A DNA stretch of 64,000 nucleotides, taken from NCBI GenBank assembly GCA_041740975.1, contig JBGSKV010000088.1:33734-97733 (forward strand), given 5' to 3'. The DNA comes from Oligoflexales bacterium (GTDB taxonomy: Bacteria > Bdellovibrionota_B > Oligoflexia > Oligoflexales > JALZUQ01). This document shows, piece after piece, positions 1-64,000 of the stretch. How positions within the stretch are numbered: position 1 is the stretch's first letter; each line of letters opens with the position of its first letter. The position numbers and the translations under genes were made by a program. The notes beneath the pieces are model-generated. The model worked only from the letters and a program-made list of their open reading frames with translations. It was not told the origin of the DNA and ran no database searches.

Positions 1-405
1 AAACTTTACATCATTCACTGAGGCCACATCAATAGTTTGAGTCCTACCCTTTGCTATAACGAGACACGCTTCATTCATATCCAATGGCAGTTCTAAGTTT
101 CGCGCAAAATTATTGGAAGTACCTAAGGGTATAATCCCTAACGTAATCTGATTATCGATAAGGGTATCCAAAAGTGCGTTCAAAGTCCCGTCACCACTGC
201 CAATGATGATATTCGAATAAGCAAAGTGCTTATCGTAAATTCGTTCTTTTAACTGCTCTAAGGATAGATGCGAAAAATCTTCGGTTTCCATACCCAACGC
301 TTGAAGATTGGTCAAAACTTGCTCGGACGCTTGCGCCCCGTTTCGCGCGAAACGATTGATATACAAAGCATACTGCTTTTGAGACTGGACTGCCGAATCT
401 TTCAT
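1..405 (-). CDS. Diacylglycerol kinase family lipid kinase (YegS/DAGK-like), runs off the window
   Basis: Manual translation from ATG at 405: MKDSAVQ...IIIGSGDGTLN...LGIIPLGTSNNFARNL; GxGDGT and PLGTxNxFAR are DAGK motifs. Not in the ORF track. Confidence 0.85.
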   Translation of the reverse strand, partial: MKDSAVQSQKQYALYINRFARNGAQASEQVLTNLQALGMETEDFSHLSLEQLKERIYDKHFAYSNIIIGSGDGTLNALLDTLIDNQITLGIIPLGTSNNFARNLELPLDMNEACLVIAKGRTQTIDVASVNDVKF

Positions 406-448
406 GAACGAAATGCTCCACAGAAACAATTTTCAAGACTATACATTA

Positions 449-1093
449 TTATTGAATCTGAGAAATAAAATCAGCGGTTGCTTGCGTGGATTTTTCCAAA
501 TCGACAATCAACTTAGCAATGCCAGCTTTGATAGAGTTTGTTTCTATCTGAAACGCACCCATTACTTTCGCATTGAGTTGGTGTTTTACATAGAGAACAT
601 GGTCATTCAATCGGACCAAGACTGGGTCCAAAGATTTTTCAGAATGATTAAGCGAAACCAGCATTGTATTGAATTTTTTAAGTGATTGCTCGCGTTTTGC
701 GAGGCTGTCGCGGCGCAGATCTTTATTGCCGATCTGCTCTGCTTCGCTCTTCCACTCGGCAAACAAATCATCACCGATCTGCTCGATTCTTCGAATCCGA
801 GTCTTCAGACCAGTCGCTTGTTCCCTGCTATCCGCAAGGTCATCTGCGATGTCGTCATAATAATTTTCAAGTTCTTGCGCGCCCGTGAAGTTATAGGTGG
901 CACGGATTTTATCAAGGGTAGATTTGAAATCCTCCTGGGCTTCCACCTGTTCATTTTTAACGGACACTAAATTGCTTTTTAAAATGTCGCGTTTCTCTTG
1001 ACCAAAGGTTTCCCAGAAGTTGTAATAGACAGTGGAACAGGATGTTAACATCGTCAGACTAACGATAACAAAAAAGCGCATAATATCCTTCAT
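449..1093 (-). CDS. DUF2959-family lipoprotein
   Basis: LTSC lipobox, then YY...E.FG.EKRDIL, LFAEW..E and YVKHQLNAK motifs; helical. Start moved to ATG 1093 (1081 also possible). Confidence 0.75.
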   Translation of the reverse strand: MKDIMRFFVIVSLTMLTSCSTVYYNFWETFGQEKRDILKSNLVSVKNEQVEAQEDFKSTLDKIRATYNFTGAQELENYYDDIADDLADSREQATGLKTRIRRIEQIGDDLFAEWKSEAEQIGNKDLRRDSLAKREQSLKKFNTMLVSLNHSEKSLDPVLVRLNDHVLYVKHQLNAKVMGAFQIETNSIKAGIAKLIVDLEKSTQATADFISQIQ

Positions 1094-1147
1094 AAACGAA
1101 TTGTGCCTTTTTTCGCTAAAGAATGTCTGACGATGCTGAAGCTTCAA

Positions 1148-1318
1148 CTAAACGACTCGGCGCGAGCTTCGTCCTAACAGCATCATGACTGCAAATGCGA
1201 TAAGACCGACAACAAACAGTATTTTGGCGATCCCGGCTGCGGTCCCTGCAATCCCACCAAACCCCAATACTCCTGCAATCAACGCGATAATCAAAAATGT
1301 AATGGCCCAGCTGAACAT
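1148..1318 (-). CDS. DUF1328 (UPF0391/YtjA-like) small membrane protein, 56 aa
   Basis: Manual translation [56 protein letters not shown]; AGGAG RBS upstream. Confidence 0.92.
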
Positions 1319-1387
1319 AACGTATCTCCTTTAGACTTTTTCCGATCCATGAAACGCAAACCTCAATAGGTTCGCTCTCTAAAGTAA

Positions 1388-1404
1388 AGCAAGCTTGATG
1401 CCAA
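1388..1404 (-). promoter_or_regulatory. Sigma54 (-24/-12) promoter
   Basis: Minus strand TTGGCATCAAGCTTGCT = TGGCA-N6-TTGC with GG-N10-GC spacing, upstream of the DUF1328 gene. Confidence 0.65.
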
Positions 1405-1778
1405 CTACCGAAAATAGCTTTAAACTCACTGAATCAGCTCCTACGAGTTTTTTCTAAGAAATTTATAAGATATTGCAACGCGTTTGCATGAGTTCAAATA
1501 CAGACTTGCGCCAAAAGCGAAGGCGACGGCCTACGGTTACCATAGGAATTTATGCGGCTAGACCTCAGTAAATACACTAGCATCTGTTAGAAACTAGAAA
1601 AACCTTGCTATTCTAGTGGGCTATGTTAATACTGGGACAACCTACTTGGATGGTCAATTTCGACCGGCGTGCCCAGCTCAGGCTTCTTTAAATAAGACTA
1701 CATATTAGCACGCATAATTAACCCCGACTTTTAAAGTTGGAATGCGTGTTTTTTTATTTCACGCAAGAAAGATTACAA

Positions 1779-3329
1779 ATGACTACCGTTACTGATTTCA
1801 AGCAATTTGAATTGCCGGAGCTGATTATTGACGCTCTGAACCGGATGGAATTCCTCACTCCCACAGCCGTACAAGCCGGCTCGATACCACCCGCACTCGA
1901 AGGCCGCGATGTCCTCGCGACCGCACAAACGGGAACCGGAAAAACCGGGGCTTTTGCCATTCCGATGTTAACCAAAATTTTTAAAAATCCTGGGCAATGC
2001 GCCTTGGTCATGGCACCGACTAGGGAACTTGCGGGTCAAATTTTCAAAGTTTGCCAAGCCATCAGCAAAGACACCGACATTGAAGGTTGCTTGATTGTAG
2101 GTGGCGAATCTTTTAACCGCCAGGTTTCTAACATCCGTTCAGGTCCAGACTATATTATCGCGACACCTGGCCGTTTGAACGACCACTTGGATCAAAGGAC
2201 ACTTCGCCTCGGCAATGTTACGACATTGGTTTTGGACGAATGCGACCGCATGCTTGACATGGGTTTTGCTCCACAAATTAAACAGGTCTTGAAGAGCTTA
2301 CCTTCCCAGAAACAAACTCTTCTTTTCTCGGCTACTCTTCCTAAAGAAGTTTTGAGCCTTGTGAACGGTCTCTTGAAAGACCCGGTCAAGATTGACGTGC
2401 ATGCTTTAGATAAACCAGCTGAACGTATTGATGAACAGCACGTTCAAACGAGCCAGGACGGCAAGATTAATTTGTTACTCGAAGAGTTGACTCTGCGAGC
2501 AGGAAAAGTTTTGATTTTTACGCGTACGAAAGCCCGCACGGATCGCCTTGCCAAAGCTTTGAGTAAAAGCGGTCACAGTGTAGTTTACATGCATGGTGGT
2601 CGTACCAACGGACAGCGCAAAGATGCGCTTTCGAAGTACAAAGACGGTGCCGCACGCATTATGGTCGCGACAGACATTGCTGGGCGCGGGATTGATGTCG
2701 AAGACATTGAACAAGTTATCAATTATGACGTACCGATGACGCGTGAAGATTATATTCACCGTATTGGCAGAACAGCGCGATATGGAAAATCTGGTATTGC
2801 ATTAAGTTATGTAACACCGCAAGATCATCATTCAGACGCTGTTTTTAATATTAAGTCAACGCGTGCGCCAGGCCCGAGTATTTCCCGAAGTGGACCTTCT
2901 CGACCGCGTGCCGCGAGACCAAGTTCGTCAGGGCCACGTTTTTCACGGGGCGAATCTTCCGGTTCGCGTATGCCGAGAGGTGAATCCTCTGGCTCACGCA
3001 TGCCACGAAGTGAATCTTCAGGATCACGTTTCCCGCGCAGTGAATCTTCACGACCACGCTTTGCGCGCGGAGAATCAGCAAGACCAGTATTTGGTCGAGG
3101 TGATTCGAGCTCTCGTCCAACAAGAGGCGATGCGGGTCCACGATTTTCCCGTACAGAAGGCGGTAGCCGACCGCGTTTTTCGCGAGGCGGTTCGGCCGAA
3201 GCAGCCCCAACTTGGGGTGGTTCGTCGGAATCGCGCAGTCCACGTGGCGGAGCCTCTGGTCCCAGACCAAGTAGTAACATCAGCAGTCGACGTCCAGAAA
3301 AACGCCGTCGCCGTATCCGGACGCCTTAA
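1779..3329 (+). CDS. DEAD/DEAH-box RNA helicase (RhlE/DeaD-like) with Arg/Ser/Gly-rich repetitive tail
   Basis: Q motif, AQTGTGKT, PTRELA, TPGRL, DECD, SAT, AGRGID, HRIGRTAR. Likely ATG at 1779. Confidence 0.95.
   Translation: MTTVTDFKQFELPELIIDALNRMEFLTPTAVQAGSIPPALEGRDVLATAQTGTGKTGAFAIPMLTKIFKNPGQCALVMAPTRELAGQIFKVCQAISKDTDIEGCLIVGGESFNRQVSNIRSGPDYIIATPGRLNDHLDQRTLRLGNVTTLVLDECDRMLDMGFAPQIKQVLKSLPSQKQTLLFSATLPKEVLSLVNGLLKDPVKIDVHALDKPAERIDEQHVQTSQDGKINLLLEELTLRAGKVLIFTRTKARTDRLAKALSKSGHSVVYMHGGRTNGQRKDALSKYKDGAARIMVATDIAGRGIDVEDIEQVINYDVPMTREDYIHRIGRTARYGKSGIALSYVTPQDHHSDAVFNIKSTRAPGPSISRSGPSRPRAARPSSSGPRFSRGESSGSRMPRGESSGSRMPRSESSGSRFPRSESSRPRFARGESARPVFGRGDSSSRPTRGDAGPRFSRTEGGSRPRFSRGGSAEAAPTWGGSSESRSPRGGASGPRPSSNISSRRPEKRRRRIRTP
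2925..3190 (+). repeat. Coding tandem repeat, about 30-nt unit (SSG[PS]R[FM][SP]R[GS]E)
   Basis: SSGPRFSRGE/SSGSRMPRGE/SSGSRMPRSE/SSGSRFPRSE/SSRPRFARGE, then degenerate copies. Confidence 0.85.
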
Positions 3330-3359
3330 TCATGCGACGATCACTGTGGAGTGATCGAT

Positions 3360-3710
3360 ATGACAAAGACGTTTACGGTAATCGGTCTACTAATCGCTAG
3401 TAATGTATTTATGACCATCGCCTGGTATGGTCATCTCAAGTTTAAACATAAGCCACTGATGCTCGTAATTGTAGTGTCGTGGCTTATTGCTTTTTTCGAG
3501 TATTGTTTACAAGTTCCCGCCAATCGCATGGGACACGGAATTTTTACCGCCCCCCAACTGAAGATTATGCAAGAAGCGATTACGTTTGCTGTGTTTGCGA
3601 TTTTTAGTTGGATGTATCTGAAAGAACGGCCGACGATGTACGATCAGGCAGCTTTTTTACTAATCATTGCGGGCGTGGCGATTAGTCTATTGCAACCGAA
3701 GGCCGGTTAA
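3360..3710 (+). CDS. DMT superfamily small membrane protein (DUF486-like)
   Basis: SNVFMTIAWYGHLK, SWLIAFFEYCLQVPANR, QLKIMQEAIT motifs. Confidence 0.9.
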   Translation: MTKTFTVIGLLIASNVFMTIAWYGHLKFKHKPLMLVIVVSWLIAFFEYCLQVPANRMGHGIFTAPQLKIMQEAITFAVFAIFSWMYLKERPTMYDQAAFLLIIAGVAISLLQPKAG

Positions 3711-3752
3711 TCTTCTAATTGTAAAACAATAACAACAACCTACAAGGTTTCT

Positions 3753-3779
3753 TGAAGCTAGACCCAGTTCAGCCGATAA
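3753..3779 (+). promoter_or_regulatory. Sigma28/FliA-like promoter
   Basis: TGAAG-N14-GCCGATAA upstream of the 3829 CDS. Confidence 0.5.
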
Positions 3780-3828
3780 ATTCATTGAGGGTAGAATTTA
3801 TAATGTATTTCGGAGCTTTGATAGAACA

Positions 3829-4578
3829 TTGACGTTATCCATTTACATTAAAACATTCGTACTTTTCCTTATGCTCTCGACGCTGCATTTAACAACTATC
3901 GCCTGCAGCGTTAGCAGTGGAAACAGTTCGACTTCCGATACTGGCTCACCATTTGAAGCTGAGATACTGACACCCTGCGAAACACCAGACGGGGCGCCAT
4001 CAGAAATAAATTCTTTCGAAGACGTCGCAAATCTTATTAATCTTTTACCGAAACCTGTAACTTTAGTTTGCTTTCTCGAAGCGATCCCTCGCCCGCTGGA
4101 GATAAGCGCCACCGCCAGCCAACAAAGTGTTCAACCAGCGAATGGCAGAGAAAATCCGCGAATATTTTTATTTTCAAATTCGCTGGTCATGGCCTTCGCG
4201 ACTTTCGGAAAAGATCACGACACGAACGCACTTGAGTTAAGCCAGATGACTGGACCAGTCTCCGTTAAAGGCGAGGTTAGCTTTCCCGTAATGACTGACA
4301 TCACGGCGACCGATATCTATCAAAGTATTCGCCTAATCAGCGGCGGACCAGGCACACGATGTGCGCAATGTCACGGACAGGAAAATCCTGCTCCGTCACC
4401 GTTTCCTGCCAACACGTTTACGACCAATATTCGCAAACCGCCGAGTGGATTAGATGTTTCCATCGAGGCTCTTAATGACGAGTTGGAACTTTGTGGCGAT
4501 AGTCAGGACGAGCGCTGCCGGAGAATCAGAGCTGCACTTTCGCATGGTGATATTTGGTCGAGAATTTTTTCAAACTAA
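3829..4578 (+). CDS. Hypothetical lipoprotein with one CxxCH haem c motif
   Basis: TIAC lipobox; CAQCH. Confidence 0.65.
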   Translation: MTLSIYIKTFVLFLMLSTLHLTTIACSVSSGNSSTSDTGSPFEAEILTPCETPDGAPSEINSFEDVANLINLLPKPVTLVCFLEAIPRPLEISATASQQSVQPANGRENPRIFLFSNSLVMAFATFGKDHDTNALELSQMTGPVSVKGEVSFPVMTDITATDIYQSIRLISGGPGTRCAQCHGQENPAPSPFPANTFTTNIRKPPSGLDVSIEALNDELELCGDSQDERCRRIRAALSHGDIWSRIFSN

Positions 4579-5024
4579 AGTGGCGTAAAGACAAAAGGAT
4601 ATGTTATCGGCGTGTCTTTATCAGATGAATTTTTAGGAAACTTCCAAGCTTGCACTTTTGATTTTACACAGCTCGTCATTTCAGGCTCCTTGACTGTGTC
4701 TTCAATCACATTCACATTGCGAACTGTACCGGCTGGTGCGACGAACCATTTTAAAACTATTTTGCCTTTCGCTTTCGGCTTTTTTCCTAACAATTTATTA
4801 TAACAACCACGGATTTCACCCAAATGGCTTCGAATCGTCGCCATTGGATTGCTTTTATGGCAATCATCTACCCCAGGTACGCATTCCGGTATGGGAATAG
4901 GCGTTGTAATCCTTCTCGATGCAGGTTTTTTTGTGTCTTTTTCGTGAGGGCGCTGCCAGTCAGCAGCATGAACGGACTGGGAAAAAATAATCACGAAGAT
5001 CAATGATGGAATGAGTCTATGCAT
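4575..5024 (-). CDS. Secreted protein with AgmX/PglI (TonB-C-like) C-terminal domain
   Basis: Signal peptide; IRGCY...KGKIVLKW.V...G.V...SCV...V..WKFP...ITYPFVF. Confidence 0.8.
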   Translation of the reverse strand: MHRLIPSLIFVIIFSQSVHAADWQRPHEKDTKKPASRRITTPIPIPECVPGVDDCHKSNPMATIRSHLGEIRGCYNKLLGKKPKAKGKIVLKWFVAPAGTVRNVNVIEDTVKEPEMTSCVKSKVQAWKFPKNSSDKDTPITYPFVFTPL

Positions 5025-5892
5025 CTTCCCACTTCCCAAAATTACCCGCGCGAAAATCCGTAAAGGCTTGATCGATTTCTTCCATTGTATTCATAACGAA
5101 AGGTCCGCGCCCCACGACGGGTTCGTCGATCGGCTCGCCACTCAGTATTACGAACTCTGCCGAGTCTTTGGCTTCGACAAAAATGGTTTCACCTTTGGGA
5201 TTGAAGACCACCATCTCCGCATCGCCGATTTGCTTTTCATCATTAACTATCAAACTTCCCTTGCGCAGAAATAAAACGGTCGTCCAGTCTTCGGGAATTT
5301 CGAATTTCTGGAGGGCCTTGTTTTTGAGACTGACATCCCAAATATTTATTGGTGTAAAGGTTTTGGCTGGGCCAATCGTGTCAAAATAGGTTCCGGCAAT
5401 AACGCGGATGTAACTAGCCCCATCCGAAAGCGGTAGATTGGGGATTTGGGGTTCATGCAGATCCTGATAACGAGGGGCTGCGACTTTGTCGGCCTTGGGT
5501 AAATTCACCCAAAGCTGAATCATTTCAAAATTGCCGCCGCGTTTAGCATAGTTTTCACTGTGAAACTCTTCATGAATAATCCCGCGACCGGCGGTCATCC
5601 ACTGGACTCCTCCAGGTTCGATCACCCCACCGTTGCCAGCCGAATCCCGATGTTCCACTTCACCCGCGTAGACAAGTGTTATCGTTTCAAATCCTTTGTG
5701 TGGATGCGCACCCACTCCGTGACGTTTTGTAGTAGCGGGAAAAATTTGCGGCGCTGCGTAGTCCATGAGTAAAAACGGTGAAAGATTGGGGGCCACATTG
5801 TTATAGGAAAACATGGTTTGAACATAAAACCCATCACCTACCCAATGTTTCTGCGAAACCGATCTCGTTTGAAGAATTTTTTTGATGGCCAT
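5017..5892 (-). CDS. Pirin family protein
   Basis: PFLLMD, HPHKGFETIT, VQWMTAGRGIIHEE, QLWVNLP, GPFVMNT. Confidence 0.95.
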   Translation of the reverse strand: MAIKKILQTRSVSQKHWVGDGFYVQTMFSYNNVAPNLSPFLLMDYAAPQIFPATTKRHGVGAHPHKGFETITLVYAGEVEHRDSAGNGGVIEPGGVQWMTAGRGIIHEEFHSENYAKRGGNFEMIQLWVNLPKADKVAAPRYQDLHEPQIPNLPLSDGASYIRVIAGTYFDTIGPAKTFTPINIWDVSLKNKALQKFEIPEDWTTVLFLRKGSLIVNDEKQIGDAEMVVFNPKGETIFVEAKDSAEFVILSGEPIDEPVVGRGPFVMNTMEEIDQAFTDFRAGNFGKWEDA

Positions 5893-6113
5893 AGAAAGGT
5901 CCTACGAGTTACCCAGGCTTATTTCTGGGTGAGAAAATTATCCCATGAAAGAGGATGCCATGAAATGGGCTGATAGGTAAGAAAGGTTTTCTAATTAGAC
6001 CATATAACCACCTGCGATCACTAGACTTTTACACCTATCCATCATGTCTCCTCTCGAATCACCGATAGCAACTAGGTGTCGAGTGATTAAACTTTATTAG
6101 AGATAAAACCACA

Positions 6114-6614
6114 ATGAGAAGCCCCCACAGCTTATTCTTGGTATTTTTATGCTTGTTTAGCGCCTCTTGCGGTGATCAAGCTTCTATAAACCGAAATTCT
6201 AGCAACTCAGCTCCGGGCATTGATGCTGACGGGCGCATGGGCAATATCTACATTGGTTCTTGCCAAACTCACTCTGCAACTGACAACAGCATTATTGGCT
6301 GTCAAGAATGGCAAGTCATCGCTGAGAGACGAGACATGTACGGTAAAGTAATCGAACAATGCGAATCCCCTGCCAATGAAGCCGGCGCCAATTCACGGGA
6401 ACCGCAATGGGTTTATCAACCTTGTCCACGACCCGCAAATCGCGCCATCGGTGGTTGCGTATATCCTGCAATTGAACAGGTCTCAGGAGAAAAAGCTGGG
6501 GATTTGATTATTTGGCAGTATGTAGATGAGAGGGATTTTACGCAGGAACTTGTTTCGTCGCTCAAAGAAGCTTGTGAGAGTGCCGATAATAGCAGTGAAT
6601 TTATTCAGCCTTAA
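6114..6614 (+). CDS. Hypothetical Cys-containing lipoprotein
   Basis: SASC lipobox, several Cys; TCATG-N15-CCGATA upstream (6042-6067). Confidence 0.65.
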   Translation: MRSPHSLFLVFLCLFSASCGDQASINRNSSNSAPGIDADGRMGNIYIGSCQTHSATDNSIIGCQEWQVIAERRDMYGKVIEQCESPANEAGANSREPQWVYQPCPRPANRAIGGCVYPAIEQVSGEKAGDLIIWQYVDERDFTQELVSSLKEACESADNSSEFIQP

Positions 6615-6640
6615 CTCGACACTCTCAAACAAACTAAAAA

Positions 6641-7114
6641 TTACTCTTCCGTTGGCATTGTAGAGTCTTCAGTTGTCGTGTCAGCAGGTGCGGACTCTTC
6701 AGCTGGAGCAGATCTTGGAGCAGGATCACTTGGAGCAGATGGCTCAGAATCACTCAAGTAAGTTTTAGATACATATTCGCCTTCGCCAACTTTTACCCAA
6801 GAACCAGTGGATTCAAGTGCAGAAAGTTTTTCTTTGAATGTAGCAACGCGAACGATTCCGAAGCTCATGCCTGGACCGCTGCGAACATTTAAAAGACTAG
6901 TCGTAACGAATTTTGCGTCGCCCGTAGGTTCTGCAGTAACTGGCTCAGCAGCTGGAGTCTCTTTTTTATCCATATCTTCAACAACAGTTTGCGCTTCTGT
7001 AGTCTCAGTCGTAACTGTTTCCGTAACGACTTCTGTTGGCTGAGTTTCACCGTCAGAAGAACAACCTACTAAAGCCAACAAACCCATTAACAACGCTCCT
7101 AGAGCTACTTTCAT
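6641..7114 (-). CDS. Bacterial SH3-domain lipoprotein
   Basis: LVGC lipobox; LNVRSGPG...W.KV....YVS..YL; acidic/Pro-rich linkers. Confidence 0.85.
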   Translation of the reverse strand: MKVALGALLMGLLALVGCSSDGETQPTEVVTETVTTETTEAQTVVEDMDKKETPAAEPVTAEPTGDAKFVTTSLLNVRSGPGMSFGIVRVATFKEKLSALESTGSWVKVGEGEYVSKTYLSDSEPSAPSDPAPRSAPAEESAPADTTTEDSTMPTEE

Positions 7115-7330
7115 ATGATCTCTCCTTAAAAGTTTTAACTGCGAACCAGCCCAAATAAACTAGTTCCTATCGAAGGCATTAAGTTTAATGCTTCTCGATG
7201 GCGAGCGCAACAAAATCATAAGGGAATTTATGCATTTATCTGCAACTTTTCGCGACAGTTTGAGAAGATAAGACTGGATTATGCATGATTTGTGATTTTC
7301 ATCGAATATCTATACTTAAGCTCTGCAACA

Positions 7331-7888
7331 TTATTCCGGCAAGAAAACTAAGCTCAATACACCGTGGTATGGCTGGCTTCGATGCGACTGCAAATGTATC
7401 TCGTCGATGTGCACGCCCAAACTCGCCGCTGGGGTTTTTTGTAACGAGTTGAGTCTTTGCAATCCTGACTGTGAAAAAAGCATATTGCTCGGCTGCAAAA
7501 ACTTCGGTTTTTGATATCCATCCAGATGGGACTGATAAAACACTTTGTAGGGAATGGTCTGGCCATCCGCACTTCTTAAAATAAACGAGCCATCCTTGCC
7601 TTCGCCTTGAGCGCGAAGGTGATAAGTGCGAGCGTTGGTGCCATAATTTGTCGAAATCCCGAACTGATCTACGATCTTGATATCACCCGAAGTGTAAGAG
7701 TCAAAACTGTAGTCATGAAGAGCGAAAGCGTTATAAGGTCGGAATATCTTTGGAATGCTCAACGAAACGATTGATCTTCCAATGGATGTAACCCCTACCG
7801 AAGCTTCAGGCGTCGCAGAAGCTAAGGTCGTTAAACCAAAGAAAAATATGACTATCATGTGTACTCTACATCGCATGCCGTTTTCCAA
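7331..7888 (-). CDS. Orphan fimbrial subunit-like protein, paralogue of the pilins at 31621-33520
   Basis: Shares G.TS.G.S..S..IPK, ISTNYGT.ARTY and the C-terminal Y.G.L.LVF.PE with the cluster pilins. Start uncertain. Confidence 0.75.
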   Translation of the reverse strand: MENGMRCRVHMIVIFFFGLTTLASATPEASVGVTSIGRSIVSLSIPKIFRPYNAFALHDYSFDSYTSGDIKIVDQFGISTNYGTNARTYHLRAQGEGKDGSFILRSADGQTIPYKVFYQSHLDGYQKPKFLQPSNMLFSQSGLQRLNSLQKTPAASLGVHIDEIHLQSHRSQPYHGVLSLVFLPE

Positions 7889-7919
7889 ATGAGAAGGACC
7901 GAAGTCGCAACTCCATCAA

Positions 7920-7935
7920 TGCAAATTCATGGCCA
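7920..7935 (-). promoter_or_regulatory. Sigma54-like promoter of the orphan pilin
   Basis: Minus strand TGGCCATGAATTTGCA (GG-N10-GC). Confidence 0.5.
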
Positions 7936-8092
7936 TGAAAAATCACGGTAAAGTCCTGTGCAGGAAATCCCATGTCGACTGAGATACAAAAGTTCTAGGC
8001 CTCGAAAATTCTTGACTTATTCTGTAATAAATAGAATAAAAGGCGTTCTGCCGTTAGCTTGGAAAGCTGATTTTTAAAGGAGCGCGCGCATC

Positions 8093-9295
8093 ATGTCAAA
8101 GGTACTTATTATAGGTGCGGGAGCCGTAGGTTCAGTCACTGCACAAAAGTGTGGACAGTTTCCCGAAGTTTTTACAGATATCTGCATTGCTAGCCGCACG
8201 CTATCGAAATGCGAAGACATCAAAAAAAATATGAGCAAACATCCGAAAGTTTCCACTGCTAAAGTCGACGCGGATAATGCCGCCGAAGTGGCCGCTCTCA
8301 TTCGTTCTTATAAACCAAAGGTCGTGATCAACGTCGCCCTTCCTTACCAGGACTTGCCGATTATGGAAGCTTGCCTGGAAACGAAAACAGATTATATCGA
8401 TACCGCTTGTTACGAACCCATTGACGATAGCCGCTATTCGTACAAATGGCAGTGGGCCTATCATGACCGCTTCAAAGAAAAAGGGGTTATGGCCTTAACT
8501 GGCGCGGGTTTCGATCCGGGAGTGACCAATATTTTCTGCGCTTATGCTCGCAAACACATTGTCGACGAAATTCATTACTTAGATATTTTGGATTGTAATG
8601 CAGGTGATCATGGTTTGCCGTTTGCGACAAACTTTAATCCCGAAATTAACCTTCGTGAACTTGATGCGCCTGGTAAATATTACAAAGACGGTAAATGGAT
8701 TGAAATCCCGGCTATGTCCATCAAAAGAACTTTTGACTTCCCGGTGGCTGGTACCAAGGACATGTATTTAATTTATCATGAAGAGCTCGAAACGCTTACG
8801 AAGCACTTCGGCGAAATTAAACAAGCTCGCTTTTGGATGACCTTCTCGCAAAATTATATCAATCACTTGAACGCTTTCAAAAATGTTGGTTTGACGCGAA
8901 TTGACCCAATTGATTATCAAGGGCAAAAAATTGTGCCTATTCAGTTCTTGAAAGCTTTGTTGCCGGATCCAGCGACACTTGGCCCTCGCACAAAAGGCAA
9001 AACGAATATTGGCTGCATCATTGAAGGTCCGAAAGACGGCAAAATGAAGCGTACTTATATTTATCAGGTTTGCGATCACCAAGAAACCTATGCGGATGTG
9101 AAGATGCAAGCGGTCGCCTTTACGGCGGGCGTTCCGCCAGTCATTGCAGCAGAACTCATGCTCAACAAAACCTGGCACGAAGCCGGTGTTATGAACTGCG
9201 AGCAGATGAACCCCGACCCATACATGGAACTTATGGCGAAATACGGCCTGCCATGGCAACAAACGGAGTCCATCGATTTTGAATCTCGGGTTTGA
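8093..9295 (+). CDS. Carboxy(nor)spermidine synthase/dehydrogenase (saccharopine dehydrogenase family)
   Basis: GAGAVG, NVALPYQDL, GFDPGVTN, DCNAGDHG.PFATNFNPEINLRE; adjacent to nspC. Confidence 0.92.
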   Translation: MSKVLIIGAGAVGSVTAQKCGQFPEVFTDICIASRTLSKCEDIKKNMSKHPKVSTAKVDADNAAEVAALIRSYKPKVVINVALPYQDLPIMEACLETKTDYIDTACYEPIDDSRYSYKWQWAYHDRFKEKGVMALTGAGFDPGVTNIFCAYARKHIVDEIHYLDILDCNAGDHGLPFATNFNPEINLRELDAPGKYYKDGKWIEIPAMSIKRTFDFPVAGTKDMYLIYHEELETLTKHFGEIKQARFWMTFSQNYINHLNAFKNVGLTRIDPIDYQGQKIVPIQFLKALLPDPATLGPRTKGKTNIGCIIEGPKDGKMKRTYIYQVCDHQETYADVKMQAVAFTAGVPPVIAAELMLNKTWHEAGVMNCEQMNPDPYMELMAKYGLPWQQTESIDFESRV

Positions 9296-10436
9296 TTACG
9301 AACATTTGGCCACGCCTTGCTATGTTGTCGATAAAGACCTCATAGAGCGAAACCTTCGCGTCCTCAAAAGTGTTAAGGACCAGACTGGCTGCAAAATCCT
9401 TTTGGCTTTAAAAGGCTTTGCGATGCATTCGGTTTTTGACCTTTGCGCGCAATACCTTGACGGCGTTGCCACAAGCTCGCTCAATGAGGCGTTATTAGGT
9501 ACAGAAAAATTCGGCAAAGAAGTTCACGTTTATGAAGTGGCGTACTCGGCGCAAGAATTTCCGGAGATTTTGGCCAACGCTCATCACATTGTTTTCAACT
9601 CTTACTCGCAGTGGTTACGCTTCAAAAAAGATGTAGAAACTTATAATAAAAATAATAGCAAAAAAGTATCGTGTGGACTTCGGATCAATCCGCACTATTC
9701 CGAAGTCAAAGTCGATAAGTATAATCCGTGTGGTCCCAACTCACGCTTTGGCGTTCCGGTCGAACAACTGAAAGAAGTGAATTTTGAGGGGCTTTCTGGC
9801 TTGCACTTTCACGCCATGTGCGAACAAAACTCAGACGTCTTACAGCGCATTTTGGCGGTGGTTGAAAAAACCTGCACACCCTACTTTGACAGAATTAAAT
9901 GGATTAACTTTGGTGGCGGACATCACATCACGCGCCCGGACTACGATATTAAGCTTCTTGTCGACACCATCAATGGCTTTCGCAGTCGACACGATCTTCA
10001 GGTCTATTTGGAGCCAGGCGAAGCCATTGCGCTTAACACTGGTTATCTAATTTCTTCGGTTTTGGATTTGACCCATAACGGCATGGACATCGCTTTGATG
10101 GATGTTTCCGCGACTGCTCATATGCCTGATGTCCTGGAGATGCCTTACCGACCAGAAATCATTGGTGGTAAAGAACCAGGCAAGAACAAATTCACTTATA
10201 AACTAGGCGGAACCACTTGTTTGTCCGGTGACGTAATCGGCGATTACTCTTTTAACGAACGCCTTGAACTCGGCGATAAACTTATATTTATGGATATGGC
10301 ACATTATTCTATGGTCAAAAACACCACGTTCAATGGCGTGAATTTGCCTGACATTGTCTTGGCGTCATCGCGTAAAAATACTACTGAAGTTATCCGAAGT
10401 TTTGGCTACGAAGATTATCGAAATCGTCTTTCCTAA
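9279..10436 (+). CDS. nspC: Carboxynorspermidine decarboxylase
   Basis: LLALKGF, GLHFH, NFGGGHHIT, EPGEA, HMPDVLEMPY, CLSGD, HYSMVKNTTFNG. Confidence 0.95.
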   Translation: MNLGFDYEHLATPCYVVDKDLIERNLRVLKSVKDQTGCKILLALKGFAMHSVFDLCAQYLDGVATSSLNEALLGTEKFGKEVHVYEVAYSAQEFPEILANAHHIVFNSYSQWLRFKKDVETYNKNNSKKVSCGLRINPHYSEVKVDKYNPCGPNSRFGVPVEQLKEVNFEGLSGLHFHAMCEQNSDVLQRILAVVEKTCTPYFDRIKWINFGGGHHITRPDYDIKLLVDTINGFRSRHDLQVYLEPGEAIALNTGYLISSVLDLTHNGMDIALMDVSATAHMPDVLEMPYRPEIIGGKEPGKNKFTYKLGGTTCLSGDVIGDYSFNERLELGDKLIFMDMAHYSMVKNTTFNGVNLPDIVLASSRKNTTEVIRSFGYEDYRNRLS

Positions 10437-10465
10437 CAGCTGAATTATTTTGACCCGGGATCTTC

Positions 10466-11800
10466 ATGACAGACGACAAACTTCGCCCCCCCGCCTATGT
10501 TTCTAATTTTTATCTTTGGTCCATCGTAGTTTTGGGCTCAGTATTTGGCTGTCTTTTCGCCTGCACACAAGATCTTCGCTATGATGAAATCCAACTTTTG
10601 CACAAAGGCACTCAGCTCGCGCGTCACCTAAACTTAGTGCCTTTTGGAAATGTAGTGACGGGAGGCCTCGGGCATTCACCGGGAATTTTAACTTCGCTAC
10701 TCGTAGGTATTCCCATGATGGTCGTGATGTCCCCCATCTCGCCCGTTGTTTTGGTTTTCATTCTTCATTTTATTTCGCTTTATCTTTACGCGAATTTGAC
10801 CAGAGAGATTTTTGGTCGGCGAATTTTAATAATCGTTTTGCTATTTTATTGGCTGAGCGTCTGGCACACCTCGAAGATGATTTTATGGAACCCCTCATAT
10901 CTTTTCTTCCTAAGTACAATCCATCTTTGGAGCTCTTATCATTCACGGAGTCGAAAATCGGCCTGGCACACCTTCTCCCTAACCCTTGCTATTGGCGCGG
11001 CGCTACAAGTGCATAGCTCTTGGGTTATACTGGCCTTGTTAAGTACTTTTTTGTATTGGCGTGGACTTATTCGTATCCATTGGCCTGCCTTTATCGCAGC
11101 ATGTCTGATTATTTTGGCCATGCTGATCCCGTATTTTATCGATCTCTTTGCCCCCTCTAAACCGGATACGATTATCATCGCATCGGACGCATTTATTGGT
11201 CGTGGTTTGATCTATGGATATCCACTCATGAAAGGCCTGTTCTATTGGATACGCTATGCCAGCACCTATTTTAGCAGTGATATTTTCACTGGTACCACTT
11301 ATGGTTGGATGCCAGGTTGGCTTGCGAGCTTGGTATCCATTCTTATGGGTTCACTAAAGTGGGTGCTGGCAATGGTAACATTGGTTGTTTCGTGTTGGGC
11401 TAACTTTGAACTCTTGAAGAAAGCGAAGCAATCTCTAAAGCGTCGCGAATTCAATGACAGCAAAGATTGGCTTCAGTCTTATGCATGCTGGACATTTGTT
11501 TCTGTGTTTATTGCCGTCGCCGCATCTCCCATCACGACGTCGTACTGGCATTTGCTGATCGTCTTTCCGCAAGCTATTTTGCCGTTGCTATTTTTTTGGG
11601 ACCGGCACGAAGCGCTTTTGCAGCTTGTGTCTCGTTCGAAACCCATTCTGACTGGCTTTGTAGTTGTGGTAAGCTTGATTAGCTTTTTTGGCGCCATGAG
11701 TTCCGTTCGCCACGACTATAAAATAGACGTGCATTCAGAATTCCTACGCCTCGATAAAGAAGGTCGATTGGGACCACCCCCGACCTCAAACCGTCCATAG
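10466..11800 (+). CDS. Polytopic membrane protein, GT-C (ArnT/PMT-like) glycosyltransferase candidate
   Basis: About 11 hydrophobic segments; DE after TM1, WNPS and QVH motifs. Confidence 0.55.
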   Translation: MTDDKLRPPAYVSNFYLWSIVVLGSVFGCLFACTQDLRYDEIQLLHKGTQLARHLNLVPFGNVVTGGLGHSPGILTSLLVGIPMMVVMSPISPVVLVFILHFISLYLYANLTREIFGRRILIIVLLFYWLSVWHTSKMILWNPSYLFFLSTIHLWSSYHSRSRKSAWHTFSLTLAIGAALQVHSSWVILALLSTFLYWRGLIRIHWPAFIAACLIILAMLIPYFIDLFAPSKPDTIIIASDAFIGRGLIYGYPLMKGLFYWIRYASTYFSSDIFTGTTYGWMPGWLASLVSILMGSLKWVLAMVTLVVSCWANFELLKKAKQSLKRREFNDSKDWLQSYACWTFVSVFIAVAASPITTSYWHLLIVFPQAILPLLFFWDRHEALLQLVSRSKPILTGFVVVVSLISFFGAMSSVRHDYKIDVHSEFLRLDKEGRLGPPPTSNRP

Positions 11801-11805
11801 GAGTT

Positions 11806-12279
11806 TTGGCCATGTTACGTTTCCTTTTTCTCGGGCTCATTTTTGCAACGGTAAGCTGCGTAACGACGCCAGCTGAACGTCCAGACATTGACTTTGAAAT
11901 CAGTAAATCTACTTTGACGACGATGTCTGCAGATATGAAAAAAGCAAAAACTGCAGAAACTCCAGTAGATGTCGCAAATCTTGGATGCTGGAAAGACAAA
12001 TGCCGCATTGAACTGACGCACGAAGATGGCAAGGTTGGAACTCTGGGATTAACACCTGAGGATCTGAAAACCCTTTTGGCAGCTATCTCCAAGTCAAAAG
12101 TGAATGAACCTCTCGATGCTAGCAGCGGCAGTTCCAGCGTATCGTGCACACCAAATGAATGTAAATTTTCGATAACCAAAGACATCGAATTGGATCCAAA
12201 AGCGGACTTTTGGGTCAGCGATTTGCTGGGAGATTTGAAATCTCAAGCTGCAAAGCCCGCTAGTCGGAAGAAAAAATAG
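11806..12279 (+). CDS. Hypothetical lipoprotein
   Basis: TVSC lipobox; two C-x4-C motifs (CWKDKC, CTPNEC). Confidence 0.65.
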   Translation: MAMLRFLFLGLIFATVSCVTTPAERPDIDFEISKSTLTTMSADMKKAKTAETPVDVANLGCWKDKCRIELTHEDGKVGTLGLTPEDLKTLLAAISKSKVNEPLDASSGSSSVSCTPNECKFSITKDIELDPKADFWVSDLLGDLKSQAAKPASRKKK

Positions 12280-12285
12280 TTCCTT

Positions 12286-12335
12286 CGTCATCCAGAGCTT
12301 TCAAGAGCGCAGCTCGCCGATCGCTCAGAATGACG
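12286..12335. repeat. Degenerate GTCAT...ATGAC palindrome between convergent genes
   Basis: CGTCATccaGAGC...GCTCagaATGACG. Confidence 0.45.
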
Positions 12336-12358
12336 GGCATGAAGAACTTAAACAAAAT

Positions 12359-12874
12359 TTACCGATCCGGCTTTAGACGGTGAAATCCATCTTTCTGTTC
12401 AAAAATAGCGTTAGGTTTTTTCGGCACAGCTTTCTGCTTGGTTTTATCAAAATCGTTCTTTTTTACGGGGACAGGATCAGATTTTGCACCTGCCGTTATA
12501 GGGCGACAACATCCATAGTAAACGTGTTCACCGTTGTAGTCTAAGGTGACGTAGGCATTATAGACCTTCTCGCTCATCCCATCTGAACAGTCCTTAGCAC
12601 GAACAACATTTACTGTGAGTTTTTTGCCGTCTTTGCTTTGACCACGCATGTAAAAACCGGCCCCCATGGACATGCCATAAAATGTGTCGAGTCTGACCTT
12701 TTCAAGTGTATGGCGCTCACCCATCATGACATCGTAGGTTGCAACCTTATCAACATACGAAAAGCCCCAGAAAGGCTCAGTGCCGGTGCAGGAAAAATTC
12801 TCTTCTTGAGCAAGCGAAGTGGTAGCCAATGTTACGAAAAGAAAAAAAGCTCTCGTTATAGATTTGCCAGACAT
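12359..12874 (-). CDS. COG3650-like secreted protein
   Basis: CTGTEPFWG, CSDGMSEK.Y, GCC; ATG at 12874 with AGGAG RBS. Confidence 0.8.
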   Translation of the reverse strand: MSGKSITRAFFLFVTLATTSLAQEENFSCTGTEPFWGFSYVDKVATYDVMMGERHTLEKVRLDTFYGMSMGAGFYMRGQSKDGKKLTVNVVRAKDCSDGMSEKVYNAYVTLDYNGEHVYYGCCRPITAGAKSDPVPVKKNDFDKTKQKAVPKKPNAIFEQKDGFHRLKPDR

Positions 12875-12983
12875 GGTCCATCTCCTTTTATAACGCAAAG
12901 TTCGGCTTATCTTGCTAAACTTTGACGGCCCATCATAGATTTGCTTCCATAATAGAGCAATGAATTTGGCGAAAGGAAATGAC

Positions 12984-13253
12984 GTGGACTGGAAAATATT
13001 TGGCACAGCTTTTATGACAATTTTTTTGGCAGAATTGGGAGATAAGACTCAATTTGCCGCGATGGCACTATCTGCCGGTAATGACAATAAACTTGCTGTT
13101 TTATTGGGAGTCGTATTGGCTTTGGCTTTAGCAGGAGTGCTCGGTGTTGCGCTTGGCGGACTGATTGGTGCTTGGATCGATCCCAAGATGATGCGCTGGG
13201 TTTCCGGCGGAATGTTTCTCGCGATCGGAACTTGGATTCTCATCGCTGGTTAA
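12984..13253 (+). CDS. TMEM165/GDT1 (UPF0016) family, single-repeat form
   Basis: IFLAELGDKTQ; three TM segments; GTG start at 12984. Confidence 0.9.
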   Translation: MDWKIFGTAFMTIFLAELGDKTQFAAMALSAGNDNKLAVLLGVVLALALAGVLGVALGGLIGAWIDPKMMRWVSGGMFLAIGTWILIAG

Positions 13254-13298
13254 TGTTAATCAAGCGCCCGCGAAGTCGAGCAGGCGCCTGATCAAGCT

Positions 13299-14249
13299 TT
13301 AAGAGTGTTTGTCCGATTTTGTCACGGGAGCTGGATTCATGCGATTGAATACAGAAAACGCCGTTGCCATCATTCCACTTAAATCCGCTGGATTTGCGGG
13401 GACGATGATCGTATTGGCGTCCGTTGCAAATTTTCCGAACTCTTGTACGTAAGCTTCGGCTACTCGAAGTTCTGCCGACTCTCTGCCTCCTGGTGTATTT
13501 AAAATTTCTGCAACTCTTTGCAATCCCTCTGCAGTTGCTTTTGCTACTGATAAAATTGCGGACGCTTCCCCTTCGGCCTCATTGATTTGGCGTTGACGCT
13601 GAGCTTCAGAGTTTTTAATTGTTTGTTGCTTCTCGCCCTCAGCACGGTTGATTTTTGAATCCCGATCACCTTCTGACTCAAGGACTTTGGCGCGTTTTTC
13701 ACGTTCGGCGCGCATTTGTTTTTCCATTGCTGCTAGTACATCCCCTGGAGGCGTAATGGACTTGATTTCATACCGAAGGACTTTGACGCCCCACGGATCC
13801 GTTGCATTATCGATGGCTAGGATGACGGCATTGTTAACTTTTTCTCGCTCTTCAAACGTACGATCCAAGTCGAGTTTTCCTATCTCTGAGCGCAACGTCG
13901 TTTGAGCCAGCTGAATGATAGCTTGCTCGAAGTTTGCTACCCCATATGAAGCGCGTGATGCTTCCACGACTCTGAAAAAGAGCACCCCGTCGACATTTAC
14001 CTGCACGTTATCGCGCGTAATGCAAATTTGTTCAGGGATATCCATGACGATCTCTTTAATGGTATGAACGTATTGAATGCGATCAACAAACGGTATGGTA
14101 ATGTGCAATCCTGCATCGAGGGTACGGCTGTATTTTCCAAGTCTTTCGACTACATAAGCCATTTGCTGAGGTACAATTCGTATACTTTTAAATAAAACAA
14201 TCGCCACAAAAACACATACTAAAACCAGGAAAATTGTCTGAGCTGTCAT
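13299..14249 (-). CDS. SPFH/stomatin-like protein (QmcA/paraslipin)
   Basis: VVERLGKY, QICITRDNV, QTTLRSEIG, WGVKVLRYEIK, QMRAEREKRA. Confidence 0.95.
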   Translation of the reverse strand: MTAQTIFLVLVCVFVAIVLFKSIRIVPQQMAYVVERLGKYSRTLDAGLHITIPFVDRIQYVHTIKEIVMDIPEQICITRDNVQVNVDGVLFFRVVEASRASYGVANFEQAIIQLAQTTLRSEIGKLDLDRTFEEREKVNNAVILAIDNATDPWGVKVLRYEIKSITPPGDVLAAMEKQMRAEREKRAKVLESEGDRDSKINRAEGEKQQTIKNSEAQRQRQINEAEGEASAILSVAKATAEGLQRVAEILNTPGGRESAELRVAEAYVQEFGKFATDANTIIVPANPADLSGMMATAFSVFNRMNPAPVTKSDKHS

Positions 14250-14264
14250 GATTCCCTCTTAATT

Positions 14265-14705
14265 CTAGACTTTTTTAACAAATAATTTGATTCCATCTTT
14301 TCTTGTTATCTTCACTTCAGAACCGGAAGCAATGACTTCAGAACTATCATTGATAGCAGTCCAAGTTGTTCCTTGGTACTGAATCGAAGTTTGCTTATTA
14401 GGTTCCAAAGATTGATCGACTACGAAATTCTGTTCGTCTTTCCATGCACCTTTCGCAGAAAGCGAATGTACGAGTTTTTTTCGAAACGTCAGCACTAGTC
14501 CAGCCGAGAGAAGTGCGAAAATCGCGATCTCAGAATTAAGGTGATCTAAACCCAGAAGGCGCAGACCCGCTACCAGTAATGCTGCTAAGCCAAAAAACAG
14601 AAGAAAAAATGCTCCGGACATCAGTTCTGCGATGGCGAGCAAGATTCCGACAGATGCCCAAACTATTGTTTGCGTCAACTTCATCTCCTTTAGGTGTAAG
14701 GACAT
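14265..14705 (-). CDS. NfeD family protein (YbbJ-like)
   Basis: N-terminal TMs, G..W.A OB-fold C-terminus, upstream of the SPFH gene. Confidence 0.88.
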   Translation of the reverse strand: MSLHLKEMKLTQTIVWASVGILLAIAELMSGAFFLLFFGLAALLVAGLRLLGLDHLNSEIAIFALLSAGLVLTFRKKLVHSLSAKGAWKDEQNFVVDQSLEPNKQTSIQYQGTTWTAINDSSEVIASGSEVKITRKDGIKLFVKKV

Positions 14706-15004
14706 ATATATGAGCGACTATATTATCATAACTGGTGATTTTCTCTATCCTGCAAAGAATGAGTTATCAATTTGAGGCAAATGCGTTGTCTTTGCCGTCA
14801 TTTTCGTGCCGAAGATCGGCCAGTTCAAGAATGATATATCCTCTCAACCATAGGATTCTCAATGAATGCGCAACACCGATCGCCTGAACTGGGCGAAGTT
14901 GGATTTTTTTTTAAGTCGACGTTGATATTTTTGATCTTTTAACAAGGCGAAGCTCAACTTAGCTACCAGTAAGTCGCTAATTAAACAACAATTTCTTCAA
15001 TAAT

Positions 15005-15032
15005 TAAAGTTTTCAACCAAATTTGCCGATAA
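15005..15032 (+). promoter_or_regulatory. Sigma28/FliA-like promoter
   Basis: TAAAGTTT-N12-GCCGATAA. Confidence 0.6.
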
Positions 15033-15100
15033 GGCCAGTAATGAAATGTATTCCGAGCTGCTGCTAAACAGAGTTTTTCAAAGCTGTACTGTGAGCTGAA

Positions 15101-15832
15101 ATGGCCATGAACCGCAGAAATCAATATCTTGCTCCCATCGTGTTGAGCCTTGTACTTGGTTGCACCAAGACGGCCCTCCCTACGATTGATAATCAAAAAA
15201 CGCCACAACCAGCAACTCAAACACCTGTGACTGCACTTCCTGAAAATCCTAGTCCGACGTCTCCTGTTATTCCGGGAGCTCCCGTAACCCCAACGACTCC
15301 AACAGCTCCGGTTGATCCGACTCCGTCGAATCCCGTCACAACACCAAGCCCTATTACTCTACCTCCGAGTTCGAATCCTACTTTGAATCCAAGTACAACG
15401 GTTCCTCCCCTTACTCCGGGCGCTCCGGTTTCTACATTGATTGGCGATAAATTTAAATTTCAAGATGTCGTAGTAAAAGCCCCGGCCGGTTGGAAGCTAC
15501 ATCAAGATGTCGCGCAGCCAAATATTGTCATCCTAGGTTTTACAAATGCTAACGACGATTACTTTCGCATTTATGTTGAAAAAGATAGCTCTAAAGATTT
15601 TGCGAGCATGTTCAGCTTTAAAACGCAGACTATTAAGCCGATGTTTTCTGAAACGATCGGTAAATATCAGTGGTCGCGCCTTGAAAATAAGAAGTCTGGC
15701 GAGCAAAGCTCATTCGTTACTAGCGCATTTTGGATGACACTAAACGGATATAGTTATTATGGTTTCGGCCGAGCCAAAGACCAGCCGACAGCTGCACAAA
15801 TCTCAACTCTTTTCTTGTCCATTTTGGAGTAA
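15101..15832 (+). CDS. Pro/Thr-rich lipoprotein
   Basis: VLGC lipobox, long P/T/S linker, globular C-terminus. Confidence 0.7.
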   Translation: MAMNRRNQYLAPIVLSLVLGCTKTALPTIDNQKTPQPATQTPVTALPENPSPTSPVIPGAPVTPTTPTAPVDPTPSNPVTTPSPITLPPSSNPTLNPSTTVPPLTPGAPVSTLIGDKFKFQDVVVKAPAGWKLHQDVAQPNIVILGFTNANDDYFRIYVEKDSSKDFASMFSFKTQTIKPMFSETIGKYQWSRLENKKSGEQSSFVTSAFWMTLNGYSYYGFGRAKDQPTAAQISTLFLSILE

Positions 15833-15838
15833 GCTCGC

Positions 15839-16831
15839 ATAACTCGATCAGTTAAACTATTAATTGCAAGCTTAGCCTCAATGAGTATGACACTAAGCTG
15901 CGCGGCGCTTGTCGAAAACAAAGGCGAATATACCAAGACTTATTCATTGTCTTTAACTGGCAGCAATTACACTGGCAAGAAATTTTATCTTGGCTGGGGA
16001 CATGCGGCTCCAAATGATCCTTCAATGATGAAAAATGAAACGAAATATGACGTTTTGAAAACCCATGATATTTTTACCAAGGACATCGGCGGAAGTTATG
16101 AAGGCAAAAAACTCATCGAACAGCGCGGCAGCACAGAAGCCATAAAAGAAAGCTTCAGCGAAATCGCGCAGAAGACGACGTCAAACGATATGTACGTTCA
16201 ATACTCTAGCGGCCACGGCTTTCCGCAGGGATTGCAATATGGTGGCTCTTACACGGATATTGCTAACCGTATTTTATCTCTCAATTCAAAAGAAATGATT
16301 TCGTTCACCATGGCTTGCTATTCGGGCGGGTTAGTTAACGAGTTTAATCGTCGAAAAGCCGAATGGTCCAATTACAAAGAACAGGGCCGGACGCTTTTTG
16401 TCATGGCTTCGAGTACGGTTCAGCAGACTTCGAGCACAGGTCCCGGTATGGATCAAGAAAATCCTGATAATCCTTACGGTAGTGCGGGAAGTGCGTTTGG
16501 CCATGCTCTTTATCGCGCGCTCAAAGGCGAAGCGGATGGATATGTTGATGGCGTAAAAGACGGATTTGTAGATCTCGGTGAAATAGAATCTTATACGAAA
16601 TCTTTGACGAAACGAATTGGTGGACACACTCCAGTAGCGACAGGCGTTTACAATCCTGGCCTCATCATGAATAAAGTTCTATCAGCGGAAGACATTGCTG
16701 GTATGGAATTTGCCGATCGTGGCACAGATAGATATGATGAATATGCGATGCAACAAATTATTAAAAGTGAAGATACCTACTGGTCACAAAATTTAAGTGA
16801 ATTGCCAAAATGGTCGGATGTATCTAACTAA
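15839..16831 (+). CDS. Clan CD (caspase/legumain-like) cysteine peptidase, probable lipoprotein
   Basis: YSSGHG and MACYSGG His-Cys dyad; a full signal peptide needs the ATA start at 15839 (ORF track starts at ATG 15881). Confidence 0.7.
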   Translation: MTRSVKLLIASLASMSMTLSCAALVENKGEYTKTYSLSLTGSNYTGKKFYLGWGHAAPNDPSMMKNETKYDVLKTHDIFTKDIGGSYEGKKLIEQRGSTEAIKESFSEIAQKTTSNDMYVQYSSGHGFPQGLQYGGSYTDIANRILSLNSKEMISFTMACYSGGLVNEFNRRKAEWSNYKEQGRTLFVMASSTVQQTSSTGPGMDQENPDNPYGSAGSAFGHALYRALKGEADGYVDGVKDGFVDLGEIESYTKSLTKRIGGHTPVATGVYNPGLIMNKVLSAEDIAGMEFADRGTDRYDEYAMQQIIKSEDTYWSQNLSELPKWSDVSN

Positions 16832-18156
16832 TTAACCATCTTGGTTACAAGCACTTTGTCCACACGGTGTTTATCCATATCCATAACTTCAAATTGGAAA
16901 TTCTCGTGCTTGACGATGTCCCCTTCTTTAGGGATTTTGCCCAACTTTGTCATCATGTAGCCACCAACCGTCTGAAAGTTTTCTTTGTTGGCGACGGGCG
17001 GCAATTTCAAAGTTTCAAGTAACTCATCTATAAGAATATACCCTTCGACAAGCCAAGAGCCATCGTGTCTTTTGACTATTTTTCGATTTTGCATTTTTTG
17101 GCGACCGCCTTCCGGCATCTCCCCAATGATAGCTTCGGTAATATCATAAACTGTCAAAACCCCTGCAAAACCGCCATACTCATCAATAGCAAAACCCAAA
17201 CGCAAACCAGAATTTCGGAATTTTTGTAAAGCCACATCTGTCGTCATGGACTCTGGCAGAAACAATGGCGACGACATCAATTCGGAAACAGTGATGACTT
17301 TATTTTGGACGAATTTGGCGAGGACCGTTTTGACGGACAAGACTCCAACTGGTTGATCGATAGACGAATCAAATACTGGAAAATGCGAATGATTGTGCTG
17401 TGTCATTTTCTTCAGAATATTTTCGTTGGTATCATTAATATCAACCCCGACAACTTGAGTCCGCGGAGTCATGAGCTCGCCAACCGTATGGTCGTCTAAG
17501 CGCAAAACGCCTCGAATCATAGCCTCTTCTTGCTTATCAAAGATCCCGACTTTGGCACCATCGGCTATCAAAATCTTAACTTCTTCTTCGGTCACGACTT
17601 TGTCGTTAACGGGTGGAACACGCATAACCTTCAATACCGTATTTGTTGAAACCGTAAGGATGTAGACCATCGGGCGCAAGGTATATCCCGTCAATGAGAC
17701 CAATTTTGCCATGCGTGAGGCGACGATCTCTGGATTATTCAGCGCCATCTTTTTGGGAACGAGTTCACCAAGAATAAGGGACAGGTAAGTCACTAAGACG
17801 ACAACCAAGCCAAAACTAAGACCATGAGAATAGGGTTCCAATAAAGGATGAAGCGCCCCAACGTGCACCGCCAGTTTGTCAGCAAGCGTTGCGCCACTGA
17901 CGGCACCGGCTAACACACCAATAAGCGTTATCCCGATCTGGATGGAGGCCAAAAACTCTCCATCGCCTTCCAACAATTTTAAAGCAGTCTTAGCGCCGCG
18001 ATGTTTTTTAGCGATGAGATTTTTGAGACGGGACCTTCGAGACGAGACAATGGCCATTTCAGACATTGCGAACAAGCCATTGAGTAAAATAAGAATCAGA
18101 ATCACAATGATTTCGAGAGAAACGATGGAAGTCGTCTCCTTATAGTTAAGCTTCAA
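16828..18156 (-). CDS. HlyC/CorC family (DUF21-CBS-CorC) transporter
   Basis: NGLFAMSEMAIVSSR, GELVPK, MTPR, HSHFPV, DEYGG, T.GGY. Start uncertain. Confidence 0.93.
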   Translation of the reverse strand: MKLNYKETTSIVSLEIIVILILILLNGLFAMSEMAIVSSRRSRLKNLIAKKHRGAKTALKLLEGDGEFLASIQIGITLIGVLAGAVSGATLADKLAVHVGALHPLLEPYSHGLSFGLVVVLVTYLSLILGELVPKKMALNNPEIVASRMAKLVSLTGYTLRPMVYILTVSTNTVLKVMRVPPVNDKVVTEEEVKILIADGAKVGIFDKQEEAMIRGVLRLDDHTVGELMTPRTQVVGVDINDTNENILKKMTQHNHSHFPVFDSSIDQPVGVLSVKTVLAKFVQNKVITVSELMSSPLFLPESMTTDVALQKFRNSGLRLGFAIDEYGGFAGVLTVYDITEAIIGEMPEGGRQKMQNRKIVKRHDGSWLVEGYILIDELLETLKLPPVANKENFQTVGGYMMTKLGKIPKEGDIVKHENFQFEVMDMDKHRVDKVLVTKMVN

Positions 18157-18351
18157 TTTAGCAGATATACCGCGTTAATTCTACAGTTCTATCTGAACCT
18201 AGAAATCCTCAACTCCTTATGGTCGAAGGTTTTCAGAAACGCTGCCTTCATATCTTCAGAAACTAAATGACGAATGTGACAATTTGTCTTAAGCTTAGAA
18301 ATTCTACACTAAATTGAATTGTTTTTATTTTGATTAAAGAACGAGGGCTCT

Positions 18352-18639
18352 ATGCGTTTATTTGCGGTCGGATTCATGCTTTTGACCTTGGTTGGTTGTC
18401 AGACGCTTGAAGAAAGGCTTGCTGGTCGGGTGGGTTGTGATTCTAAGCAATTATATCTAAGAAATAAAGTCGAGGCCCCTGCCTACAGTCGATATAACTT
18501 CACTTGTGAGGGAAAAAACTACGTTTGCAAAGATGTCCCCTTTAGCAGCTCTTGCGGCGATGATACTTCCGTTCCCGCTGGCAACGCCGCTAAAGCCAAA
18601 TCTAAAGGCGCTAAGAAAAAAGCTAAGAAAAATTCATAG
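18352..18639 (+). CDS. Small hypothetical lipoprotein
   Basis: LVGC lipobox, four further Cys, Lys-rich tail. Confidence 0.65.
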   Translation: MRLFAVGFMLLTLVGCQTLEERLAGRVGCDSKQLYLRNKVEAPAYSRYNFTCEGKNYVCKDVPFSSSCGDDTSVPAGNAAKAKSKGAKKKAKKNS

Positions 18640-20514
18640 TTCTATTTGAATACCGATCTCAATCACTTGACTCGGCGGAATGCTAAAAAATTCTGTCGCG
18701 CGCTGTGAATTGCGTGAGAGAATCGAAAAGACGGACTCCCGCCACAGTGCCATGCCCATATTCTTAGTCGGTATAATGGTTTCACGACCCAAGTAATACG
18801 ACACTTCATCTTGTATGGGCACACCTTGAAATTTGGCCCACTCCAGCGCATTTGGAACGTTCGGCGTGTCTTTGTATCCGCACTTTACAACCACAAGAAA
18901 AATCCCTGCCGAAAGCTTTTTGACGGCAACGCGATCCTTCACTTTAATAAACGGAACATTCTTAATTTCTACCGTCAATATGATGGTGGTCTGATGCAGA
19001 ACTTTGTTGAAACGTAAGTTTTGAATCAGAGCTGGCGGACACGAGATGTGCTGGCCAGATAAAAACACCCCGCATCCCGGAATGCTATGCACGTCCTCTT
19101 CTTGGATTATTTTCGGCAAATCTTTGAGGCCAATCGTTTTATCGATAATTCGTTTTCGTAGAATACGACGGCCGCGATACCAAGTCGTCATAAGTGTAAA
19201 AATTCCCGCTGCTATCATCAATGGTACCCACCCCCCCTCAAGAATTTTGAGGAAGTTGGCGTAGAAAAAGACGACGTCCACGGTCACAAAGAAAATGACA
19301 AACAGAATAACCTTCCAAGAACTCCACTTCCAGAGATTACGCACCACAAATGACATCAATACTGTCGTTATCAACATGGTCAAGGACACTGCGATACCGT
19401 ATGCGGATGCCAAGGATGTTGACGTTCGGAATTCGACAACAAATAAAATCGTACAAATCCAAAGCATCCAATTGATATTGCCAACGTAGATTTGTCCTTT
19501 TTCGCGTGAAGATGTGTATTTGACAAACATCCGCGGCAAATAACCCAAATGAATAGCTTGATTGGTCAGTGAGAAAGCTCCTGAAATCAAAGCTTGAGAT
19601 GCGATGATGGCGGCCAAAGTGGCGAGTAAAACCAAGGGAATTAAAAACCAGTCCGGTGCCATGTTAAAAAACGGATGTTCCACGGCTTTCGGGTTACTAA
19701 GAAGAAGGGCGCCTTGTCCAAAATAATTCATGAGAAGTGCTGGAAGCGCTAGAAACATCCAGCAATAGCGAATCGGCTTTTTGCCAAAGTGGCCCATATC
19801 GGCATATAATGCTTCGCCACCTGTTGCGACTAAAAACACCGAACCCATGACCGGTAAACTCGACCACGAATGATCTATCAAAAACCGTGCAGCATAAAGT
19901 GGATTGAGCGCGTAGAAAGTCTGCGGATTGTCGATGACGTTGACGAAGCCCAGAATAAACAACACGATAAACCACACCAAAATAATGGGGCCAAAGATCA
20001 TGCCGATTTTCTGTGTGCCACGGCTTTGAAAAAAGAAAATACCAGTTAAGACAAGCATCGTCATCGGAAGTACAAATGGTTCCCACGAAGGCGAAATTTT
20101 TTGCAAGCCTTCCACGGCACTAAGAACAGAAATGGCGGGCGTGATCATGCCATCACCGTATAGCAATGCGGTCCCCAGTAATCCTAAGGTCATCAATATA
20201 TTGCGCTGCGTGTTGGTCGAAACACTTTTGATCGCCAGCGTCATCAGCGCTAAGACCCCGCCCTCGCCACCGTTATCCGCGCGCAAGACGAAAATTAAAT
20301 ATTTTAAAGTGATGATTAAAAGCAAAGTGTAGAAAACGAGTGATAGGACGCCAAGAATATTGGCTTCGGTCAGAAGCATATCGTGGCCGTGCGCAAAACA
20401 TTCACGGATCGCATAAAGTGGACTTGTACCAATGTCACCAAACACGACGCCTAGGGCTGCGAGGCATAGCTTCGGGAATGAGGATCGTTCGTGCGTATCA
20501 GTAGACGGCTTCAA
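18634..20514 (-). CDS. kup: Potassium transporter Kup
   Basis: GVVFGDIGTSPLYA, ADNGGEGG, ITPAISVLSAVEG, GGEALYADMGHFG, GQIY. Confidence 0.97.
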   Translation of the reverse strand: MKPSTDTHERSSFPKLCLAALGVVFGDIGTSPLYAIRECFAHGHDMLLTEANILGVLSLVFYTLLLIITLKYLIFVLRADNGGEGGVLALMTLAIKSVSTNTQRNILMTLGLLGTALLYGDGMITPAISVLSAVEGLQKISPSWEPFVLPMTMLVLTGIFFFQSRGTQKIGMIFGPIILVWFIVLFILGFVNVIDNPQTFYALNPLYAARFLIDHSWSSLPVMGSVFLVATGGEALYADMGHFGKKPIRYCWMFLALPALLMNYFGQGALLLSNPKAVEHPFFNMAPDWFLIPLVLLATLAAIIASQALISGAFSLTNQAIHLGYLPRMFVKYTSSREKGQIYVGNINWMLWICTILFVVEFRTSTSLASAYGIAVSLTMLITTVLMSFVVRNLWKWSSWKVILFVIFFVTVDVVFFYANFLKILEGGWVPLMIAAGIFTLMTTWYRGRRILRKRIIDKTIGLKDLPKIIQEEDVHSIPGCGVFLSGQHISCPPALIQNLRFNKVLHQTTIILTVEIKNVPFIKVKDRVAVKKLSAGIFLVVVKCGYKDTPNVPNALEWAKFQGVPIQDEVSYYLGRETIIPTKNMGMALWRESVFSILSRNSQRATEFFSIPPSQVIEIGIQIEL

Positions 20515-20672
20515 CCGAGTTGGTGCCTTTGTTCTGTTAACGTTGCGGACTGGTTCTATTTATCCCTGATTTTAAACTAGTGGCAAGCTTTGCGACCTCC
20601 ACTGACTATTGTTTTTGCATGTTAATTCAGGAGGTTATTTATTTCCCTAGGCAAGCTCAGTGAAGGGTGCTA

Positions 20673-20704
20673 ACTATTCATTGTATACTATTCACTGAAT
20701 AGTA
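20673..20704. promoter_or_regulatory. Tandem palindromic operator, candidate LexA boxes
   Basis: Perfect TACTATTCA-C-TGAATAGTA (20686-20704) plus an overlapping imperfect copy ACTATTCA-T-TGTATACT (20673-20689), upstream of lexA. Confidence 0.65.
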
Positions 20705-20741
20705 CGAGCTAGTCAGTGCAAAAAACCAGGGATTTTTATCT

Positions 20742-21350
20742 ATGCAGAGCCTCACCCCGCGCCAACAACAGATTTTGGAAGTCGTCACCTCCGAGATCCA
20801 AGCCGGTCGCGGTTTTCCAACGATACGCAGCTTGGCCCAGAAAATGGGGTTTGCCAGTCCTAAGGCGGCGGCCGATCATCTTAAAGCTTTGGAAAAGAAA
20901 TCTTACCTGCAACGCTGCCCAACCCAACGCAGCGGTTACAAACTCAGTGAAGGGATTTTGCCAGACACCCAAAGTTTTATCTTTGCGACAGGCTTAGCGG
21001 CCGGCTCACCGAAAGAGGCCTTTGATGCACCCGATGCCGAACGCATTCAGTTTAATCCAACCTTCTTTGGTAGTGGTCAGCAGATTGCCGTGAGTATTAG
21101 TGGCGACAGTATGACAGGTGATGGCATTCAAGATGGTGATATTGCCATTATCAAACTCCAAAAATCTTTTCACAAAAATGACATCGTCGCCGTGCGTATC
21201 GGTAGCGACGAGACAACTTTGAAACGTTTGGCCATTCGCGGCAAAAAAACTGATCTTCTATCCTCCAATCCCAAGCACCCTACTCGCAGCGTTCCTTCCG
21301 ATCAGATCGAGATTATCGGCAAATTATCCGGCGTGGTGCGACGAACGTAG
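20742..21350 (+). CDS. lexA: LexA family repressor
   Basis: LTPRQQQIL, PTIR, HLKALEKK wHTH; AAG cleavage site; GDSM catalytic Ser; TLKR Lys. Confidence 0.92.
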   Translation: MQSLTPRQQQILEVVTSEIQAGRGFPTIRSLAQKMGFASPKAAADHLKALEKKSYLQRCPTQRSGYKLSEGILPDTQSFIFATGLAAGSPKEAFDAPDAERIQFNPTFFGSGQQIAVSISGDSMTGDGIQDGDIAIIKLQKSFHKNDIVAVRIGSDETTLKRLAIRGKKTDLLSSNPKHPTRSVPSDQIEIIGKLSGVVRRT

Positions 21351-21433
21351 CTCTTAACTCTTAACATGGAGATCCCCACGGGCTTTCGACCCTGGGGATG
21401 ACGTATCCAACGAAAACGTGAAGGGGGCGACAC

Positions 21434-22084
21434 GTGGGCGCTAGCTTGCAGAAAATTATCGATGACACCAAACTCCAGGATCAACTGACGCAGGGCCATA
21501 AAGTTCCGCCGCATCAGGCGGGGCGTTTGCATTTTGCGATTCCGGCTCTTGATCAAGCCAAAATTTATATTCCTATGGGAGCAATCTCGGAATGGGGCCT
21601 GCCGAGCGGCAAACATGGGCGTCGCATCATGATTCAAATGCTCAAAACACAAATGCTTCGGCCCGAAGCGCCGCTTTGTTTGTGGATTCACAACGGCAAA
21701 ACGCGCATTTACCCGCCGACCTGGGCTGCCTTAGGAGTGGACCTGCAAAAAATTTATTTTGCCGAATCCGAAACCCCTATCGCCGAGCTGCGCCCCGTTT
21801 TTTTGGAACCACTTTTCAAGATCATTGTGATTGATCGCCCCAAAAAACTTAGCAAAGACGACTGTGCTTTTTTGGCGAGTTACGCGCGGCTCCATCAGTA
21901 CGCTATTGTGGTTTTGCGTGATTTCTTTTTGAGTGAACGACTCGGCAATCCTTACACCCAACTGCGCATCAACGCTTGGTACAATACGAACCAGAAAAAA
22001 TTTCATGCCTTGCCGTTACGTGGTGCGAAACCGCAACCGGTTTCTTTTTCGCTGCCGTATACCGAGTCCAGCTATGAAAGATAA
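21434..22084 (+). CDS. imuA: ImuA-like (RecA/SulA-like) protein
   Basis: IPALD...IPMGAISE, CLWI, YPP.WAALGVDL; lies between lexA and the imuB-like gene. Confidence 0.72.
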   Translation: MGASLQKIIDDTKLQDQLTQGHKVPPHQAGRLHFAIPALDQAKIYIPMGAISEWGLPSGKHGRRIMIQMLKTQMLRPEAPLCLWIHNGKTRIYPPTWAALGVDLQKIYFAESETPIAELRPVFLEPLFKIIVIDRPKKLSKDDCAFLASYARLHQYAIVVLRDFFLSERLGNPYTQLRINAWYNTNQKKFHALPLRGAKPQPVSFSLPYTESSYER

Positions 22085-23540
22085 TGTTTTTAACTTACAA
22101 ACGCATGCCAAAAATATCGAGTTGCCACGTTATCTGATTATCACTTGTTTACCCAAGCATCAGAATTATCTGCAGGCTCTCACACCGACACTGATGCAGT
22201 GGTCGTCGCGCATTTATATTCTGGATATCTCGACTTGCCAGCGTTTCTGGGAAAGACAAGCTGCCAAGCTGGGGCTGACACCCTTTGAGATGATTCATCG
22301 GATTTTACTGCAAAGTTTTGGCAAAAAACTAAGAGCGGTGGCGGCATCGCATCCGTGGCCGGGACTGTTTTTGCACGCTTATATGCGCGAAAAAAAACTG
22401 TCTGGATTTATTAATTTGCACGGACCTTTCGGGGCGACACTTTACCGCGAAGCCAGTTGGACAGCATGGCTACGCCCTCTAGGGCAACTTCTCGAGCACT
22501 GGCTCGCGACGCGTTCGCCGAAGCCCGATCCTGTTTTGTTTCGCAGTCATATCGGGCGACTGGAACGCGCCATGCTGCGCCTTGATATCGCAACCCCCGC
22601 GGCACTGCGCCAAGCCGCCGCCACGGCGATGAAGCGACGCTTTGGCAGTCTTTTGGCCGAAGTTTGGGAGTGGACGAGCTTTACACAAAGAAGTGACGAA
22701 CCGGCGACTTTGTTTGACGAGCAAAATTTTTTTGAAGATGGATTTCCGTGGCGGAGTTGGCAGCCTGATCACTGTCCGATGATCAAACGCAACTTAGACG
22801 AACCAGCTTGGCAATGGGATCATCTCGAACCATTACTCAAAGAGGATCTCGATCGGCTTTGTGACGATGCAAGCTGGAGTATCGGCGAAAGAGTCACAGA
22901 GCTATGTTGGCGACTCACACTTTACGGTATGGAAGCCGTCGAAATTCCGATTCGGTTTCGCAATCCGCACGCATTGCACTCAGAAAAAGATCAGCATAAA
23001 ACCACTCTTTATCAGGCTTTATATAGTTATGAGGCCTTCACTCGGCAATGGGCGGCTGAACATGATCAGAGCGAAGATATTTCGCCCCCGCTTGTCTCTT
23101 GGACTTTGACTCTGAAGAGCCGGATGCGCGTGAGCCAACATATCATCGATCTCTTTGGCACGTCGCAGTCCGATGATATTTTGGCTTTGGAAAACAAATT
23201 GCCAACGCCGCTTTTACATTATCGCCTGAAGCCGGACTTTCAGCCGCACACTTCGTTTTGCACCGAGGCGGAGTTTCAATCGTATGCTTTTTCACTCGAA
23301 TCCTGGCGACTCGCCGCCACACTGCGGCCTTTATTTTTTAGCCATACACCGACCGCCTGTCCGCCACCCAAACATTGCACCTTAAGGTTTCTTGAGCGCA
23401 CCAGCGTGGACTGGTGGTTGTCGGAAGATCCCCATGATGTATGTCACGATTATTTTATGCTGACGGACGCTAGCCAACGCAGTCAGTGGGTTTTTCGCAA
23501 TACCGGCGGAAAGTGGTACAGCCATGGCTTCTTTGATTAG
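22074..23540 (+). CDS. imuB: ImuB-like inactive Y-family polymerase
   Basis: RRFG HhH-like segment; C-terminal LER...WW...DYF...WVFR...WYSHGFFD typical of ImuB; overlaps imuA and dnaE2. Confidence 0.72.
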   Translation: MKDNVFNLQTHAKNIELPRYLIITCLPKHQNYLQALTPTLMQWSSRIYILDISTCQRFWERQAAKLGLTPFEMIHRILLQSFGKKLRAVAASHPWPGLFLHAYMREKKLSGFINLHGPFGATLYREASWTAWLRPLGQLLEHWLATRSPKPDPVLFRSHIGRLERAMLRLDIATPAALRQAAATAMKRRFGSLLAEVWEWTSFTQRSDEPATLFDEQNFFEDGFPWRSWQPDHCPMIKRNLDEPAWQWDHLEPLLKEDLDRLCDDASWSIGERVTELCWRLTLYGMEAVEIPIRFRNPHALHSEKDQHKTTLYQALYSYEAFTRQWAAEHDQSEDISPPLVSWTLTLKSRMRVSQHIIDLFGTSQSDDILALENKLPTPLLHYRLKPDFQPHTSFCTEAEFQSYAFSLESWRLAATLRPLFFSHTPTACPPPKHCTLRFLERTSVDWWLSEDPHDVCHDYFMLTDASQRSQWVFRNTGGKWYSHGFFD

Positions 23541-26500
23541 TCGCTACGGCTGGCACGAGTGGCTGTGCAAAACAAATTTTTCGTTTCTGGTGGGTGCGTC
23601 CCATCCCGGAGAAATGATTGGCGCGGCGATCGAACATGGTTATGAGTCTTTGTGTGTGAATGATTTTGATGGTGTGTATGGTCTGGCCCGAGCTTATCGG
23701 GAGCGCGGCGATTATCAAAAAAAACATCCGAATGCTCACCCTCTCAAGCTTCATTATAGTGCTGAGATTCATCTGCAAAAAGATCATGATCAACCAATTT
23801 TGCTGCAAGATACTTTGGTCTTGGTAGCCCAAAGTTGGGAAGGCTATCGCCGCCTTTGTATGATTCTAAACGCCACGCATCGCGACGGCAAAAAGTACGC
23901 GCATATTCCCTTGAACGATCTGCTCAAGCAAGATGTGAAAGATTTGGTGGTCATTCAACCGATGCGTGGATTTGTGCGCACGCCAGCCGATCCTTGGCCG
24001 CGTTTTGAGGCTTTAAAACAGCACTTTGGCGATCGTTTGTATTTTGCTATCAGTCGGCATTTGCATTACGCCGAGGATTATTGGATTCGGCCGACGCTTG
24101 CTATCGCCAAGAAACTGGATGCAAAATGCCTACTGACACAAGATGCTTTTTTTCATCAGCCACAACAAAAAAGTCTAAGTGACCTGGTGCATACCATTCG
24201 CACCAATAAAACCATGGCCACGGCCAGCGAACATTTTTTTCCGAACTGCGAGCGGTATTTGCATAGCTTAGCCGTCTTGGAGGCGAACTTTCGCAAGTTT
24301 GCGATGTATGAGGCCGCTTTGGCCGCGTCGAAGTCACTGGCCGAGTCATGTGATTTTTGTTTTTCGAGTTTGAAGTACCACTATCCCAAAGAAATGATCG
24401 AGCCCGGATACAATGCTCAGGACTTTCTCGAAAAGCTCACCTGGGACGGAGCTAAAGCCCGATTTGGCGAAGTTTTGCCGCCCAAAATCATTCAGCAACT
24501 TAACCACGAACTCGATCTTATCGAGCGACTGAAGTTCCCGGATTACTTTTTGACGGTATGGGATATCGTGCGTTGGGCACGATCACAAAATATTTTGTGC
24601 CAAGGTCGGGGCTCTGCTGCCAACTCCGCCGTTTGTTATGTTTTGGGAATCACCTCCGTCGATCCCATGATTTTTGATTTGGTTTTTGAGCGTTTTATTT
24701 CCATGGAACGAGGTGATCCCCCGGATATCGACGTGGACTTTGAACACGAACGTCGCGAAGAAGTCGTACAATATATTTACAACCGTTATGGACGCGACAA
24801 AGCTGCCATGGTGGCGAATGTCATCACCTATCGACGCAAAGGAGCACTCCGTGCTGTCGGTAAAGCCCTGGGCGCACAAGAAGCTTTGCTAGATAAAGCC
24901 TCTAAACTCTGCGGCACTCGCCAGTTTCGTGGCAATGCTTCGGAACATGTGTTGGCACATGTCATCAAAGAAGAAAGTGAAGCGGCGGATGCCGCGCTAA
25001 ACCAGCCCGTGCCTGTCTCCTTTACTTTATGGGCCGCGATGACCGAACGACTGCGTGAATTTCCACGCCACCTCGGCATCCACTCCGGTGGTTTTATGCT
25101 GGCGGATAAGCCGCTTGATTATTTGGTTGCGCAAGAACCCGCCACCATGAAAGACCGGACGGTTGTGCAGTGGTGCAAGGAAGATATTGAAGGGCTTGGC
25201 TTTTTTAAGATTGATATTCTGTGTTTGGGTATGCTCACAGCGATTCGCAAAAGCTTGGATTATATCAAGGTTTGTCACGGGGTTGATATGAGCATGGCCA
25301 CTATCCCCCACGAAGACAGGGCAACCTATGCCATGATTCAAAAGTCTGACACGGTTGGCACCTTTCAAATTGAATCGCGCGCCCAGATGTCGATGCTACC
25401 GCGCTTAAAGCCCAAGACTTTTTATGATTTGGTGATCGAGGTTGCCATTATCCGTCCGGGACCGATTCAGGGCAACGTGATTCATCCTTATCTTAAACGC
25501 CGTGAAGGCCTAGAAAAAGCCTCCTATCCGCATCCTAAGCTGGAAAGCATTTTGAAGCGCACCCTAGGTATTCCGATTTTTCAAGAACAACTCATGCGAA
25601 TTGCGATTGAGGTCGGCGATTTTACGGCGGGCGAAGCCAACGAGTTGCGCAAAAATATTGGCGTCTGGAATTCCAAAGGTTTTCAGCGCTCTCTTGACGT
25701 CTGGACCGAGAAACTCATCCGTGGTATGCGCGCCAATCGCTTGCCCGAAGATTTTATCGAACAAATTGTCGGTCAAATGCAAGGTTTTGCCCACTATGGA
25801 TTTCCTGAGTCACACGCCGTATCTTTCGCCTTGATTGCTTATGTTTCGTCTTATTTGAAACGTCACTATCCAGCCGCTTTTTTTACCGGGCTTTTGAACT
25901 CACAACCGATGGGATTTTATTCGCCGCATGTTTTGTTGCAAGCCGCCCAGCACGATGGCGTGCGTGTTTTACCGATTTGCGCCAATCGCTCCGACTGGGA
26001 TCATCAGCTTGAAAATATTCACCCCCCGGGACAAAAGTCTGAGTTTGGGATTCGCTTGGGTTTACGTGTGGTCGCGGCCTTGAGTGAACGAGGCGGCAAA
26101 GCCTTGGTTGCCGAGCGAAGCAAGACAGGCGGTACCTTTACGAGCCTCGAGGATCTCCTCAGTCGCTCGGCAGTGCACCGCAGTGATCTTACGGCCTTGG
26201 CTGCGGCCAATGCTTTTCATGTCTTTGGCTTGCCACGCAACGAAGCTCTTTGGCGGACCGAAGCCGCGCCGTTTTCTGCACAGCTCGAAGATGTTGAGGA
26301 CAAAATAAAATGGACTCCCGAAAGCGATATGAAAACTTTGCAACGTGATTTTTCAGCGTTTGGCACCTCATTAGGCGAGCATCCTTGCAAGATGATTCGT
26401 GATCAATACTGGACCTACCCCGTGCCCGTATGCAGACTCGTTCCGGCCGAGCGCCTCGCGACCATGCCACCTCATGGTGTGGTGGATATTTTTGGGATGA

Positions 26501-26841
26501 CGATTGTGAAGCAAGCCCCGCCCTCTGCTAAAGGCATGGTGTTTTTGACCTTAGAAGACGAAACAGGCTTTTTTAACCTGGTTTTTACACCGCAAAGCTA
26601 CACGCGCATGTTTAAACTGGTGGAGTCGCAGTCTTTCTTGTGCCTTCGGGGCAAACTGCAAAAAGCCGGCCTGTATCATTCGATTATGGTGCATGAGATT
26701 TATCGCCAAATAGTTCCGAAGGCAGAGATTATTCCACTTAACGAAAAGAAAGGATCGAGCGACACATCAAAAGCAAAACACGCCCAGCAAGAAACTTTCA
26801 ATCTAGAGAAAGAACTGCAGCCACCTCGCAGCTACATGTAA
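23524..26841 (+). CDS. dnaE2: Error-prone DNA polymerase DnaE2 (ImuC)
   Basis: NFSFLVGASHP, CQGRGSAANSAVCY, PPDIDVDFEH, PRHLGIHSGG, FQIESRAQMSMLPRLKP, GFPESHA, LNSQPMGFY. Confidence 0.96.
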   Translation: MASLISRYGWHEWLCKTNFSFLVGASHPGEMIGAAIEHGYESLCVNDFDGVYGLARAYRERGDYQKKHPNAHPLKLHYSAEIHLQKDHDQPILLQDTLVLVAQSWEGYRRLCMILNATHRDGKKYAHIPLNDLLKQDVKDLVVIQPMRGFVRTPADPWPRFEALKQHFGDRLYFAISRHLHYAEDYWIRPTLAIAKKLDAKCLLTQDAFFHQPQQKSLSDLVHTIRTNKTMATASEHFFPNCERYLHSLAVLEANFRKFAMYEAALAASKSLAESCDFCFSSLKYHYPKEMIEPGYNAQDFLEKLTWDGAKARFGEVLPPKIIQQLNHELDLIERLKFPDYFLTVWDIVRWARSQNILCQGRGSAANSAVCYVLGITSVDPMIFDLVFERFISMERGDPPDIDVDFEHERREEVVQYIYNRYGRDKAAMVANVITYRRKGALRAVGKALGAQEALLDKASKLCGTRQFRGNASEHVLAHVIKEESEAADAALNQPVPVSFTLWAAMTERLREFPRHLGIHSGGFMLADKPLDYLVAQEPATMKDRTVVQWCKEDIEGLGFFKIDILCLGMLTAIRKSLDYIKVCHGVDMSMATIPHEDRATYAMIQKSDTVGTFQIESRAQMSMLPRLKPKTFYDLVIEVAIIRPGPIQGNVIHPYLKRREGLEKASYPHPKLESILKRTLGIPIFQEQLMRIAIEVGDFTAGEANELRKNIGVWNSKGFQRSLDVWTEKLIRGMRANRLPEDFIEQIVGQMQGFAHYGFPESHAVSFALIAYVSSYLKRHYPAAFFTGLLNSQPMGFYSPHVLLQAAQHDGVRVLPICANRSDWDHQLENIHPPGQKSEFGIRLGLRVVAALSERGGKALVAERSKTGGTFTSLEDLLSRSAVHRSDLTALAAANAFHVFGLPRNEALWRTEAAPFSAQLEDVEDKIKWTPESDMKTLQRDFSAFGTSLGEHPCKMIRDQYWTYPVPVCRLVPAERLATMPPHGVVDIFGMTIVKQAPPSAKGMVFLTLEDETGFFNLVFTPQSYTRMFKLVESQSFLCLRGKLQKAGLYHSIMVHEIYRQIVPKAEIIPLNEKKGSSDTSKAKHAQQETFNLEKELQPPRSYM

Positions 26842-26843
26842 AA

Positions 26844-28061
26844 CTAAGGTTTTGAGCGTAAAAACCGAGTCAAACGAGAAGTTAATTTTAAATAATGATC
26901 GCTAGGAAGCGCTTCGCCGTCAGCATCTAAAGTCAGAAAATACTGCCGTTGGGGAATCAAAAGCGAACTCGTCGCCGCCTTGGCAATTGCTGTGCTCTCA
27001 TCATACTCATCAAACATCGCCACAAATGCGCCTAAATTCAACTTCTTCGCTTCTTCGGCTTGCCGAGTCATAAACTTGCCGCCGAGTCGCGGAATAAAAT
27101 TTCTTTTGCCCTTATTCCAGTTGGACCAAGCAAAGCCAGGATAAAGAACCACTTGATAGTCAATCCCACGCCCTTCACAATAAGCCGCGTCCTTCGCGAC
27201 GACGTCCGCATAAAGCTTTTCGACTTCCGGCAAAGTTTGGATCGCGCTCACACTCCAAGGTAAAATACGGTCGAGACCATGATACACATCATGCCAGCCT
27301 TTTTTGGCAGCCTTGCCTTCTTCTCGCCAATAAAACGAAACTCCCCCGACCACATAAAATCCCTTGGACTGAAACCACCGAACTAACTTCAATGTCTGCT
27401 CGGGCGTTCCCGGTCTTCCCGCAAAACCCAAACCCCAAAGACCGATCACAGGCTTTCGATTTTTGCGTACGTAAAGTGGCGAGGACATAAGATCGATTTT
27501 CTTAACGATTTGATTTTCAAAATCGTCTTTAATATGTTGATCAAACTGTTCGGAAGCCCCTGAAATATCGTACATAAGATAAAAAGGCTTTCGCCACTTC
27601 GCGCTACTCGCTTTAACATTACGCGTTACTTTTTCACGAAAACCCAACAACGTAGGATCGTCGCGATTCGACATAAACCTCTGCAGAACGATTCCATCCA
27701 ACTGATAAGTGGAGAGCCACTCAAAATGCTTGTCGACCACCGCAGGATCGGCTGAAGAAAACAATCGAGATGGTTGGCCGTTACCGAGTGGGCCGAGATC
27801 AGTCGTCACCAAACTATCCAGAGGATATTCCGAAGTATCTGGATACAGTTCGAAGATGACATTTTTGGGCTTCACACCCTTCGGATCTCGACTCCAGTGA
27901 CGCCAACGCCCCCCTGAACCGTCATTCGGTGTGCCGAACCAGCCTTGATAACCAATAAGCGTGAGGTTATCGAGTTCCACTTCCGAATTAGAGAATAGAT
28001 TTTGAAAATGTTGGCATGAAAAGCATAAAGAAAGAATGATAACTAGACAAAACCTTTGCAT
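26844..28061 (-). CDS. GH99/GH71-like glycoside hydrolase lipoprotein
   Basis: CFSC lipobox; GYQGWF, HFEW...Y.LDG, MYDISG, PGFAWSN, AMFDEYDESTAI. ATG lies 1 nt after the usher stop. Confidence 0.78.
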   Translation of the reverse strand: MQRFCLVIILSLCFSCQHFQNLFSNSEVELDNLTLIGYQGWFGTPNDGSGGRWRHWSRDPKGVKPKNVIFELYPDTSEYPLDSLVTTDLGPLGNGQPSRLFSSADPAVVDKHFEWLSTYQLDGIVLQRFMSNRDDPTLLGFREKVTRNVKASSAKWRKPFYLMYDISGASEQFDQHIKDDFENQIVKKIDLMSSPLYVRKNRKPVIGLWGLGFAGRPGTPEQTLKLVRWFQSKGFYVVGGVSFYWREEGKAAKKGWHDVYHGLDRILPWSVSAIQTLPEVEKLYADVVAKDAAYCEGRGIDYQVVLYPGFAWSNWNKGKRNFIPRLGGKFMTRQAEEAKKLNLGAFVAMFDEYDESTAIAKAATSSLLIPQRQYFLTLDADGEALPSDHYLKLTSRLTRFLRSKP

Positions 28062-28062
28062 A

Positions 28063-30462
28063 TCAGCGACACACCACATCACCAAAGTCAAAATAATATT
28101 CAATTTTCGCAACCACCGGAAGTTTGATTTCGCATTTCAAGTCTTGATCATGGATTCGCGCGACTTCACCCGACTTTAACTCGGCCTGAAAAGCGCCGTC
28201 GTCTTCTACGTAAAAAATCCCAGATTCCGTCACGACTTTGCGATTTCTGATAAGATTGCCTCGCGCATCTTTTAACCTACCAAGTGCAATAAAAATCTTT
28301 GAAATTCTAAATTTTGCAAAATGCACATGACCAGGAAAAAGCGTCACCGTCTCATCATGTCCATCGTAAGACACTAACGAAGATTTTGATGCAGGAGCAA
28401 CCCTTACATTATGGGCTTGATATGGCGCTAACAAGAACGCGACTGATCCCGTGCCTTTGACAGACTTCGTTCCCTGGCCATCAATAAAAATAATTGTCTC
28501 AGCTTTTTCATCGAAATTTTCAAGCTGCACGACGAGAGTACTTTCGCCAAGATCCGAAGGTCCGGTTGCAAACTCACCCTTGTTATTGATGATTAGTGAC
28601 GTCCCCAAACTCAACCTTCGGCCCGAAGTGGTCGTGAATGGCGTCTTATAAATACTTGTTCCAATTCCAAAGTCACCCCACCGTGTGCCATATTCGTATT
28701 CGCCAAAAAATCCATCGGAATAATTCTCGCTATCTGACCAGTCCAGCTGATGATTGACCGCAATTCGGCTGCCTAGTCCAGATCGCGAATGCATGTCTTG
28801 ATAAGAAAGGCCATTGCGAACGGATGTTTTTTGTTCGAAGTCGCCAAAACGTTCGACGGCCGAGTTGGTCAATGAGAAAGGGCCCCGCCTCGTCTGCCAA
28901 CTGAGGCCAATAAAATAGACTTCGTCTTTTATATCTTTTTGCACTCCCACTTCCGCATAGAGAGTGTCCTGACTATTCTCAATCAAACTGACTCGAGACC
29001 AAAGGGCATTCATTTTCTGAATGTTTTTTTGTTCTTCCTTAACCGTTATGTGCTGATACCGAACGTCAAACCAATCAAAACTCTTGGAAGCGACGAGGGA
29101 CAGTCGTTCGCGATTCACCAGTTTCGTATCACGCATAAAGGGCAATGGCTCTGTCGGATCAACCACTGTGTCGATGGGATACACTCGTTCTTGTTCAGTG
29201 GAGATAAGATTGGACCTTTCAAAATCAGCACTCAAATTCAAGCCTAGAAAGGTGCCGGAGAGACCTATGTTTAGACCCAATGAGCTGCTCTCACCCCAAG
29301 AGGTAGAGGCAAGAAGTAGTGTCTCTCGGTAAAAACCCGTAAACCCAAAAATATAAGTTTGGTCGTGCTGGTTTCCATAACTCGCAAACGTAAGGTCAGA
29401 CACTTCATTCAAGCGCGTTCGGTACTGCAGTTGATAGTGATACTTGTCTTCGATTTTGTAGTGCGTTCGATTTCTTCCGATATCCAAACTGAGCTGAGGA
29501 TTGCCACGAGGGACTAAATATCCAGACTTTGCATAGTATACGCGCTTCGTGCCATCAAGCCCGCCTACCCCCTCTATCACAACATCGACAAAGTAACTGC
29601 CTTGCGGAAATCGACTTGTGTCCACTTCCTGCTTACCTTGCGAAAGAATTTGTGAGTCGATCAACTGACCTTCTTTGAAAAAATTTACACGTGAACGAAT
29701 GGGCACATAAAGCTCAAAGCGGCTACCACGCATGTCATTTGAGTCAGAAAGTAGTAATTGTTCTGTTGCAATGGAAAAGCCAAGAATTTTTTGAGAGGGT
29801 GCTAGTAGTGCCGACGATGTTTCTAAATACCCGACAGATGAAACAATATCCTTTCGAACATAATTTAATTTAGCAAAATCAAGCTCTCGATAGACCTCGT
29901 CCTGGCTATGTTGCTGAGACTCTCTGTATAACAACGAAAAGTCACCGATGCCATAAGACGAGCTCAGATTGTAACTGTAAACTTCCTCCCCTAAAGCATC
30001 TTGTGAAATAATGATCCGGGGCGAAATCTTGAATGCACCGACGTGATTCGATTGAACAATGTAGCTCGTGACGGAAGTGGATTTATTCTTAAAGAATTTT
30101 TCATTCAATAAAACACGCACTTGAAAGCTATTCACATCGATTTGCAGACTTCCCACATTTGGCAAAGTCCGTTCTTTGGCAATCACTCCACTAAAGAGTG
30201 GTATCAGTTCAGGTACCATTTGTGCGAAATCTACCTGTAAGAGTGAGACCACTTCATTGGGGTCCTCAAACTGGAGATCGCCTTGACTACTGTACTTAGC
30301 AGTCGCGATACCTTTATTATTTTCACCTAGATAAATATCGAAAGCGGTAAACTCATTCAGCTCCTGGGCTGAGACGTTAGTATACCCAGACAAGACGCCC
30401 GTACTACTCAGTAAACTTGCGAGTACCAGTCGGCTGATCGATTGTGAAAAAATCCTTATCAC
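28063..30462 (-). CDS. Fimbrial outer-membrane usher (TcfC/EcpC/CS1-like)
   Basis: 799 aa beta-rich; V...K.GQLIDSQ.L..G.Q.VDTS.FP.GSY.V; C-terminal GRL.D..G...D.G.F and Cys pair; follows the chaperone. Confidence 0.85.
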   Translation of the reverse strand: MIRIFSQSISRLVLASLLSSTGVLSGYTNVSAQELNEFTAFDIYLGENNKGIATAKYSSQGDLQFEDPNEVVSLLQVDFAQMVPELIPLFSGVIAKERTLPNVGSLQIDVNSFQVRVLLNEKFFKNKSTSVTSYIVQSNHVGAFKISPRIIISQDALGEEVYSYNLSSSYGIGDFSLLYRESQQHSQDEVYRELDFAKLNYVRKDIVSSVGYLETSSALLAPSQKILGFSIATEQLLLSDSNDMRGSRFELYVPIRSRVNFFKEGQLIDSQILSQGKQEVDTSRFPQGSYFVDVVIEGVGGLDGTKRVYYAKSGYLVPRGNPQLSLDIGRNRTHYKIEDKYHYQLQYRTRLNEVSDLTFASYGNQHDQTYIFGFTGFYRETLLLASTSWGESSSLGLNIGLSGTFLGLNLSADFERSNLISTEQERVYPIDTVVDPTEPLPFMRDTKLVNRERLSLVASKSFDWFDVRYQHITVKEEQKNIQKMNALWSRVSLIENSQDTLYAEVGVQKDIKDEVYFIGLSWQTRRGPFSLTNSAVERFGDFEQKTSVRNGLSYQDMHSRSGLGSRIAVNHQLDWSDSENYSDGFFGEYEYGTRWGDFGIGTSIYKTPFTTTSGRRLSLGTSLIINNKGEFATGPSDLGESTLVVQLENFDEKAETIIFIDGQGTKSVKGTGSVAFLLAPYQAHNVRVAPASKSSLVSYDGHDETVTLFPGHVHFAKFRISKIFIALGRLKDARGNLIRNRKVVTESGIFYVEDDGAFQAELKSGEVARIHDQDLKCEIKLPVVAKIEYYFDFGDVVCR

Positions 30463-31150
30463 CGTTGAACGTATCCCTTTGTATTTTGATCGCGCCTTTT
30501 CCTGCAGGTGCCTTGAAGTTCTTGCCAGCGTAAATTCGCCCGCCTATCTTGGATTTCTCGCAGGTTGCATCTTTGACATCACATGCGGTCAAAACAAGGT
30601 TGACGTTGCCCGTATTCCTGATGATGTAATCACTTCCCACCTTAGACCAACTGATTTCCTGTTTCGTTCCGAATGGTGGAGCGAAGACCAGGATTCCGGA
30701 GCCCAGTAGTACTGTTAGGTTAATGGATTTTTTACCATCTTCCACTTTTTGGTTTGCTGAACCTCCGGTACTGGAAGTGGGCCGGAAAATAACTCTGTAA
30801 ACCTCTTCCGTATGTATCACTTTGCTCTTAAGCAGGAGCCGAACAACTCGTTTTTCCTTTGGCTTCATCACAAACTTTTTGGGAGAAACGATGACACTTG
30901 AGTTCTTGTCCAACTTTTCTGGTTTGTCGCCGGGATTGAGGACTTTCACAGATTCGGTTTCGACTTCCACTGTCCTATCTGTATAGATGTTTTGAACTTG
31001 AACATTTAGCACAGGCGCCGCACCAGCCTCGAATCGATAGAAAAAATCATCCGGCATGACTTGAGCGTAGGAGATGTTGGCCTGCATCCAAAGTCCCCAG
31101 AAAATAAATATAGAAATCATCAGCTTTAGAAGACTATGCAAAGTCATCAC
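30404..31150 (-). CDS. Periplasmic pilus chaperone
   Basis: Signal peptide; IVSPKKF.MKP.EKRVVRL, EEVYRVIF.P, IRNTGNV. Confidence 0.88.
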   Translation of the reverse strand: MMTLHSLLKLMISIFIFWGLWMQANISYAQVMPDDFFYRFEAGAAPVLNVQVQNIYTDRTVEVETESVKVLNPGDKPEKLDKNSSVIVSPKKFVMKPKEKRVVRLLLKSKVIHTEEVYRVIFRPTSSTGGSANQKVEDGKKSINLTVLLGSGILVFAPPFGTKQEISWSKVGSDYIIRNTGNVNLVLTACDVKDATCEKSKIGGRIYAGKNFKAPAGKGAIKIQRDTFNGDKDFFTIDQPTGTRKFTE

Positions 31151-31158
31151 TCCTCCGG

Positions 31159-31614
31159 TTAGGGTTGCAGTAAAACGGTTAATAGACCTGTATAAGTAGC
31201 CGCTTCTGCGGCCGATAAATTAGCATTGGTAAATGTCACACGCATCTGCGCATTCGTTCCGCCGCCACAATTTGTGGATGTCGTATTTGCATTATTTCGG
31301 GCTCGAGCTACACCCGTCGTTAGATTAGCGAAAGCTCCGCTTGATCCGGCGAAAGCCACGGCAAAATTGATAAAGAGCGCACCGCTCGTGACTCGAAACG
31401 CCCCTCCAGGACCAGAGCCTGTAACGGTTACACTGTAAGCGGTACCTGCGGAATTATAAATACATATAGGATCTGCTAAGACTAAGTTTCCTGATCCCGG
31501 CCATGCCGGCATATTAAAGTCGTTCATGTTGCTGATGCGAACAGGCGCGGGACTGGATGTCGAAGCCAGCAGCGAAACTAAAATTCCTAAATATTTCAAT
31601 CTATTCATGTTCAT
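31159..31614 (-). CDS. Minor fimbrial subunit with a Cys pair
   Basis: Signal peptide; ICIY...YSVT.TGSG.GGAF...NC...YTGLLTVLLQP. Confidence 0.75.
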   Translation of the reverse strand: MNMNRLKYLGILVSLLASTSSPAPVRISNMNDFNMPAWPGSGNLVLADPICIYNSAGTAYSVTVTGSGPGGAFRVTSGALFINFAVAFAGSSGAFANLTTGVARARNNANTTSTNCGGGTNAQMRVTFTNANLSAAEAATYTGLLTVLLQP

Positions 31615-31620
31615 ACTTTC

Positions 31621-32178
31621 TCACTCTGGCGCAAATACAAGAGTTATGATTCCCGTATAAGCGCCCGAATCGACTGACTGCAAATCGGCTTGTAAAATTT
31701 CAATACTGAGATTGGCATTATTCGTATTCGACGATAGTGGCTTTGACGCATTCGCTTGAGCCGTGAGTGGAACTGTTGCTGTTAGCGCAATACGACCCAC
31801 AATCCCCGTGGCGTCATTAAAATAGGCATTATATGCCAAAGGAGTCGTCCCGTTGGTAATGGTAAAGGCGCTGCCCGTTCCGCTACCCGATGCCGTGACG
31901 CGGTAAGTTCTGGTAGCAGTGCCGTAATTTGTAGAAATTCGCAAATTGTCGTTGCGATTCAAATTACCATTGCCGTTATAATTTCCCATTGGAAAATTGG
32001 CGAAACTTCTAGCCCTAATCATTTTGGGAATAGTCATGAGCACGGACGCCGTACCGGTCGAGGTGGCGCCAACGACGCCATCGGAAGCCGCAAAGATCAA
32101 TGTCGGCAGCCCATAGAGAGTGACTGCAAGGTAAATCTTGAAAATCAATAGCGCTCCATGTTTAACGACGGCTATCAA
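31621..32178 (-). CDS. Fimbrial subunit (paralogue 3)
   Basis: ASDG..G.TSTG...IPK.IRARSFA...ISTNYG...YTGIITLVFAPE. Confidence 0.82.
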   Translation of the reverse strand: MIAVVKHGALLIFKIYLAVTLYGLPTLIFAASDGVVGATSTGTASVLMTIPKMIRARSFANFPMGNYNGNGNLNRNDNLRISTNYGTATRTYRVTASGSGTGSAFTITNGTTPLAYNAYFNDATGIVGRIALTATVPLTAQANASKPLSSNTNNANLSIEILQADLQSVDSGAYTGIITLVFAPE

Positions 32179-32278
32179 AGCAGCGCGAAAAAGTTTTTGC
32201 GATCATGCGTTAGAATTTTGACGCTTAGATAAAAGGATAGCGCAAACAGGAGAGTTGATCAAATTGTCATGTGAGTAT

Positions 32279-32806
32279 TTATTCTGGTGTAAAAACCATT
32301 GTCAATGTTCCCGAAAACACGCCAGCATCAACTGTTTGCAGGTTTGCGGCAAGGATTTCAATACTTAGGTTCGCATTGGCGGTTGCCGTGGCAAGTGGTT
32401 TTGCGGCACCAGCCTGAGCTGTTAACGGAACGGTGGTCACTAAGGCGACTCGACCAGCAATGCCTGTGGCATCGTTATAGTAGGGGTTATAGGCAAGGAC
32501 CGACACGCCATCGGTAATTGTAAAGGCGCTGGCCGTACCACTTCCCGTTGCCGTCACACGGTAGGTTCGGGCAGCCGTTCCATAGTTTGTGGATATATTC
32601 AGATCATCGTTCATGTTCAAATCACCAACACCCGTATAGGATCCGAACGCAAAGTCAGCAAAGCTGCGGGCCCGAATCAGTTTGGGAATCGTGACCGTGA
32701 TGACCGAGGTGCCTGTCGAAGTTGTGCCTATGGCGCCATCAGAAGCGGCCGTTGCGTTATTTGCCAAGAAAAGCAATGCGAAAATGAAAATCAACCTAGC
32801 TGCCAT
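32279..32806 (-). CDS. Fimbrial subunit (paralogue 2)
   Basis: Same motifs; ends FSGTLTMVFTPE. Confidence 0.82.
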   Translation of the reverse strand: MAARLIFIFALLFLANNATAASDGAIGTTSTGTSVITVTIPKLIRARSFADFAFGSYTGVGDLNMNDDLNISTNYGTAARTYRVTATGSGTASAFTITDGVSVLAYNPYYNDATGIAGRVALVTTVPLTAQAGAAKPLATATANANLSIEILAANLQTVDAGVFSGTLTMVFTPE

Positions 32807-32926
32807 GACGGTCTCCAAAGCTTTGTCATAAAAATTGCGAGATGAGTTCGTTGACGTTCTGTCGGCAAGATTTCAAGAATGAAAAGAAGATAATGCGGGA
32901 AGGCCTTTGGTAAAAATCAAATGCGG

Positions 32927-32970
32927 AAAAATGAAATGCGGCCAACCTCCGAAAAGATTAGCCGCATTTT
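32927..32970 (-). terminator. Hairpin with T-tract after the first pilin gene
   Basis: Minus strand AAATGCGGCTAATCTT-TTCG-GAGGTTGGCCGCATTT followed by CATTTTT. Confidence 0.65.
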
Positions 32971-32998
32971 AGAAAATTTGTTTTTTATTACAAGCCAA

Positions 32999-33520
32999 TT
33001 ATTCTGGTGTGAAAACCAAAGTAATTGTTCCAGTGTAGACACCAGCGCCTACAGCTTGAAGTGCGGCTTCCAATACTTCAACGCTAAGGTTGGCGTTCAA
33101 AGTCGCGTCAGCCAATGTATCCGCAGCGCCGCCCTGACCCGTCAGTGGCACACCGTTTGCTAGCGCAGCGCGACCAACGATGCCAGTGGCATCATTAAAA
33201 TACGCGTTGTACGCAATAAGCTCTGAACCGTCAGTCAATGTGAATGCGCCACCGGCTCCTGAGCCAGATGCTGTTAACTCATAGTCACCCGGTGAGTAGT
33301 TGGTTGAAATGTTTAGGTCATCGTTGCCATTCAAATCACCAAGACCAGAATAAGAACCAAGAGAGAAGTCAGCGAAACTTCTAGCAAGGATCAATTGTGG
33401 CAAAGTCAAAGAAATGTCAGATGAACCTGTTGAAGTCACACCGATAACACCGTCTGATGCACCAAATACCGCGCTTGACATGATCAATCCCAATCCAGCT
33501 GCCAATAAACGAATTTTCAT
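32999..33520 (-). CDS. Probable major fimbrial subunit (paralogue 1)
   Basis: First gene of the operon, signal peptide, GGGAG RBS; ends YTGTITLVFTPE. Confidence 0.85.
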   Translation of the reverse strand: MKIRLLAAGLGLIMSSAVFGASDGVIGVTSTGSSDISLTLPQLILARSFADFSLGSYSGLGDLNGNDDLNISTNYSPGDYELTASGSGAGGAFTLTDGSELIAYNAYFNDATGIVGRAALANGVPLTGQGGAADTLADATLNANLSVEVLEAALQAVGAGVYTGTITLVFTPE

Positions 33521-33587
33521 AGCTACGATCTCCCAAAAAAATCAAAAGACAATTTGTCAACATGACTAAATCAACCTATGGAATTTG

Positions 33588-33613
33588 AATCGGTGGGATT
33601 TCGAATCACTTTA
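33588..33613 (-). promoter_or_regulatory. Sigma28-like promoter of the pilus operon
   Basis: Minus strand TAAAG-N15-CCGATT. Confidence 0.5.
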
Positions 33614-33769
33614 AGCCTTTCCTCAAGAATTTTTTTATAGTAATTAAAATAGGAACTTGCACAGATTTTTCAACCCTAGCTCGCTATACTTTATTGAGTT
33701 TTTAACCATCCTTACTCTTTGACCAATCGATTTCGCGACCTAAATATCCAAAAATAGTAAGATTTTCGT

Positions 33770-33795
33770 TAAAGCCCTCCTAAAGCCACCGATAA
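33770..33795 (+). promoter_or_regulatory. Sigma28-like promoter of the OmpA-family gene
   Basis: TAAAG-N14-CCGATAA. Confidence 0.45.
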
Positions 33796-33838
33796 GTCTT
33801 TGGAAAGACTGACTGCGATCTCATCTCGCGTGGGTAGA

Positions 33839-35275
33839 ATGAACTTTTCTTATTTAAAAAAATCATTTGAGTTGGCAACTGCTCTCGTGGCTCTTTGCTA
33901 TGTTCCGCAAAGCTTAGCGCAATCAATGTCGAATCAATTGTTTCTGCCAAACTATTTTGATGGACCGCATCTTTCCATCGTTCCGGCCAATCCTCTTAAA
34001 GAAAAAGAATTGCGCCTCGGGCTATTTATAGATCGCGCGACAAACTCAGGTGTTCGCCAAATTCAACCCAATGAACCGAAAGACTTTCAGAGAAAACTTT
34101 CCAATCGACTTGACGAGACCTTAAATGGAACATTGTTTTCGTCCCTTGGTTTGACAAGCCGCTTCAGCATGGCTGCCTCTGCTTCTGTTATTTTAAACTC
34201 TGAGTACGACCGCGAAAACGAAGTGATCTTCGCAAAAAAAACTGGCCTCTACGATCTCGCACTGCATTCACATTTAAGCCTCGTAAATGGCACCACTATG
34301 CAAGCTGGCCTGCAAACCACCGTTGGTTATGACCTATCTATAGACAACCCTTTTGTCGGCGACGCCGTCCCACTTTATATTGACAACAAAATCTTATTTT
34401 CAAGTGCCCTCCCATTCTTTAATTTTGCTTTCAATGCAGGTGTTCAGTACAGCCCTGCCCGATCGACCGAAAGCGCTTACCCTGGTCTTGACCCTTACGG
34501 ATGGATTGGTTCTTGGTCGACTGGTATTGCCATCGGACACGATACTGCCAAAATCTTAGTGGAATATTATGGTCAAACTCCACTGGGATCGTATGGCAAT
34601 CCCACAGCCGGCATGCGTGTATCACATGAAACTTTTTTTGGCGTACGTCTTCATATGGGTTCTTACGATTTATATTTCGGTGAGGCATCTGAACTGCGCC
34701 ACGGCATCGGTACTGCGGACCTTAGGCTTATTGCTGGGCTTAGTTATCGTTTAAGCCTACCAAAAACATATCATTCAAAACCAGCGCGACAACCTGCTCC
34801 TGTTGCAGCAAAACCCATGCCTAAGTCAACTCCAAAAGTCGCTGCGACCGCGCCGAAACTCGTTCCCGTAGCGCAAATCAATCCACCAAAGCATAGTGAG
34901 CACACGGAAACTCTAGTCCTTTACGACATAAAATTTGCAACCAACGCCGCCAATATCATTCTCGATAAACAAACCACGATGGTTTTAAACGATGTCACCG
35001 ATTTACTGCGACGTCGGAAGCCATCGCTGATTTATATTTACGGTCACACAGATGATATTGGCGACTATAAAGTCAATGACGAACTTAGCCTGAAGCGCGC
35101 GAACTCGGTACGAGATCACTTGATAGCCCGCGGATTTGACAGTCGCTTCTTCCGCACGTATGGGTACGGTGAACGCATGCCACTCTACAAAAACACCGAC
35201 GAATATTCTCGCAAAAGAAACCGTCGCGTCGAACTTAAAATTGTTTCCACAGTCGTCAAAAGCTATGGCCACTGA
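33839..35275 (+). CDS. OmpA family outer-membrane protein
   Basis: Beta-barrel-like N-terminus, Pro/Ala linker, GHTD..G....N..LS.KRA..V, GYGE..P, RNRRVE. Confidence 0.9.
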   Translation: MNFSYLKKSFELATALVALCYVPQSLAQSMSNQLFLPNYFDGPHLSIVPANPLKEKELRLGLFIDRATNSGVRQIQPNEPKDFQRKLSNRLDETLNGTLFSSLGLTSRFSMAASASVILNSEYDRENEVIFAKKTGLYDLALHSHLSLVNGTTMQAGLQTTVGYDLSIDNPFVGDAVPLYIDNKILFSSALPFFNFAFNAGVQYSPARSTESAYPGLDPYGWIGSWSTGIAIGHDTAKILVEYYGQTPLGSYGNPTAGMRVSHETFFGVRLHMGSYDLYFGEASELRHGIGTADLRLIAGLSYRLSLPKTYHSKPARQPAPVAAKPMPKSTPKVAATAPKLVPVAQINPPKHSEHTETLVLYDIKFATNAANIILDKQTTMVLNDVTDLLRRRKPSLIYIYGHTDDIGDYKVNDELSLKRANSVRDHLIARGFDSRFFRTYGYGERMPLYKNTDEYSRKRNRRVELKIVSTVVKSYGH

Positions 35276-35606
35276 ACCCCGAACGTCAACAGCATTAGTT
35301 GATAAAATCGAAGCCTTTCACAATAAAATCTCAGATATTAATTTTATATGGCTGCCATTTTTATTTTTGAAGCCAAAACCTCAGCAGCAGATAGGTTTCA
35401 AAAGAATTATGGCCATGACCGTGTGCTTTGCGGCTTACTTTTATTTGGCTTTTATAGCCAAGAAACTAATTTTTCATGATACATTTGAGTTAACAAATAT
35501 TTTGTCAGATCTTCTGCTATTTAATTTAGGATTTTTAATATGGTTTTCTTTCGTCACCAGTTACTTCTGGAATCGTCGCGCACGTCGGCTCTCATTTTCA
35601 AACTAG
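35265..35606 (+). CDS. Small hypothetical membrane protein
   Basis: ATG at 35265 overlaps the OmpA stop; hydrophobic segments; W.PFLFLKP and WNRRARRL. Confidence 0.65.
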   Translation: MATEPRTSTALVDKIEAFHNKISDINFIWLPFLFLKPKPQQQIGFKRIMAMTVCFAAYFYLAFIAKKLIFHDTFELTNILSDLLLFNLGFLIWFSFVTSYFWNRRARRLSFSN

Positions 35607-36280
35607 TTCTCGCACTTAGCATTTTACCTACATTCGCTGCAGCTCAATCTAAACCAGAGACAGTCACATATAAAGCAGTAGCCACAAATGACAAAGGCAA
35701 ACTCGCTTACAATGAGCAGCATCTTGTCACATTTGAAAACGGCAAGATTCAGAAGTCGCACACGGATTACATCGGTGCAAATGGTAAAGTCATCGCTACT
35801 CTAATCTCAGATTATAGTAAGGGCGTCGCCTTGCCTGTATATGAGTTTCATGACCTGCGAAGCGGACACCGGGAAGGCATACGGTTTCAGGATGGAGGCT
35901 TTTTAGTTTATTTTTCGGAGCCTAAAAAAGCGGAGAAGTCCGCCCCCATCAAAGAAACCAAAGACGTCTTTGCAGGGCAAGGCTGGAACTACTACTTAGT
36001 CGATCACTTAGCCGATATTGAAAAGCAGGATTTGCAGTTAAAGTTGATTTTACCGAGTGAGCTGGATTCTTACACCTTTAAAGTGAGCAAAATCAAATCC
36101 AATAACGAGATTATCGAAGCCAGACTTGGTCTTAATAATTGGTTGCTGCGCTTGATAGCGCCTAATTTACGCTTGGTTTACAATAAAGCTCAAAAACGAC
36201 TCATGGAATACGAGGGTGTATCCAATGTTGTCGACGACGATGGCAAGAAACAAACCGTTACCATTCGTTACACATACTAG
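35540..36280 (+). CDS. Hypothetical secreted beta-rich protein
   Basis: Signal-like N-terminus; L.Y.EQH, D.RSG.REG, RLMEYEGVSN. Start uncertain. Confidence 0.7.
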   Translation: MVFFRHQLLLESSRTSALIFKLVLALSILPTFAAAQSKPETVTYKAVATNDKGKLAYNEQHLVTFENGKIQKSHTDYIGANGKVIATLISDYSKGVALPVYEFHDLRSGHREGIRFQDGGFLVYFSEPKKAEKSAPIKETKDVFAGQGWNYYLVDHLADIEKQDLQLKLILPSELDSYTFKVSKIKSNNEIIEARLGLNNWLLRLIAPNLRLVYNKAQKRLMEYEGVSNVVDDDGKKQTVTIRYTY

Positions 36281-36395
36281 TTCAGAGTTTCAAATATCGA
36301 GAAGCCAAGTCATCAATCTTGGCTTCCCAAACTTTTTTTTCACCTTTACTTAAGAAGGAAGAGCGAAAAGAATTTTTTGCAATTGTCGCCATGTC
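36177..36395 (+). repeat. Direct repeat copy A, 219 bp
   Basis: Aligns without gaps to 42044-42262; 10 mismatches counted by eye. Holds the 3' end of the 35540 gene and an orphan 3' end of add. Confidence 0.95.
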
Positions 36396-36493
36396 TTGAC
36401 ATATACGGAAGGGTTGGTGGAGAGCCTCCTACGCATTTATGCAGAGAATGCCAAATTCCGGGTACTCTCATTTATTGCTATGATTCCTCGCCT

Positions 36494-36538
36494 ATGGCCA
36501 GGAATGCAGCTGTCATGGTTGCCAGGAACTCACATCAC
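36494..36538 (+). pseudogene. Possible N-terminal remnant of a RAYT/Y1 transposase
   Basis: MARNAAVMVARNSHH is in register with the MARxARVVVPGxPHH start of RAYT-type proteins; lies next to a REP-like hairpin. Confidence 0.35.
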
Positions 36539-36612
36539 TTCTCTAGCGCTTCACAAAAAGTCATTTTGCAATTTGATATTTAGGTCTCTGGAGAAGCTGC
36601 TGCCATAATCAA

Positions 36613-36665
36613 GGGACACCCGACTGGACCTGAACTTTGTCAGCTTGGGTCCAGTCGGGTGTCCC
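36613..36665. repeat. Perfect 18-bp inverted repeat (REP-like hairpin)
   Basis: GGGACACCCGACTGGACC-N17-GGTCCAGTCGGGTGTCCC. Confidence 0.9.
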
Positions 36666-36801
36666 CGGAATTCCCATAAGCGGCAGTCATTATCGTAGAT
36701 AGTGCATAGAGAAAAGGTACAGAAAAGGTACGGACGCACTTTCGGCGATTAGCCATAAGTTTTTTTTATCAGAAGTAAATCCCTAACCATTTTCCCATTT
36801 T

Positions 36802-38898
36802 TCAAGGAGGAGCTGCACACCTACCATGCGAATTGCAATAACTACTACAGCAGTTCCTCCAAGTTGAGCACTCTCGGCCGTTTCTCATTTCGACTGGGCA
36901 TGCCGGCTGCAAATCAATACATTTTCCAGCTGAACATGAAAGTCCTGAGCAACAATTTCCTTCAGCTGCTGTTCCGCAACTTTGGTTGACCGTTTTGCAA
37001 GTCGCTCCACAAACTCCGTTCTGACAAAGACCTCGACAACATTGAGCGCTCGACGTGCAGGAAAGACTGTCCGCTCGGCAGATCAATGGCAAATCTTGGC
37101 TTCGGCAAGTTTTGACTCCGTTCATTAGGAAATCCGTGCAATTAAACCCAGCGCAACACTCGGAGGCTGTTGTGCAAGTTGCGCCGCTTCCTCTACATTG
37201 TGGCGCATGATTAGCAGAACAAACCTTCGTACCAATGGTCGTAGAAAACTGACATGTGCCATTGCAACACTCAGAACTGAGAGTACACATCTGCAACTCG
37301 CTTTTGCATGCTGGAGCAGGATTCGCACACTGACCATTCAAACAAGTTCCACTACAACACTGAGAACCTGCTGTGCAGCTAGTGCTGTTTGATTGGCAGA
37401 CTTGTTTGGGCAGACACTTGTAACGATCTATTATATTGGGAGAGGTATTTCCAGGTTCGAGTTTGCACTCATTGTTTGTAGTATCACAACATGGAAAAGA
37501 GTTGCTGCAGTTTTGATTTATACTTGCACAAGTCGGTGTGGGCATAGGTGGATTGGTGGGAGTCGGGTTTTGCGGGCCGACACAGATTTGATTACCTATA
37601 GAACCTTGGCATGAATGATTAGCGTTGCAGCAATAAACCTGAGCAGTAGCACCTGGATCATTTAACCATAGTGGAATACTTCCACATTTCTGGCCACCGG
37701 AAGCACACTGAGGAATTTTGCAATGTTTTGAACTAGGGTCGCAGGCACCCGAACCAACACACCCACACTCCAAAGCAGGATTGCAGCAGTCGGCATTAGT
37801 TGCGCATAGTTCACTGTACTCGGAACACTGTGGCTCAGGATCTTGTGGTGGATTATCTTCTATCGTCTCGAACACCGCACTTACCGTTTTATTGTCAGTC
37901 ATGGTCACGAGGCAGACGCCGCTGGTAAGTGCTTCGTCATTATTCGAGCATCCCCTTAGTGACGACAATTCATATCCATCGCTAGCTTTGACATTTAATA
38001 CAATAGTATCGAACTTGTCGTATGCCTCTGTGCAGTCCGGATTGCAATTAATCCCATATCCCGAAACATTTCCTTCGCCAAAAATTCTAACGCTTAGGAG
38101 GTGTTTCGAATCCGGAGATGGCGAATGACTGCTTGACGGGTTTTCTTCACAGTTTGTAATTTTTGGCAAAAAGCCAGCCTTACCAATCCTGCATGCGTTG
38201 CTGTCTCCAGGAATGAATACTCCTGGCCTGGTAAGATTAACATCAATTATGTAACTATATAGTTGGCCGCCACATCCCGTTACGGTGAATTTGTTTACTA
38301 CATGGTTACACATAAACTCGAAACCAGAGGTAGGATTCCCATCAGCTTGCGCCATGAGTTCAGTGTAAGCAAGATTAAAAAGGCTCGCGTGCTCTTCGCA
38401 ATCGCCCTTTTGACGTAGCGTATCCTCATTGGAGGCAATTATAATCTTTGTTGCAGTGTGAACGCATTTTGCCAGCAAAATTGGGTCTTTGATATCCTTG
38501 CAACTCGCTTTGACAAAATTGACGTAAGGCATGACATCTTTATCGCAACCTCTAGTACAATTTTCCCTGCTGCAACCTATTAAGGAGCAAGCTGCGACCA
38601 AAAAGGTTGTTCCTGTTGTCGCTTTGCTTTCTATGAAAGCTTTCCACTCTTCGTATGTGAATGTTGAAGGGACACATCCACTTTGGCTACTTGGCCCTTC
38701 TGGCCCTTCAGGACCATCTAGTCCTTTCTCATAAATCGCACGGGGATCAATTATCACAGTATAATCAAAGTTTCTTTTCGCATTGTTTTTTAACTTCTCA
38801 TTAAACTTTGCGTAGACGTCATTTGAATCAATGCTTTTTACTTCTTTAGTGCATGCGCAAAGATAAACAAAAGATAAAAATATAAAAAACATTTTCAT
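36802..38898 (-). CDS. Cys-rich lipoprotein: transglutaminase-like domain, InlB-B-like repeat and nine knottin-like repeats
   Basis: LCAC lipobox; GDCEEHA...NHVVN...YIID; G.G.V...INC..DC...C.VTM...KTVSAVF; nine C-x6(-9)-C-xn-CC-xn-C-xn-C units. Confidence 0.75.
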   Translation of the reverse strand: MKMFFIFLSFVYLCACTKEVKSIDSNDVYAKFNEKLKNNAKRNFDYTVIIDPRAIYEKGLDGPEGPEGPSSQSGCVPSTFTYEEWKAFIESKATTGTTFLVAACSLIGCSRENCTRGCDKDVMPYVNFVKASCKDIKDPILLAKCVHTATKIIIASNEDTLRQKGDCEEHASLFNLAYTELMAQADGNPTSGFEFMCNHVVNKFTVTGCGGQLYSYIIDVNLTRPGVFIPGDSNACRIGKAGFLPKITNCEENPSSSHSPSPDSKHLLSVRIFGEGNVSGYGINCNPDCTEAYDKFDTIVLNVKASDGYELSSLRGCSNNDEALTSGVCLVTMTDNKTVSAVFETIEDNPPQDPEPQCSEYSELCATNADCCNPALECGCVGSGACDPSSKHCKIPQCASGGQKCGSIPLWLNDPGATAQVYCCNANHSCQGSIGNQICVGPQNPTPTNPPMPTPTCASINQNCSNSFPCCDTTNNECKLEPGNTSPNIIDRYKCLPKQVCQSNSTSCTAGSQCCSGTCLNGQCANPAPACKSELQMCTLSSECCNGTCQFSTTIGTKVCSANHAPQCRGSGATCTTASECCAGFNCTDFLMNGVKTCRSQDLPLICRADSLSCTSSAQCCRGLCQNGVCGATCKTVNQSCGTAAEGNCCSGLSCSAGKCIDLQPACPVEMRNGRECSTWRNCCSSYCNSHGRCAAPP

Positions 38899-39336
38899 AT
38901 ATAATGTTCCAGATAATTTAAAGGTTATTTCTAAAAATTCTATTTCGTATTTGAATAAAAATCAAATAGTTTATGTACCAACTGTTAATAGGTAGGGACG
39001 CACTTGCGGTAAACAAATTTGCGCTATCCATGCTTTATTCCAGATTTGAGTCCAGGCGAGTATGCTGCAAAATGGTCAGGTCACGAGCGGCAACTTAGCC
39101 ATGACCGCTCAGTGGAAAGGGTCATCGCGACCCAGCGAAGATATGCTTCGACTAGTCTGGCCGAATTTCATCGATCCGCGTCATTTTCGTCAGCCATTTC
39201 CGGGAGCATCAAAATAGATCGCAAAACAGCCTCTATAATCGACCAAATTTGCGTCGGATTTTGACAAACCTCACTTTCTTAAAGCCAAACGCCGATACGA
39301 TCCTAAATGTTTCGTTTATTTTAGAGGTACTAAGCT

Positions 39337-40200
39337 ATGCGCCTTGCGTTTTTATGGCTTTTGAGCACTGCCATAGCGTGTTCTCAAAGCGAACTAAATG
39401 TCAATCCATTGAACCCACGTTCGGTGGATTCCAATAGTTCTAAGCCTTCGACGGCGATTCCGGCAAATTTAACGACAACGGCTTGGCAAAAGTCGAATCT
39501 AACCTTTTGCTGGAATGTTGATGAGAAATGGTCTCAAACTAGTGAGATTATACAAGCTGAGTCGTTTGCATCGCAAAAAGCTCGTGAGCAGTTTAGCACA
39601 ATGACGACCGGAGTTGCGGCAATTGGTTTTGAAAAATGTACCCAAGTAGAAAACCCAGATGTCATTATCATTTGGACCGAAGCTGACATAGAGGGCGGCG
39701 CGGCTAGTCATTTTGGCCGTTTGTATGGCGGCACGACTCCAAGAGCTAATATGGGGTCCATATCTAAACCTGCTATTCACCTAAATCCAATCAGCATCAA
39801 TCGTACAGCTGAGTTAGCTCGAACATCTTTTCAAAATGTTTTGGCTGAAAACTTATTACATGAAATTGGCCATATTGTAGGTTTATTCCATGAACATGGG
39901 CATCCCCAATCAACTTGCAGCGTAAAAGAAGACACCTTGGGATTATTCAAGCAGTTTTTTCCGCAACTTGTAGATACGGTTGACATCTTTGCCCCGACCT
40001 ATGACCCATACTCAGTGATGAGTTATTGCAAAACTCACGCCTTACTCCGATCAAGTCAAAATCACGACTCACAACTTGACCCAAGTAGGGTTCAACCAGG
40101 ACTATCGTTAACTGATAAATCTAGGCTTCGAGATATGTATAAAGGTCTTCCTCAGGATGCGGCGCTAATCGAAGTCGAACCAAAGCAAAATTTAAATTAA
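39337..40200 (+). CDS. Metzincin zinc metalloprotease lipoprotein
   Basis: AIAC lipobox; HEIGHIVGLFHEH; YDPYSVMSY Met-turn. Confidence 0.88.
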   Translation: MRLAFLWLLSTAIACSQSELNVNPLNPRSVDSNSSKPSTAIPANLTTTAWQKSNLTFCWNVDEKWSQTSEIIQAESFASQKAREQFSTMTTGVAAIGFEKCTQVENPDVIIIWTEADIEGGAASHFGRLYGGTTPRANMGSISKPAIHLNPISINRTAELARTSFQNVLAENLLHEIGHIVGLFHEHGHPQSTCSVKEDTLGLFKQFFPQLVDTVDIFAPTYDPYSVMSYCKTHALLRSSQNHDSQLDPSRVQPGLSLTDKSRLRDMYKGLPQDAALIEVEPKQNLN

Positions 40201-40242
40201 AAATTTGATTGAAGCACTCGTCTTTTGGAAAGTTTAAAGTAC

Positions 40243-40730
40243 TCAAGTAAAATGAAAATCTATATGCTGCTTAATGAAAGTTGAAATAAAATAATAGCTG
40301 TGGTCATAGCCTTCTTGAAATCGACAGTACAATAGCTGACCCTTCACCTCACTGGCATCTATAAAGTTTTTCGTCAAAAACTGATTTTCCAAAAATTCAT
40401 CTTTCGTGCTCTGGTCGATCAAAATCGTGTCCGAGCGTTTTTTGCCCGCTTCCAGAAGCTCGCAAGCATCCCATTCCTTCCATTTGCTAAGGTCGTCGCC
40501 AAGATAATCCTGAAAAGCATTTCGACCCCAAGGGCATCGCGTTGGATTGACGATAGGAGAAAAGGCCGACACAGATTTGAACTTAGTGGGCTCGCGAAGT
40601 CCCATAATTAAAGCCCTATGCCCACCCATCGAATGACCACTCAATGCCATGCGATCGTGACGAAACTGAAAATTCGCCAACAATAGATCATAGAATTCTT
40701 TGCTAACGTAGTCGCACATCCAGTAGTGTT
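40243..40730 (-). pseudogene. fghA: 5'-truncated S-formylglutathione hydrolase
   Basis: GHSMGGH, SVSAFSPI.NP...PWG..AF, GYDHSYYFISTF; the N-terminal part is replaced by the IS91-like fragment. Confidence 0.85.
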
Positions 40731-41829
40731 AGGCAATATCGCTTGGTTATGAGAAAGACAAACTGCATGCAGGAGGTGCAACATTTATTCAGCGATTTGG
40801 TTCATCTTTAAATCTGAATGTCCATTTTCATATGCTATTTATTGAAGGTGTTTACCTTGATAGAAGTAATCAAAACCTTAAACCAAAATTTATTCCCACC
40901 CCTCCGCCCACAGATGATCAAATACTTCTAGTTGTGGCTAGAATTTCAAAACGCATCATAAAACTTCTTCGAAAAGAAGGGTATTTAGATAAAAGTACCA
41001 TTGAAGCTATTCGTACTAGTCATGATCCATTATTTAGTGAAGAACCAGAACATTCGCGAAGTATGAGTGCCTCGATAAAACATATGATTGCATTTGGGCC
41101 TAGAGCTGGTCAGAAGGTGCGAACCCTTAAAATAGCCAGATCATTTGGCGAAGATGGCTAAAAAGCAAAACTTATTAAAGAGCGCTGTGCAGCGATTAAC
41201 GGCTTTAGTTTGCATGCTGATGTAAGAATTAAAGCTAAAAAGCGTGACAAGTTAGAAAAACTTGTGCGTTATACTGCGAGGGGAGCTTTTTCACATAAGC
41301 GTTTATCTCAGGATAAAAATGGTGATTTGCTTTACGAACTTAAAACTCCGTGGAGTGATGGGACCACCCATATAAAACTCAGTCCTATGGAACTAATTGA
41401 AAAGCTTTGTGCTTTGATTCCACTACCGAACTATAATTTGTTTCGTTACTGCGGAGTGCTTGCTCCCAACTCAAAGCTCAGAAGACATATCGTTCCCAAT
41501 CCAAAAGCAGGGGAGGTGCAAGCAACCTCAGAAAGTGGCGATTCAACCCCACCAGCTACGAGATATTCGTCGGGTCACGCGAGCCGGCGAGCGGGAGGAA
41601 AAACTTTTGAAGAGGTCATTCGGCCTTGATTTGAGCAGATCGGGTCACGCGAGCTGGCGAGCGGGAGGATTCTTGCTATTCAGAAAACTTCAAAGCCGTT
41701 GCGATGATTGAAGATCCCGATATCGTGCAAAAGATCCTTCTGGCTGTTGGTTTGGAAGCAAGAGCCCCACCCATTGCGCCTGCCAGAACCGCGCAAGAGC
41801 TAGAATACACCAACTACTTTGATGAGTGA
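40731..41829 (+). pseudogene. IS91/ISCR-family (Y2 HUH) transposase pseudogene
   Basis: QRFGSSLNLNVHFH (HUH), GFSLHA, RYTAR, LKTPWSDGT, RYCGVLAPN, IEDP...KIL...RAPP.APAR; 5' truncated, in-frame TAA at 41159-41161, two frameshifting insertions. Confidence 0.9.
41570..41669 (+). repeat. Two copies of a 30-bp GC-rich sequence
   Basis: TCGGGTCACGCGAGCYGGCGAGCGGGAGGA at 41570-41599 and 41640-41669, one mismatch. Confidence 0.92.
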
Positions 41830-41986
41830 TTTGTTGTCCACGGATGTACAACTCGACGAGGTGACGTTGTTGCTCGCTTTCAAATCGAGTAGGCGCGTGT
41901 ATATGGCGAATTTTTCTGGTAAAGACTCAACCAGACCGATAAAATCAAGTTTCGGAAAGGACTCCATATGGGAATGGGGGCCAGGA

Positions 41987-42043
41987 TTTGGGTTTTGTGA
42001 GCCCAAAGCATCGATAAAAAAGGGCTTTATAATTCCTATCCGC
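41987..42043 (+). mobile_element. oriIS-like end of an IS91-family element
   Basis: Hairpin TTTGGGTT...AGCCCAAA, then GGGCTTTATAATTCCTATCCGC, resembling the TTCCTAT core of IS91/ISCR oriIS; about 200 bp downstream of the transposase. Confidence 0.7.
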
Positions 42044-42262
42044 TTTACAACAAAGCTCAAAAACGACTCATGGAATACGAGGGTGTATCCAATGTTGTCG
42101 ACGACGATAGCAAGAAACAAACCGTTACCATTCGTTACACATACTAGTTCAGAGTTTCAAATATCGAGAAGCCAAGGTATCAATCTTGGCTTCCCAAACT
42201 TCTTTCTCACCTTCGCTTAAGAATGAAGAGCGAAAAGAGTTTTTTGCAATTGTCGCCATGTC
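42044..42262 (+). repeat. Direct repeat copy B, 219 bp
   Basis: See copy A; holds an orphan 3' end of the 35540 gene and the true 3' end of add. Confidence 0.95.
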
Positions 42263-43162
42263 CCCTACCCCTAGTCCCAATGCGATTTGCGTTTCTTCGT
42301 AGTTCTGCAGCATATAGCCGCCAAAATAAGCTGGATCATCACTATTGATGGAAACATTCAACCCCTCATCTAAAAGCTTTTTCAGATTGTGTTTCGTCAA
42401 ATCAGGAAAAACGCAAAGCTTGACGTTCGACAATGGACAAACCGTCAGCGGAACACTCTCTTTACGCAAATGTGCCACTAATTCTGAATCTTCTAAACAG
42501 CGAACGCCGTGATCGACTCGTTTCACTTTTAACAAGTTCAATGCCTGCCAGATGTAGTCGGGCGGACCTTCTTCGCCTGCATGCGCCACAGTCATAAGAC
42601 CTAGTTCTCGCGCCTTCGCAAAAACTCTCTCGAACTTTTCTGGCGGGTGTCCGACTTCCGAGGAGTCCAATCCGACCGCAACGATCTTGTCTAAATATGG
42701 CGTGGCCTGTTTAAGCGTTTCTAAAGCCATTTCCTCAGGTAAATGCCGCAAAAAGCACATAATCAGCAATGAACTGATTTGAAACTGACTTTTAGCATCC
42801 TTCATGGCGCGATGAAGGCCACTGATGACCGTCCCAAATGCGACGCCTCTATCCGTGTGAGTTTGAGGATCAAAAAATAACTCCGCATGAGTAACGTTGT
42901 CTTCTTGGCATTTTTTAAAATAAGCCATGGCAAGATCATAAAAATCTTGTTCTTCGATCAAAACGCCCGCACCTGCATAGTAGATGTCCAAGAAACTTTG
43001 AAGATTGTTGAATTGATAAGCAGATTTTATTTCCTGGACAGATTTGTACTTCAGTTCAATTTTGTTCCGCTTCGCTAGTGCGAACATAAGCTCTGGCTCA
43101 AGCGAACCTTCTATATGCAAATGCAGTTCGGCCTTTGGTAAGGCTTTTAAATACTCATGCAT
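42149..43162 (-). CDS. add: Adenosine/adenine deaminase
   Basis: [52 protein letters not shown]. Confidence 0.95.
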
Positions 43163-43248
43163 GTTTTACGCCTTTTTTGTCAATTCCCCAAAATCCTAGC
43201 AGTTTTCCAGGCCTCATGATAGTTCTGATGTTTCTGGAGGTCAGCTTC

Positions 43249-43725
43249 ATGATCACGCCACAACTTGCACATACCTTTTATGAAACTGCTGTCGGTACAT
43301 TGACGATAACCGCCCATGAGAAGGGCCTTGTTCAATTAAATTGGGTCAAGTCGTCAATAATTTTAGGAGATGAGGATCCGAACCACCCCATTCTTAGAAA
43401 AACTGTGAAGCAATTGGACGAATATTTTGCAAAAAAACGTCAACAGTTTGATTTGCCCTTAGACATGCGGGGAACGACCTTTCAAAAGGAAGCATGGCAG
43501 GCCTTACAGGAAATTGGCTATGGTAAAACCTGTTCTTACAGCGAACAAGCAAAACGAATCGGTAGGTCCAAAGCCTTTCGCGCCGTAGGTTCCGCCAACG
43601 GCAAAAACCCGCTCCCCATCATTGTTCCCTGCCATCGAGTCATATCGGCATCTGGTAAAATGGCTGGATATACCGGCGGATTGGACAAGAAGATTTTTTT
43701 ATTGGCCCATGAGTCAAACAACTAA
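43249..43725 (+). CDS. ogt: Methylated-DNA-protein-cysteine methyltransferase
   Basis: GTTFQ..AW, RAVGSANGKNP, PCHRV; GGAGG RBS before ATG 43249. Confidence 0.95.
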   Translation: MITPQLAHTFYETAVGTLTITAHEKGLVQLNWVKSSIILGDEDPNHPILRKTVKQLDEYFAKKRQQFDLPLDMRGTTFQKEAWQALQEIGYGKTCSYSEQAKRIGRSKAFRAVGSANGKNPLPIIVPCHRVISASGKMAGYTGGLDKKIFLLAHESNN

Positions 43726-43822
43726 ATTTCTATAAAAAAAATAAAATCATTTACTGCTATTTGCTCACAGCCCTACTATAATTATTGTTCTAGAATTCAA
43801 TAATCATTTACAGGAGGCTCTC

Positions 43823-44332
43823 GTGAAGTTCTTTGTCACTCTCACTCTTTTCAGTTTTGTCTTAACTGGTTGCGCAGGTATGTTCACTCCAGCAGTTCCC
43901 CTTTCACAAGCCGAAGTTAAGCGTTTAACGACTTGTGACAATGCCGATTTGAAAACAATCCGCAAAAACCTTCTTCTCGCTGGTTATGTTGTGACCAAAA
44001 CTACGGACGATGATCTTGTCACTGACTTCAAACAAGTCGGCGCCGGCTCATACAATAAAAAATGGGTTCGGGTTACTGCAGTTAAAGTTGACGACAAAAC
44101 TATCCGTTTCAAAACTCGTGAGAAGCTAGTTTCTACTGAACGGGTTGCAGATGAAACTGAAGAAAGCTCATACACAGGCTCACGTTATGCTAGCAAAGGC
44201 CGTCACAAGGGCCCGACAAAGCAAACGACAACTTACCGCAATCAAACAGTTCAAAACGAAACAGATTCTCTATACACGGATCGCACACGTCAAATGCACG
44301 AAACTCTTCACGCTGAAATTTGTAATCAGTAG
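43823..44332 (+). CDS. Hypothetical lipoprotein
   Basis: AGGAGG RBS, LTGC lipobox. Confidence 0.7.
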   Translation: MKFFVTLTLFSFVLTGCAGMFTPAVPLSQAEVKRLTTCDNADLKTIRKNLLLAGYVVTKTTDDDLVTDFKQVGAGSYNKKWVRVTAVKVDDKTIRFKTREKLVSTERVADETEESSYTGSRYASKGRHKGPTKQTTTYRNQTVQNETDSLYTDRTRQMHETLHAEICNQ

Positions 44333-44339
44333 TGGCTAC

Positions 44340-44400
44340 ACACTCGCGAAGCGAGTGAGGATTAGTTTATTAAGCTCCGCCCTCACCGGCGGAGTTTTTA
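44340..44400 (+). repeat. Two-hairpin intergenic repeat (solo copy); the second hairpin is terminator-like
   Basis: CACTCGC-GAA-GCGAGTG, spacer, CTCCGCC-CTCACC-GGCGGAG-TTTTT; homologous to 60763-60830. Confidence 0.8.
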
Positions 44401-45447
44401 TTTTGGCCAAAAAACGCTGGAGCATTTCAAAAACATTAGCTCGTCAGCTCCTAAAGCCGGCAGGACATGAGATTCGGACGCCAGCAAACGTATCATCTGC
44501 ATACCTCGCCATAGATTCTCATATTTATTTCCATTTTCGTTTATATTGCCATGAATCAGCCGGGCTACTTCAAAAGTTGCGACAGTGTCGAAATAAATAG
44601 TGTCAACACTCAGTCGGCCTACTCCCAAAAGTAAACTATTGAATTCCTCGGTTGGCAGAGACTGAACAAACTTCTTACTATCTGCAAACACTTTGACTGC
44701 GCCACCTTTTTCCATAGCATCAGCCAAGTCACCCTCATCCAAAAAAAGTAAGCTTCCCTTGGCGTCCACCCCAATCGGCAAAACCACAGACACAACAGAC
44801 TGATCTGTGTCGGGAACAAAGTAAGTCAGATCTGCAGGTTTTTGGAAGGCCCGAAAAATTTGATTTCTCAGTGCCAAGTCTGGCAGGGTGCTTGCACTAA
44901 ATTCGACTAGCCGCTCGCTAGGCACTCGATTCGATAACCTGGCAAAGCTAAGAATCATTGATCCTTCGACGATATACCCTTCAATCAAGTTTGTCTGAAT
45001 CTCAGCTCCTAAGGTTAAAACGCCAACATGCCCCGGAATCTTCGCAATATCCACCGGCTGACGGCGAACTCTTAGATTCAGCTCTATAACTTTTCCAACT
45101 TGCATGCGTTCATGATCATGCTGAAAGACCAAACCTGTTGCGATCACATCAAAAAACTCCCGCTGAAAACTCAATGCAGGCAAATCGATTGTACGCATTG
45201 CAGAGGAGGTCGGAGACAAATTGTATGCAAATGTATTTCCCATATGCGGAAGCTTTTCCCGACCGTGTGGATTCATAAGTGTGAGGGTTCCAGACACCGA
45301 ATCCAATAAGACTTCTGAATGACTTCCTATCAATGTAAGTGTCGTTTTCACTTTTACATGCGGAACATCAAGAGGAGCCGCCAAGGCAAATTGACCATTT
45401 AAAATCAAAGGTCCCAGTAAAACTAAAATTTGTCGGATTATTCGCAT
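44398..45447 (-). CDS. Hypothetical secreted protein
   Basis: 349-aa ORF with signal peptide; no recognised motif. Confidence 0.6.
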   Translation of the reverse strand: MRIIRQILVLLGPLILNGQFALAAPLDVPHVKVKTTLTLIGSHSEVLLDSVSGTLTLMNPHGREKLPHMGNTFAYNLSPTSSAMRTIDLPALSFQREFFDVIATGLVFQHDHERMQVGKVIELNLRVRRQPVDIAKIPGHVGVLTLGAEIQTNLIEGYIVEGSMILSFARLSNRVPSERLVEFSASTLPDLALRNQIFRAFQKPADLTYFVPDTDQSVVSVVLPIGVDAKGSLLFLDEGDLADAMEKGGAVKVFADSKKFVQSLPTEEFNSLLLGVGRLSVDTIYFDTVATFEVARLIHGNINENGNKYENLWRGMQMIRLLASESHVLPALGADELMFLKCSSVFWPK

Positions 45448-45575
45448 AAGGAAAAACCACCTTAAAATAGGAGTTTTTCTATAATATTTTAGAGTTTTTA
45501 AGTCAATGTCACTGGAAAAATGCAGATTTTAAAGATGCGTATCGCCATGAAATTCTGGCTTTAATTAGTCAATGT

Positions 45576-46313
45576 TCAAAACCCCAAACACATCGCTTGC
45601 AGTCGATTTTTACAGGCTGACGGCAAAAACTCCATAGCATCCTGTGCGCGGTGATTGGATAGGCGTTCAGCGTACTTCGACCGCGAATGAATAGCCGTTT
45701 TTTGCAATCCACTCATATCGATGTTAATCCAACAAGGAATCAAGCTATTGTAGCTAAAGTCAACTAAAGTGGAAAAATCCTGCAGAATATTTATTTCCCA
45801 AAGTTTTGAAACTGGCTCGATAAACAAAATCGTCTGTTTATGACCCAAACCCACTTTCAGCTCATCCAATGCTTTTGGCACAAAAGTTTTCCCGGGCTGT
45901 ACATAAAGAACATTCAGTCCAAAACGCCAAGCTGCTGCCAAAGCATAAGGCCATAAAATTCGCTCATTCTGCTCTGTTCGAAAAATTCGGCCTTTGTGAA
46001 TCTGATTCTGAGCAATACTACGCAACTCCTGCGACAGTGCTCCGTCCAATGTAAAAGACATTGGCAAACTCAATGGTTTTTCCGAAAGTCCACGTGCGCT
46101 TTTCACCAGCCTTTGCAATTGGGAGAGGCGGGACTGGAGATCGCAAAACTCAACCGAGTTGGATTGTGCGCAGCTTTTCTGGCCCGTTCCCTCACAACAA
46201 GGAAACATGGTAGGGTCAATTTTAAGATGGGAGCTTTGGTACTTTAGACCGTTAAGCACACCATTCAGATGAGGTTGAGAGAGTAGCTTGAGAACGCAAT
46301 TCGATTGGGTCAT
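45576..46313 (-). CDS. Hypothetical protein, probable degenerate DnaC/IstB-like AAA+ fold
   Basis: G..V.YV, ILFIE, LV...YN...P and RL..MC follow the same order as in the upstream ATPase; no Walker A. Confidence 0.5.
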   Translation of the reverse strand: MTQSNCVLKLLSQPHLNGVLNGLKYQSSHLKIDPTMFPCCEGTGQKSCAQSNSVEFCDLQSRLSQLQRLVKSARGLSEKPLSLPMSFTLDGALSQELRSIAQNQIHKGRIFRTEQNERILWPYALAAAWRFGLNVLYVQPGKTFVPKALDELKVGLGHKQTILFIEPVSKLWEINILQDFSTLVDFSYNSLIPCWINIDMSGLQKTAIHSRSKYAERLSNHRAQDAMEFLPSACKNRLQAMCLGF

Positions 46314-46322
46314 AGGAAACCG

Positions 46323-47237
46323 TTATTTTTGCACGCGCCGAAGGCGATAGTTATCGCCCTGGAAATCAATCTTGTCGCACGCTTCCCAGAGGCGAGAGTA
46401 TATTCGCGATCCGACTCGATTTTCCAATGCACCGAAATGGTTTGGATCAAACTTGCCGACGGGCTGCCCACCCTGACGTTCCAAGTCGATATTAAAAACA
46501 CTTTGCGTAACGCTTTCCTGGACGCCATCTAACTTGTAATTTGTCGATGCGACGATTGGTTTGCCTTGGTTGTATCGACCATTCACCAACTGATCAAGAA
46601 TGGTTTGTTCCCAATCGAGGTTCCGGCCCTTGCCAAGCTCGTCAATAATAAGAACCTCTGTGCGTATCAAAGGTTCGATGAGTTCTTTATCAGCCTTACC
46701 ATCAGTGTACCCAGCTTTGAGCTCTGTGAGTAACTGAAAGAAATCTACAAACCGTACGGCAATTCCACGTTGTATCAATTCGATAGCCATCGACACCAAG
46801 AGATATGTCTTTCCAATGCCTACGGCTCCCGAAATCAATAGTCCCCTATTCTTTTCAGAGTCGTACTCGTTCGTCCAGCCCTGAACTGCTTTGAGAACCT
46901 GCCGTCCACTACCCGTAAAATTACTAAACCCCCCAAAACTTGCCCAAGCGTATCGCGCCGGAAGCTGAGCATCATTAAATAAAGCCGCCACTTTTAGGGG
47001 TGAAAGATCTCGACACGACTTAACGAATCCGTTTTTATTTTGTTTGCCTGTGCCGTAACACTTTTTGCAATTTGAAATACAGGTACATATCGTGGCATGA
47101 GCAAAAGCGCCTTTAATACCAACAGAGAAACCTCGCCCCATGCATATTTTACATTGAACTTCTAAACCACAAACGACATTGCCGCCTTTGGCAGGCATTT
47201 GCTTGGTAAGTTCTAATTTGAGATTTCGAGTTTCCAA
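46323..47237 (-). CDS. DnaC/DnaI/IstB-like ATPase with N-terminal Zn finger
   Basis: CKICMGRG, CTC, CKKCYGTG; GAVGIGKT; VLIIDELG; RYN, STN, SRIYSRL. Confidence 0.88.
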   Translation of the reverse strand: METRNLKLELTKQMPAKGGNVVCGLEVQCKICMGRGFSVGIKGAFAHATICTCISNCKKCYGTGKQNKNGFVKSCRDLSPLKVAALFNDAQLPARYAWASFGGFSNFTGSGRQVLKAVQGWTNEYDSEKNRGLLISGAVGIGKTYLLVSMAIELIQRGIAVRFVDFFQLLTELKAGYTDGKADKELIEPLIRTEVLIIDELGKGRNLDWEQTILDQLVNGRYNQGKPIVASTNYKLDGVQESVTQSVFNIDLERQGGQPVGKFDPNHFGALENRVGSRIYSRLWEACDKIDFQGDNYRLRRVQK

Positions 47238-47302
47238 AACGTTTACGTTCTCTTTTCTTCTGACTATGAATATTGGTTATGGTTAGTATTTTATTTATAG
47301 CT

Positions 47303-48079
47303 CTACTTCAGGATATAACCCACTTTGAGATTGAAAATGCCAAATTCATAGGCTTTATTAAAGTTGTTTTTTATCGAATCGCGGCTAAGTGATCCAGGGT
47401 CATGCATATCGAGTTTGGTCACAAAGCTGCGCAAGACCCCGACCAATTTGTAGTCAATGAATACGCCATTCTCCCAGATATAACTGAGGCCAACGCCAGT
47501 CGCCATTACGATGCCATGCGCATCAAAGCCACTGCGAATAATCGAAACCGTTGGCGTACTTCCGAGTGTGACGGGACCTTGTGGAGAAATGTTGCCGTCC
47601 CACATGCAAAAGCTTAAAGACGCATCCCAATAAAACGGCACAATATCCCAAAAATACCAACGCCCAGACACGCCCAATACTTTTTGATCGGCATCGATAC
47701 TATATTTCAATGTTTTTGACGTTCCATTGAATTCCGAATCTCCTACGCCATTAAAATAAGTGAACCAAATATTGGGCTGCCAAATGTAAAGTGCTTCCAA
47801 ATAGTATTCAAGCCAAGGCAAGCCCGACCCCAACCCCAATGCAAAACCATAATTAAAGTCTTCGCGCATACTAACTTGGGTCGAATCAAGATCAGAATCA
47901 TTTTCCAAAGACAGCGCATTCTGCTCAACGCTCTCAGGTTCTTGTTGTGAATCATGATCATCTAAATCTTGATACGAGTCTTGCATACCCAAATCACTAA
48001 TCCCCGGATATTGTGCGAACGCAGGCGATGCAAAGATTGCAATCGTAGCTATCCAAAAATTTAACAGGCGTGCATGCAA
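47303..48079 (-). CDS. Predicted outer-membrane beta-barrel protein
   Basis: Signal peptide, acidic linker, amphipathic strands, ends FNLKVGYILK. Confidence 0.65.
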   Translation of the reverse strand: MHARLLNFWIATIAIFASPAFAQYPGISDLGMQDSYQDLDDHDSQQEPESVEQNALSLENDSDLDSTQVSMREDFNYGFALGLGSGLPWLEYYLEALYIWQPNIWFTYFNGVGDSEFNGTSKTLKYSIDADQKVLGVSGRWYFWDIVPFYWDASLSFCMWDGNISPQGPVTLGSTPTVSIIRSGFDAHGIVMATGVGLSYIWENGVFIDYKLVGVLRSFVTKLDMHDPGSLSRDSIKNNFNKAYEFGIFNLKVGYILK

Positions 48080-48166
48080 AATGGACTCACCAACTTTCTG
48101 AGGTATTGGATTTTGTAGCTTTTCTGACGAGATTATGCAAGATTTGTCACATCTTCAGGAGACAAA

Positions 48167-48793
48167 ATGGCGAAATTATATTTTCGATATGGAAATGTTG
48201 GCAGTGCAAAAACACTTAATTTGCTCTCCGTCGCGCATACCTATCGAAGCCAACATCGGCAAGTCTACTTGGTCAAACCTGCGCTCGATGATCGCTTTGG
48301 CGAAAACTGCATAAAATCTCGCGCAGGTCTCGAAGCCCCTGCTGATTTGTTGATTCTACCTGATAGCAAAATCGATACCCAACTCTTAAAAAATATCTCC
48401 TGTATTTTAGTGGATGAAGCGCAATTTTTAAGTCGTAATGTCATTGATCAATTACGCCTCATAACACTTGAGTTGGATATTCCTGCGATTTGTTACGGAC
48501 TGAGAACCAACTTCCAAAGTGAGCTGTTTGAAGGTTCAAAACGACTTTTAGAAGTGGCGGACTGTATTGAAGAAGTGAAAACAACATGTAGCTACTGTAA
48601 TCGTAAAGGGGTCTTTAATTTAAAGCTCGTCGACGGGAAGCCAACCATGGATGGGCCCATCATCGATCTGGGTACAGAAGAAAAGTATGTCCCGACCTGT
48701 GCCCACTGCTACCATGCCAAAACCAGCCTCCTCCCCCATCTGAAGTCATCTATAAGTAAGAAAGAGAAGCTAGAAACAAGCCTAAGCGCCTAA
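48167..48793 (+). CDS. tdk: Thymidine kinase
   Basis: AKLYFRYG..GSAKT, SRAG, LVDEAQFL, CYGLRTNF, CxxC motifs. Confidence 0.96.
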   Translation: MAKLYFRYGNVGSAKTLNLLSVAHTYRSQHRQVYLVKPALDDRFGENCIKSRAGLEAPADLLILPDSKIDTQLLKNISCILVDEAQFLSRNVIDQLRLITLELDIPAICYGLRTNFQSELFEGSKRLLEVADCIEEVKTTCSYCNRKGVFNLKLVDGKPTMDGPIIDLGTEEKYVPTCAHCYHAKTSLLPHLKSSISKKEKLETSLSA

Positions 48794-48939
48794 AACACCG
48801 TCCGAGCCCCCAAAGCCCTACAAACTACCTCTAGCATCTCTTAATCATATTATTCCTATGATATCGATGCGTTAAAATGACATATCAATAAGGCAATCTA
48901 TTGTAATAATTGCTATTTTATAATATTTTTAATAGAAGC

Positions 48940-48968
48940 TTGACTTATTCTATAGATTTGATTAATAT
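48940..48968 (+). promoter_or_regulatory. Sigma70-like promoter
   Basis: TTGACT-N17-TAATAT upstream of the 49029 gene. Confidence 0.45.
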
Positions 48969-49028
48969 CTGAACACCAAAGTAAACAATCTTGTTTAATC
49001 GTTAACCAGGTATAAAAGGAGTCCTCAC

Positions 49029-49784
49029 ATGAAGATTACTAATTGGGCAAAGACTTGTTCATTTGTAACAGTCATGGCTGTGAGTTTAGTTGCTTGCGGC
49101 TCAAAGTCAGAAAACGAATCTGCTGAAAGTAAAGAGTATGGCATTCAAGAGATGTCTGCTGAAGAAGCACTCGCCGCTGGCGTCACAGGCGTCATGGTCA
49201 TGGTTCATACCGATGACGACGGCAAGCCGATTTCTCGCGAAGTTCGCAAGCTACCTAAAGGTGTTAAAGTTGGCTCACTTTCCGAAGCAGAAGCCGAAGC
49301 CGTTTTCGCAAACGCTGAAACTGTAAACGAAGATACTTCTGCAGACAGTTTTTACAACGTTGGTTGTGGTGGCAGTATCAGCAATACAACAGTGATCAGC
49401 ACAACTTCTTTCAACAACGGTTGTAACAACAACTGGGGTGGAAACTTCAACACAGCTTGGCCCGGAGTAAGCAGCAACAGCTTTTCATCGTTCCAACAAA
49501 CAACATCCATGACTTCTTCTTCTAACAGTTTCGGTACTGGTCCCATTTTCGGCTGCTCTAGCTTCTCTTGCCAAAACAATGCAGTCGCTGCTTGGCCTGG
49601 ATTCTGGCAAAACGGTTACGCAACTCCAGTTCGTAACGCACTTTTCGGCCCAGGATTCTACAGAACTCCAGTTCGTAACTTCTTATTCGGTTACCGTCCT
49701 CCTTTCGTAAGAGCTTGGGGCGGTGGAAATCGTCACATGTTCGGCTTCCCTACTTGCGGTAGCAACTGGAATGGCTGCTGGTAA
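49029..49784 (+). CDS. Lipoprotein with low-complexity Asn/Ser/Gly/aromatic C-terminal half
   Basis: AAGGAG RBS, LVAC lipobox; repeated TPVRNxLFG. Confidence 0.75.
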   Translation: MKITNWAKTCSFVTVMAVSLVACGSKSENESAESKEYGIQEMSAEEALAAGVTGVMVMVHTDDDGKPISREVRKLPKGVKVGSLSEAEAEAVFANAETVNEDTSADSFYNVGCGGSISNTTVISTTSFNNGCNNNWGGNFNTAWPGVSSNSFSSFQQTTSMTSSSNSFGTGPIFGCSSFSCQNNAVAAWPGFWQNGYATPVRNALFGPGFYRTPVRNFLFGYRPPFVRAWGGGNRHMFGFPTCGSNWNGCW

Positions 49785-49831
49785 TATCGAAGGTACTTTA
49801 AAGTTTCTCAAATGAGCACTAAGCCCGCTCT

Positions 49832-49864
49832 AAAAGGAAGGTCGAAAGACCTTCCTTTTTTTTT
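49832..49864 (+). terminator. Rho-independent terminator, probably bidirectional
   Basis: AAAAGGAAGGTC-GAAA-GACCTTCCTTTTTTTT. Confidence 0.9.
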
Positions 49865-49892
49865 GAATTTGACTCCGCCTGAGCGGCGTCTA

Positions 49893-50396
49893 TCAATTTG
49901 AAGTACGTCGAAGTTGAAAGACTCTCTCGACAGTATGTTCGTCACCAAACATCGGAGTTTGTCGGCTTGCATACCGATAAACGACATCGCCAGCGTCATT
50001 TTTCATAAAGGCGCGGGACTCAAATATGATGTCGCCATTGACAAGACTAACGGAACGGGTCCACCGGGCTATGACTCCGGATGGGCGATCAATTTTGACT
50101 TCTTCTCGGCCAAGTTCATCTTCGTAGAATCTCTCGTACAAGGGATACCCAATGGAGTTACCTTGCGCGTCTATTTCATAAATATAAATAATCCCGTTTT
50201 CACCGTCCGGTCGGACACCCACACCAGCGACCAGACAATTGTTGGTGGGAGCGTGATCATAGATGCAACGCGAAGTTTCCGTGACATCGTACTCACCCAA
50301 ATAAACCTGGAATGGATTTTCGGCTGCCAATGTCTTAGAGGTTGTAAGAGTACTCACCGACAAAACCGACAATAAAAATACGAATATAGTTTTCAT
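49893..50396 (-). CDS. Hypothetical secreted protein
   Basis: Signal peptide, Cys pair, beta-rich. Confidence 0.65.
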   Translation of the reverse strand: MKTIFVFLLSVLSVSTLTTSKTLAAENPFQVYLGEYDVTETSRCIYDHAPTNNCLVAGVGVRPDGENGIIYIYEIDAQGNSIGYPLYERFYEDELGREEVKIDRPSGVIARWTRSVSLVNGDIIFESRAFMKNDAGDVVYRYASRQTPMFGDEHTVERVFQLRRTSN

Positions 50397-50404
50397 AACA
50401 TGCC

Positions 50405-51226
50405 CTACTTTTTGAGTTCATCCCGGATTAAATCCAAAGTCTTGTCGTCCGCGCTGCCTAGCAATTTTGTTAGATCTTCCAATGAGAAAAGCTTACTGGT
50501 GTCACCAGAAGGTAACTGGCCACCCATTTTCGCATAAAGCGCCATCAGAGAGGCCATATTGATGTTATCGACTTTGATGAGTCCCTGAAGTTCCGTTAGC
50601 CCCTGGCTCAACGCAGTTTTGATTTTATTCATATCATCGCCAGCGTACTTCGGCTTATGCTTCAAAATAATCGTTTCTGTACTCGTCACTAACGCATCGA
50701 CTTGGCTGTCCCCTTGCATAAAAATTTTCAGATTATCGTCTAAAAAATCGATTAGGTCCAAGGCCATCGCTTTTTCCGGCTTATCTGTAGGGATTTTTGT
50801 GGCGATCAAAACTCTGGCCATGGCGCTCACAAAACCAACTGAGTCCGCGGCCTCCTCAACATTTCTCTTCCTAAATGCGAGCTCAACAATTTTTTTGCCG
50901 TCTTTTTCGCACACAACTTTTTGTTCAACTTCTGCCGTGCCGTTGAGCTTGCAGTCATCTGCCATTTTAAATCCGGCCGGAGCGGTAAAGCATTCACGCA
51001 GTTTAAAACCGCGCGGAGAACATATGAGGCATTCTTTCGCGTCTATTGTCTCCGTCGTGCAGTGTGAAGGTAGTGCTAATAGATTGGTTTCAGGAATCTC
51101 GTCGACGATATTCGGAACTACAGAATCTTCTGCTGTCAGTCCTTGGGTTTTACTTCTTTCGTCAATAGTAGGTTTTTTACAAGCGACGAAGGACACTAAA
51201 ACCATCAAACTCATTAAGTAACGCAT
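50405..51226 (-). CDS. Hypothetical lipoprotein
   Basis: FVAC lipobox, Cys-rich N-terminal part, helical C-terminal part; AAGGAG RBS. Confidence 0.7.
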   Translation of the reverse strand: MRYLMSLMVLVSFVACKKPTIDERSKTQGLTAEDSVVPNIVDEIPETNLLALPSHCTTETIDAKECLICSPRGFKLRECFTAPAGFKMADDCKLNGTAEVEQKVVCEKDGKKIVELAFRKRNVEEAADSVGFVSAMARVLIATKIPTDKPEKAMALDLIDFLDDNLKIFMQGDSQVDALVTSTETIILKHKPKYAGDDMNKIKTALSQGLTELQGLIKVDNINMASLMALYAKMGGQLPSGDTSKLFSLEDLTKLLGSADDKTLDLIRDELKK

Positions 51227-51248
51227 CCCTGTCACTCCTTATGAAAAT

Positions 51249-54200
51249 CTAGCCGCGATCTCCAAGCGCTGCGCGTTTGGCAGCATCTTTTAGAAGTTTG
51301 GGTTGTCGCGCATTTTTTAGCTGTGTTTCTTCCAAATTCTGCATGAAGCTCTCACTTGGATTCTTAAAAAATTCGACAGAGCGTGATGGCTCTGAGCCTC
51401 CGAATATACCACTGCGTTGCATAGGTAAATAAAGATTGGCTTTGACACCGGCAGTCAATGCGAACTCGTTAATATAAGTCTCACCAGATTTATTTAAGTT
51501 TGTTGCTGAGAAGGCATCGTCACTATAGGCACCCGATGAACCAATGATTCCACCGCGCGGCAGGTCAACCATGACGTTTTTCAATTCATTTGAAAAATTG
51601 AGCTGCCATTCGCGATTAGCTAAGACTTCGACGTCGAATGGATCGACAAAATCGATGTACTTTTTCTTGTCGATGATCGTCCGACCAAAGTCGGTCCAAA
51701 GTGGCAAGGCACCAGTACCACCATAGACGCGGATACGACCGTTGACCATTCGATCGTTCAAATCAAAACCGACATAAGCCGAAATAGCATAACTATCACG
51801 TGGATCGAGTTTGGCCCCTTTCTGCGTTGGATAAGGAATAAATCCTGCGAATGAGGCTGTCGTAAAATCGTTGGTTGAACCCGTTTTACCGAAAGCAGGT
51901 ACGCGTATAGGAAAATCTTTGCCGTTCTTTTTGGCGCTAACATAAAGTTCGCTTTTGGCGCGACTACCAGTACCGTGCGTTACGATGCGACGCAATATCT
52001 CACGATTGACCTGTATAATGTCATCGGAAACTAAGCGGAAGCTTTGACGCTTCGGTTCGTAGACCGTATTACCTTCAGCGTCGTCTATTCTTTTGATAAA
52101 AGTAATTTGATTTGATGGGCCTTCTTTATAGAAGCGATACAATTCACCAGTCGCAAAAGTCTGATAAATCTTTGCGACTTCAGCCAAAGATACATCGTTT
52201 GTTCCTAGCGGAAACGAAAGTATCGGTTCCAGCGGCGATTCAACTCCCATAGCCCGGGACATATGAGTCATGTAATTTAAGCCAAGAGCGATGCGAAAAT
52301 CGTGATGACGAAAGAGGCGATTTAAGCCGTGCGCGTCATACGTTTCGTTTACTTCCTGTTTCAAAGAGGCGAATTCTTCGGTTAAATTCTTATATTCTTT
52401 TAGTGAAAGGTAGCCATCGAGGATGACATCCTCGACATCAATGTTGGTCGACTGACCGAAAATTCCTGAGCGTCCCCAAATCGCTTTCAAATCGCGAGGA
52501 TTTAGGGCGCGACCTGGCGTGGGTAATCCGGCAAATTTCTTGCTTGTCAGTTTCTGTTTAGGAGCGTTTTTTGAATTGCGCATCGCCTCTTCACTTAACG
52601 TTTCCTCTTCATCGAAAACAGGGAAGAAACCTAAACGAGGTTTTCCACCGGCTCCGGCGAGAACGCGGAAATTCTTAAGCATGCTCGCATAAGCCGAGTT
52701 CCGGAAGGCATCTTGTGGCTTCATATCTTCTAATTCATCAGCCAGCTTATCCCAGTCCTGGACTAGTCGATCACCCACACGTTGCAAACGTTGATAGTTG
52801 TTCTTGAGCAAATGGATGCGACGGCCGAGCTCGACTGGCGAATGATCATCTTCGTTGCCATGAATTTTGACGAGTTCGTTGGCATAACCTCGACCCCACC
52901 ACATTTTACTGACTTCGTCGGCCGTTTCAATACGACCTTCGAACATGAGGTTTGCGGCAATATTTTGCTGAGCCTTGGCAAACTGATGACGATCAATGCC
53001 TTCTTGGTTAATCTCGACTCCTAAGGCTTGAGCAAGTCGAAAATGGTACTGCGCTGCGCTTTCATCCGCACGCGGCGCGAGTCCCATATAGTCCAACAGC
53101 TGACGGAACTGATCAAAATTCAATTTATCGAGGAGATGCGCAGCAAGATACACCGACGCTAAGTTTTCAGAGAGCACGCCTGCCCAAATGATCGAAACAT
53201 CGGGATAGACGCTCGAATGCTCGGGTCGTGGATAGTAAAACTGATCTTGATACGTAAAAACTTGCCGGTGGTTTTCCAGGCGATCGAGTATCGACCAACC
53301 CAACTGTAATGCAGCAAAATAAACGACTGGCTTAAAGACGGAACCCGGCGGACGCTTGGCTTCCAAAGCGCGATTAAAGCCAAGGGTATCAAAACCCGTG
53401 ACCACCGAGCGAACTTCCCCTTTATCAAGGGCAATCATGCCGCCGCCAATCACCGGATGTTTACGCATTTCAAGAGTCGCGAGATTTGTTTCTTTGTCGT
53501 AACTCACGACTTCCGTGTAGAGAATATCGCCGGGTTTAACCGCAGCCAAAATCTCCTTCAAATGAAATTCAAAGCCTTTGCCGGACGCCAGATCCAGTAA
53601 CATGGCCATTCGCTTAAGAGCTTCATACGGAATAATACCCTGCGGATATCCCAAATCCATTTCAATGGTCGGTTCCTTGCCAGGATTTATCTTTTTGATC
53701 TTTGCATGGTAAAAACTACCAATATCGAGCGATCGTAGTTTTTGAAATGCAGCTTCTTCTTCCGGTTTGAAACCTTTCAAAATAATTTCTAGACGAGAAA
53801 GATTTTGACGCATTTTTTGCTGGGCTTCAGCTTGAAGCTCACAGTCAATTGTCGAGTAAATCTTGAGACCTGCACTGTCGAGTTCGGCGATATCGTCTAC
53901 ACCCAAGGTTTCGAGAATTTCTTTGCGATTGAGATCATCGCGAACCATGTTGACGATGGAAACTTCTTGTATACGGAACTTGCCGCGATTAAAGGGGATT
54001 TGAGCTTTCAGACCTTCCTTCAACTCTTGATCCGAAATCCAACCTTGCTCGTGCATGCGTTCAAGCACATAGTTTTTACGCGCAAACGCTTCATCACGCG
54101 CGACCTTACGTTCTTCTTCCGTGAACTTTATATAAGGATTGTATTTACTAGGTCCCTTTACAGAACCCGCAATAAAAGCCGATTCTACCAAATCCAAGTC

Positions 54201-54797
54201 ACTGACGTTCTTGCTAAAATAATACTGGGCCGCAATTCCGATACCTTTGCCGTTACCCGCAACATGGAATTGGTTCAAATAAAACTCAAGGATTTGTGGC
54301 TTGTCGTAAAGTCTCTCCAACTGAATGGCCGCAATCCACTCGCGAAATTTCCTGGTGAAAGAACGCTCCCAGGAATCCAAAATATTCTTCACCGTTTGTT
54401 GGGTAATCGTCGAGCCACCGCGGCGAAAGCCACCGGCGGCAACACCTTCGGCAAATGCACTGGCAATGGCCGTCGGATCAATACCCATGTGATTGTAAAA
54501 GTTTTTATCTTCCGCTGCGACCATTGCATTGAGCATATGCTGCGGCATTTCGGAAATCGGAACATAGCGACGTCGCGAATCTGCAAAGAAACTTCCGAGG
54601 AGCGTTTCTTCGTCATGGCAATAAATGGAAGTCTCTTGATTGATACGAGCAAGGATAGTCGTGCGTTTAAGCTTTGAGTCATCGCCTAGATAAACTTCAA
54701 ATAAGACAACGCCGACTAGGAGCACAGCACCGCACAAACCCGCAACTGCAGTCCATCCACCCCAACGCAATAGGTCGCGTTTCGAAAGCTTTCGCAT
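51249..54797 (-). CDS. Class A penicillin-binding protein (transglycosylase-transpeptidase), 1182 aa
   Basis: AAEDKNFY.H.G, GGSTITQQTVKN, RK..E, ILEFYLN; SVFK, SEN and KTG motifs. Confidence 0.92.
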   Translation of the reverse strand: MRKLSKRDLLRWGGWTAVAGLCGAVLLVGVVLFEVYLGDDSKLKRTTILARINQETSIYCHDEETLLGSFFADSRRRYVPISEMPQHMLNAMVAAEDKNFYNHMGIDPTAIASAFAEGVAAGGFRRGGSTITQQTVKNILDSWERSFTRKFREWIAAIQLERLYDKPQILEFYLNQFHVAGNGKGIGIAAQYYFSKNVSDLDLVESAFIAGSVKGPSKYNPYIKFTEEERKVARDEAFARKNYVLERMHEQGWISDQELKEGLKAQIPFNRGKFRIQEVSIVNMVRDDLNRKEILETLGVDDIAELDSAGLKIYSTIDCELQAEAQQKMRQNLSRLEIILKGFKPEEEAAFQKLRSLDIGSFYHAKIKKINPGKEPTIEMDLGYPQGIIPYEALKRMAMLLDLASGKGFEFHLKEILAAVKPGDILYTEVVSYDKETNLATLEMRKHPVIGGGMIALDKGEVRSVVTGFDTLGFNRALEAKRPPGSVFKPVVYFAALQLGWSILDRLENHRQVFTYQDQFYYPRPEHSSVYPDVSIIWAGVLSENLASVYLAAHLLDKLNFDQFRQLLDYMGLAPRADESAAQYHFRLAQALGVEINQEGIDRHQFAKAQQNIAANLMFEGRIETADEVSKMWWGRGYANELVKIHGNEDDHSPVELGRRIHLLKNNYQRLQRVGDRLVQDWDKLADELEDMKPQDAFRNSAYASMLKNFRVLAGAGGKPRLGFFPVFDEEETLSEEAMRNSKNAPKQKLTSKKFAGLPTPGRALNPRDLKAIWGRSGIFGQSTNIDVEDVILDGYLSLKEYKNLTEEFASLKQEVNETYDAHGLNRLFRHHDFRIALGLNYMTHMSRAMGVESPLEPILSFPLGTNDVSLAEVAKIYQTFATGELYRFYKEGPSNQITFIKRIDDAEGNTVYEPKRQSFRLVSDDIIQVNREILRRIVTHGTGSRAKSELYVSAKKNGKDFPIRVPAFGKTGSTNDFTTASFAGFIPYPTQKGAKLDPRDSYAISAYVGFDLNDRMVNGRIRVYGGTGALPLWTDFGRTIIDKKKYIDFVDPFDVEVLANREWQLNFSNELKNVMVDLPRGGIIGSSGAYSDDAFSATNLNKSGETYINEFALTAGVKANLYLPMQRSGIFGGSEPSRSVEFFKNPSESFMQNLEETQLKNARQPKLLKDAAKRAALGDRG

Positions 54798-55125
54798 GCA
54801 AAATCCCTTATAAAAACACTAGGTATTATCATCCCCTATTCCCCTTACCAAAACAAAGTATAAGTTTTCGGCCTGCCCAAAAGATGGTCACGCCAGGGAA
54901 AGATGGCGGCAAACCCTGACCCGGAAATCACTTTGGCAAAAATCACATTTTATTATCCTGCTTTTCCAATGAGAGGTGGATGAGGTTCACGCTTTGGCAA
55001 AGCACCTTTCTTGTTCACTGGCACTACAGAAAACGTCTTATTCGAAGCCTAAAAAGAGCCACTGGCCAAATCGAACCTCGCTGCTATACTTCCCCAAACC
55101 AGAGAATTGAGGAGCCACGCCCCCT

Positions 55126-57105
55126 ATGTCGAGCAATCAATCAAAAGACAATCTAGTCATCAATGCACTCAAAGGACTTGTGATCGATGGGGTCAATGCC
55201 GCGCAATCCGGACATCCCGGCGGGGCTATGGGCAGTATGGACTTTGTTTATCTTCTCTATTCTGAGTATTTAGCCTTTGATCCACAAGACCCCAAATGGC
55301 TCGGTCGCGACCGATTCGTGTTAAGTGCGGGTCATATGTCGATGCAGCTTTATGCCCTTCTTTTTGCGAACGGTTGGCTAGAAACGAATGATCTCGAAAA
55401 ATTTCGCCAGTTGCACTCTCGAACGCCTGGTCATCCCGAAAACTTTATGACTCCAGGAGTCGAATGCACGACAGGACCTCTCGGCCAAGGTGCGGCAATG
55501 TCCGTTGGGATGGCCATCAGTGCTATGAACTTGAAGGCGACTTCTCAAACTCAGCTTTTTGACTATAAGACTTACGCCCTCGTTGGCGATGGCTGCATGC
55601 AGGAAGACGTGACTTTGGGAGCCGCGTCGCTAGCAGGGCATCTTAAACTTAGCAATTTAGTTTGGTTTTACGATCGTAACCGCAAGCAGATTTCCGGTGA
55701 TATTAGCCGCGCGACCTCCGATAATGAAAAGTTAATTTTTCAAGGCTTTGGTTGGGACGTTGTTGAAATTGACGCGCATGATCATTCGCAAATACGAAAA
55801 GCACTCAATCAAGCCAAACAGAAGAAAGACGGTAAGCCACTTTTGATTATCGGCGAAAGCATCATGGCCAAAGGTGCTCATTCCGTGGAAGGCGATCATG
55901 AGACCCACGGCGCACCGCTTTCGGCTGATGAACGTAGTAAAACCAAAACCAAATTAGGTATCGACGCCGATAGCAATTTCTTTTTTTCAGACGAATTGCG
56001 TCAACACTACCAACGTAATTTTGCAAAACTTAAAGACAACGTAAACAGCTGGAAAAGCCATCTCGACGAATCCTTAAAGAACCCTCAATTCAAAAAAATG
56101 TACGAGACTTTTACGAAGCCCATCGACACTGAAAAGCTTCCAGCCATCAACTGGCAGAAAGACAAAGCTCTCGCGACTCGCAACGCTTTCGGCGATATCA
56201 TTTCATCGTGGTGTGAAGCGTTACCGCAACTCATGGGCGGCAGTGCTGATTTGGAACCAAGTAATATGACCGGCGCGTTCGCAAAAAAAGTGGGGGATTT
56301 CCAAGCCAATAACCCCATCGGTCGCAATATCGCCTTTGGCGTGCGCGAATTTCCGATGGCAGCCATTTGTAACGGTATGGCTCTTGGTGGTTTGCATGTT
56401 CCCTTTAGTGCGACATTTTTGAGTTTTGCAGACTACTCCCGCCCCGCTCTCCGCTTAGGTGCAATCCAAAGAGTGCGCGTCATCCATGAGTTCACCCATG
56501 ATTCCTTTTATCTGGGCGAAGATGGACCTACGCATCAGCCAATTGAACACGTGATGAGCCTCAGAGCGATTCCGGACTTTCATGTGATGCGCCCAGCCGA
56601 TGGCGTAGAAACCGAAATCATGATGCGTGAAGCTATACGGATTTCGTATCCAAGCGCAGTTTGTTTGACCCGCCAGAAGCTCGCATTTTTGGCGTTACCT
56701 GATCGCGAAAAGGACAATGTTAAAAAAGGCGCCTACATTTTGGTAGATCAACCTAAAGCCGATATGGTGATTTACGCCTCCGGAAGCGAAGTCCATCTGG
56801 CTTTGTCGGTAGCCAAGAAATTACAGGAAAAGAATATCGCCGCAAAAGTCGTCTCCATGCCGTGTTGGGAACTTTTTTTCCAACAAGACAAAGCCTATCA
56901 AAAGCGGATATTCGCCGACGAATGCACGAAGCGTGTTTCGATAGAAGCCGGTACAACCTTGGGTTGGGAGCGTTTTGTCGGTCGCCATGGTTTGATGATC
57001 GGAATCGATCACTTCGGGGCCAGCGCACCCGCGGGAGATCTCGAAAAAGAATATGGTTTTACTACCGATTCGGTTTATGAAAAAATACAGGCTCATTATT
57101 TCTAG
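55126..57105 (+). CDS. tkt: Transketolase
   Basis: SGHPG, RDRFVLSAGH, TTGPLGQG, GDGCMQE, FGVREF, GEDGPTHQPIE. Confidence 0.97.
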   Translation: MSSNQSKDNLVINALKGLVIDGVNAAQSGHPGGAMGSMDFVYLLYSEYLAFDPQDPKWLGRDRFVLSAGHMSMQLYALLFANGWLETNDLEKFRQLHSRTPGHPENFMTPGVECTTGPLGQGAAMSVGMAISAMNLKATSQTQLFDYKTYALVGDGCMQEDVTLGAASLAGHLKLSNLVWFYDRNRKQISGDISRATSDNEKLIFQGFGWDVVEIDAHDHSQIRKALNQAKQKKDGKPLLIIGESIMAKGAHSVEGDHETHGAPLSADERSKTKTKLGIDADSNFFFSDELRQHYQRNFAKLKDNVNSWKSHLDESLKNPQFKKMYETFTKPIDTEKLPAINWQKDKALATRNAFGDIISSWCEALPQLMGGSADLEPSNMTGAFAKKVGDFQANNPIGRNIAFGVREFPMAAICNGMALGGLHVPFSATFLSFADYSRPALRLGAIQRVRVIHEFTHDSFYLGEDGPTHQPIEHVMSLRAIPDFHVMRPADGVETEIMMREAIRISYPSAVCLTRQKLAFLALPDREKDNVKKGAYILVDQPKADMVIYASGSEVHLALSVAKKLQEKNIAAKVVSMPCWELFFQQDKAYQKRIFADECTKRVSIEAGTTLGWERFVGRHGLMIGIDHFGASAPAGDLEKEYGFTTDSVYEKIQAHYF

Positions 57106-57151
57106 AACTTTTCAAAATTGTTTGAAGTGACTTGTACCAAGAGGAACTTTT

Positions 57152-59566
57152 ATGAGAATTCGACGCGCAGCCGTATTGGGCGCAGGGGTTATGGGCGCAC
57201 AAATCGCCGCCTTACTTTCTGCCGCTGGAGTCCGGACTTATTTATTCGATCTACCGAGCGACGCTCCACCAGCTGATCCGAAACTGGCGAAAGCTGTGGA
57301 CAAAAACTTTCGGTCCACTCGATCGGTATTGGCGATCGAACAACTTAAAGAACTAAAACCCTCGCCTATTTTGTCCGAACTCACACTGGCTGGGATTATT
57401 CCGGTCAATTTTGAAGACGATATTTCAGTGATTCGCGATGTGGACTGGGTGATCGAGGCCGTTGTCGAGCGACTCGATATCAAGCAACCACTTCTCAAGA
57501 AACTAAGTGAATACCACCGTCCCGGAACACCCATTACAACCAATACGTCAGGAATTAGCCTCGGCAAACTCTGTGAAGGCTTACCGGAGTCGTTTACATC
57601 CTGTTTTTTTGGGACACATTTTTTCAACCCACCACGCTACATGAAACTTCTGGAAATCATTCCTCACGATGGAACGGATCCAGCTTTGATGGCAGATTTG
57701 GCCGAATGGATTGAACATCGTCTCGGCAAAGGTTTAGTGGAAGCCAAAGACACGATTAATTTTATCGGCAATCGGATCGGTGTTTTTACAATTCAGTCGA
57801 CCTTTCAACACACGGATGAACTCAAGTTAAATTTTGAAACAGTCGACGCTCTCACCGGCACGATCATGGGTCGCCCGAGTTCGGCGACTTATCGCACGGT
57901 CGATGTGGTTGGTTTGGATACTTACGCGCATGTCGCCAGAAACGTCTATGATTTGGTCCCAAACGATCCTTATCGCAATGCTTTCAAGGCACCACAATGG
58001 ATGGCCGGCCTTATTGAAAAAGGTCACGTCGGACAAAAGTCCGATAGCACTGGCTGTTACAAAAAAATTAAGAATAAAGGCGAAACTGAAATCCTCGCCT
58101 ATCGTCCCGAATCTGGCACTTACGAGCCGCAAAACGTACAAGATTTTGCTTGGATGAAAGACGTCAAGCGCCTGGACCTTGTCAAACGCTTGCAGACGAT
58201 TCTAGGTCAAAACGATGCCGGAGCGCAGCTTATTTGGCGAGTTTTGCGCGATACCTTTGCTTACTCAGCTCTCCTTGTCAAAGACATCGCCAATGGTAAG
58301 CCTATGGCCGTAGATGAAGCGATTCGATGGGGCTTCAATTGGGAAATGGGGCCGTTTGAACTTTGGCAAGCGCTTGGCTACGAAAAGATTTTGCAACGCA
58401 TGCAAGCGGAAGGCATTAAGCTTCCCAGTGACTTTGATAAAGTGACTTTCTACAAACCGGCGCCGGGTACGGACGAATGGGAACTCACAGGCCCATCATC
58501 GCAATGGAATTTTTTGGATAAGTCTTTCCGCGCTGTCGAAAAGTCTCAGCATCATATAAAGCTGCCGACTTCCGGAACGTCGAAAGATCCACGAGTTGTT
58601 CTTAAGAACGAATTTGCATCTTTAGTTGATATTGGTGACGGGGTCGCTGCCCTTAGTTTTCATTCCAAAATGAATACTTTGGACCTGCAACTTCTTGATC
58701 TCGTGCAAAAAGCTTTGGTTGTGACGAATGACCAGTTTGCAGCGATGGTCATTGCTAATGACGGCCCGCATTTTTCGGCCGGCGCCAATCTACAAGTCAT
58801 CTTGCAAGCCATTATGAAAAAAGACTTCGCGAGCATTGATCAAACTTTGCGGCATTTTCAAGCTACGATGCAACTTATCAAATACTCTTCGTTCCCGGTG
58901 ATTGCTTGTCCGTTTAATTTGACCCTGGGTGGCGGCTGTGAAGTGAGCCTTCATGCACATAGACAGCTTGTCCATATAGAAACTTACGCCGGCCTTGTAG
59001 AAGTTGGCGTGGGTTTGATCCCGGGTGCAGGTGGAACCAAGGAACTAGCCTTGCGCGCCTATCGCACGGCGGGATTAGGCGATACTTACAAACCGATGCC
59101 GTTTTTGCAAAGAGCTTTTATGCTCATCGGCATGGGCAAGACGTCGACGTCCGGCGCTAACGCCATCGAAATGAGCCTTTATGATTACGCGACTTCGACC
59201 GTAACCTTTACAAAAGACCGCCAAACTTCACAGGCCAAATTTATGGCGATAGAAATGCTCCAACGTGGTTTTTCACCGGCCATGCCAGTGCAAAGCGTGG
59301 CAGTAGTCGGCGATCCTGGTATTCAGACCTTCAAAATGATGTTGTACAATATGGTGCAAGGCCGACAAATTTCCGAGTACGACGCTTTTATTGGTGAACG
59401 TGTTGCGACCGTTCTCTGTGGCGGTGAAGTTGATCGCGGCACCAAACTTAGCGAACAACAATTTTTGGATTTGGAACGACGCGTTTTTGTCGAACTTTGC
59501 CAACAAGAGAAAACAGCGGCCCGTATAGAACATATGTTGAAAACCGGAAAACCATTGCGTAACTAA
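57152..59566 (+). CDS. fadN: 3-hydroxyacyl-CoA dehydrogenase/enoyl-CoA hydratase (FadN-like)
   Basis: GAGVMG, EAVVERLD, HFFNPPRYMKLLE, FSAGANL, LGGGCE, GKPLRN. Confidence 0.9.
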   Translation: MRIRRAAVLGAGVMGAQIAALLSAAGVRTYLFDLPSDAPPADPKLAKAVDKNFRSTRSVLAIEQLKELKPSPILSELTLAGIIPVNFEDDISVIRDVDWVIEAVVERLDIKQPLLKKLSEYHRPGTPITTNTSGISLGKLCEGLPESFTSCFFGTHFFNPPRYMKLLEIIPHDGTDPALMADLAEWIEHRLGKGLVEAKDTINFIGNRIGVFTIQSTFQHTDELKLNFETVDALTGTIMGRPSSATYRTVDVVGLDTYAHVARNVYDLVPNDPYRNAFKAPQWMAGLIEKGHVGQKSDSTGCYKKIKNKGETEILAYRPESGTYEPQNVQDFAWMKDVKRLDLVKRLQTILGQNDAGAQLIWRVLRDTFAYSALLVKDIANGKPMAVDEAIRWGFNWEMGPFELWQALGYEKILQRMQAEGIKLPSDFDKVTFYKPAPGTDEWELTGPSSQWNFLDKSFRAVEKSQHHIKLPTSGTSKDPRVVLKNEFASLVDIGDGVAALSFHSKMNTLDLQLLDLVQKALVVTNDQFAAMVIANDGPHFSAGANLQVILQAIMKKDFASIDQTLRHFQATMQLIKYSSFPVIACPFNLTLGGGCEVSLHAHRQLVHIETYAGLVEVGVGLIPGAGGTKELALRAYRTAGLGDTYKPMPFLQRAFMLIGMGKTSTSGANAIEMSLYDYATSTVTFTKDRQTSQAKFMAIEMLQRGFSPAMPVQSVAVVGDPGIQTFKMMLYNMVQGRQISEYDAFIGERVATVLCGGEVDRGTKLSEQQFLDLERRVFVELCQQEKTAARIEHMLKTGKPLRN

Positions 59567-59575
59567 GGATCGTTT

Positions 59576-60754
59576 ATGAAACCAGTTTATATTATTTCGC
59601 CTTATCGCTCAGCCGTAGCCAAAGCTTTCCGCGGAAGTTTTGCTAACAAACGTCCGGATGATTTGTGCGCTGATGTCATCAAAGGCGTCATGGCCAAAAC
59701 CCCGACGCTTGACCCAGCTCTTATCGAAGATGTCGTGATTGGCTGCGCTATGCCCGAAGCGGAACAAGGCATGAATATCGCACGATTCGCTTTGCTCTTG
59801 GCAGGTTTACCGGATTCGGTACCTGGTATGACCATCAATCGCTTTTGTTCTTCTGGCCTACAATCCATCGCCATTGCTTATCAACAAATCGCCGCCGGCC
59901 AAGCCGAATGCGTTTTGGCAGGTGGAACCGAATCCATGACCATGATTCCGATGATGGGTCATGAAGTGGTGGGAAGCCGCGAAGTAATGACTGAACATCC
60001 TGAGTTTTATTTGAGTATGGGCCTTACTGCCGAAAATGTGGCGAAAGATTATAAGGTCAGCCGCGAAGACCAAGATCGTTTTTCATTTGAATCCCATCAG
60101 AAAGCCGTCCAAGCGATCGAAAAAGGTTTATTTAAAAACGAAATTATTCCCGTTGAATTCGAACATCGCAGTCTTGGAAAAAACGCAGAGGCCGTTGTCA
60201 AAAGAGGCATTCTAATGCAAGACGAAGGTCCGCGTGTGGATACGACTTTGGAAGCGCTCGCCAAATTGCGAGCCGTGTTTTTGACAGGTGGTACGGTCAC
60301 TGCAGGCAACAGTTCTCAAATGTCGGACGGTGCGGCAGCCTGTATTGTGGCTTCCGAAAGTTTCGTCAAAAAACATAACTTGAAACCAATGGCCCGCATG
60401 TGCGGATTTAGTGTGGCCGGCGTACCTCCGCGTATCATGGGCATTGGCCCGATTGAAGCGATTCCGAAAGCGCTAAAATTGGCCGGCATCACCATGAAAC
60501 AAATTGAACGCATTGAACTCAACGAAGCTTTCGCCGCGCAAGCATTGGCCGTCACACGCGAACTCAAACTCGATCCCAAAATGATCAATCCAACCGGCGG
60601 CGCCATCGCCCTCGGACATCCTCTTGGAGCAACGGGAGCCAAACTTGCCGCGACGTTGATTCACGGTATGCACCGCGACAACCAAAAGTACGGTATCGTC
60701 TCTATGTGTATCGGAACGGGTATGGGTGCTGCCGGGGTGTTTGAAAAAGTATAG
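59576..60754 (+). CDS. fadA: Acetyl-CoA C-acyltransferase (thiolase)
   Basis: NRFCSSG, ELNEAFA, GGAIALGHPLGATG, MCIGTGMG. Confidence 0.95.
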   Translation: MKPVYIISPYRSAVAKAFRGSFANKRPDDLCADVIKGVMAKTPTLDPALIEDVVIGCAMPEAEQGMNIARFALLLAGLPDSVPGMTINRFCSSGLQSIAIAYQQIAAGQAECVLAGGTESMTMIPMMGHEVVGSREVMTEHPEFYLSMGLTAENVAKDYKVSREDQDRFSFESHQKAVQAIEKGLFKNEIIPVEFEHRSLGKNAEAVVKRGILMQDEGPRVDTTLEALAKLRAVFLTGGTVTAGNSSQMSDGAAACIVASESFVKKHNLKPMARMCGFSVAGVPPRIMGIGPIEAIPKALKLAGITMKQIERIELNEAFAAQALAVTRELKLDPKMINPTGGAIALGHPLGATGAKLAATLIHGMHRDNQKYGIVSMCIGTGMGAAGVFEKV

Positions 60755-60759
60755 TTTAT

Positions 60760-61308
60760 TGAACACTCGCTGCGCGAGTGAGGGTTGTTTTACATTAGCT
60801 CCGCCCTTCACAGGCGGAGCTTTTGTTTTTTACGAAGTGGTGGTGGAAACTTCTCATCACTGTCTCCAGAGGGTACGCTTGCCAGAATAGCCACTGGGAT
60901 TTTTATTTGGGCCAGAGCTCCTGCCCAGGCTGCGCTGGTGTTCGCGCGTCCTGCGCTCACAACCCCCTCTGGGGACAGTGCTGAGAATTTTCTACCACCA
61001 CTTCGTAAAAGCCAAAATCTCCAACAGTGAGGCTCCGCCAAACTGGGTCCCTCAATCGAGCAACCGTTGCGGATGCAACTCGTGCGAGCACGCACTCGTG
61101 TGCGAAGCCTCACCGTCGCAGTTTTTACCCGATGGTTGACTGGGACGGTTGAGCCGGCTTAGATTTGGCTGGGCATTGAGGCTGCATCAGCCGACACCGC
61201 CCAGATAAATCTTAGCCGGGAGAACCGGGCCAATCAAACATAGAAATGAAAACTGTGAGAGTGAAAGGCGGAGCAAATTTAGATGTCCGGCCGCGGAGCG
61301 GCCGTTCA
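60760..61308. repeat. 549-bp nested palindromic intergenic element (REPIN/MITE-like or structured RNA)
   Basis: Inverted homologous arms starting TGAAC plus hairpin; 46-bp inner inverted repeat (60828-60873 / 60965-61010, 4 mismatches); 143-nt rod at 61116-61258. Confidence 0.8.
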
Positions 61309-61322
61309 TTAATCTATGGATT

Positions 61323-62219
61323 TTATTCGCTAAGACAAGCTTTGACTTTGACAGATTCGCCGGGAATCACTCGCGCATAAATCATGCGTGAACACTTTCC
61401 ACTGTTAACAGATACTTTATAGAGTTCGGGAAAGGTAACCATTAATGCAATCGAACAGGAAGTTGCCCCTTTGCATGCACCCGATGGTGGTGGCGCGGCA
61501 ATCGGATCGCCGTCGATGGAAACTCTCTTGACTGGTTCAGCTTTGCAAGTACCTTCATCCAACACATCAAGGCCATTGGCTTTGACTTCAGCAAATACGC
61601 AGTCGATGTGAGACTGACGAGCTTCTGCCCGGCGAGGTTTGACTTCATCTTTTGGAAAATCAATATCTACCAAAACTTCTTCAGAATCTTGCGCGCTCAC
61701 CCGCTGCATCTTAAGAACTAAATGGCCCACAGACGATTGAAATACATCCGACTGGGCTTTAAAAATGAGGCCCCGACTATTTAAAATAAGAACTCGAATT
61801 TCGTATTTATAACTCGGGTCTAAATTACCAAGCTTAGCTAGAGCGCCATTTGTACAAGTGTATGGAAAAGAAACCGTTTCAGTTTTAATGGAACCATCGC
61901 CACTTTGCTCGCGGAGCATCACAATAATGCGAGAACCAAATTCTTTGCGATCACCTTCACGGCAAATCAAACTTATTTTACTATTATTATTAAGGGCTAG
62001 GTTACTGGGAACTTCAATACTTTTACCGTCTAGTTGATCATGGCCTTCCGGTAGTTTTAATCCAAATTCAAACTGTCCAGCCCCGATATTTTGAACATTC
62101 ACAGCTTCGTCGGTAGATGTCGTTGAGGAGCGAGTATCTAGCGTCGTGTCTGAACCGTCAGAACAGGCCAACATGATCCCCGCTAAAACGATTGTTGAGT
62201 AGATAAGGTAACGACGCAT
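61323..62219 (-). CDS. Hypothetical lipoprotein
   Basis: MRRYL...MLAC lipobox (ATG 62219); TCAAG-N16-CCGAAA upstream at 62268-62294. Confidence 0.7.
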   Translation of the reverse strand: MRRYLIYSTIVLAGIMLACSDGSDTTLDTRSSTTSTDEAVNVQNIGAGQFEFGLKLPEGHDQLDGKSIEVPSNLALNNNSKISLICREGDRKEFGSRIIVMLREQSGDGSIKTETVSFPYTCTNGALAKLGNLDPSYKYEIRVLILNSRGLIFKAQSDVFQSSVGHLVLKMQRVSAQDSEEVLVDIDFPKDEVKPRRAEARQSHIDCVFAEVKANGLDVLDEGTCKAEPVKRVSIDGDPIAAPPPSGACKGATSCSIALMVTFPELYKVSVNSGKCSRMIYARVIPGESVKVKACLSE

Positions 62220-62420
62220 AAGAACTCCCACGACTTTGTTCTCATTAAGAACCGAATATAAGACTGCTTTCGGTCCGAGCAGGCGCCTGCTTGACGAAGG
62301 CTTTTTTTTCATTTAATTTCAAATAGTTATACGAATTTCAAGGGCGTTCGCCAAAGTCTAAGCGCAGGGAATGATTGGCGCAATCAGCAGAAATGATAGT
62401 GTGTGGACTATAGGAGTCTT

Positions 62421-63830
62421 ATGCAACCCTCGACACTTGCCCCCCAAGACATTATCAAGCGCCTCGGCGATTTCTTTGCAGCGAACCAAATCCTTACCGA
62501 TGAAGCCTCGCTTAAAATATACGGCAAGGACTGGACGAAGTTCTTCACGCCCGATGCTTTGGCTATCGTGTTGCCCACAACTGTTGGGCAAATTTCTAAA
62601 TTCTTAGCTTTTTGTAACGAACATCGTATTTCAGTCGTCACGAGTGGTGGAAGAACTGGTCTGGCTGGTGGAAGTGTTGCGACCAATAAAGAAATTGTTC
62701 TCTCTCTCGCGAAACTGAATAAGATTATTGAAGTTGATGACGTGAGTTTGACAATAACGGCAGAGGCTGGTGCCATAACCGAAAACCTACAAAAAGCAGC
62801 GTCTGAGAAAGGCCTGCTTTTACCTTTGGACCTAGCAGCCAAGGGAAGTTGCCACATTGGCGGAAACGTTGCCACCAATGCCGGGGGATTAAATGTCATT
62901 CGTTATGGCATGACCCGATTACTAGTCTTGGGCCTCGAAGTCGTCTTGGCTAATGGTGAAGTCTTGGACTTCAATAAAAAACTCACTAAAGACAATACTG
63001 GCTACGACTTAAAGCAACTTTTTATCGGATCTGAAGGCACACTTGGTGTCATTACAAAGGTAACTTTAAAGTTACAAACTCGACCGAAAAGTTCGCAAGT
63101 GGCCTTTCTTGGCATTGATGATATAGGCCGAGTGCCGAAGGTTTTAACGAAATGCTATCAATCCCACATGAGTTTGCGTGCATTTGAATTTTTATCATCC
63201 GCTTGTTTGGGACTTGTACTTAAAACTTTTCCTAGTAAAAAATCTCCACTCTCAGCAAGCACCGCGTATTATTTGCTTTTGGAGTTTGATGAAGTTTCTT
63301 CGGAAGATTCGGAAAAGTTTTTTGAAGATCTTTTCTCTGAAGATGTTATTGCGGATGGGACGATGAGTACCAACTCTTCAGAATATAAAGAAATTTGGTC
63401 TCTGCGTGAAAACATTACGGAGTCAATCAGCACGCATAAATTTGTATATAAAAACGACATCGCTGTTGCCGTTTCGGAGTTACCGGGATTTCTTGCAAAG
63501 TTTGACGAACTTTTGAAGAAACAGGATAATACTAATCTTAGCGCCTTCATCTTTGGTCACATTGGCGACGGCAACGTGCATCTCAATCTCGCAAGCCATG
63601 ACTCAAACACCGTGGCACTTCAAGCTTCCACGAAAAAGATAGAATCCGCTGTTACGCAGCTACTTGTCGCACACAAGGGCAGCATTAGCGCCGAGCATGG
63701 AATTGGTTTGTTGAAAAAAGATACCTTTCTCAAAACACTGCCACCGACGCAGCTTCAGCTGATGAAAAGTATCCGAAGCCTTCTTGACCCAAATGGAATT
63801 CTCAATCCCGGCAAAATCTTTGACATGTAG
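62421..63830 (+). CDS. FAD-binding oxidoreductase (D-2-hydroxyglutarate/D-lactate dehydrogenase, GlcD-like)
   Basis: GGRTGLAGG, IGGNVATNAGG, KDNTGYDLKQLFIGSEGTLG, GHIGDGNVH, SAEHGIG, LNPGK; AGGAG RBS before ATG 62421. Confidence 0.93.
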   Translation: MQPSTLAPQDIIKRLGDFFAANQILTDEASLKIYGKDWTKFFTPDALAIVLPTTVGQISKFLAFCNEHRISVVTSGGRTGLAGGSVATNKEIVLSLAKLNKIIEVDDVSLTITAEAGAITENLQKAASEKGLLLPLDLAAKGSCHIGGNVATNAGGLNVIRYGMTRLLVLGLEVVLANGEVLDFNKKLTKDNTGYDLKQLFIGSEGTLGVITKVTLKLQTRPKSSQVAFLGIDDIGRVPKVLTKCYQSHMSLRAFEFLSSACLGLVLKTFPSKKSPLSASTAYYLLLEFDEVSSEDSEKFFEDLFSEDVIADGTMSTNSSEYKEIWSLRENITESISTHKFVYKNDIAVAVSELPGFLAKFDELLKKQDNTNLSAFIFGHIGDGNVHLNLASHDSNTVALQASTKKIESAVTQLLVAHKGSISAEHGIGLLKKDTFLKTLPPTQLQLMKSIRSLLDPNGILNPGKIFDM

Positions 63831-63856
63831 GCTTATAAGCATACATAATAAAGGTC

Positions 63857-64000
63857 ATGCAATTTTTGCTTAAAATCTGCTTCTCGGGTGCCATACTTTA
63901 TTGGCTAATCCATACCGATCGCCTTAATTTTAGAGAACTAGACGTTTTTTTCACGCAACCAAGAACGTTGGCCATGTTTCTTTTCTACTGGCTCTTTGCA
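63857..64000 (+). CDS. N-terminus of a membrane protein, possibly LPG synthase TM/flippase-like; runs off the window
   Basis: MQFLLKICFSGAILYWLIHTDRLNFRELDVFF..., open to the window end. Confidence 0.5.
   Translation, partial: MQFLLKICFSGAILYWLIHTDRLNFRELDVFFTQPRTLAMFLFYWLFA

Follow-up and report, generated by a model that had tools for sequence, protein, structure and literature searches.

A 5,648-bp insert enclosed by two diverged direct repeats is read here as a capture unit of an IS91/ISCR-type rolling-circle element, which would have arrived in circular form from a lineage with ~5% divergence and integrated by a single crossover; we put the probability of this reading at about 0.5. The window (the whole stretch of DNA analysed, 64,000 nt from an Oligoflexales bacterium) holds an ungapped pair of 219-nt repeats, copy A at 36177–36395 and copy B at 42044–42262, with a start-to-start spacing of 5867 and 10 mismatches (95.4% identity, BLAST E ~3e-97). 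Repeat search and direct comparison both reproduced the 219-bp pair around 5.6 kb that an earlier, sequence-only reading of this DNA had described. When the flanks of copies A and B were compared, no similarity was found past either end of the repeat, and the 219-nt segment has two copies in the whole 3.16-Mb assembly, both of them here.

The repeat covers the 3' ends of two convergent resident genes. On the left, geneX (35540–36280, forward strand) is an open reading frame of 246 aa with a signal-peptide-like N-terminus. Its product matched no Pfam or NCBIfam family, and the nearest protein-atlas clusters, of the 'outer membrane lipoprotein-sorting'/DUF3108-like kind, are a lead only. Homologues with 32–44% identity occur within the order, in a subset of its genomes, and in none of these do they adjoin add. 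On the right lies intact add (42149–43162, reverse strand; adenosine deaminase, PF00962, E 4e-92). Copy A consists of the final 104 nt of geneX, a single spacer base and an orphan add tail of 114 nt (36282–36395, reverse strand; 37 codons and a stop, in frame, L022 match at 89% aa). Copy B consists of a 104-nt orphan tail of geneX (42044–42147, forward strand; 34 codons and a stop, L039 match at 91% aa) together with the genuine 3' end of add, of which the final 114 nt fall within the copy. Copy A thus completes geneX and copy B completes add, bearing out the earlier claim that each copy finishes one gene and carries a fragment of the other.

The 10 nucleotide differences between the copies comprise 5 synonymous and 5 non-synonymous changes, with no indels or stops among them. 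The orphan add fragment differs from the real add tail at 4 synonymous and 3 amino-acid-changing codons, and between the orphan geneX fragment and its functional counterpart in copy A there are 1 synonymous difference and 1 G-to-S change. The add codon differences listed previously (AAT/AAC, TCC/TCA, AGT/AGC, GAA/GAG) are all present and synonymous, but that list had passed over four amino-acid changes, three in add (K/E, K/E, D/T) and one in geneX (G/S). Since half of the differences are synonymous and none is an indel or a stop, the copies look allelic rather than decayed; the pattern favours this weakly (under neutrality, P = 0.08 for at least 5 synonymous changes in 10). Within the repeat, the copies are identical over stretches of 57 and 67 nt, which are available for crossover.

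Copy B begins at the base directly after ...TTCCTATCCGC, which ends at 42043. The non-coding region at 41830–42043 (forward strand), with the terminus ...AAAAAAGGGCTTTATAATTCCTATCCGC, extends 214 nt past the transposase stop. Positions 42016–42043 align without gaps to the ISCR1 terminus, with 22 of 28 positions identical and the same final column; in ISCR1 this column lies 232 nt past the transposase stop, which equals the oriIS region length given in the Fig. 1 legend of PMC6218425. Furthermore, the last 19 nt of the end were matched at five further sites in the genome with at most 3 mismatches (chance expectation ~0.6, our own calculation). At these sites the flanks are unrelated after CCGC, and the IS copies end at the same base. 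Two independent tests thus mark 42043 as a genuine IS91/ISCR-type end, and they agree with the sequence-only reading, which had copy B start one base past an oriIS-like sequence and had proposed alignment with IS91-type termini. The IS end was defined independently of the repeat boundary; a boundary placed at random would come as near to it as 1 nt or less at roughly 3 of 5,648 positions. The transposase is oriented toward 42043, as expected for an oriIS downstream of the gene. In this distant subgroup, neither this end nor its sister ends are followed by a tetranucleotide of the GTTC/CTTG type. The flank here is TTTA, and those of the sister ends include AGCA, TATT, TAAT, GGCG and CAAT, with one sister also showing TTTA. 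On our reading, the TTTA flank after 42043 is a circle junction and not a target. No inverted repeat of at least 30 nt was found in 34000–44500, the sole flanking repeat being the diverged 219-nt pair, so that terminal inverted repeats and a short target-site duplication are both absent.

Upstream of this end lies a dead transposase remnant (40738–41829, forward strand) that matches PF04986 over positions 3–182 of 183 (91 bits, 1 internal stop). It also matches NF052416, ISCR clade Ia, in two pieces (171–297 and 317–427 of 509), with the match starting near residue 171 of the model; the NF052416 score is under the full-length cut-off because the transposase is a fragment. The HFH motif is present in a three-frame reading and amino acid identity to ISCR1 is ~37%. 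The Y2_Tnp and ISCR clade Ia profile matches confirm the family to which the element had been assigned. About 170 N-terminal codons are gone, a TAA stands at 41159–41161, and two identical, GC-rich 26-nt insertions (41571–41596 and 41641–41666), absent from the sister IS copies in alignment, shift the frame. Because this insertion is present twice, the repeat search lists a 30-nt repeat with a spacing of 70. The transposase of the unit is therefore unable to act, and any mobilisation would need an enzyme supplied in trans; the genome has one long open frame of the IS91 type elsewhere. With the 5' third of the gene and all upstream sequence lost, the remnant meets a fragment of fghA at 40731–40737. 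No terIS end with a subterminal palindrome was found at this element, nor can terIS be defined from the other copies, since the 5' half is retained in just one of the copies in the genome. As the truncated transposase is fused to fghA inside the gene and not at terIS, simple read-through is insufficient and an extra deletion is needed.

The cargo is a mosaic of two intact lipoprotein genes between two gene fragments. At the left, the 3' fragment of an ABHD18-like alpha/beta-hydrolase gene (36396–36608, forward strand; PF09752 positions 296–351 of 351, E 1.7e-4, borderline) is severed exactly at the repeat boundary, and a homologue of it was found in 0 of 60 relatives. It is followed by a hairpin (36613–36666) with a perfect 21-bp stem (DNA fold z = -7.3), whose arms belong to a dispersed repeat family of this genome with at least 12 other places in the assembly. 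The first intact gene (36802–38898, reverse strand) encodes a Cys-rich predicted lipoprotein of 698 aa with the N-terminus ...FVYLCAC and many CxxxCC-type repeats; its Pfam matches were all sub-threshold and it was matched in 0 of 60 relatives. The second (39337–40200, forward strand) encodes an astacin-like zinc metalloprotease of 287 aa, also a predicted lipoprotein, with the HEIGHIVGLFHEH motif; PF01400 scored 22.6 bits against a cut-off of 22.5, and its atlas clusters are all astacin/M12. The right-hand fragment derives from an S-formylglutathione hydrolase gene (fghA/esterase D; 40243–40730, reverse strand) and lacks about 116 N-terminal residues (TIGR02821 positions 117–271 of 275, E 1e-56; PF00756 positions 96–251 of 251). 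A second, intact fghA of 274 aa elsewhere in the genome (C26) has 71.6% nucleotide identity to it. Read-through capture would leave such cargo, given a contiguous block cut within genes at both ends and a second, divergent fghA. The tetranucleotide composition of the cargo is mildly atypical (94th percentile), and small repeat families of the host lineage are present in it. The earlier description of surface-protein cargo is supported for both intact genes, whose products are predicted lipoproteins. Delivery without an integrase or tRNA site, likewise proposed, is supported as well: neither was found in 30–48 kb, and no recombinase family was detected among 22 ORFs scanned in 32999–46313. The locus thus does not resemble an integrase-type island, having no recombinase, no tRNA and repeats that are 219 nt long and diverged, as opposed to short identical att sites.

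The following history would produce this arrangement. A unit made of the hydrolase fragment, the two lipoprotein genes, the fghA fragment, the truncated transposase and oriIS would have resided inside add of a lineage ~5% diverged at this locus. With transposase supplied in trans, replication or transfer would have started at oriIS and proceeded leftwards across the IS and cargo, then continued 219 nt further through the tails of add and geneX to halt in geneX before TTTAC. Joining of TTTAC to the oriIS end would have closed the circle and created the junction 42043/42044. The circle would then have met an intact geneX–add junction and recombined by one RecA-type crossover within the 219-nt homology. 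A single crossover duplicates the 219 nt and preserves the circle junction, and both genes stay whole because the segment covers both 3' ends. If such a circle recombines, the order copy A, cargo, IS to oriIS, copy B is the product of one crossover. The repeat, the IS family, the exact IS end, the mosaic cargo and the dead transposase are direct observations; the circle and the crossover, along with the donor arrangement and a transposase acting in trans, are inferred. The presumed stop site, CTTGG/TTTAC, is one base off a CTTG boundary. It is a tentative and somewhat doubtful further proposal that 42043/42044 preserves a natural closure point, made of oriIS and an accidental stop in a host gene, and that the 4.6% difference records transfer between lineages. 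Of the capture and circle rescue originally suggested, the family, the oriIS end and a layout compatible with crossover stand, with two amendments: the transposase here is dead, and the cargo is situated on the ter side.

The closest known parallel is ISCR1 in complex class 1 integrons, which shares an IS91-like transposase, a near-identical terminus (AAAAAGG.G.TTTATA.TTCCTAT.C.C), partial direct duplication of resident DNA around the IS and captured genes, and the lack of inverted repeats, short target duplication and integrase. The Toleman model, as restated in PMC7707992, has a circle closed at oriIS and rescued by homologous recombination through one crossover, and the direct duplication of resident DNA around IS and captured DNA found here is what that model expects. 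According to a 2018 paper, transposition of ISCR elements has never been demonstrated experimentally (PMC6218425). In contrast to those integrons (3'-CS, ISCR1, captured gene, 3'-CS; kilobase-long, near-identical repeats), here the cargo is ter-side, the duplicated segment directly abuts oriIS, the repeats are short and diverged, only a dead, truncated transposase is left, and an uncultured environmental bacterium carries the unit, which has no resistance genes in its cargo. One-ended transposition of IS91/IS1294, which PMC13181058 puts at 1–10% of IS91 events with the target tetranucleotide adjoining oriIS, is similar in its constant oriIS end, variable far end in neighbouring genes and mobilisation of flanking DNA. 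However, when that transposase makes an insertion, the circle is opened at the oriIS junction and no duplication results, whereas here the junction is intact, the duplication long and diverged, and the GTTC/CTTG flank missing. Campbell-type single-crossover integration likewise turns a shared segment into a direct repeat around the insert, and with both 3' ends inside the segment both genes stay intact. Unlike that laboratory or plasmid concept, the circle here is a proposed one, closed at a transposon end. Overall, the island fits a known gene-capture route, of which it is a tidy, unsurprising example.

By sequence, a crossover within the repeat and the rival histories are indistinguishable. 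The exact boundary at the IS end would also be an ordinary insertion junction if the IS and cargo unit had entered geneX before TTTAC, with loss of the last 35 codons, and DNA of a related lineage had later restored geneX through a homologous end in geneX and an illegitimate join at 36395/36396 in the cargo that imported 114 nt of add. Copy B would then be native and copy A foreign. No circle is necessary in this history, which accounts for a right boundary that lies arbitrarily within add and within the hydrolase gene, and naturally transformable bacteria have an established route of this sort in homology-facilitated illegitimate recombination. However, a rare illegitimate join and selection for geneX are required, a diverged donor is required too, and the two steps are no simpler than circle rescue; we consider this sequence of events unlikely.

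The genome is a MAG of 130 contigs, 87% complete, with ~5x depth in the runs examined, so that merged strain variants, or an empty site plus a separate molecule with the diverged junction, might have been assembled into an island that does not exist as written. Contigs built at k = 31 are unable to resolve shared stretches of 57 and 67 nt, hence not the repeat itself, and such stretches let short-k assemblers switch copies; at the one variable site between them the contigs carry the other copy's letter (36242 = A in run X2; 42109 = G in run X1). Against this, contigs from an independent assembler bridge both new junctions, at 36185–36566 in X2 (211 and 171 nt on either side) and 42003–42701 in X1 (41 and 658 nt), two runs of the study whose independence is incomplete since they may include the source sample. 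A strain with both junctions has either the integrated form or a circle, and a circle of 5.9 kb would not persist when it lacks a replication gene and its transposase is dead. We judge an artefact improbable. As for the circle reading, a joint skipping the island, or a circle, was found among none of the contigs examined, which cannot prove absence. It counts against this reading that a metagenome collection, species-representative genomes and a 5.8-billion-protein search yielded no empty site, donor configuration or close relative, the nearest Add being 69% identical.

An old duplication made in place on insertion of the unit (a staggered break or template switch could do this), with 4.6% divergence since, would suit the old, decayed IS remnant and the host-lineage repeats and only mildly atypical composition of the cargo. 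However, identical 219-nt repeats invite deletion or gene conversion well before such divergence, the synonymous share of the differences and the intact cargo ORFs speak against it, and IS91-family elements make no target duplications (PMC13181058); such an origin is quite improbable. Very improbable is re-insertion by transposase of a one-ended product starting at TTTAC of a donor geneX into the same TTTA of the intact locus, with copy A all donor, copy B all native and no homologous recombination: IS91 transfer-stop sites and targets are similar tetranucleotides beside oriIS (PMC13181058) and TTTA follows one sister end in this genome, but a four-base target has thousands of sites, the homologous one would very unlikely be hit by chance, and the sister ends have no common flank.

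ISCR/IS91 elements are held responsible for the assembly of resistance regions, and the route of read-through circle and homologous rescue is mostly based on comparison of clinical plasmids. The value of the present case is limited because it is one low-depth MAG with no comparator genome. It offers an example from an uncultured hot-spring or biofilm bacterium in which the IS-end boundary is clean, the repeats have diverged and the cargo is unrelated to resistance, and a concrete substrate for bench tests (the oriIS end, the candidate transposase elsewhere in the genome and the 219-nt homology). If 42043/42044 is indeed a preserved closure point and the difference between the repeats records transfer between lineages, an ISCR-type end with a dead transposase was mobilised in trans, its rescue needed no more than 219 nt of imperfect homology, and the circle-plus-recombination pathway would gain sequence-level support beyond clinical integrons. 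The case suggests that ordinary chromosomes are shaped by this route too and that even very short, imperfect homology can be enough.

The island is flanked by two direct repeats of 219 nt, copy A (36177-36395) and copy B (42044-42262), which are ungapped, 95% identical and spaced 5,867 nt from start to start. Our pairwise comparison of the two copies gave 10 mismatches, with unbroken identity over runs of 57 and 67 nt, and comparison of their flanks detected no similarity past either repeat end. A repeat search of 34,000-44,500 returned this pair as its single long direct repeat, and the segment is present in just two copies in the whole assembly (3.16 Mb, 130 contigs). It covers the 3' ends of two convergent genes with stop codons one base apart: geneX, a 246-aa ORF on the plus strand completed by copy A (35540-36280), and add, the adenosine deaminase gene on the minus strand completed by copy B (42149-43162; PF00962, E 4e-92). 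Each copy also carries an orphan tail, that of add in copy A and that of geneX in copy B. Nucleotide changes between the copies are 5 synonymous and 5 non-synonymous, and four encoded residues differ (in add, K/E, K/E and D/T; in geneX, G/S). The sequence-only reading had described the repeats, the gene layout and a boundary at an IS end, and this observation was borne out in every checkable detail; the synonymous codon pairs it named are correct, and its list omits the four amino-acid changes. Comparison with 27 homologues did not polarise the three Add differences, since these C-terminal columns vary too much to reveal the ancestral state.

To the left of copy B lie rightward IS91/ISCR-family transposase ORFs (40745-41629, plus strand; gene end at 41829), identified by Y2_Tnp, NCBIfam and identity to ISCR1 (~37% at the amino-acid level). 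The Pfam Y2_Tnp match spans positions 3-182/183 with one internal TAA, and the NCBIfam 'ISCR clade Ia' match spans positions 171-297 and 317-427 of 509. The final 214 nt of the IS, from the transposase stop to 42043, are non-coding. When the terminus of ISCR1, taken from a copy on a public plasmid, was aligned with 42016-42043, 22/28 positions were identical without gaps, and similarity ended in the same column for both; the claim that an oriIS lies at 42017-42043 thus held. In ISCR1 this end column is 232 nt past the transposase stop, and the oriIS region is given as 232 nt in the Fig. 1 legend of PMC6218425. The last 19 nt of the IS recur with ≤3 mismatches at five further genome sites (~0.6 expected by chance by our calculation). 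At two of these five sister ends (contigs C23 and C64) the resemblance continues upstream into the 3' transposase region, and at all sister ends similarity is lost directly past CCGC. The ISCR1 alignment and the sister ends, as two independent tests, place the IS end at 42043, so copy B begins at the first base past an oriIS-type end. Folds of 36120-36230 and 41960-42043 resembled shuffled sequences (z -0.9 to +0.7), with no hairpin detected at the stop site or at oriIS.

The transposase remnant lacks everything before about residue 171 of the family model, is interrupted by a TAA at 41159-41161 and contains two copies of a 26-nt GC-rich insertion; judged from its sequence, the transposase is dead. 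Elsewhere in the genome a single long open IS91-type frame was found, of 470 codons (C6:31274-32683), which runs off its contig end; its product could act in trans. Many IS91/ISCR-type ends and transposase fragments were seen on contigs C17, C23, C64, C102, C119, C83, C1 and C6 of the same genome, with more ends at lower stringency, and the IS91/ISCR copies are mostly remnants located at breakpoints. The 500 nt past each of 12 oriIS-like ends were searched for in the rest of the genome, and a duplicate turned up for the present locus alone.

The 26-nt element (CGGGTCACGCGAGCCGGCGAGCGGGA and variants) is inserted at 41571-41596 and 41641-41666 of the dead transposase, and sister copies lack it. 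In one X1 metagenome contig 41515 is followed directly by 41680, so that 164 nt are missing, and the shorter side of this joint measures 30 nt; the contig probably represents a sister IS copy without both insertions, not a variant of the island locus. The element was also found at C22:12427-12452 (L085 1928-1953) and C103:23512-23537 (L086 2013-2038), with further sites at C16:~1528-1551, C15:~28825-28846 and C110:~39652-39679. Two HNH-endonuclease paralogues elsewhere in the genome are split by it at the same codon position (26/26 identical). These paralogues are 74% identical in amino acids and ~72% in nucleotides (dN/dS ~0.08, with dS saturated), and minus the 26 nt they are single open frames of 328 and 341 codons. 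At C83:~2314-2420 (L087), a tRNA-Arg(ACG)-like sequence begins a few bases past another oriIS-type end; its T-arm region is interrupted by a variant of the element, and ARAGORN made no tRNA call there. Candidate readings of the element are a site-specific miniature insertion and a recoding/bypass signal.

The leftmost cargo is a C-terminal fragment of an ABHD18-like hydrolase (70 codons, cut at 36396; borderline Pfam match), followed by a perfect hairpin with a 21-bp stem (36613-36666, z = -7.3). To the right of the hairpin is an intact minus-strand gene for a Cys-rich predicted lipoprotein of 698 aa, and then an intact gene for an astacin-like metalloprotease of 287 aa, which has an HExxHxxGxxHEH motif and begins like a lipoprotein. 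A fragment of S-formylglutathione hydrolase (fghA; 40243-40730) encodes the C-terminal 158 residues (TIGR02821 positions 117-271 of 275), and the IS remnant starts 7 nt past it. The genome has its own intact fghA at C26:25963-26785, to which the island copy is 71.6% identical in nucleotides. The island fghA is therefore a foreign, truncated second copy, and at least this part of the cargo came from a more distant source than the ~95%-identical repeat. The cargo is mildly atypical in composition, which is not decisive (tetranucleotide distance at the 94th percentile of 1,376 windows; GC 43.8% versus 45.5%). Consistent with the proposal that the island arrived without an integrase or tRNA site, no integrase family was found among 22 ORFs scanned around it and no tRNA in 30-48 kb. 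There were no Rfam matches in 33-45 kb, and a promoter/terminator scan was not above shuffles. Arms of the hairpin (GGGACACCCGACTGGACC) occur at at least 12 other genome sites, single or palindromic, one of them beside an IS91 fragment on C17, and the hairpin looks like a REP-type dispersed repeat. One X1 contig has an additional CCGGAATT behind 36664.

An unlikely explanation of the arrangement is misassembly. Logan contigs (k = 31) from four runs of one study of hot-spring and biofilm metagenomes were examined, with a region depth of ~5x. A contig of run X2 covers 36185-36566 (the copy A/cargo junction has 211 nt on its left and 171 nt on its right), and a contig of run X1 covers 42003-42701 (the oriIS/copy B junction has 41 nt and 658 nt on the same two sides). 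Both new junctions are therefore present in reads put together by a different assembler, which argues against misassembly, although the source sample may itself be among these runs. In favour of misassembly, the shared 57- and 67-nt runs are not resolvable at k = 31. A separate 5.9-kb circle without a replication gene and with a dead transposase is not plausible as a stable molecule, which also speaks against it. Three observations count neither way: no joint skipping 5,867 nt is among those listed in the contigs of the four runs, X1 has nearly no contig cover over 36106-36456, and contig depth is alike in island and flanks. The 57- and 67-nt runs are separated by a single variable site, 36242/42109, where the X2 contig has the copy B letter in copy A and the X1 contig has the copy A letter in copy B. 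These swapped letters may reflect k = 31 bubble collapse or genuine exchange between the copies.

IS91 transfer proceeds from oriIS through the transposase gene to terIS, and termination fails in 1–10% of events, mobilising DNA past terIS; no target duplication is made, and the target tetranucleotide adjoins oriIS (PMC13181058). In the Toleman model for complex class 1 integrons, such circles are rescued by homologous recombination (as restated in PMC7707992). Here, the circle would have had the order oriIS, IS, cargo and 219 nt, counted back from oriIS, and its closure would have linked oriIS to the distal end of the 219 nt. A single crossover of such a circle would yield copy A, cargo, IS running to oriIS, and copy B, as seen, leaving the circle junction intact at 42043|42044 and the 219 nt doubled. 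Both geneX and add would stay whole because their 3' ends lie within the 219-nt segment. The right edge of homology, 36395|36396, would be the older junction of a unit inserted in the donor's add. Over 10.5 kb, the metagenome runs depart from the window at few positions outside IS copies, and the 4.6% difference between copies implies a putative donor outside the sampled population. On such a circle, homology and cargo would stand in the reverse of their order in ISCR1 integrons.

Several features fit this mechanism poorly. The junction of the IS with fghA falls within the transposase gene, which would require an additional deletion. No GTTC/CTTG-type flank was found at the island's end or at the sister ends, and the presumed stop site, CTTGG|TTTAC, is one base off a CTTG boundary. 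As a rival reading, the unit would have inserted into geneX, and related DNA would later have repaired the gene, recombining by homology at one end and joining illegitimately at the other. This would explain the same boundaries without a circle; we think it improbable. No empty site with the native allele and no donor was found in relatives, metagenome contigs or a protein search. With geneX or the astacin-like protein as query, metagenome contigs gave no confirmed related locus. With Add, the best match was 63% identical both in genome contigs and in 40-60 relatives, and a search of 5.8 billion proteins gave nothing above 69%. As a lead only, the names of Add homologues at 64-67% identity, together with atlas clusters, point to a possibly Bdellovibrionota-like lineage. 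In the same 40-60 relatives, geneX homologues were ≤44% identical and never adjoined add. Among relatives, the Cys-rich protein was found in 0/60, the astacin-like protein had weak matches alone and the hydrolase fragment had one match (E 0.005).

An old in-place duplication followed by divergence is still harder to credit, since IS91-family elements insert without duplicating their target and since 219-nt repeats that began identical would be lost by deletion or kept alike by homogenisation. Re-insertion by a transposase at the same TTTA is very improbable. Unproven as it is, a read-through circle followed by homologous rescue is the best available reading of these sequences. The island would then best be regarded as an ISCR-like capture unit that bears the marks of homologous rescue and sits in an environmental lineage not sampled before.

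Follow-up and report, generated by a model that had tools for sequence, protein, structure and literature searches.

A genome-specific family of nested palindromic repeats at convergent gene ends of an Oligoflexales bacterium, probably mobile two-way terminator cassettes

The segment between two converging genes of an Oligoflexales bacterium is a full-length copy of a genome-specific, non-coding family of palindromic, modular repeats that resembles MITEs and REPINs and would probably serve as a mobile two-way terminator cassette. It lies in the window, i.e., the whole stretch of 64,000 nucleotides that was analyzed (assembly GCA_041740975.1, contig JBGSKV010000088.1, positions 33,734 to 97,733). 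A preliminary description had proposed an undescribed, non-autonomous mobile family structured as single-stranded DNA or, alternatively, a large structured RNA. The family was indeed found to be undescribed, non-coding, present in many copies, conserved in structure and bounded by sharp inverted ends, but the analogy to HUH or RAYT elements did not hold.

Results

The element fills the gap between a thiolase gene and a converging ORF

The repeat unit comprises 569 bp (window positions 60750–61318) and is one full-length copy of the family. As described initially, the nested palindrome fills the gap between convergent genes, with the stop codon of a thiolase gene inside its left end and that of a 329-aa ORF just beyond its right end. 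The thiolase gene (59576–60754) matched acetyl-CoA C-acyltransferase with 587.7 bits and is preceded by a FadB-like gene. The converging ORF (61323–62312, minus strand) belongs to no known family. The core element, first placed at 60760..61308, is real, but each end lies 10 nt further out, since TATAGWTWWW before TGAAC is conserved in other copies. The parts of the unit and a solo module elsewhere in the window are as follows.

60750..60764, plus strand: left terminal inverted repeat TATAGTTTATTGAAC, from the alignment of ten full copies; it holds the TAG stop of the thiolase gene (60752–60754)
60764..60780, plus strand: subterminal hairpin hp1, 'ACTCGC' form, CACTCGC-TGC-GCGAGTG
60797..60831, plus strand: hairpin hp2, AGCTCCGCC-CTTCACA-GGCGGAGCT followed by TTTGTTTTTT; it resembles an intrinsic terminator and faces the thiolase gene
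60828..60873, plus strand: left arm of the long hairpin of module A, with covariation over 21 copies
60874..60964, plus strand: asymmetric 91-nt core of module A; it holds GGTGTTCGCGCGTCCTGCGCTCAC, which has 37 exact occurrences in the genome
60965..61010, plus strand: right arm of module A, with four mismatches to the left arm, two of them G-T compatible
61014..61126, plus strand: hairpin of module B, arms 61014–61038 and 61102–61126; the left arm holds GCTCCGCC (61032–61039)
61127..61274, plus strand: long hairpin of module C; it ends in GGCGGAGC (61267–61274), closing modules B and C against 61032–61039
61289..61303, minus strand: subterminal hairpin hp1', 'GGCCGC' form
61304..61318, minus strand: right terminal inverted repeat, CATAGATTAATGAAC on the minus strand, 4 nt short of the stop of the 329-aa ORF (61323–61325)
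44340..44404, plus strand: solo end module (hp1 and hp2) with 81% identity, directly 3' of the stop of ORF 43823–44332 and without the outer inverted repeat

Both ends read inward as TGAAC plus a hairpin, namely ACTCGC-TGC-GCGAGT (60765–60779) and GGCCGC-GGA-GCGGCC (61289–61303). The compensatory changes reported for the terminal stems were recovered: three positions differ, and all three are compensated. The loops had been called GNA-type, which applies to the opposite strand only; read inward they are T-N-C. Among 52 hp1 hairpins, the loops were TCC (17), TGC (15), TTC (13), GAA (3) and four others that occurred once each. Further inward, the ordered motif GCTCCGCC-YTTCAC was present on both sides as stated earlier (60798–60811; minus strand 61274–61261). 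It is followed on the left directly by GGCGGAGC (60813–60820) and then by a T-run; on the minus strand, GGCGGAGC appears only about 220 nt later (61039–61032). The 46-nt inner arms enclosing the 91-nt core showed exactly the mismatches that had been counted, and in a repeat search they extended to 66 nt at 85% complementarity. The 65 nt at 44340–44404, first regarded as a solo arm, are related to the element, but they are a copy of both end hairpins from which the outer TATAG..TGAAC is missing.

The absence of a credible ORF was confirmed. The longest ORF of each of ten full copies spanned 69–159 aa, differed in place and strand between copies, and none was conserved. The window copy folds very stably, with z values against shuffled sequences of -13.7 (plus strand) and -13.9 (minus strand), and none of 100 shuffles was as stable. 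Module C is the best-conserved module (median pairwise identity of 94% over 43 copies) and contains a promoter-like TTGACT-18-TAGATT at 61136–61165.

The family is dispersed through the genome and mosaic in build

The host genome is a draft of 3.16 Mb in 130 contigs (86.8% complete, 45.5% G+C), and its assembly breaks at repeats. Using a 568-nt query, blastn returned 97 matches that merged into 95 loci of this genome. Profiles of five modules gave 262 module matches in 92 loci. With 92–95 loci, the element is clearly not single-copy. The family loci add up to 28,986 bp, or 0.92% of the genome, and the module profiles show the copies to be dispersed and not arrayed. Of the 92 loci, 55 reach the end of a contig, and the repeat covers 55 of the 260 contig ends; the family thus accounts for about a fifth of the contig breaks of the assembly.

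The terminal inverted repeats of 14–15 nt, TATAG-WT-WWW-TGAAC, are sharp and common to ten aligned full copies, and 58 ends in the genome consist of the end motif plus a perfect hairpin. The units are non-coding and 324–590 nt long. The full order T-A-B-C-T of the window copy occurs at eight of the 37 loci away from contig ends. At other loci, module A is absent, or the long hairpins X, X' and Y replace A or C. Module B is inverted relative to its neighbors in some copies (A+ B- C+ in C59; C- B+ A- in C90 and C105; contigs are designated by C numbers). The simplest symmetrical form that bears a core is a 324-nt near-perfect palindrome (C24:52244-52567; z of -28.7), in which end repeat, hp1, spacer, hp2 with T-run, arm and 91-nt core are followed by their mirror image. 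Compared with this form, the window copy corresponds to a T-A-T unit in which modules B and C are nested at the hp2 on the right, between 61032–61039 and 61267–61274. One copy, in C35, has non-matching arms from two subfamilies and looks like a recombinant, or chimera.

The family ends also enclose other cargo, namely a mini palindrome of 47 nt (C117:70957-71003) and units of 1.2–2.4 kb that carry HNH genes. The mini palindrome is the only intact one with family ends in the genome, and for this reason a pre-existing 30-nt host palindrome at gene ends is not favored as the insertion target. Further inverted pairs of the end motif, e.g., C1:344/5833, were dismissed as chance matches with ordinary genes inside.

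Stems vary in pairs around invariant cores

Two 24-mers of the cores occur 37 and 42 times, respectively, as exact matches in the genome, and 38 intact hp2 hairpins were counted. The apical cores are invariant beside stems that vary in pairs. In the 42-bp stem of module A, 95.7% of cells were paired across 21 copies, and 28 of the 42 pairs had changed on both sides. None of 500 shuffles reached these values, and sliding the partners by 1–3 columns lowered pairing to 37–49%. The hairpin hp1 shows the same behavior. Genome-wide, 75 hairpins of the type GGCCGC-N3-GCGGCC and 20 of the type ACTCGC-N3-GCGAGT were found. Next to TGAAC, there were 32 or 42 of the former, depending on the count, and 18 of the latter. 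Further compensated variants such as GGTCGC/GCGACC appeared in the ten-copy alignment. The shape of hp1, rather than its sequence, would be the conserved feature.

Median pairwise identity was 85% for module B, 82% for module A and 79% for the end module. Since identities lie at 79–94%, including module C, and near-identical pairs of copies are few outside module C, recent movement receives no support.

Paired variation of this kind would also be expected if the repeats were gene copies of a structured-RNA family, or if they formed cis-acting structures of 3' UTRs. The strong covariation of the stem, the invariant apical cores flanked by variable stems, the very stable folds and the promoter-like site in module C all speak for such an RNA. 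Covariation does not decide the matter, however, because a DNA palindrome predicts it equally. The two strands fold equally well, and the modules are found in both relative orientations. Strand preference was assessed from G-U-type versus A-C-type mismatches on strand-neutral pairs, i.e., pairs predicted from both strands. The counts were as follows.

Module A: 12 G-U-type versus 8 A-C-type
Module B: 29 versus 11
Module C: 66 versus 86
Module T: 4 versus 5

Thus, no consistent strand bias was observed across the four modules. A plus-strand excess of G-U pairs in module A (68 versus 10) was rejected as an artefact of pairs chosen by RNAalifold, as it was gone on shared pairs. In Rfam, the best scores of the window copy were 20.8 bits (threshold 55) and 20.5 bits (threshold 49.5), all on hp2 and none at the gathering threshold. 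The best scores of other copies were 39.4 bits (threshold 80) and 26.8 bits (threshold 49.5), and none passed. These weak matches are generic hairpins or terminators. Considering both sides, a structured RNA is very unlikely to account for the family.

Copies sit between converging genes and resemble two-way terminators

Based on crude gene calls (stop-to-stop ORFs of at least 150 aa), 23 of 29 junctions with a copy were convergent, six were tandem and none was divergent. The background of 2226 junctions, by comparison, comprised 399 convergent and 428 divergent ones. Binomial p values were 1e-12 for the excess of convergent sites and 0.002 for the lack of divergent sites. A second count, restricted to 24 internal loci of at least 250 nt, yielded 18 convergent, six tandem and no divergent junctions. 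At 12 of these 18 convergent loci, neither end is more than 25 nt away from its stop codon. Some stop codons are even built from bases of the end repeat. This applies to the thiolase TAG in the window, which is part of TATAG, and to the left ends in C110, C35 and C92 and the right ends in C17 and C70. Eleven of 16 copies leave at most 30 nt over (p of 0.025 versus background), and 41% of the copy-free convergent junctions of the background have a spacer of at most 30 nt. The tight fit is only weakly unusual, because short convergent spacers are common in this genome.

In the window copy, hp2 (60797–60831) is a GC-rich hairpin with a T-run that resembles a terminator and begins 43 nt after the thiolase stop. 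The basic form in C24 has one terminator-like site per strand, and both point inward; in the window copy, modules B and C split the terminator hairpin on the right. We infer from the hp2 sites, the convergent placement and the ends on stop codons that the basic form would work as a two-way terminator cassette, a reading drawn from sequence features.

Neither HUH nor DDE transposases of this genome share the family ends

Three Y1_Tnp genes were found in the genome (C92, C102 and C55; 57.5, 55.9 and 45.8 bits). One of them scored 63 bits with the model of the REP-associated tyrosine transposase, below the cut-off of 80. Each gene lies between inverted copies of a REP of its own, which differs from gene to gene and recurs at other places of the genome as doublets spaced by about 100 nt. 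No likeness to TGAAC-hp1 was detected in the REPs of the three genes, and no hp1 or hp2 motif was detected within about 1.5 kb of them. Since no RAYT-like gene of the 86.8%-complete assembly is flanked by TGAAC-hp1, the link that defines REPINs and their RAYTs fails. Genes of the IS91-type Y2 class comprised four fragments, of which one lies in the window (about 40778–41629), and a single open frame that is cut by the end of contig C6. The end of this element, GGGCTTTATAATTCCTATCCGC (window copy versus C23), appears to resemble the origin end of the IS91 family, and it is unrelated to the ends of the repeat family. IS91 elements target GAAC; a connection through this target was discarded, as the ends of the resident element are unrelated. 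Mobilization by HUH or RAYT proteins, as suggested in the preliminary description, was therefore not borne out: the three RAYT-like genes carry other REPs, and the ends of the IS91-like element do not match.

The underlying idea was that TGAAC plus hairpin are REP-like nick sites for a RAYT or an IS200/IS91-type enzyme acting on single strands, the unit being an oversized REPIN. Several features agree with it. The conserved 5-nt head adjoins a GC hairpin with a covarying stem, two such ends are inverted, a target duplication was not seen, and the genome holds the three Y1 genes as well as Y2 genes. The compensatory stem changes also match those that Bertels and Rainey (2011; PMC3116915) give in their account of REPINs. 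Nevertheless, besides the mismatch to the REPs of all three Y1 genes and to the Y2 end, conservation extends symmetrically 9–10 nt outside TGAAC, which is more in keeping with a double-strand inverted repeat than with a nick site. A single-strand HUH mechanism is consequently regarded as quite unlikely.

DDE transposases of the IS630 type duplicate TA. The flanks of 12 complete copies, inspected by eye, showed at most a palindromic TA, which was present on both sides in three of the 12. It is possible, though somewhat unlikely, that the family is an ordinary MITE of such a DDE transposase whose master copy either has disappeared or resides in the 13% of the genome that was not assembled. Because the assembly breaks at repeats, a master present in several copies might have escaped it. 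In the 86.8%-complete assembly, however, DDE_3, DDE_Tnp_1, TnpB, IS110 and Transposase_31 had no match each, and the only rve gene is part of an IS3-type unit whose TGA... ends are unlike those of the family. Duplication beyond the possible palindromic TA was not seen in the 12 copies. The inverted repeats of 14–15 nt start with TATAG, and the termini of Correia, RUP and ERIC elements as given in PMC2229807 likewise have TA, which suits a DDE MITE; the element is, on the other hand, 3–5 times longer than the bacterial MITEs tabulated there.

A resemblance to integron attC sites (RYYYAAC/GTTRRRY) was rejected, as no integron integrase was present and the best match to TIGR02249 reached 43.7 bits, far below the cut-off of 265. 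No empty site was found in relatives, one of which (G002) shows no synteny downstream of the thiolase gene.

HNH nuclease genes recur between family ends

Between family ends, HNH nuclease genes (three loci) were the only genes detected in the 86.8%-complete assembly, and no transposase was among them. Comparison of the genome with itself uncovered a 1.2-kb repeat encoding a protein of 310 aa with a C-terminal HNH motif. Its Pfam HNH score was 19.1 bits, below the cut-off of 21.4. Clusters of look-alike proteins are annotated as HNH, some as DUF222, and stem mostly from Bdellovibrionota. In the first locus, a 1.4-kb repeat at C114:42781-44183, an intact 310-aa HNH ORF lies inside a 16-nt inverted repeat, ATAGTTAAATGAACAG, that is 94% complementary and matches the family end motif. 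The second, C3:9073-10250, is a deletion derivative whose left side carries the end motif and whose right side matches it in degenerate form. The third is a paralog with 25% identity (C2:6884-7843), and its 2.4-kb unit ends in the end repeat plus a GGCCGC hairpin. The C3 and C2 units lie at convergent junctions, at distances of -3 to 17 nt to the stop codons; for these two units and the C117 mini palindrome together, the distance to the stops of converging genes is -3 to 27 nt.

Across the order, the HNH gene family is multicopy in 43 of 95 genomes, which indicates that it is selfish in some way. It is conceivable, but unlikely, that the multicopy DUF222-like HNH genes are the autonomous partners of the repeats, that the nuclease makes its cut at or close to the hairpin or the end repeat, and that the gene-less copies are stripped derivatives. 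The three loci are in line with this reading: an intact ORF inside ends that match the family (C114), a derivative that retains the left end (C3) and a paralog whose unit adds the hairpin (C2), the last two at convergent junctions like the gene-less copies; multicopy occurrence in the order agrees with it as well. Against it, six of the nine HNH copies in the genome are without such ends, and the C114 and C3 units have only the outer 14–16 nt in common with the gene-less copies and no hairpins. At five HNH loci of relatives, no bounding repeats of the family kind were found; in relative G040, an HNH element has different small palindromes at its borders, together with a partial copy of its own gene in inverted orientation. 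The Pfam score below the cut-off also weighs against this reading, and we know of no HNH protein that acts as a transposase. Moreover, the gene could have landed in, or been trapped by, existing shells.

A more far-reaching version appears rather improbable to us. In it, the gene-less copies would be non-autonomous derivatives of a new class of mobile elements whose enzyme is a DUF222-like HNH nuclease and not a transposase of a known family. The nuclease would recognize the short end repeat and the hairpin, perhaps as extruded or single-stranded DNA, and the element would home to the stop-codon junctions of converging genes and leave behind a two-way terminator.

The family is confined to its own genome in the collections searched

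The element was detected in none of 60 relatives and in none of 130 other genomes of the phylum. TGAAC-hp1 occurred 42 times in the own genome; in the other 94 genomes of the order it did not exceed four occurrences, all of them with one mismatch and no more frequent than in the control. The two core 24-mers had no match in species-representative genomes. One match of a core 24-mer in metagenome contigs was located inside a high-GC gene and is a chance match. Viral contigs and plasmids yielded no match. In the full-text literature (main articles), no such family was described in connection with Bdellovibrio and miniature inverted repeats, and nothing was found on DUF222 HNH endonucleases with inverted repeats. 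The initial view that the family is undescribed was thus upheld: there is no corresponding Rfam family, and no relatives were found in other genomes, plasmids or viral contigs.

Discussion

The family is best filed as a MITE/REPIN variant, although the full definition of neither applies. REPINs are described in PMC3116915 as inverted REP doublets of about 70–110 nt with a short spacer that fold into a hairpin and have a cognate RAYT. Like the REPINs of that description, the family has two short GC hairpins in inverted orientation, each with a conserved head, the entire unit folds end to end into a long hairpin, the stem changes are compensatory, and the copies are extragenic, numerous and non-coding. 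Unlike them, the units measure 324–590 nt and contain several nested hairpin modules with conserved asymmetric cores. Their hairpins are spaced by 300–560 nt rather than tens of nt, a cognate RAYT flanked by the same REP was not found, and the outer 9–10 nt beyond the head are conserved as well.

The elements Correia/NEMIS of Neisseria, RUP and ERIC span 100–200 bp, and their TA duplication was demonstrated from filled and empty sites, according to the passages on them in PMC2229807; for Correia, internal variants of 107 bp and 155 bp are given there. The window family shares with these elements, as that source presents them, terminal inverted repeats starting with TA, a stem-loop structure with long stem-loops predicted in the transcripts, intergenic location, a non-autonomous nature and indel variants. 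It differs from the same descriptions in its length, in the modular swapping of cassettes, in its placement on stop codons at convergent junctions and in flanks with at most a palindromic TA.

The palindrome-associated elements of the IS200/IS605 type, which have differing left and right ends with subterminal hairpins and a TnpA/TnpB partner, are also dissimilar, since the ends of the family are symmetric, TnpB had no match, and the Y1 genes are of the RAYT type with REPs of their own. With regard to bacterial MITEs in general, inverted ends and small, non-coding units in many copies were found, and an autonomous transposase element with the same ends was not. BIMEs of enterobacteria and BOX elements of pneumococci are mosaics of a few modules at gene 3' ends, for which roles at transcript ends have been proposed. 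The family is like them in having few module types in fixed order, variable presence of modules and a location at gene 3' ends. Unlike the family, BIMEs and BOX elements are without a common pair of terminal inverted repeats and do not form a single nested palindrome.

For the preferred reading, i.e., a mobile two-way terminator cassette, the following course may be envisaged. The unit would be spread in trans by a protein that recognizes the 14–15-nt end sequence and the adjacent hairpin, and it would do so without evident target duplication. Copies would persist at convergent junctions by ending transcription from both sides while leaving promoters undisturbed. The mosaic build may be a later product of copies recombining, inverting and inserting into one another.

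Small palindromic repeats are common in bacteria, and for few of them are the mover and the benefit known. The family described here is unusually large and orderly, with fixed hairpin cassettes in one pair of ends, invariant cores, paired variation of stems and a placement so precise that the stops of both neighbors are often formed by the ends. It thereby offers a clean natural case for asking whether such elements survive as transcription terminators and by which enzyme they are spread. An unconventional, testable partner is suggested by the negative outcome for RAYTs together with the recurrence of HNH genes within family ends. If the reading with the HNH nuclease were true, the multicopy HNH genes of this bacterial order would move likewise.

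Transposase Genes and Their Ends

Three RAYT-like (Y1) transposase genes were found in the draft genome from which the window derives (G000), each flanked by its own inverted REP:
C92:29923–29955 and 30599–30632, inverted REP pair around the Y1 gene of contig C92
C102:29303–29327 and about 29955–29980, inverted REP pair around the Y1 gene of C102
C55:139–165 and 825–851, inverted REP pair around the Y1 gene of C55

The C55-type REP, ACAAATTAGTTATGTGTCCCTGAATT, also occurs genome-wide as about 20 inverted doublets with a spacing of about 100 nt. Three classical-looking REPIN/RAYT systems coexist in this genome with the palindromic repeat family.

The window itself carries a degraded IS91-type element:
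40778–41629, degraded Y2 transposase element, with the element end near 42030–42050

This end reads GGGCTTTATAATTCCTATCCGC, which we take to resemble the origin end of IS91/ISCR elements. Among the other Y2 copies, one is an open frame that continues past the edge of contig C6, and those in C17, C23 and C83 are fragments. Elsewhere in the window, a 698-aa ORF (36802–38898, minus strand) has a signal-like segment at its N-terminus; its C-terminal half is long, extremely rich in cysteine and built from repeated C-x-C-C-type units.

Short Repeats Associated with the Family

A micro-insert of 25–28 nt, CTCCCTCGCCGGCTCGGCAGACACG (18 matches allowing ≤3 changes), was found within copies of the palindromic repeat, e.g., the module A copies of C35 and C70, and within Y2 pseudogenes, e.g., C23:1370–1400 and C83; it therefore seems to be a separate kind of inserted DNA. 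A second short repeat, GTCATYCWGAGCGAAGCGAAGRATCT (39 matches), often lies immediately inward of the end hairpin hp1, replacing the usual spacer, as beside hp1 in C17, C42, C59, C92 and C118; further examples are C2:6800–6850 and 8170–8200.

Palindromes of HNH Elements and Hairpin Tips

The multicopy HNH nuclease gene elements carry the palindrome CTGCACCGGTGCAG, with 3–4 per gene copy in G000, within and around the gene; all 12 exact sites fall in HNH units. Deletion between two such palindromes accounts for the shorter C3 copy. In a relative (G040:C232, locus L064), the multicopy HNH element has an upstream 94-nt inverted copy of part of its own coding sequence (79% complementary), and small GC palindromes lie near both its ends. 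The coordinates are:
L044 (G000:C114) 1471–1488, 1682–1699, 1785–1801 and 2683–2699, CTGCACCGGTGCAG sites at the HNH unit
L064 884–977 and 2036–2129, 94-nt inverted pair

In the palindromic repeat family, modules A, X' and Y are different long hairpins with similar GC-rich motifs at the apex, reading approximately GAGCGAGCCGGAYGCGAGCG or the complement of that sequence:
window 60935–60960; G000:C75:8400–8545; C42:33270–33480, example sites

This similarity hints that the hairpin tips of the three modules may hold a common recognition site.
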